From positions 1 to 21,141 of the forward strand of contig JBMNJG010000014.1 in the NCBI GenBank assembly GCA_050951545.1: 21,141 nucleotides of DNA, in the 5' to 3' direction. This document shows positions 1-21,141 of this stretch, in pieces. The position numbers were made by a program, and so were the translations under genes. Position 1 is the stretch's first letter; every line of letters starts with the position of its first letter. This DNA comes from Limnochordia bacterium (GTDB lineage: Bacteria > Bacillota > Limnochordia > DTU080). The notes below the pieces were generated by a model, which was not told the origin of the DNA, ran no database searches, and saw only the letters and a list, made by a program, of their open reading frames with translations.

Positions 1-231
1 CCATGCATATAGCAGGTCGCACGCAGGAAAGCCTTCGAACCCAGTGAGGGCGTAGGCCCATAGATAAGCAGCCCAAAGATAGGCTTGGTAGTGGGGCGCA
101 CACGAAACCCATTCCTCGTTGTAGAACTGCCGCCATCCATCCCTGTCTGCGGGGAAGTTCCTCAGATCGATGCGGTTGCGGCGGAAGCCTAGTGTTCCAG
201 TTGTTCGCAGGTTAGCAGGCAGGCACCTCAG
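1..231 (-). pseudogene. Internal/C-terminal fragment of an uncharacterised protein, running off the left window edge
   Basis: Manual minus-strand translation is open and protein-like (LRCLPANLRTTGTLGFRRNRIDLRNFPADRDGWRQFYNEEWVSCAPHYQAYLWAAYLWAYALTGFEGF...) but has no start codon or RBS of its own; absent from the ORF track. Confidence 0.55.
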
Positions 232-241
232 AGGGGTGCAC

Positions 242-415
242 ACGCGAAATCGCGGCGAACACCCGTTCCTACGGCTAACTCAGCGTATGTGAACTGCCTT
301 TTGCGAGGTGGGTCCGTAGGTTTAGACAGCAGTAGGGCATAAACCACCTTGGCTCGATTGTCTCGATGCGATGTTCGGTACGTGAGGCCAGAATCCTTCC
401 ACAGCTGTCGCTGAA
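242..415 (-). pseudogene. Remnant of a helix-turn-helix protein
   Basis: Part of ORF 228..482 reads LWKDSGL...AKVVYALLL...QFTYAELAVGTGVRRD, resembling a winged-HTH start; truncated, no RBS. Confidence 0.35.
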
Positions 416-480
416 AACGCGTGCATTGCCAGCTAAGACCCGGTGGCCACCGGGAGTGAAATGCATTTCGCCCTCGGATC

Positions 481-1055
481 ATCGGCTGAGTGGGAAAAGG
501 CTATCGACACTGTTTGGTTATGTAGTGCCCAGTAGCTCCAGAAGGGCCACCAAGGCGGGAAGGCGTACTCTTCTGGGGGGAAAAGAGCCCTTCGGGCGGT
601 CAAAATGAGCAAAAAGGGCACCGCGAAGGCCGCATCGCTGCACTTTTACCACGTACATTGTGCCCGGGGGTAAATGGGGCGGCTCTCTTGCCATCGCGGC
701 CACATCCTTAGCCTGGCCTCACGTACCAATCCGGGTGCATCTGTCCGACTACCGAGCCAGTCTCGCGAGCGTGTGCATGGTGTCCGTCCACCCTTTTCGA
801 AATATACCGACCCGGTTAGCACTGAAGGGTCGGTCCGCAGAGGGACCCGAGCGAGCCCGCCGTGATCGCGCACTGGAGAGCTGACCCAATCGACTGAGTG
901 GGAAAAGGCAGTCACTACCGTTCGGTTATGTGCTGCCCAGTAGCCCCAGAAGCGAAATCAAGGCCGGAAAGCGTGCCCTTAGGCGGGGAAAAGAGCCCTT
1001 CAGGCCGTCCAAACCAGCCAAAAGTGCTCCGCGAAGGCCGCATCGCTGCGCTTAT
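481..1055. repeat. Tandem ~408-bp repeat array, left part: unit A (481-888) and first 167 bp of unit B (889-1055)
   Basis: Units start ATCG(G/A)CTGAGTGGGAAAAGG at 481 and 889 and align without gaps over the 167 bp up to the IS insertion. Confidence 0.93.
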
Positions 1056-1169
1056 TGTTTTTGATAGCCTCAAGTAGGGCCAAATGATCATCGAGAATGA
1101 GGCCACCAAAATTATCCAATTCCCTGTATGCTTGAAGTTGCGAAACAGAGCATACGGGGGGAAACTGGA

Positions 1170-2151
1170 GTGGTTAAGGTGGCCAAGGTTAAGGATATCA
1201 TTCATCTCTACGAACGGGAAGACTGGTCCAAGCGAAAGATTGCGAAGCATTTCGGGATTTCGAGGGGGACAGTGGATCGCGTGGTGGCCAACCCCGACAG
1301 ATATCTGCCAAAGTCGGAGCCTGTCGATCGCACGTCGTCAAAGATGACCACCCAGATCATGGCCTTCATCGATGGCATCATCGAGAGCGACAAGAAGATC
1401 AACCGTGAGCAGCGCCATACGAGCAGGCGGATATGGGAAAGGGTCATTGAGGAGTTCGGCGAGGACAGCTCGCCGGCAGAGTCGACGGTACGGCGGTATG
1501 TGGGTAAGGTTAAGAAGCGCAATCCCGAGCCGTTCATCCCCCTGGGCTTCGTTGCGGGGCAGAGCATGCAAGGGGATTTTGGAGAGGTCACGGTAAAGAT
1601 CGACGGTGAGAAGTGCAGAGTCTATTTCTGGGCACAACGCTTGAGTTACAGCAGAGCCACATGCGTCAGCGTATACCCCCGGGCGACTCAGGAGTGCTTT
1701 CTGGACGGCCAGCAACGGGCCCTGCAGTTCTTCGATGGCGTTCCGGTGATGCATATCATCGACAATCTGAAGGCCGCTATCAAGAGTGGCTTAGGCAGAA
1801 ACGCCGTTGAGACCGAGCGCTTCGATGCCTTTCAGACTCACTACGGCTTTCGTACGGAGGCCTGCAACGGAGCATCGGGTAACGAAAAAGGCCAGGTAGA
1901 AAGCCTTGTGGGGTTCATCCAGAGAAACTGGTTCTCCGGATTGCCTGAGTTCAATACCTGGGAAGAGCTGATCGCGTATGTGGACGCGCAAAACGTGCGT
2001 TACCTAAAGCGTCACCACCCGGAGGAGAGGGGGCGTACGGTGGGCGAGCTCCTCGAGGAGGAACGCCGCGTCTTACGAGCGCTTCCACCGCCATTCCGGT
2101 GCTGCAAAGAGGGCCCGGTAACGGCTTCGAAGACCAGCCTCGTGATATATG
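1170..2151 (+). pseudogene. istA: IS21 transposase IstA, 5' part, interrupted by the nested element (ORF track 1128..2189)
   Basis: N-terminal HTH (KRKIAKHFGISRGTV), DDE motifs QGDFG / IIDNLKA / KGQVE; GTG at 1170 follows a G-rich RBS; frame reads ...SLVIY then enters the inner element. Confidence 0.9.
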
Positions 2152-2560
2152 TGGATACGCTTCACTTCGACCCTACCAAAATGGCCTAGAAAGCTCACGG
2201 TAAGCTAGGCCGGTAAAACAGTGCGCTCACCAAAAACCTGCCATCGATCCAGACCCCAAGCTGCGGGCCATGGATTCTGATGGACAACTCCTCCATGAGT
2301 TGCCCACAGACTCCACAGCCCCGACCAAAGACATCCATTGATTCATTTATTCGTTGTTTCTGGCTGTTATCTAGTTGGGCACGCAGTTGTTTTCTTCGCG
2401 ATGGTACGCGGCCGCGGTAGGGGCCAACCCCCGGAATGCAGAAAACCCTCTTCTCGGGAAAAGAGTGAGCGTTCGAAGCACCCCCTCCAAACGGCTTGGC
2501 GAACCCAAACGAGGGATCCTTCATACGCTCCTCGGCCTGTCCCAGGAGAGGAGGGTTTTC

Positions 2561-3180
2561 ATGTCTATCCTACAACGCATGGGGTTGAATCTCAACATTG
2601 GGTCTGACGAAATTGAGGTAGTGAATCCGCCGGAACCACCTCGGGTGTGCCCCAAGTGCCATGGCAAGCTCATCAAATGGGGGAGCTATCAGCGAGAGGT
2701 GACCCTAGAGGAGCATCTCGGCAGGGTGTTCAAGATCCGTGTGCGCCGGATGCGTTGCAAGAAATGCGGCGTTACTCACGCAGTACTGCCACACTTTCTC
2801 GCTCCTCACCAGCATTTCGCCACTTCCGTGCGGCAGAAGTTGGTAGAAAAGTGGGCGCTGGGACCTCGATGCGGTGCTTGGCCACCGAATTTCACTGCAG
2901 TGTGGACACGGTGCGCCGCTGGGTAAGACGTGTCCTTTGCCGGGCACCGCTGTTGGTTGAACTCATAGAACGGATGTATGGGATCTCCGGAGAATCTCTC
3001 GGCGCCGCGTGCAGCAATACCACAACAGGCCCTGTGGATGCGCGGCGAAAAGAGGTGGCCCGAATCCTTGAATGGGTAGCTCGTCTAGGGGAGTTGACGT
3101 TAGGCCAAACACTTACAGCACAAATAGGTAGCTGGGCTGCAGCTAACACGCAAGAGCCTTTTGGCGGAATGTGGTTGTAA
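2561..3180 (+). pseudogene. DUF6431-like zinc-ribbon protein with C-terminal HTH, frameshifted near 2855
   Basis: RBS AGGAGGG before ATG 2561; CPKC...WGSYQR...RRMRCKKCGVTHAVLPHFLAP in one frame, HTH (SMRCLATEFHCSVDTVRRWV) continuing in the frame of ORF 2647..3180. Confidence 0.75.
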
Positions 3181-3351
3181 CGGCAGATCAACAAAAGGTG
3201 CTTGTTTTGGCGCGCCCAAAAGAGGCGGCCCAATGTTTCTGAATCGTAGAACAGGCCCGCACCGCCAGCGACACCAACATACTGTGCCAGCTATCTCCCC
3301 CCGTGGTTTCGCGCGAAGATCAGGGTATCTCACTTTATGGAGGTGCCCGTG

Positions 3352-4260
3352 ATGGAGTGTCCGAGCATCACCGCCATTCCCTTAGGCGTGATTCGAGGAA
3401 ACGCTTTTCTGCGAGCCGCTGTCACCAAGAAGGAGATCGATCGCTGGAAAACGTTGTTCAGTCGACATGGCCCCCTTGCACCGTTAGTGGTTCGCCCCGC
3501 GAAAGACGGGGGCTTCCGTGTCATCGCCGGTGAACGGGAGCTCGAAGCTGCACGGGAACTGAAAGTTTCCACTGCAGATGTCGTCGTGGTTCCGCTCGAA
3601 AGTGACACCGAAGCCCACAAGCTGTCTCTACAACTGCTTTCCCTGCGGAACTCGCCAAATCACCTGGAAGAGGCCCTAATCATCCGTGAGGTCCTTTATG
3701 ACAAGACGGTTTCTCAGGCCGACTTGGCCAAGCTGTGCGGCCATTCGCTTAGCTGGGTCAGTAAGCGATTGCACTTGGTGCAATCGCTCGAGGACACGGT
3801 GATCGACTTAGTCTCGCAACGCGTCTTGGCCCCGGCAACGGCGCAAGAGATTGCCAAACTGCCGTCTGCACACCAACATGCCTTTGCGTGTCGCGTGGTC
3901 GCCGATCGAATCCCCAAATCTGTGGTTGAAAAGCTGGTCAGTCTGTACAACGCATCGGGCGCTTCGGACGAGCTGCGTAAGCGGATCTTAGCTTGCCCGC
4001 AAGACACGTTGGATGCCATCCGAAGGGACGCCGAAAGGCTTGGGCGGCCGGCGGTAGAGGAAGACGCCACCAACAAACGACTCGAAAAGGCATCGCGCCT
4101 TTTGGGTCGCCTGCTCGAAGAAATCGTGACTCTTGCTTCCACCCAGCCGCTGAGCCAACGCCAATGCACTATTGTTCGCCGCATCCGGGAGCTGTCGGAG
4201 GCCTTTGCCCTGCGCCTTGAAGTGCTTTTGGAAACGCCGAATTTTCCCCAGGGAAAATGA
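3352..4260 (+). CDS. ParB/RepB/Spo0J-family protein, IS-borne and divergent
   Basis: PLAPLVVRP...FRVIAGERELEAA ParB N-terminal domain; HTH SQADLAKLCGHSLSWVSKRLHL; RBS GGAGGTG before ATG 3352 (ORF track start 3337). Confidence 0.85.
   Translation: MECPSITAIPLGVIRGNAFLRAAVTKKEIDRWKTLFSRHGPLAPLVVRPAKDGGFRVIAGERELEAARELKVSTADVVVVPLESDTEAHKLSLQLLSLRNSPNHLEEALIIREVLYDKTVSQADLAKLCGHSLSWVSKRLHLVQSLEDTVIDLVSQRVLAPATAQEIAKLPSAHQHAFACRVVADRIPKSVVEKLVSLYNASGASDELRKRILACPQDTLDAIRRDAERLGRPAVEEDATNKRLEKASRLLGRLLEEIVTLASTQPLSQRQCTIVRRIRELSEAFALRLEVLLETPNFPQGK
4241..4258. promoter_or_regulatory. Palindrome ATTTTCCC-CA-GGGAAAAT, candidate ParB-type binding site
   Basis: 8-bp inverted arms in the last codons of the parB-like gene, just upstream of istA; function is inferred. 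Confidence 0.4.
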
Positions 4261-4275
4261 GAGGATGTGCCAGTC

Positions 4276-5772
4276 ATGACCATTGATGTGGACACTTACA
4301 ACAGGATTCGGCGTCTTTACGCGGTCGACAAAATGCCGCAACGCCGGATCGCCAGTGTGTTGGGCATTAGCCGCGACACAGTCGCTCGTTACTGCGAAGG
4401 GGAGAGATTGCCCGGCGAACGACAAAGGGCTCAGCCCAGGCGGACCCCTCTGCAAGAGATAGTCGAGCCTCTTATCCTTGAGTGCTTAGCCGCCAACGAA
4501 GAGGTAGCTAGAAAAAAGGATCGCATGGATGCCAAGGGCATATGGCGCTACCTGGTCGAAGAAAAAGGCATCGACATCGGGCAATCCACAGTGCGTCGTT
4601 TGGTGGCTAAACTGAAACACAAGACCCCCGAAGCGTTCATTCCCCTGTCTTTTAACCCCGGCGAAGCCATGCAGGTGGACTGGGGCGATGTCAACGCCGT
4701 CATTGGCGGCGTTGATACACCCGTCTCCATGTTCTGTGCCGTCTTGCCCTTCAGCTATTGCATCTTCGTCGCAGCGTTTCCCAACAAAAGCAAGGAGTCC
4801 TTCTTCACGGGTCATGTCATGGCCTTTGACTTCTTCAATGGCGTACCTAGGCGCTGCATCTACGACAATTTGAAGACCGCAGTTGCCGAGGGCTCCGGCG
4901 CCAATGCCAAAGAGCAAACAAGCTTCAACTTGATGGCCGCGCACTATGCCTTCGAGGCCATCTTCTGCAACGCCGCCGCCGGTTGGGAGAAGGGCGGGGT
5001 AGAAAACCTAGTGTCTATTGCGCGAGCTGCCGTCTTTACGCCCAAGCCCAAAGCTGCCAGCTTCCAGGAATTGCAGGAGATCATCCTCAATCGATGTCTA
5101 GCCTATCGCGAGAAACACAGGGCCCGCGGTCGCAAGCTCTCCGTTGCAGAGGCCTATGAACAGGAAAAAGAACACCTTCTGCCTCTGCCCAAAATGACAT
5201 TCGAGGCCGCCAAAGTAGCGATCACGAAAGTGGGTACCGATTGCACGGTCCGCTTCGATGGCAACAAATACTCCGTCCCCTGGAGTTTTGTCGGCCGCCA
5301 CGTAACGGTGCGGGCAACTCCGTTTGCCATCTTGGCTTTTCACGACGGCAAACTCATAGCAGAACACCGGCGCACCTATGTACGCAACGACCATCAATGG
5401 AATCCTGATCACTACCTTGAACTCTTGGAGCGGCGTCCCAGAGCAAAAGAGAATGCTGCGCCGCTAAAGCACGGGCAATGGCCACCCGATATTGTTCGGT
5501 TTCGTGAGCTTTACCAGGGAAGTAACCTTAATGAGGAGCTCGTGCGACTGCTGCGCCTCGCACGGCTTGTGGGTTCGGAGGCACTGCTAAAGGCCGTGGA
5601 GCATGTCAACAGCGAACAAGCCCCCACCTATGCCCTTGTGCTGTATCAAGTGCAGCAGATGGGTGTCTTACCTCCTATGGGATCGGATCCGGTGACCGTT
5701 GACCATAACGATCTCAGCCTTTACGATCAACTTCTCCCTCAGGAAGGTGGCCATGATGAGCGTCCAAAGTGA
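4276..5772 (+). CDS. istA: IS21 family transposase IstA (inner element), apparently intact
   Basis: ~500 aa; HTH (RRIASVLGISRDTVARY); QVDWG / YDNLKT / KGGVEN DDE triad; VRFDGNKYSVP C-terminal motif. Confidence 0.95.
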   Translation: MTIDVDTYNRIRRLYAVDKMPQRRIASVLGISRDTVARYCEGERLPGERQRAQPRRTPLQEIVEPLILECLAANEEVARKKDRMDAKGIWRYLVEEKGIDIGQSTVRRLVAKLKHKTPEAFIPLSFNPGEAMQVDWGDVNAVIGGVDTPVSMFCAVLPFSYCIFVAAFPNKSKESFFTGHVMAFDFFNGVPRRCIYDNLKTAVAEGSGANAKEQTSFNLMAAHYAFEAIFCNAAAGWEKGGVENLVSIARAAVFTPKPKAASFQELQEIILNRCLAYREKHRARGRKLSVAEAYEQEKEHLLPLPKMTFEAAKVAITKVGTDCTVRFDGNKYSVPWSFVGRHVTVRATPFAILAFHDGKLIAEHRRTYVRNDHQWNPDHYLELLERRPRAKENAAPLKHGQWPPDIVRFRELYQGSNLNEELVRLLRLARLVGSEALLKAVEHVNSEQAPTYALVLYQVQQMGVLPPMGSDPVTVDHNDLSLYDQLLPQEGGHDERPK

Positions 5773-6513
5773 CATCCAATCCCTAGCCCGCCGGCTTAGG
5801 CTTCCGGCCATTGCAGACTACCGAGAGTATCTTGCCGAGGACCCCGAGCCCCTCTTCCTTGAGGGGCTCTTGCAGCTCCTTCAAGCAGAGTTGGCCGGCC
5901 GGGAAGAACGCGGCTTTGCTCGTCGGCTTAAAGAATCACGGCTTTCCATGCTGAAGACGCTGGACGTCTTTGAACGCCATCGATTGCCGCACTTGCCAAG
6001 CACGCAGATCGATGAACTCCTACCTGTTCATTCATCCGGAACCACTACAACGTCCTTGCTGTGGGCAATTCCGGCACGGGCAAGACGCACTTGGGCATGG
6101 CCTTGGGCATCGAAGCCCTACGACAGGGTTTTTCGGTGCGCTTCGCCGGCGTCATGCCCCTTCTGGATCAGTTGATCGAAGCAAGGGACAACAAGGAATT
6201 GAGTCAGCAGATGCGGCCCCTTGAGAACTGCGATCTGCTTATCCTTGACGAGTTCGGCTACCTGCATCTGTCGCCACCGCAGGCCTCGATGCTCTTTCAG
6301 CTGTTCGCGATTCGCCACGAACGCAAAAGCACCTATGTGACTACAAACCTTGAGTTCTCCAAATGGGTGGACTCTATCGGCGATCTGACACTCACGGCAG
6401 CCTTGGTTGACTGATTTGCCCACAAATCCATTCTCCTCAACATGAACGGGCCGAGCTATCGCCTTGAGGAAGGGCGTGGAGCCACAAGGAACAAAAAAGC
6501 CCGGGAGCAATAG
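5753..6513 (+). pseudogene. istB: IS21 helper ATPase IstB (inner element), frameshift near 6020 and premature TGA at 6412-6414
   Basis: LARRLRLP N-terminus; Walker A GNSGTGKT and Walker B LLILDEFG in a second frame; ALVD*FAHKSILLNMNGPSYR, where the stop replaces the conserved Arg. Confidence 0.9.
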
Positions 6514-6614
6514 CCACCGTAGCCGACTTTCGCTGGCCTAGTTTTGATGAGCATACAGGGGGTCACGATGGAAACATCGCTGGCCCCCTTTCCTATGAGC
6601 GTTTCCAATATATG

Positions 6615-7150
6615 ACACAAACCAGTATTCTGTTCCGACGGAGAAACGACTGGAAGCGCTGACTCTTAGGGCCTATCCTTGGCATGTCGAAGTCCTCTGT
6701 GACCACCAGGTGATCGCAACGCACGTCAGGTCATACGTAAAGCGGACCGTCTCCTTTGAACTATCGCATTACCTGACGGCATTACTGCGCAAACCCCGTG
6801 CTCTGCCGTTTGCGAAGCCATTCCAGCGGGCTTGCCTCGAACCCATCATGCGGCAGCTCTATGATCGTCTGCTTGAGGTGGACCCTGATCGCGCTAATCG
6901 TCGCTGGATAGAGATTGCCATCTGGGGTATGGAGTTGGACCCGGCCAGGTTCTACAGAACTATTGAGCAGGCACTTAAGCTGGACCGATTTGATATGGAG
7001 AGCCTCCGTTACCTCCACACCCAGTTGGATTTGGAGCCGGGTCAGCCCAAGTCAGAACCGGCGAAGGTTGAGGATCGCCTGAGCTTCTCAATCGTACACG
7101 AATCGATCAATCGCTTCTCAGAGCTTCTTTCGGGGGGCATGGGCCTGTGA
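6615..7150 (+). pseudogene. istA: IstA 3' part of the outer IS21
   Basis: Rejoining 2151 to 6615 restores SLVIYDTNQYSVP...VIATHVR in frame, giving a 505-aa IstA from the 1170 start. Confidence 0.9.
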
Positions 7151-7912
7151 GTACAGAGGTGATACCTTCTTTACCTCAAGACGCTTGGACTACCCGGTAT
7201 TGCCCGTTCCTATGAGAAACTAGCCGCTCAGGCCCGGCGCGACCGTTGTGGATACGAGGAGTTCCTGCAGAGCCTTTTGCAGGAGGAGTTGCAGAATCGC
7301 AAAGTGAGCCGTGTTCGGACGCTCCTCAAATCGGCACGATTCCCTCTGCTGAAGCAGCTAGACACGTTTGAGTTCGACGAAATCCCTTCTCTCAACCGAC
7401 AAGTGGTGAAGGAGCTCGCCAGAAATCACTACATCCCCGCTAAGGAAAACGTCCTGATCTGTGGCAACAGCGGCACGGGAAAGACACATGTCGCCACCGC
7501 GTTAGGCATATCAGCCTGCGAAGCTGGGTACCGGGTCCGTTTCACCACAACGCAAGCGCTGGCAAACGACCTGCTTGCAGCCAGGGAGGAGCATTCACTC
7601 AACCGGTACGAAAAGCAGTGGTCGAGGATCGATTTGGCGATCATCGACGAGCTGGGGTACTTACCATTCGATGCGACTACGGCCCAACTCCTATTCCAGT
7701 TCATCTCCGCCCGCTACGAACTCGGGAGCATCATGATCACTACCAATCTCGAGTTTGCTCAGTGGACGGAAGTCTTCGGTGATGAGCGCATGACGATTGC
7801 CCTGCTCGACAGGCTGACCCATCGTGCACACATCCTACTCATGAACGGAGAAAGCTATCGGTTCAAGAACAACCGGCGCGCCGGCCAAGGAGGCGATGCG
7901 CCGAGCGCGTAA
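7147..7912 (+). CDS. istB: IS21 helper ATPase IstB (outer element), probable frameshift near 7165
   Basis: GNSGTGKT, IIDELGY, ITTNLEF, LDRLTH motifs; the GTG overlapping the istA stop (7147) is out of frame with LLYLKTLGLP..., whose frame has a TGA at 7160. Confidence 0.9.
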
Positions 7913-7977
7913 CCCCGACAGGGTGGCTCTATTCTGGTGATCAAATGGCCTCATTCTCGATTGACAAACACACTTAT

Positions 7978-8669
7978 ACCACGCACACTGGCTCCGGGGG
8001 TAAATGGGGCGGCTCTCTTGCCATCGCGGCCACATCCTTAGCCCGGCCTCACGTACCAATCCGGGTGCATCTGTCCGACTACCGAGCCAGTCTCGCGAGC
8101 GTGTGCATGGTGTCCGTCCACCCTTTTCGAAATATACCGACCGGGTTAGCACTGAAGGGTCGGTCCGCAGAGGGACCCGAGCGAGCCCGCTGTGATCGCG
8201 CACTGGGGAGCTGACCCCATCGACTGAGTGGGAAAAGGCTATCGACACTGTTCGGTTATGTGCTGCCCAGTAGCCCCAGAAGGGCCACCAAGGCGGGAAA
8301 GTGTGCCCTTAGGCGGTGAAAAGAGCCCTTCGGGCGATCAAAATCAGTAAAAAGGGCTCCGCGAAGCCCGCATCGCTGCGCTTTTACCACGTACATTGGG
8401 CCCGGGGGTTAATGAGGCGGCTCTCTTGCCATCGCGGCCACATCCTTAGCCCGGCCTCACATACCAATCCGGCTGGTGTCCGACTACCGAGCCTGTTTCG
8501 CGAGCGCGTCCATCGCATCTGTCCACCTTTTTCCAAATGCACCGACCGGGATAACAGTGAAGGTGGGTCCGCAGAGGGACCCGAGTGAGCCCGCCGTGAT
8601 CGAGCACTGGGGAGCGGATCCAATCGTTTGAGTGGGAAAAGGCAGTCACTACCGTTCGGTTATGTGCTG
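7978..8669. repeat. Tandem ~408-bp repeat array, right part: rest of unit B (7978-8218), unit C (8219-8622, 404 bp), partial unit D (8623-8669)
   Basis: 7978-8218 is nearly identical to 648-888; unit starts recur at 8219 and 8623. Confidence 0.93.
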
Positions 8670-8699
8670 GTTTGATGGGTAAAAACCAGCATCCGTGTT

Positions 8700-8857
8700 G
8701 CGCCAGGATAGTGAACTTGGGCAGTGCCTGTAGGCACCTCAGATAGGGCTTCGGGCAGAGTACAAAAGCGCAGGCAGGAGTAGCCACAATCCACGAGGAC
8801 ACGATAGAGGTCATTGCTCTCAGAGCAGACGAGGGCGATGGGTTTTTCTGGGTGCAC
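8700..8857 (-). pseudogene. Truncated N-terminus of an uncharacterised protein
   Basis: RBS GGGGAGGA and GTG start; MHPEKPIALVCSESNDLYRVLVDCGYSCLRFCTLPEALSEVPTG, then runs into the repeat array. Confidence 0.5.
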
Positions 8858-8860
8858 GCT

Positions 8861-8969
8861 GTGGTTCCTCCCCGGAAACTCGTGTTACGCTGTGAGGCGG
8901 TAGCCGGGTTGCTTGGTGGCATGGATGCTGTGGTGGTTCCTCCCCGGAAACTCGTGTTACGCTGTGAGG
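8861..8969. repeat. Two identical 37-bp direct repeats (8861-8897, 8933-8969) separated by 35 bp
   Basis: GTGGTTCCTCCCCGGAAACTCGTGTTACGCTGTGAGG occurs twice. Confidence 0.9.
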
Positions 8970-8972
8970 GCA

Positions 8973-9004
8973 TGTCGGCGGCTGCGCGTGGTTGGCCGCC
9001 GACA
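8973..9004 (-). terminator. GC-rich hairpin downstream of the oxidoreductase
   Basis: TGTCGGCGGC...GCCGCCGACA 10-bp stem; no clear U-tract. Confidence 0.4.
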
Positions 9005-9026
9005 CGCGTACTCCTTGGTGCTTTGC

Positions 9027-10043
9027 TCACCCGTCAATCTTCTGGCGGGCACCACCTTCAGCCACAGACGTTAGAGCTGCGTTGGCCGCTTCGATAGCCC
9101 GCACACCGTCCCGGCCGCTGGCCAGATCGATCAGATGGCCTTTGGCGATCGAGGCGAGAAAAAGGTTGTACATCTCTGCGAAGGCTTTTCGGTAGCCTAT
9201 GTCCTCTCGACGCACGCCCTTGGGCGATTGTACGACAAGACGGAGCTTGCCGCCAGGAAGATGCTCTAGAAAAGCGGTGCCGTTATCTCCCTCGATGTCG
9301 ATGCGGTTGATGTGGTAGCGCTCTGACGACGTGACTGTATGTCCGAATACCCAGCTCTCGTCGATGACGGCTACTGCTCCGTTTGCCATCCGGCATGTCG
9401 CTACGACATGGTCGGGATAGGGATACTCCTCCATAAAAAGGCCATTTGCCATCACCTGGGAGTACTCGCTCTGAGAGAACCAACGAGCCAGGTCGAAGAA
9501 GTGAACGCCACAGTCAAAGATGGGTCCCTTTCCCTCGGTCATAAGCAAGCGATGGCGCTCAATACCAGCCCACCGGGGGCCTGACCAGTTGTAGACGAGA
9601 CGAAGAAAGCGAACATTTCCGATTTCACCTGCATCAATAGCCTTCTTAATCAGGCGGTGGGCAGCATCAGCTCGCAGTTCAAAGTTGACTGCCAGCAGAC
9701 GGTTGGCGTCCTCTGCGGCCTTAACCAGCTGCCAGCCGCGTTCGACAGTGTCGGTAATCGGTTTCTCGCAGAACACGTGCTTCCCAGCGGCCACTGCGTC
9801 CATAGCTATGGCGAAATGGCTGGTGACTGGAGTGGCTATGGTGACCGCGTCGATATCTTCCTGAGCCAGCAACTCCCGATAATCCGTGTACAGACGGCTG
9901 ACACCGTGCTTAGCACCTAGCTCTTTCAGGCGCGGGCCGTTGAGATCCGATAGAGCTACCAGAGAGGTCTCAGGATGCTCGGCTAACGCGGGGATGTGCC
10001 CGTATCCAGCTACTGTACCACAACCAATGACACCAAATCGCAC
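9027..10043 (-). CDS. Gfo/Idh/MocA family NAD(P)-dependent oxidoreductase
   Basis: GVIGCG Rossmann motif, AGKHVFCEKP, DCGVHFFD; RBS AGGAGG before GTG. Confidence 0.95.
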   Translation of the reverse strand: MRFGVIGCGTVAGYGHIPALAEHPETSLVALSDLNGPRLKELGAKHGVSRLYTDYRELLAQEDIDAVTIATPVTSHFAIAMDAVAAGKHVFCEKPITDTVERGWQLVKAAEDANRLLAVNFELRADAAHRLIKKAIDAGEIGNVRFLRLVYNWSGPRWAGIERHRLLMTEGKGPIFDCGVHFFDLARWFSQSEYSQVMANGLFMEEYPYPDHVVATCRMANGAVAVIDESWVFGHTVTSSERYHINRIDIEGDNGTAFLEHLPGGKLRLVVQSPKGVRREDIGYRKAFAEMYNLFLASIAKGHLIDLASGRDGVRAIEAANAALTSVAEGGARQKIDG

Positions 10044-10125
10044 TACTACCGCCTCCTAATGTGTTGACCCAAAAGCGATACTTCGCTTCGCTACCAGCGG
10101 CTCCTGCTGAGACGTATGAAGCGCG

Positions 10126-10162
10126 AAGCAGGCCATCCGACTGTGGCTCAGAGGGCCTGCTT
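10126..10162 (-). terminator. Hairpin downstream of hsp20
   Basis: AAGCAGGCC...GGCCTGCTT inverted repeat about 30 bp past the hsp20 stop. Confidence 0.45.
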
Positions 10163-10190
10163 GCTGGCTTTCCTTGCTAATGTGCGTTGG

Positions 10191-10619
10191 TCAATCGAGT
10201 TGGGCAGGGCGATCATTCACCTGAAGCTTAATGGTTTTGCTCTTCGCTGGTGTCGTCTTCGGCACCTGAATTCTCAGAATGCCGTTCTTGTACTCGGCCA
10301 CTGCCTCATCGTATTTCACTGACACAGGGAACGAGATGCTCCTCTGGAAACTACCGTACCGTCTCTCGATACGACGGTATCCCTGGCGATCAATGCCGCT
10401 GTCTTGCTTGACTTCGCCACTGATGGTGAGACCGTCTTCGCTGATCATCAACTCGAGGTCGTCTGGGTCTACTCCTGGGATTTCCGCGTGTACTGAGATA
10501 TGGCCGTTTGTTTCTGCCACATCCACTGATGGGCCCCAAAACGGGGCGAAAACACGGTCGATGCTCTCTCGCATTCTCGACAGCTCGCTGTAGGGGTTCC
10601 AGCGCACAAGGTCGGTCAT
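10191..10619 (-). CDS. Hsp20/alpha-crystallin small heat shock protein
   Basis: PSVDVAE...AEIPGV...LTISGE...ERRYGSFQRSI...AEYKNGILRIQVPK; RBS AGGAGG before ATG 10619. Confidence 0.95.
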   Translation of the reverse strand: MTDLVRWNPYSELSRMRESIDRVFAPFWGPSVDVAETNGHISVHAEIPGVDPDDLELMISEDGLTISGEVKQDSGIDRQGYRRIERRYGSFQRSISFPVSVKYDEAVAEYKNGILRIQVPKTTPAKSKTIKLQVNDRPAQLD

Positions 10620-10740
10620 GTGTATCCCTCCTGACCTCGATTTTGCCCTGATAGGGAACGCAGTATGAGTACCCATGCATAGGAACTGCAAAAAGGAGAA
10701 GAATACCCTCAGATTGGAAAGCAAGAAAGGAGACATTTGC

Positions 10741-10977
10741 GTGGATACATTGCGGGCTATCGCTCTCACTATCATCATTGTGGGCGCTCTGAATTGGGGC
10801 CTAGTCGGCCTATTTGACTTCGATCTCGTGCAGTCAATCTTTGGAGGGACCTCCACCTATTCACCTAGCATGGCCTCCAGGGTCATCTATGTGCTTGTTG
10901 GGCTCTCTGGTCTGTATGCCTTTAGCTTCTATCGCTTCAGCGGTGACGAACGAGTCCGTCAGGGTGACAATCGGTAG
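10741..10977 (+). CDS. DUF378 (YuzA-like) small membrane protein
   Basis: IVGALNWGLVGLFDFDLV...IFGG...SRVIYVLVGLSGLY signature; RBS AAAGGAG before GTG. Confidence 0.92.
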   Translation: MDTLRAIALTIIIVGALNWGLVGLFDFDLVQSIFGGTSTYSPSMASRVIYVLVGLSGLYAFSFYRFSGDERVRQGDNR

Positions 10978-11046
10978 AGCCTGTCGCTTTGATGGCCAGA
11001 AGGAACCCACCGCCAAGGACCGAAAATGGCGGTGGAGGTGGTAGCG

Positions 11047-11808
11047 GTGAAGCTATCGGTCTGCATTGAGATGATAGGCAAAGAAGTGCCGTTTCTGGAG
11101 CGCATAGCGCTGGCCGCTGAGGCCGGGTACAACGCTATTGAGTTCTGGAGCTGGGCGAACAAAGACATCGACGCTATTGCGGCAGCAGCCATGGCATCGA
11201 ATGTGACGGTCGCTGGGATGGTGGCGACGTCAGGCAAACTGGTCGATCCTAGCCTACGAGATAGGCTCGTGGAGGAAGTAAAATCAACCATTGAAGTCGC
11301 TAAGCGGTTGAGCTGCACAACACTCATCGTGACCACCGGAAACGAACTGCCAGATATGCCTCGCGCTCAGCAGCATGACAGTGTCGTGGCTGGCCTTAAG
11401 AAGGTAGCTCCTTTGGCAGAACAGGCCGGAATGGTTCTCGTGTTGGAGCCGCTTAACCTTCTGGTCGATCATCAGGGTTACTACCTGAGCACATCGCCCG
11501 AAGGTTTCGACATCATCCGCCAGGTTGATAGTCCAGCGGTGCGCTTGCTCTTTGATGTCTATCACCAGCAGGTAACTGAAGGGAATGTGACGGCGAACAT
11601 GCTAGCCAATTTGGATCTAATTGGTCATGTCCATGTGGCCGATGTGCCTGGTCGTCATGAGCCCGGGACGGGCGAGCTCAACTATGGGAACATATGCAGG
11701 ATGCTTAGCGACGCGGGCTACGACGGCTATGTTGGACTGGAGTTCAAGCCGACGAGACCTTCCCAAGAAGTGCTTCGCTCGGTGTATGAGCTCTGCCGTC
11801 CAATCTGA
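11047..11808 (+). CDS. Hydroxypyruvate isomerase family / xylose-isomerase-like TIM barrel
   Basis: LEPLN, LLFDVYHQQ, HVHVADVPGRHEPGTGELNY, VGLEF motifs; RBS GGAGGTG. Confidence 0.92.
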   Translation: MKLSVCIEMIGKEVPFLERIALAAEAGYNAIEFWSWANKDIDAIAAAAMASNVTVAGMVATSGKLVDPSLRDRLVEEVKSTIEVAKRLSCTTLIVTTGNELPDMPRAQQHDSVVAGLKKVAPLAEQAGMVLVLEPLNLLVDHQGYYLSTSPEGFDIIRQVDSPAVRLLFDVYHQQVTEGNVTANMLANLDLIGHVHVADVPGRHEPGTGELNYGNICRMLSDAGYDGYVGLEFKPTRPSQEVLRSVYELCRPI

Positions 11809-12232
11809 TAGGCAACGCAGGCGACACGCTGTGAGCAGGCTCTGCTTAGGATTACATCGACATTTGTGGAGCCATGTTCCACGGTGCAGGGAGCTAGCGC
11901 AACGCTAAGTAGATGGTTGAAAATGGGTGATGGTTACGATTGGTTCCGGTCAACGGCTGAAACCGCGGTACTACACGAGGTCATCTGCCACAGAGGTCTT
12001 GGGCAGACGGGCTCTGCAGTGGTAGACTGAAACTGCGGGTGTGGCGTGATCCTGGCCTGAAGGCGCAGTTTATGGCTAAGTTCATGGATGAACAGTCGAT
12101 GAAGCGTCACAGGAGAGCCAAGGAAGGGCAGATCCAGGATCGGGCGAGGAGGCAGTGGATTGCTCCACTGCCTCTTCGCCATGTGTTCTCAAAAGCAGGA
12201 TGACCACCTTCCCACGGCCAAATAGCTAGCAG

Positions 12233-14092
12233 ATGCAATGGCTGGTCAAGGAGAGTGAAGGGTTCTTGCCAAAGAGCACATCCTGGGGCTTGCGTTACCG
12301 ACAGGCTTTAGACATGGAGCGACGGGCCGAGCAGGCACTGCTGGGGCCAACCAATACTGATGATACGCATTGGAGCAAGAGGCGGAGGGGCCCTACAGGT
12401 GCTTTTTACACTCCGTATCACCTCGTGCGTTTTCTCGTGCGCTACACGCTTCAGCCAGTTCTCATAGATATCTATCGGCGGGCGAGGCGGGTTGCTCAGC
12501 AGGAGAGCCGAGCACATTTGTGTTTGCTCCATCAAGAGGCCGCGCATCTGCAGGTCTTAGATCCAGCCTGTGGTTGTGGCCGCTTCCTTTTGGTAGCTTT
12601 TCGTTCCTTACGTTGCCTGCACCTACGGTTGGCACTGCACATGGCGCGTCTCGAGGGCAGTGAGGTATCATTGTCAGCACTCGAAGCCCTGGCGAATCGT
12701 CGGGCCCTCAATTGCCTTCGCGGTATCGATATCCACGAGCAGGCAGTGGCTGCGACAAGAGCTGTCTTGCTCCATGCTGCAGGTGAAGTCAGCGAGGCGT
12801 GCCCTCATCTACAAGTAGCCGACGTTACGCTCGCTGGTGATGTTATCCCCACTGATGTTGACGTCTGCATTGGGAACCCGCCTTGGGGTGCTGTAGGCGC
12901 ACGTCGGGCCGCTCGGGCCCTAGGGATGCCAGCCACCAATGCCAACACCTTCGGCTTCTTCTTGATCCGCTGCCTGGATAGCCTGGCCCCTGGTGGTCGG
13001 CTTGGGTTTGTGCTTCCGCGCAATTTCTGCAAGGGCAATGACTATGAACTTCTTCGACGCGAATTACTTACCCGCACATGCGTGGAGTGGATAGGCGATG
13101 CTGGCCGAGCCTTTCCGGGGGTTACGCAGGAAGCAGTGGTCGTAGTGGCTAGACGCCAACAGGTAGGGGAGAGACCAGGCAAGGTACGTATTGCCTCCGT
13201 AGCGGAGTCGCAGGAACGCGTGCTGCGGGCCCTTGATCAGATGACCGTTCGCAAGACGCCGCGCAGTGTCATTCCTCTCACTGCAGATCAGCGCGTTCTC
13301 GAGGTGCTTGATGACATGGATCGCGCAGCTGGGGCTTGGCGTCTGCGGAACTGGGTTGCGTGGGGGCGGGGCCTCGAATACGGGCAAGATGGCGCTCTCG
13401 TTCGCTGCCCTGAATGTGGGGCCTATAACTCTCTCCCGAAAAAGAAACGTTCTGCGAAGCCATGTAGCCTGTGCGGAGCAGAAGTGGCTACTCAGGCTGT
13501 GCACTACCGTCTGGTGAGCCGTACTCGCGACAGTACGCATACCGCGGCAGTCTACGTGGGACGTCATGTGCGGCGCTACCGACTAGAGGCGCCCTACTGG
13601 CTAGATCCTGCGGTGCGAGGAGTCTCCTATAAGACGTCAGCACTGTTCGAGCAGCCCAAGATACTGCTACCGAAAATATCGCCTTCTCTTGCCGCTGCAG
13701 TAGACATCAGCGATGCATTCGTGACCCAGGGTGTCTACATACTGCGGCCGCGCCTGGCACCGTGGAGTCTTTTCTCACTCGCCGGGTTGATCAATAGCTC
13801 GGCGCTCAGTTTCTACTACGAGTACCGCTTCAACGATGGTGCAGTCTTGACCACCAACGTGACGCTGGCCAATCTGCTTGCTCTGCCTGTACCCGATACT
13901 GCGACCTGTCCCGAGGCATTAGTGACGCTCGAGGGAGGGGCACGGTTGCTTTCACATGAGACAGACGAAGAGGCGGATCTAGCCGTAAACAGGGCTGTGA
14001 CCAGGTTGTTTGGCTTGTCTACAGCCCAGAGGACACTGATTAGGGACTGGTGGCAAAGCAACGCTGCGGAAGGCGCTACTCTGAGTGGGTAA
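12233..14092 (+). CDS. N6-adenine DNA methyltransferase (gamma class, Eco57I/TaqI-like) with C-terminal target-recognition domain
   Basis: GAFYTP, VLDPACGCGRFL (SAM binding), IGNPPW (catalytic), TaqI-C-like FEQPKILL...LAGLINSS...LPVP. Confidence 0.88.
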   Translation: MQWLVKESEGFLPKSTSWGLRYRQALDMERRAEQALLGPTNTDDTHWSKRRRGPTGAFYTPYHLVRFLVRYTLQPVLIDIYRRARRVAQQESRAHLCLLHQEAAHLQVLDPACGCGRFLLVAFRSLRCLHLRLALHMARLEGSEVSLSALEALANRRALNCLRGIDIHEQAVAATRAVLLHAAGEVSEACPHLQVADVTLAGDVIPTDVDVCIGNPPWGAVGARRAARALGMPATNANTFGFFLIRCLDSLAPGGRLGFVLPRNFCKGNDYELLRRELLTRTCVEWIGDAGRAFPGVTQEAVVVVARRQQVGERPGKVRIASVAESQERVLRALDQMTVRKTPRSVIPLTADQRVLEVLDDMDRAAGAWRLRNWVAWGRGLEYGQDGALVRCPECGAYNSLPKKKRSAKPCSLCGAEVATQAVHYRLVSRTRDSTHTAAVYVGRHVRRYRLEAPYWLDPAVRGVSYKTSALFEQPKILLPKISPSLAAAVDISDAFVTQGVYILRPRLAPWSLFSLAGLINSSALSFYYEYRFNDGAVLTTNVTLANLLALPVPDTATCPEALVTLEGGARLLSHETDEEADLAVNRAVTRLFGLSTAQRTLIRDWWQSNAAEGATLSG

Positions 14093-14996
14093 GATCGGCT
14101 CGTGTCTGCTGTTTGCCTAAGCCGGGTGTGGCGCCCAGGAATATTCCAAGGATCACGGCTCCTAGTCCCACAATCTGTAGTGCTGTGATGCTTTCATGCA
14201 GGAAGATGGAGGCCGTGATTAGGGAGACGAACGGCATGACGTTGGCGAACATGCTGGTGGTGCTGGCTCCGATCTCTTGGATGGAGCGGTTCCATAGATA
14301 GTTGCAGTACCCAGTGGCAATAGTGGCGGAGGCGATGGCAGCGATCCAGAAAATGGGGCCAGGCAGCTTCTGAGGTATTCCGTGGCGCATCACGTTCATG
14401 GTCGCAGGAAGAAGAAGCATCAGCGCGCCATATATCTGTATCATTGCCGTCAGTTGCAGGGGAGGAATGAGGTCGCGAGCTTTCTTGACAAAGATGCCAC
14501 CCATGACGTAGGTAAGCATGGCCCCAAAGATCAGCAGCTCCGCCACGCCGATCTTTGTACCCATCAGGTGCCATTCATTGGCGACAGCTGCTACCACCCC
14601 GCCGAAACCGATCAAAACCCCTGTTAGACGCCTTCTTGTCAGAGGCTCATCAAGTACGAAGTGGGCGATTACGGCGGTGGCCAGAGGGTTAAGACTTAAG
14701 ATAAGTGAGCTAAGGCCAGCCTTGGCCAAAGGCATGCCGCGCGCTAGACAGACTTGGTGTAGAAAAACGGCACAGAATGCGGCCCGCAACGCCAGGCGTC
14801 TGGCTTCAGGCACAATCTTCCTTCTTCTATGGCGGGCAGCAACGGGTATGAGGATGAGAGCCGCCATAGCCATACGAAAGGCCTGTAACTCGAGAGGTGG
14901 AAAATGGGAAAACAGGGCCTTGATCAGTACCGTGTTTGCTCCCCAGACCGTTGTGGCAAACATCAGGCGGAGGAACTGGCGCGTCGACATGTGCAA
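14076..14996 (-). CDS. DMT/EamA family transporter
   Basis: About 10 TM helices in two EamA repeats (VWGAN...PPLEL...R; LNPLAT...LDEPL; FLHESIT). Confidence 0.93.
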   Translation of the reverse strand: MHMSTRQFLRLMFATTVWGANTVLIKALFSHFPPLELQAFRMAMAALILIPVAARHRRRKIVPEARRLALRAAFCAVFLHQVCLARGMPLAKAGLSSLILSLNPLATAVIAHFVLDEPLTRRRLTGVLIGFGGVVAAVANEWHLMGTKIGVAELLIFGAMLTYVMGGIFVKKARDLIPPLQLTAMIQIYGALMLLLPATMNVMRHGIPQKLPGPIFWIAAIASATIATGYCNYLWNRSIQEIGASTTSMFANVMPFVSLITASIFLHESITALQIVGLGAVILGIFLGATPGLGKQQTRADLTHSE

Positions 14997-15089
14997 TGCT
15001 TGTTGCCCTCGTTTCGAAACCGCAAGGTGGAAGTCTCAGGCATTGCCTGCCTGCGCCTAACCTTGTTCGGTCACCTTCCGGTAAGCGGT

Positions 15090-15500
15090 CTAGATCTTTA
15101 GTGGCAGGATTGTAGCTAAGATAGCACCGGTACTCATTGCTGCAAACATGTTTGCAGCTAGACCTACCAGTAGCAGCGCAGGCACCTCAAAAAACGGGTC
15201 TGGAAAGAGCATGATCCCCGACCAGCAGATGCCAATGAGACAGATAGCGACGAAAGCGGGACCGATAAGAGGGTGTGGGTGGACACGGGCCGCTCCAAAA
15301 TACCCGATCAGGCCAAAGATCGCCAGATTGAGGTTTGGGATGGGTAACACCGAGGCAGCCAGGGACCCCACTACGACAAGAAGAATACATGATAGCCCTG
15401 CTGCAAGCTGTTGGCGTGGCGAGATCGGGAAAAGACGAAAGCCCCGAAGCCCCAGTTTCTTAATGCCCAACGGGTTCCATGAGATGGAGATGCGAGACAT
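15090..15500 (-). CDS. Hypothetical membrane protein (~4 TM)
   Basis: RBS AAAGGAG before ATG 15500; four hydrophobic segments. Confidence 0.65.
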   Translation of the reverse strand: MSRISISWNPLGIKKLGLRGFRLFPISPRQQLAAGLSCILLVVVGSLAASVLPIPNLNLAIFGLIGYFGAARVHPHPLIGPAFVAICLIGICWSGIMLFPDPFFEVPALLLVGLAANMFAAMSTGAILATILPLKI

Positions 15501-15690
15501 GGTACGGGCTCCTTTTCTTCGATATGTTCCGTACAGGTGGGCCTCAGGCGCGTCTCCCCAAGACATCTGGCGAGAGCGGCTAATACGGTGTATGTGTCTA
15601 CGTAGTTCTGCGTGCACGGCCAAAACCCCTTGTAGGCATTGGGGAATGCGTGTACCCGACGTTTGTACGCATTAATGACAGAAGGGGCAG

Positions 15691-16131
15691 ATGGCGGATA
15701 TGGAGAAAGTCTATGCCATCGGTGTCGATCCGGGTAGCCACAAGTGCGGTATGGCAGTGGTGACCATGGCCGGGGTTTGCGTCGCTCGGTGTGTCGTCCA
15801 TGTGGACGACTTCGAGCCGGTATTCTCCCAACTGGTACGGGAGTATCACCCCGCAGTAGCGGTGCTAGGTGATCGTACGGCAGCGGACGAGTTTCGCAGA
15901 CGCTTGGAGCAGCTGACCCATGCGCTTGATTACCCCATCGAGATTCATATGGTATCAGAGCACCTGTCTAGTGAGGAAGGGCGGCGTCGCTACCTGCGGG
16001 CACATCGAAAAGGCTGGCGGCTTTTTGTGCCATTAGGGTTGCAGTGGCCCAGCGAACCGTATGACGATCATGTGGCTGAGGTTCTCGTCCTTCGCTATCT
16101 GCGGCAAGGGGGTACGCTAAGAGATCCGTAG
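15691..16131 (+). CDS. YqgF/RuvX-like RNase H-fold nuclease
   Basis: IGVDPGSHKCGMAVV, VLGDRT, VSEHLSSEEGR, PYDDHVA motifs. Confidence 0.85.
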   Translation: MADMEKVYAIGVDPGSHKCGMAVVTMAGVCVARCVVHVDDFEPVFSQLVREYHPAVAVLGDRTAADEFRRRLEQLTHALDYPIEIHMVSEHLSSEEGRRRYLRAHRKGWRLFVPLGLQWPSEPYDDHVAEVLVLRYLRQGGTLRDP

Positions 16132-16252
16132 CCAACCGTGGAAAAGAAGCAGGTACTGGCAGGCAGAATGGAGAATCTTTCTACACGGCATGAGGGAAGA
16201 TGCCGGAAGGGTCGTGAGTCTCATGGGAGCGCTCCAAAGAGCAGGTGGCTGC

Positions 16253-17218
16253 ATGCGAAGATCCATGCTATATATGGGGTTCCTTCTGCTGTTAGGCTAT
16301 GCTTTGCTTGCCTGCGGCGCAGAGGCGAGTCCGTTTGCTCCGCTGCCCACAGGCCATTGGACTTACGCCGCGCTGTCGCGCCTGTCGGCAAGTGGTCTAG
16401 TTGATGTTGGCATCGGTTTTCTCCAACGCGGCGACTATGTTGTGTCTCGCTACGAGATGGCGCTTTGGCTGTCCCAGGCGTTGGATGTGCTAAACAGTGG
16501 CGAGCCAAGAGTCGTCGATGATGTGTCAGCGCAGATAGCTGGTTACAATGCGAAGCATCCAGGGAAGGCTCTGACCACAGATGAAGCACAGGCTCTCACG
16601 GACCTTCTGGCTTTTTTGCGTCCAGAGCTTAGAGATATGGGCTACATACAGGGTACCTCTCAGATGATCGCCACTACGTTGAGCTCTACGGATGAGGAAC
16701 GGCAGTTGTTAGAGCTGGGGATGGCTGGTACAGGCGTGTTGCGCCTGCGTACACGAGGCGAAAGTGCCTCAGATGTCCCGCAGGTAGGCTTGGGGCTATC
16801 GCTTGATCTGGGTGATGTCTTGTTCACCGTCGGGCAGTCAACGAGCACTTATGAGGGGCAACTTGATAGCACTACCGAGTTGGGGCTGAATGTGCGGATG
16901 CAGAACGTACAGATCAAGCTGGGTTACAGTGCTCAGGGTGCTGCTCCTACGCTAAACCCCATCGGGGGGGCTAAGCGCACTGCCAGCGCTGGGTTGGAGT
17001 ATGTGGTGACTCCAGAGAGCCGTGCCAGTGCCGACGTCTCCTACTCGGCGGATGCTGTGGGCAATACCACCACAACAGATTTCGGTCTGCGGTTCAACCA
17101 GCAAGGCACGTCGGTCACGTTGGGTTACCGTTTGGTGGACTTTGCAGGATCGCATCTAGAGCCACATCAGGACGCCCGTGACAACATTGCCACGGCAGAG
17201 TTTACCATCCGCTTCTAG
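16253..17218 (+). CDS. Secreted SLH-domain protein with C-terminal outer-membrane beta-barrel (OmpM-like)
   Basis: Signal peptide; PFAPLPTGHWTYAALSRL...G...SRYEMA SLH-like motif; alternating beta strands; C-terminal AEFTIRF. Confidence 0.72.
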   Translation: MRRSMLYMGFLLLLGYALLACGAEASPFAPLPTGHWTYAALSRLSASGLVDVGIGFLQRGDYVVSRYEMALWLSQALDVLNSGEPRVVDDVSAQIAGYNAKHPGKALTTDEAQALTDLLAFLRPELRDMGYIQGTSQMIATTLSSTDEERQLLELGMAGTGVLRLRTRGESASDVPQVGLGLSLDLGDVLFTVGQSTSTYEGQLDSTTELGLNVRMQNVQIKLGYSAQGAAPTLNPIGGAKRTASAGLEYVVTPESRASADVSYSADAVGNTTTTDFGLRFNQQGTSVTLGYRLVDFAGSHLEPHQDARDNIATAEFTIRF

Positions 17219-17320
17219 ATTGGCGCATGAGTAGAGTAAGCATTCGAGTGCCAGAGTTCGTTGAGAGAGTGTTTGTGTGGCGAGGATGAACCAAAGAAAG
17301 ATCTTCGGAGGGGTGCTGTG

Positions 17321-18250
17321 ATGTTGCGAAAGATAACAGTGGTAGCCTTACTGATGTCTCTGGTGCTGTCAATCACACCGCAGGCGTGGGCCGCGACACC
17401 GCTCGAGAGACTGGCGGAGGTCGAGGTGAGCTTGTTTGGAGCTCCGCAGGCTGGCGCGCTTTTACAGCGTCTCAATCATGCGGAGGCCACGCTTTTTGGA
17501 AAACCCGTTGGAAGTCAGGATCCTATCGTTGTCCGTATTGAGAAGCTGGCCAGGTTGGTGACAGGTAGCGGCGCTTCAGGCGCTTCTCTCATCATGAAGC
17601 TCAACGCGGCGGAATGGATGATCTTCCAGGATCAGACCATGGCCATTCCGCTTTTCGATAGGCTTGAGAAGATCGAAAAAGACGTATACGGAGACCCTAG
17701 TCAGGGGATCGGCGTGGAGGAGAGGATTAACGACCTGGTGTCGTTGGTATGGCCAGGTGGTGTGCTCAACACAGGTGAGGCACGGCTGTTGCCAGGCACC
17801 ACAGTCAAAATCAAGTTGCTGACGGAGCTCAGCTCCACCACTAGTAAGGAAGGTGACCTCGTCCATTATCAGGTCTTGTCTGATGTCAGCCAAGACAACA
17901 AGCTGGTTATTCCGACGGGTGCATGCGGTACGGGCGTCGTTCAGAAGGTAAAGAAGGCCGGGCCTTTCGGACAGGAGGGTCAGGTTGGTATTGATTTTGG
18001 TTCCCTTAGAGCTATTGATGGCACTCTTATTCCCATGACGTTCCAGCCAAGGTCAGCAAGCGGGGTAGGCCAGGGTGAGCTCGCTGCTGGTGCCAGCTTG
18101 GGCGGTATGGTGCTTCTCGGTCCGCTTGGGCTTGCGGCTGGCTATCTTGTGCAGGGGAAGGCCCAGAGCATTCCTGTAGGCACTGAGCTGACTGTCGAGG
18201 TCAAGGATGCTGTGACGGTTAGGGCACTGTCGTTGCTTCCATTGCAGTGA
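17321..18250 (+). CDS. Exported hypothetical protein with RL-x2-E-x3-(F/Y)G helical repeats and a beta-rich C-terminal domain
   Basis: Signal peptide ending AWA; repeats RLAEVEVSLFG, RLNHAEATLFG, RLEKIEKDVYG; Gly-rich hydrophobic hairpin near the C-terminus. Confidence 0.75.
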   Translation: MLRKITVVALLMSLVLSITPQAWAATPLERLAEVEVSLFGAPQAGALLQRLNHAEATLFGKPVGSQDPIVVRIEKLARLVTGSGASGASLIMKLNAAEWMIFQDQTMAIPLFDRLEKIEKDVYGDPSQGIGVEERINDLVSLVWPGGVLNTGEARLLPGTTVKIKLLTELSSTTSKEGDLVHYQVLSDVSQDNKLVIPTGACGTGVVQKVKKAGPFGQEGQVGIDFGSLRAIDGTLIPMTFQPRSASGVGQGELAAGASLGGMVLLGPLGLAAGYLVQGKAQSIPVGTELTVEVKDAVTVRALSLLPLQ

Positions 18251-18386
18251 GTGATGGGTCCTGACTGGCCGGGGTCGCAGCGATGGTTGCGGTCCCGGCT
18301 TTTCGCGGAAGTACGCGCAGGAGAGCAGAGTCAGCCTGACAGCGGTCTTTGGAGCACTTTGATGAGTCCTTTTGGGAGTGACGGAA

Positions 18387-19310
18387 ATGCAGATCATCCA
18401 GATACCTCTCAGCTTGGTGCAGGAAGACCCACAGCATGTTCGGCTCAGTTCTGACCCGAAGGGGATCGAGAACTTAGCGAAATCAATGAATGATGTTGGC
18501 CTTCTTCACCCCATTTTGGTAAGGAAGGTAGCCCACGGCTATCAGCTTGTGGCGGGTCAGAGACGGTTGAGGGCCGCGTCTAGGTTAGGGTATGAGTCTG
18601 TACCAGCCATCGTGCTAGAACCTGGCGTGCCAGTGCGGCAGGTGCAACTGGTTGAGAATCTGCAGCGCGAGGATCTTGATCCGGTAGAGCGGGCGTTGGC
18701 CATCAACCAGTTCATGATGGCAGAAAAACTGACCAAGGTGGCCGCAGCGGAGCGATTGGGGGTACCACGCACGACACTTACTGAGTGGCTAAATGTTCTC
18801 GAGGTTCCCGAGCGTTACCAGAAGGCTCTCGTCGAGAATTTTCGCGGTGGCGACTCTGCGCTCACGGTCTCGCATGTCTCGGAAGCGAAAGGTTTGGCGA
18901 GTCGTTTGCGTAGCCCTGGTCTTTGCACAATCGTGCTTGACGCTGTACTCGACTACAGGCTAAGCAAGGCTGAGACGCGTGAGGTCTGCGCCCTAGTACG
19001 GGAGAGCATGGATCTAAGTGTCGACGAGGCTGTGCTGGTGGTGCGTCGACCCTCTGAGATAAGCCGGCTGAGCGATGACTTGGGAGACGGGCGTTTAGCA
19101 GTAGAGCGCAATCTCGACAGATGGAGGTATGCACTGGAGCGTTCCACAACCACGTTGCTGGAGCTCGGGCGAATCTCACCGCGCTACCTGGCGCCAAACG
19201 AACGTCGGCGTCTGGTAGACAGGTTGCAGCACTTGCAGGAACTCGTGGAGGGCGCGCTGCAGCAGATGGCCGAAGAACGAGACGTGCGGAGAGCGGGTAA
19301 GGTCTCTTAA
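18387..19310 (+). CDS. ParB/RepB/Spo0J family protein (orphan paralogue)
   Basis: GLLHPILVR, LVAGQRRLRA, ENLQREDLDPVERA, HTH AAERLGVPRTTL. Confidence 0.92.
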   Translation: MQIIQIPLSLVQEDPQHVRLSSDPKGIENLAKSMNDVGLLHPILVRKVAHGYQLVAGQRRLRAASRLGYESVPAIVLEPGVPVRQVQLVENLQREDLDPVERALAINQFMMAEKLTKVAAAERLGVPRTTLTEWLNVLEVPERYQKALVENFRGGDSALTVSHVSEAKGLASRLRSPGLCTIVLDAVLDYRLSKAETREVCALVRESMDLSVDEAVLVVRRPSEISRLSDDLGDGRLAVERNLDRWRYALERSTTTLLELGRISPRYLAPNERRRLVDRLQHLQELVEGALQQMAEERDVRRAGKVS

Positions 19311-19487
19311 GGACGCGTGTGCGCATGTCTTCACTCTTAGGCCCCCTAATGGAATTGGACAATCGGACCAGATACGGTAAGGTATGGAAGAAGGGTGTTG
19401 GGTCCTCGCCTCCCCCGGGGGAGGCGAGCGGAAACCGTGTCACACCCCCTTCGCCTCTCGCTTGAAAAGACGAAGGGAGCGTTTATC

Positions 19488-19802
19488 TTGAGCCGCCAAA
19501 AGTACGATGTTGATTTCAAGGTCCGAGTTGTTCAGGAGGCTATCGAAACTGGCAACGGGAGTATTGTGGCCAGACGTTACGGACTCGCCCCCGCAGTCGT
19601 AAACCGATGGGCCAGAAGCTACAAAGAGCATGGTGTTGACGCCTTTACCTCCCCGAAGAAGCGCTCGCGTTCTGGCGGGGGGCCTGATCCACGTACGCAG
19701 GGGATTGAGCGGGAGAACGACCAGCTTAAGCGCCTTCTGGGCGAGAAAGACCTCGAGATTGCCATTTTGCGTGACCTCGTAAAAAAGGGGACCCATCTTT
19801 AG
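19488..19802 (+). CDS. IS3 transposase OrfA
   Basis: YDVDFKVRVV, HTH, ENDQLKRLLGEKDLEIAILRDLVKK coiled coil; RBS AGGGAG before TTG. Confidence 0.9.
   Translation: MSRQKYDVDFKVRVVQEAIETGNGSIVARRYGLAPAVVNRWARSYKEHGVDAFTSPKKRSRSGGGPDPRTQGIERENDQLKRLLGEKDLEIAILRDLVKKGTHL
19781..19787 (+). other. -1 programmed frameshift site A AAA AAG
   Basis: In orfA phase (GTA AAA AAG); the -1 frame is open from 19781 into orfB (KKGDPSLDERLEVANKWI...). Confidence 0.85.
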
Positions 19803-20752
19803 ATGAGCGTCTCGAGGTAGCCAACAAATGGATCGCAAAGGGCTACCCAGTGTCTTGGGTTCTACGCTTCGCGGGTGTTTCGCGCTCAACGTACTACTGG
19901 CGCCTCCAAAACCCGAAAGGAGGCAAAAAGCGAAAGCAGGGCGGCTCGCGTGGGCGACCAATTCCCGGATTCTCCTTCACCACGAAAGGCGAGATCGTTA
20001 GTGACGAGTGCATAAAGGAGCTTCTCTTGGCTGCCATCAGCGGCGACGGCTACCCCTATGGCTATCGCAAGCTGACGAGCTGGTTAAAGAGAGAGCACGG
20101 GCTCAGAATCAACAAGAAAAAAGTGTACAGACTCTGCAAAGAGCTAGGGATTTTGCAGACTCAACGTCGATTGCGGCCTCGCCTTGCGAAACGCAAGGTA
20201 GCCACGAACAGGGAAATCACAGGTATCAACCAGCTGTGGGAGACTGACATCAAGTATGGTTACATTGCCGAAGAACGTCGCTTCTTCTTCGTACAGACGG
20301 TGATAGATGTGTACGATCGCATGGTGCTCGACTATCACATTGGGCTCAGTTGCACGGCCGAGGAAGCCGCTGCAAGCATTCAGGGGGCCTGCCAGCGCCG
20401 AGCTACTGAGACTGGCGATGCTACCGTGATTATCCGCTCGGATAACGGACCGCAATTCGTGAGCCATCGCTTCCAAGCAGCATGCGAGGGACTCGGATTG
20501 GAGCATGAATGCATACCAGTAAGGACTCCGAACAAAAACGCCCACATCGAAGCCTTTCACTCGATACTGGAAGATGAATGCTTCAGCCGGTACGAGTTCA
20601 ACAGCTTCGCTGAGGCCTACGTGACAGTCGTTGAATTCATGGATTACTATAACCACCGCAGGCTTCACGGCTCCTTGCGGGATGTACCCCCGGCCGAGTA
20701 CCATGAAGCATGTGTGAGCAATACTGCGAGACCAACCGCTATCCGGCTCTAG
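19781..20752 (+). CDS. IS3 transposase OrfB (rve integrase core), expressed as an OrfAB fusion
   Basis: YGYRKL, WETDIKY, RSDNGPQF, NAHIEAFH, YNHRRLH motifs; ORF track 19850..20752. Confidence 0.93.
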   Translation, partial: KKGDPSLDERLEVANKWIAKGYPVSWVLRFAGVSRSTYYWRLQNPKGGKKRKQGGSRGRPIPGFSFTTKGEIVSDECIKELLLAAISGDGYPYGYRKLTSWLKREHGLRINKKKVYRLCKELGILQTQRRLRPRLAKRKVATNREITGINQLWETDIKYGYIAEERRFFFVQTVIDVYDRMVLDYHIGLSCTAEEAAASIQGACQRRATETGDATVIIRSDNGPQFVSHRFQAACEGLGLEHECIPVRTPNKNAHIEAFHSILEDECFSRYEFNSFAEAYVTVVEFMDYYNHRRLHGSLRDVPPAEYHEACVSNTARPTAIRL

Positions 20753-20794
20753 GTGTCCAATTATAGGGGGTTAGCGCGTTCAGGCAAGCATGTA

Positions 20795-20820
20795 AGCCCC
20801 TCATGGTTTGCTGAGGGGCT
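20795..20820. terminator. Probable intrinsic terminator between convergent genes
   Basis: AGCCCCTCA-loop-TGAGGGGCT stem followed by GTCTTAT. Confidence 0.65.
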
Positions 20821-20851
20821 GTCTTATCTGCCACGGGGTGTTCTCTGAGTT

Positions 20852-21139
20852 TCAGGACCGAAGTTTCGGTTGCTCTTCGGTCGTCATCCGCTCTTCGGCC
20901 AACCCGGCTGAGATCAGCAGATACTTGGGGTCCACGCCCAGTGCTTCAGCAATACGGCAGATAATCGGTCTCGGAGGGACAAAGCCCTGCATGATATGAT
21001 CGATGGTGGAGACTGACAAATCAGCGTGATCCTCTAGATAGGACCAGGGGTGACGGTCATCAGTAAGGTAGACATTGAGCACTTCAAGAAACGTTGATCC
21101 AAGAGGAGGCGTAGGGCCGCGTAGAGCGGGCGGTCGGTC
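20852..21139 (-). CDS. Partial protein with C-terminal XRE-type HTH, start outside the window
   Basis: Frame open to the window edge; ADLSVSTIDHIMQG...ICRIAEALGVDPKYLL. Confidence 0.65.
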   Translation of the reverse strand, partial: DRPPALRGPTPPLGSTFLEVLNVYLTDDRHPWSYLEDHADLSVSTIDHIMQGFVPPRPIICRIAEALGVDPKYLLISAGLAEERMTTEEQPKLRS

Positions 21140-21141
21140 AC

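Follow-up and report, generated by a model that had tools for sequence, protein, structure and literature searches.

An IS21-type transposon lineage with four genes and a conserved palindrome ahead of istA: a candidate built-in control module

IS21-family elements are described as carrying two reading frames between inverted repeats (PMC10122671). Within a 21 141-nucleotide stretch of DNA from a Limnochordia bacterium (contig JBMNJG010000014.1, positions 1 to 21 141; hereafter the window), an earlier note had proposed an IS21-type transposon with two further genes, for DNA-binding proteins, upstream of istA and istB. This raises the question of whether the four genes really form one mobile unit and, if so, what the two extra genes might do for it.

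The element occupies positions 2152-6607 of the forward strand (4456 bp, with TGG...CCA ends), starting with TGGATACGC and stopping with ...GAGCGTTTCCA. It is flanked by two copies of a 7-bp target-site duplication (TSD), ATATATG, at 2145-2151 and 6608-6614, exactly where the earlier note had placed ends and duplication. The insertion interrupted the istA gene of a second, ordinary two-gene IS21, whose left part lies at 1056-2151 (istA from 1128) and whose right part, at 6615-7973, holds the remaining istA and then istB (7277-7912), both parts on the forward strand. The genome also contains two uninterrupted paralogues of this host element, at C10:61403-63856 and C3:88558-~91026 (98-99% identity); their sequence, ...GTGACATATGACAC..., continues without a break across the insertion point and thereby shows the empty site. 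Both TSD copies carry T where these paralogues have C. Collectively, the duplication and the empty sites establish that all four genes moved as a single 4456-bp unit, as had been claimed.

The ends have the organization expected of the family. Specifically, the left terminal inverted repeat region (2152-2211, forward strand) comprises the terminal TGGATACGC and an inner repeat, GCTCACGGTAAGCTAGGCC, at 2193-2211, and the right one (6535-6607, reverse strand) the terminal ...GCGTTTCCA and two inner GCTCAY-N-GGCC-type repeats. The GCTYAY-N(6-9)-GGCC motif thus has one copy close to the left end and two close to the right, and the same arrangement was seen in L034, a related element on a metagenome contig. 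The terminal motif TGGNNACGC recurred at the left end of 7 of 11 loci. The left end of the window element was also found at three other places in the genome with unrelated flanks; the matches on C11 and C13 begin at the same TGG, and that on C7 begins one base in, with GGATACGC. Full-length copies of the four-gene element in this genome numbered one.

All four genes are co-oriented on the forward strand and enclosed by the ends, in the order orf1, parB-like, istA, istB. The first, orf1 (2561-3180), encodes a Cys4 zinc ribbon (DUF6431) followed by a helix-turn-helix (HTH), as judged by Pfam and tblastn; the window fragment scored 53.9 bits with DUF6431 (PF20020; cut-off 26.6), and HTH_23/HTH_28 matched below cut-off in the second frame. 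The gene is frameshifted near 2836-2851, running from 2561 to 2926 and then in the -1 frame to 3180; tblastn with L034 orf1 as query switched frame within it, and orf1 is single-frame in the relatives L034 and P0011. The parB-like gene (3337-4260; 307 aa) is open, and its stop codon (TGA, 4258-4260) lies 15 bp ahead of the istA ATG at 4276, the spacing reported earlier. Also open is istA (4276-5772; 498 aa from this ATG, with an alternative GTG start at 4267). Its product, an HTH + DDE transposase of the IS21 type, scored 254 bits against the NCBIfam model transpos_IS21 (NF033546, cut-off 160) and 77.8 bits against Pfam Mu-transpos_C_2, and was 75% identical to L034 IstA by tblastn. Directly downstream of istA and overlapping it, as in IS21 elements generally, istB, the gene for the AAA+ helper, is broken in the window: in the remnant (5753-6513), the reading frame shifts near 6020 and is interrupted by an in-frame TGA at 6412-6414. 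A 117-aa piece of it nevertheless matched Pfam IstB_IS21 at 110.9 bits, the identity to the istB of relatives was 50-76% (tblastn), and intact istB genes of 248-257 aa were found in L031, L035 and L036. Because orf1 and istB are broken, the window copy cannot transpose on its own; region 2152-6607 is genuine as a copy of an unusual IS21-type transposon, but has decayed. These defects had escaped the earlier note.

To place the copy among its relatives, we relied on elements recovered via their ParB-like protein, so that the synteny counts refer to family members with readable context, which excludes 85 representatives that lack it. The layout orf1-parB-like-istA-istB recurred among 12/12 such elements as far as the contigs reach: istA lay directly 3′ of parB-like in all 12, orf1 lay 5′ of it in 11 (the contig of the twelfth ends ~150 bp beyond the parB start), and istB was visible in 10, the other two contigs ending inside istA. 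Their hosts are Bacillota genomes, one Fusobacteriales MAG and metagenome contigs. In three additional lineages, too, the four genes lie between mapped ends: a stretch of 4164 bp is common to L035 and L036, whose flanks differ; the ends of L034 resemble those of the window element; and in L080 the inverted ends measure 27 bp and the TSD, CTTTTT, 6 bp. The metagenome contigs L034, L035 and L036 showed no TSD. Element length in the lineage is 4.2-4.8 kb. Compared with canonical IS21 elements (IS21, IS5376), the lineage shares an IstA above the NCBIfam cut-off, the helper ATPase IstB, TG...CA ends with repeated inner sites, and TSDs of 7 bp (window) or 6 bp (L080), and differs in its four genes, its length and an internal conserved palindrome before istA.

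In a tree of nine ParB-linked IstAs, 22 two-gene IstAs of the same phylum and the IstA of the host IS21, the closest relatives of the window IstA did not lack the accessory genes; the nine formed one clade (support 100/100, branch length 0.87) nested among two-gene IS21s, which supports the proposed four-gene IS21 subgroup. The 24 next-best IstA loci had no conserved ORF upstream of istA, and IstA identity within the lineage falls to about 41%. For the one close pair available, L035 and L036, dN/dS was 0.16 for orf1, 0.17 for parB, 0.08 for istA and 0.05 for istB, consistent with purifying selection on orf1 and parB in that pair. Synteny, enclosing ends, the IstA clade and this selection support the earlier suggestion that the two genes are dedicated accessory genes rather than random cargo. 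We are highly confident that the four-gene unit is mobile as a whole, that its two additional genes were gained a single time and retained by purifying selection as IstA diverged, and that a palindrome marks the parB/istA junction in every element.

What kind of protein does the parB-like gene encode? Its product matched Pfam PF02195 (30.5 bits; cut-off 26.3) and PF17762 (32.9 bits; cut-off 22.6), and shares with Noc and chromosomal ParB the fold and the domain order of ParB_N, HTH (HTH_ParB) and a helical C-terminal domain. The AlphaFold2 model (pLDDT 92.7) retrieved Noc in Foldseek (7nfu, E 1.4e-11), with ParB also among the matches (E 1e-11), and Noc was the best solved relative both by sequence (PDB) and by fold, at about 24% identity. 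The score against the Noc equivalog model TIGR04285 was 66.7 bits where the cut-off is 315, and that against parB_part (TIGR00180) was 58.2 bits, just below the cut-off of 58.45. An HTH of the form S-x-S-W-V-S-K-R ... AQEIAKLP is invariant in the family. In contrast, the Noc motifs GERRWRA and ALIENLQRE align with GERELEA and SLQLLSLRN; the arginine patch reads GERE, GEAE, GQPE, GEPE, GSCE, GECE, GACE or GESD in the 12 alignment rows, and the CTP-motif arginines are missing from every row as well as from a consensus built on 61 family members. On these alignments, the CTP-binding arginines (GERRxR patch) and the ENLQR box are lost family-wide, and the protein would therefore be a fixed, operator-bound one rather than a sliding clamp.

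This bears on one role raised by the earlier note, the partition of excised circular or tandem intermediates. A ParB fold and a palindromic, centromere-like site would fit such a role; however, none of the ORFs examined in any of the elements is a ParA-type gene, the residues needed for the CTP clamp are gone throughout the family and IS21 intermediates are not known to be replicons. We therefore regard partition as extremely improbable. The element protein further departs from Noc and ParB in being transposon-encoded and having one site per element. Another fold match was KorB of plasmid RK2 (8qa9, E 4.9e-8). KorB-KorA may offer a functional parallel, in which a ParB-family repressor and a small DNA-binding partner jointly control genes; unlike the element's protein, which lacks the CTP motifs, KorB is a CTP-dependent clamp.

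A candidate site for this protein lies in its own gene. The last parB codons of the window element contain a palindrome, TTTTCCCCAGGGAAAA (4242-4257, 14-mer core at 4243-4256), 20 nt before the istA ATG. Across the lineage it is a 14-16-bp sequence, TTTCCCC(G/A)GGGAAA or the symmetric variant TTGCCCCGGGGCAA, in which a T-to-G change on one side is matched by A-to-C on the other and the dyad is preserved. It stands 11-30 nt ahead of the istA start, just 5′ of the ribosome-binding site, in one copy per element (two in L037). Since it is translated as FPQGK, SPGK or FAPGQ according to frame, the palindrome is conserved as nucleotides; the 'conserved' ParB C-terminus FPQGK is in fact a DNA palindrome, a finding new to this analysis. 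Of the 30 best representatives of the family, 28 proteins are full-length, and 21 of these bear its imprint at the C-terminus. Expected by chance at 0.01 per window, it was present in 27 loci, all of them element-bearing, and in every element-bearing locus; it was found in 0/83 other loci, two-gene IS21s, ordinary ParB loci and DUF6431 loci included.

The dyad also resembles the Noc-binding site (NBS). When TTTTCCCC-AGGGAAAA, the 16-bp element dyad, was centred on the published NBS consensus TATTTCCC-GGGAAATA (PMC7383237), six of eight half-site positions agreed. Such an NBS-like dyad, a candidate cognate site, occurs at the 3′ end of parB-like in 12/12 elements. Within the recognition helix, no HTH residue varied in step with the type of palindrome; residue 132 was the best non-trivial column, and the two variant classes may just be clades. 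Other candidate binders of the palindrome are orf1, IstA or a host factor.

One might still regard orf1 and the ParB-like protein as cargo that serves the host or the persistence of the element, for instance by nucleoid or division interference or by silencing neighbouring DNA, with no part in transposition. ParB-family proteins have many roles, and Noc, the closest match among the families, is a division regulator. Yet the score falls far short of the Noc equivalog cut-off, 12/12 elements keep the same gene order, orientation and close spacing, the genes were acquired once and long retained, and a cognate-looking site is placed exactly before istA, all of which makes this explanation very unlikely.

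Alternatively, the palindrome may act as RNA, with a hairpin or anti-Shine-Dalgarno pairing controlling istA translation and the ParB-like protein binding elsewhere. A site this close to the istA start and adjoining the ribosome-binding site would be well placed for it, symmetric covariation fits a stem no less than it fits a protein dyad, and a 6-7-bp RNA hairpin is possible; in one fold, that of L036, GGAGG in the ribosome-binding site of istA is base-paired to the UUUCCCC half. However, in 4/4 sequences tested the folds were no more stable than those of shuffled sequence (z -0.7 to +1.3). A dyad without spacer is typical of a dimer-binding DNA site and leaves only a 3-4-nt loop; it would also have to be coincidence that the site resembles that of Noc and that a Noc-like protein is encoded right there. 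We consider control by RNA structure unlikely. No convincing promoter was seen near the palindrome, by-eye candidates being inconsistent across elements.

The best reading of these data, to which we give about an even chance together with the whole four-gene account, is an element-encoded operator/binder pair that would control istAB. A ParB-like dimer would bind the palindrome through its invariant HTH and, fixed there, might gate the transcription or translation that enters istA-istB; such gating could set transposition frequency, much as with IS1 InsA, IS3-type OrfA or the Mu repressor and its operator. InsA, the OrfA of IS3/IS911 and the Mu repressor are likewise DNA binders that an element encodes upstream of its transposase gene and for which it carries an internal site. 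The likeness is functional: they have no sequence or fold relation to the ParB-like protein, and they bind ends or an early operator rather than a ParB-type dyad. The orf1 product may add a further element-specific DNA binder that cooperates with the transposase and its ATPase, as DUF6431 proteins might in other transposons with a DDE transposase and an AAA+ ATPase. Two extra DNA-binding genes and a palindrome would thus point to a built-in control module undescribed for the well-studied IS21 family.

A different role is suggested by the company that DUF6431 keeps. At DUF6431 loci, the next gene encoded an HTH-rve transposase in 10/10 tested, eight of which also matched Mu-transpos_C, and a preprint describes a DUF6431-DDE-AAA cassette in 15 copies. 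Like our elements, these multi-copy Bacillota cassettes place the DUF6431 gene first, ahead of a transposase/ATPase pair; they differ in having three genes, no ParB-like gene and no palindrome, and a transposase (rve plus Mu-transpos_C, PF09299) at most about 31% identical to the element IstAs, in partial alignments. Orf1 and the ParB-like protein could accordingly be transpososome or target-choice factors, in the role that TniQ/TnsD plays for TnsB/TnsC-type proteins, with the palindrome as an internal assembly or enhancer site comparable to the Mu internal activation sequence. The DUF6431 part resembles, far below cut-offs, the N-terminal zinc-finger DNA-binding regions of ISL3, IS66 and ISH6 transposases, and a ParB N-domain relieved of the CTP switch would be free for protein contacts. 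On the other hand, the few mapped insertions share no common target (ATATATG in istA, CTTTTT in L080, unrelated left flanks on C7, C11 and C13), and an enhancer or target-selector role would be an analogy only. A palindrome placed ahead of istA favours regulation over target choice, and we think the latter improbable.

How far orf1 belongs to the DUF6431 type varies among elements. L034 orf1 matched DUF6431 at 47.1 bits (cut-off 26.6); those of L031, L035 and L036, like most others, had no Pfam match, and those of L032 and L037 had only a weak, unrelated one below cut-off. Profile comparison of the other orf1s with the DUF6431 type was not significant (probability 3%, E 0.014); only a language-model look-up (Atlas), in which 22 of 30 matches were clusters with DUF6431 in part of their members, ties the Pfam-negative orf1s to it. 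A contact between orf1 and the ParB-like protein was not supported. Tentatively, and with rather less confidence than in the operator/binder pair itself, we suggest that an IS21 lineage recruited an NBS-like dyad and a Noc/ParB-derived protein devoid of the CTP switch, which together would serve it as internal operator or enhancer and time the production or assembly of istA-istB, and that DUF6431 could be a general, unrecognised third subunit of Mu/IS21-type DDE + AAA+ transposons with a TniQ/TnsD-like role. DUF6431 was carried by 70 of 401 genomes of the phylum, often in multiple copies.

The window holds a nested IS21 pair, in which a 4456-bp insert (the element, 2152-6607) splits the istA gene of an ordinary two-gene IS21 (the host IS21, 1056-2151 and 6615-7973; its istA starts at 1128 and its istB spans 7277-7912). 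The element starts with TGGATACGC and finishes with GAGCGTTTCCA, and ATATATG stands on both sides of it (2145-2151 and 6608-6614). Two paralogues of the host IS21 without the insert, on contigs C10 and C3 of the same genome (G000), are 98-99% identical and read ...GTGACATATGACAC... across the site; these provide the empty site and so demonstrate the 7-bp duplication. The coordinates and the size that the earlier note had claimed were correct, as was its distance of 15 bp from the end of parB to the istA ATG. By its transposase, helper, ends and duplication, the element belongs firmly to the IS21 family.

The left end of the element was also found at three further places in G000, with unrelated flanks: it starts with the same TGG in C11 and C13, and the match begins one base in at C7. 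These are solo left-end fragments (C13:19300-20303, C7:70981-71327 and C11:344585-344818), two of which share a recurrent breakpoint at element positions 344 and 348 (approximately window 2495-2499). The C13 fragment joins the left 344 bp of the element to 3837-4505, while those in C7 and C11 consist of the left end only; beyond these three fragments, G000 contains no second full copy. Within the left non-coding region of the element, a stretch of ∼80-90 bp (window 2258-2354) is 84-88% identical to other G000 sequences (C9:54040-54498, C7:587358-587445, C2:70317-71053 and C4:35227-35280), the C9 matches adjoining another istA fragment (C9:54589-55256). A minus-strand ORF in this region (2195-2524, 109 aa) had no Pfam match, and the middle of the region is not conserved in the related element L034; the ORF was not taken as a gene.

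The window copy of the element is defective. Its orf1 starts at 2561 downstream of a purine-rich ribosome-binding site, loses its frame near 2836-2851 and continues in the -1 frame to 3180, so that a DUF6431 match (53.9 bits, Pfam) is followed by the HTH part in the -1 frame. Programmed frameshifting was considered and rejected, because no X XXY YYZ heptamer lies at the shift and orf1 is a single frame in L034 and in the relative P0011; we read the shift, which is common to the 99%-identical metagenome contig L033, as a mutation. In istB (5753-6513) the frame shifts near 6020, and an in-frame TGA (6412-6414) stands at the point at which the IstB of the host IS21 has ...LDRL.... The ParB-like gene (parB, 3337-4260) and istA (4276-5772) are open. 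These two share one frame with a single TGA between them (window 4258-4275), and a ParB-IstA fusion by stop-codon read-through was rejected as a family feature, since the frames differ in L034, L031 and others. A search of the window with Rfam gave no match.

The ParB-like protein is a rare one: among 5.8 billion clusters searched, nine proteins matched, eight of which were 50-99% identical to the query (one of the eight being a 207-aa fragment), and a profile search of 1.84 billion representatives yielded 85 proteins at E ≤ 1e-30, which indicates a small family. None was present in 61 taxonomic relatives, whose best matches were ordinary ParB homologues of at most 35% identity, and two ParB-like proteins had no match when queried against plasmid and phage collections. 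Contexts of the element came from one Limnochordia MAG, one Fusobacteriales MAG and six metagenome loci, of which one is partial but almost identical to the window and another, a weak 1-kb match, was left out. Among 401 genomes sampled from the phylum of the window, six from six different families carried the element, G000 included; the phylum searches centred on G000 and on G061 returned the same five genomes and are treated as one sample.

The gene order was constant among the 12 distinct elements counted. istA directly follows parB in all 12, orf1 precedes parB in 11 (the contig of the remaining one, L049, stops ∼150 bp past the parB start), and istB is visible in 10, the other two contigs stopping inside istA. 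Furthermore, all four genes lie within element ends in three further lineages. The L035 and L036 elements of the first are 91% identical over 4164 bp and differ in their flanks on both sides; L034 has matching ends 4452 bp apart; and in L080 the inverted ends measure 27 bp (TGGATACGCTA...) and the duplication, CTTTTT, 6 bp. An insert of ∼4.4 kb with three co-oriented ORFs (417, 629 and 349 aa) interrupts the istA of L080 (region 3581-7750 of the reverse complement of G195:C2:190000-204000); an extra ORF of 100 aa (9606-9908) is located between istB and the right end. No target duplication was seen in the metagenome contigs, which we tentatively attribute to the assembly of multi-copy elements. 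IS21 members are stated in a structural paper to have two reading frames (PMC10122671), as opposed to the four genes of the element lineage. In the portion of the literature covered by searches for IS21 with ParB, IS21 passenger genes and ParB-like proteins in transposons, no description of the four-gene layout was found.

When the same 401 genomes were searched with an IstA profile, 74 had matches. Four ParB-linked IstAs scored 807-826 bits but are themselves rows of the profile; the two outside it reached about 1.5 bits per position, compared with 1.13 for the next best IstA. The 24 next-best IstA loci are plain istA-istB and have no conserved upstream gene. A maximum-likelihood tree of 32 IstAs placed the nine ParB-linked proteins in one clade (support 100/100, branch length 0.87) nested among two-gene IS21s, and the IstA of the host IS21 fell far outside it (∼32% identity). 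The ParB tree recovered the pairs window plus L034 and L031 plus L037; L035 and L036 were adjacent on very short branches with their fork unresolved, as were the deeper forks. Between L035 and L036, a single pair, dN/dS was 0.16 for orf1, 0.17 for parB, 0.08 for istA and 0.05 for istB, and the left non-coding end was 97.9% identical. These comparisons argue for one acquisition of orf1 and parB, followed by long retention, which makes them dedicated accessory genes rather than cargo. The earlier note had proposed as much, and the clade support, the dN/dS values of the two genes and the synteny in 12 of 12 elements bear it out.

Pfam assigns ParB_N and HTH_ParB domains to the ParB-like protein above cut-offs; in NCBIfam, nucleoid_noc ranked first but far under its cut-off, and parB_part fell barely under its own. 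Among solved structures, three Noc entries are the closest by sequence, and the AlphaFold2 model (pLDDT 92.7) matched the folds of Noc, ParB and then KorB best. Residues 173, 179, 184 and 201 have been named as specificity positions (PMC7383237). In an approximate mapping read from the alignment, the recognition helix has L, R and Q/S/T at these places, which suggests that the specificity code of the ParB-like protein differs and has a basic residue at 179. The Noc motifs GERRWRA and ALIENLQRE align with GERELEA and SLQLLSLRN, respectively, and the CTP-switch arginines occur in no row of a 12-row family alignment nor in a 61-row consensus. As judged from these alignments, the CTP-switch motifs are gone from the family, unlike the HTH (S-x-S-W-V-S-K-R, AQEIAKLP), which is nearly invariant. 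A role in the partition of excised intermediates, which the earlier note had entertained, is disfavoured by this loss together with the lack of a ParA. A second ParB-type ORF in the window (18372-19310, 312 aa) keeps, by eye, canonical GQRRLRA and ENLQRED, unlike the ParB-like protein of the element. In annotations, elements of this kind wrongly appear as 'partition protein' plus 'IS21 transposase', and this can lead to false calls of plasmids or origins when metagenome bins are analysed.

At 11-30 nt before the start of istA, every element carries TTTCCCC(G/A)GGGAAA or one of its close variants. FPQGK, which at first sight is an invariant C-terminus of the ParB-like proteins, is the imprint of this DNA palindrome and not a protein motif: depending on the element the palindrome reads FPQGK, SPGK or FAPGQ, and in L035 it lies in the istA frame. 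Among the variants (TTGCCCCGGGGCAA in L031 and L037; one-base variants in L043 and L049), T-to-G at position 3 is mirrored by A-to-C at the opposite position. The degenerate pattern, expected by chance 0.01 times per window, was present in 27 of 110 loci, all 27 element-bearing; the remaining 83, among them two-gene IS21s, ordinary ParB loci and DUF6431 loci, all lacked it. Of the top 30 family representatives 28 are full-length, and 21 of these show its imprint at the C-terminus; the imprint was weaker further down the list. A 61-row alignment contained 31 rows of the T/A type, nine of the G/C type and 21 of neither. When HTH residues were compared with the palindrome variants, only the motif-encoded columns separated the classes, residue 132 being next best.

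The element is a mobile four-gene unit of single origin, kept under purifying selection, with a dyad at a fixed position. The published consensus sequences are TATTTCCC-GGGAAATA for the Noc-binding site (NBS) and TGTTTCAC-GTGAAACA for parS (PMC7383237); six of eight half-site positions are shared between the NBS and the dyad, TTTTCCCC-AGGGAAAA. A scan of 2100-6700 for promoters and terminators gave counts not above those of shuffles. We infer, with chances that we judge to be about even, that a dimer of the ParB-like protein would occupy the dyad as a static operator-bound protein, thereby gating istA-istB expression. That the palindrome acts instead as an RNA hairpin or an anti-Shine-Dalgarno sequence is less likely, as it folds no better than shuffled sequence. 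In descriptions IS21 has two genes, and it is a structural model for transposition under the control of an ATPase. Retention by one clade, through deep divergence, of a pair of additional DNA-binding genes and an internal site of ParB type would reveal another level of control or targeting in this machinery, and would also be a case of the ParB fold serving, without its CTP switch, outside chromosome and plasmid segregation. Elsewhere in G000, a near-palindrome, TTGCCCAGGGGCAA, is repeated at 141-142-bp spacing, four times in C16:38391-38817 and twice in C3:91066-91207, the C3 copies lying just past the host-type IS21 of that contig, on its right-hand side.

The first gene, orf1, encodes a Cys4 DUF6431 domain plus HTH in the window and L034, and weakly resembles the zinc-finger regions at the N-termini of ISL3, IS66 and ISH6 transposases. 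In the other elements orf1 is alike in position and size, and has neither zinc-ribbon cysteines nor a DUF6431 match. Homology of the two types was not supported by profile comparison (hhalign probability 3%, E 0.014); a language-model look-up placed the cysteine-less orf1 near clusters that partly carry DUF6431 (22 of 30 matches). Its AlphaFold2 model (pLDDT 66.6) shows a beta hairpin followed by helices, and Foldseek against the PDB returned nothing at E ≤ 0.001, the best match being the Sap1 DNA-binding domain (E 0.06). Complex prediction for an orf1-ParB contact (the L035 pair, with alignments) gave no answer either way.

DUF6431 occurs in 70 of the 401 genomes of the phylum, often in multiple copies (up to six per genome). 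A co-oriented downstream ORF of at least 90 aa was present for 22 of the best-scoring 30 DUF6431 loci, 13 of these ORFs having at least 400 aa. We scanned 10 of the 22 (nine of at least 400 aa and one of 274 aa): all 10 were HTH-rve transposases, eight of them also matching Mu-transpos_C, and DUF6431 was the first gene before the transposase in each of the 10 loci tested. These loci (L081-L110, Bacillota) appear to represent a separate, widespread three-gene transposon type. A 2026 preprint mentions a 15-copy DUF6431 / DDE transposase / AAA ATPase cassette in a Clostridium genome, and a table of a 2025 paper lists DUF6431 beside a DDE transposase. This wider association makes a role in transpososome assembly or target choice, itself a possible alternative to gating, plausible for orf1. 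For DUF6431, an uncharacterised domain, the element lineage would provide a role that can be tested.

The host IS21 lies inside a ∼410-430-bp repeat (window 388-1053 and 7971-8669) that forms tandem arrays across G000 (C2, C3, C4, C5, C6, C7, C10, C11, C12 and C16), the copies being 78-92% alike; on the window itself, Tandem Repeats Finder gave no rows. Such arrays also contain two of the solo left-end fragments of the element, those in C7 and C11. Finally, a 300-aa ORF at 19850-20752 resembles, by eye, the integrase-core (OrfB) part of an IS3-type transposase, making this 21-kb contig rich in insertion sequences.
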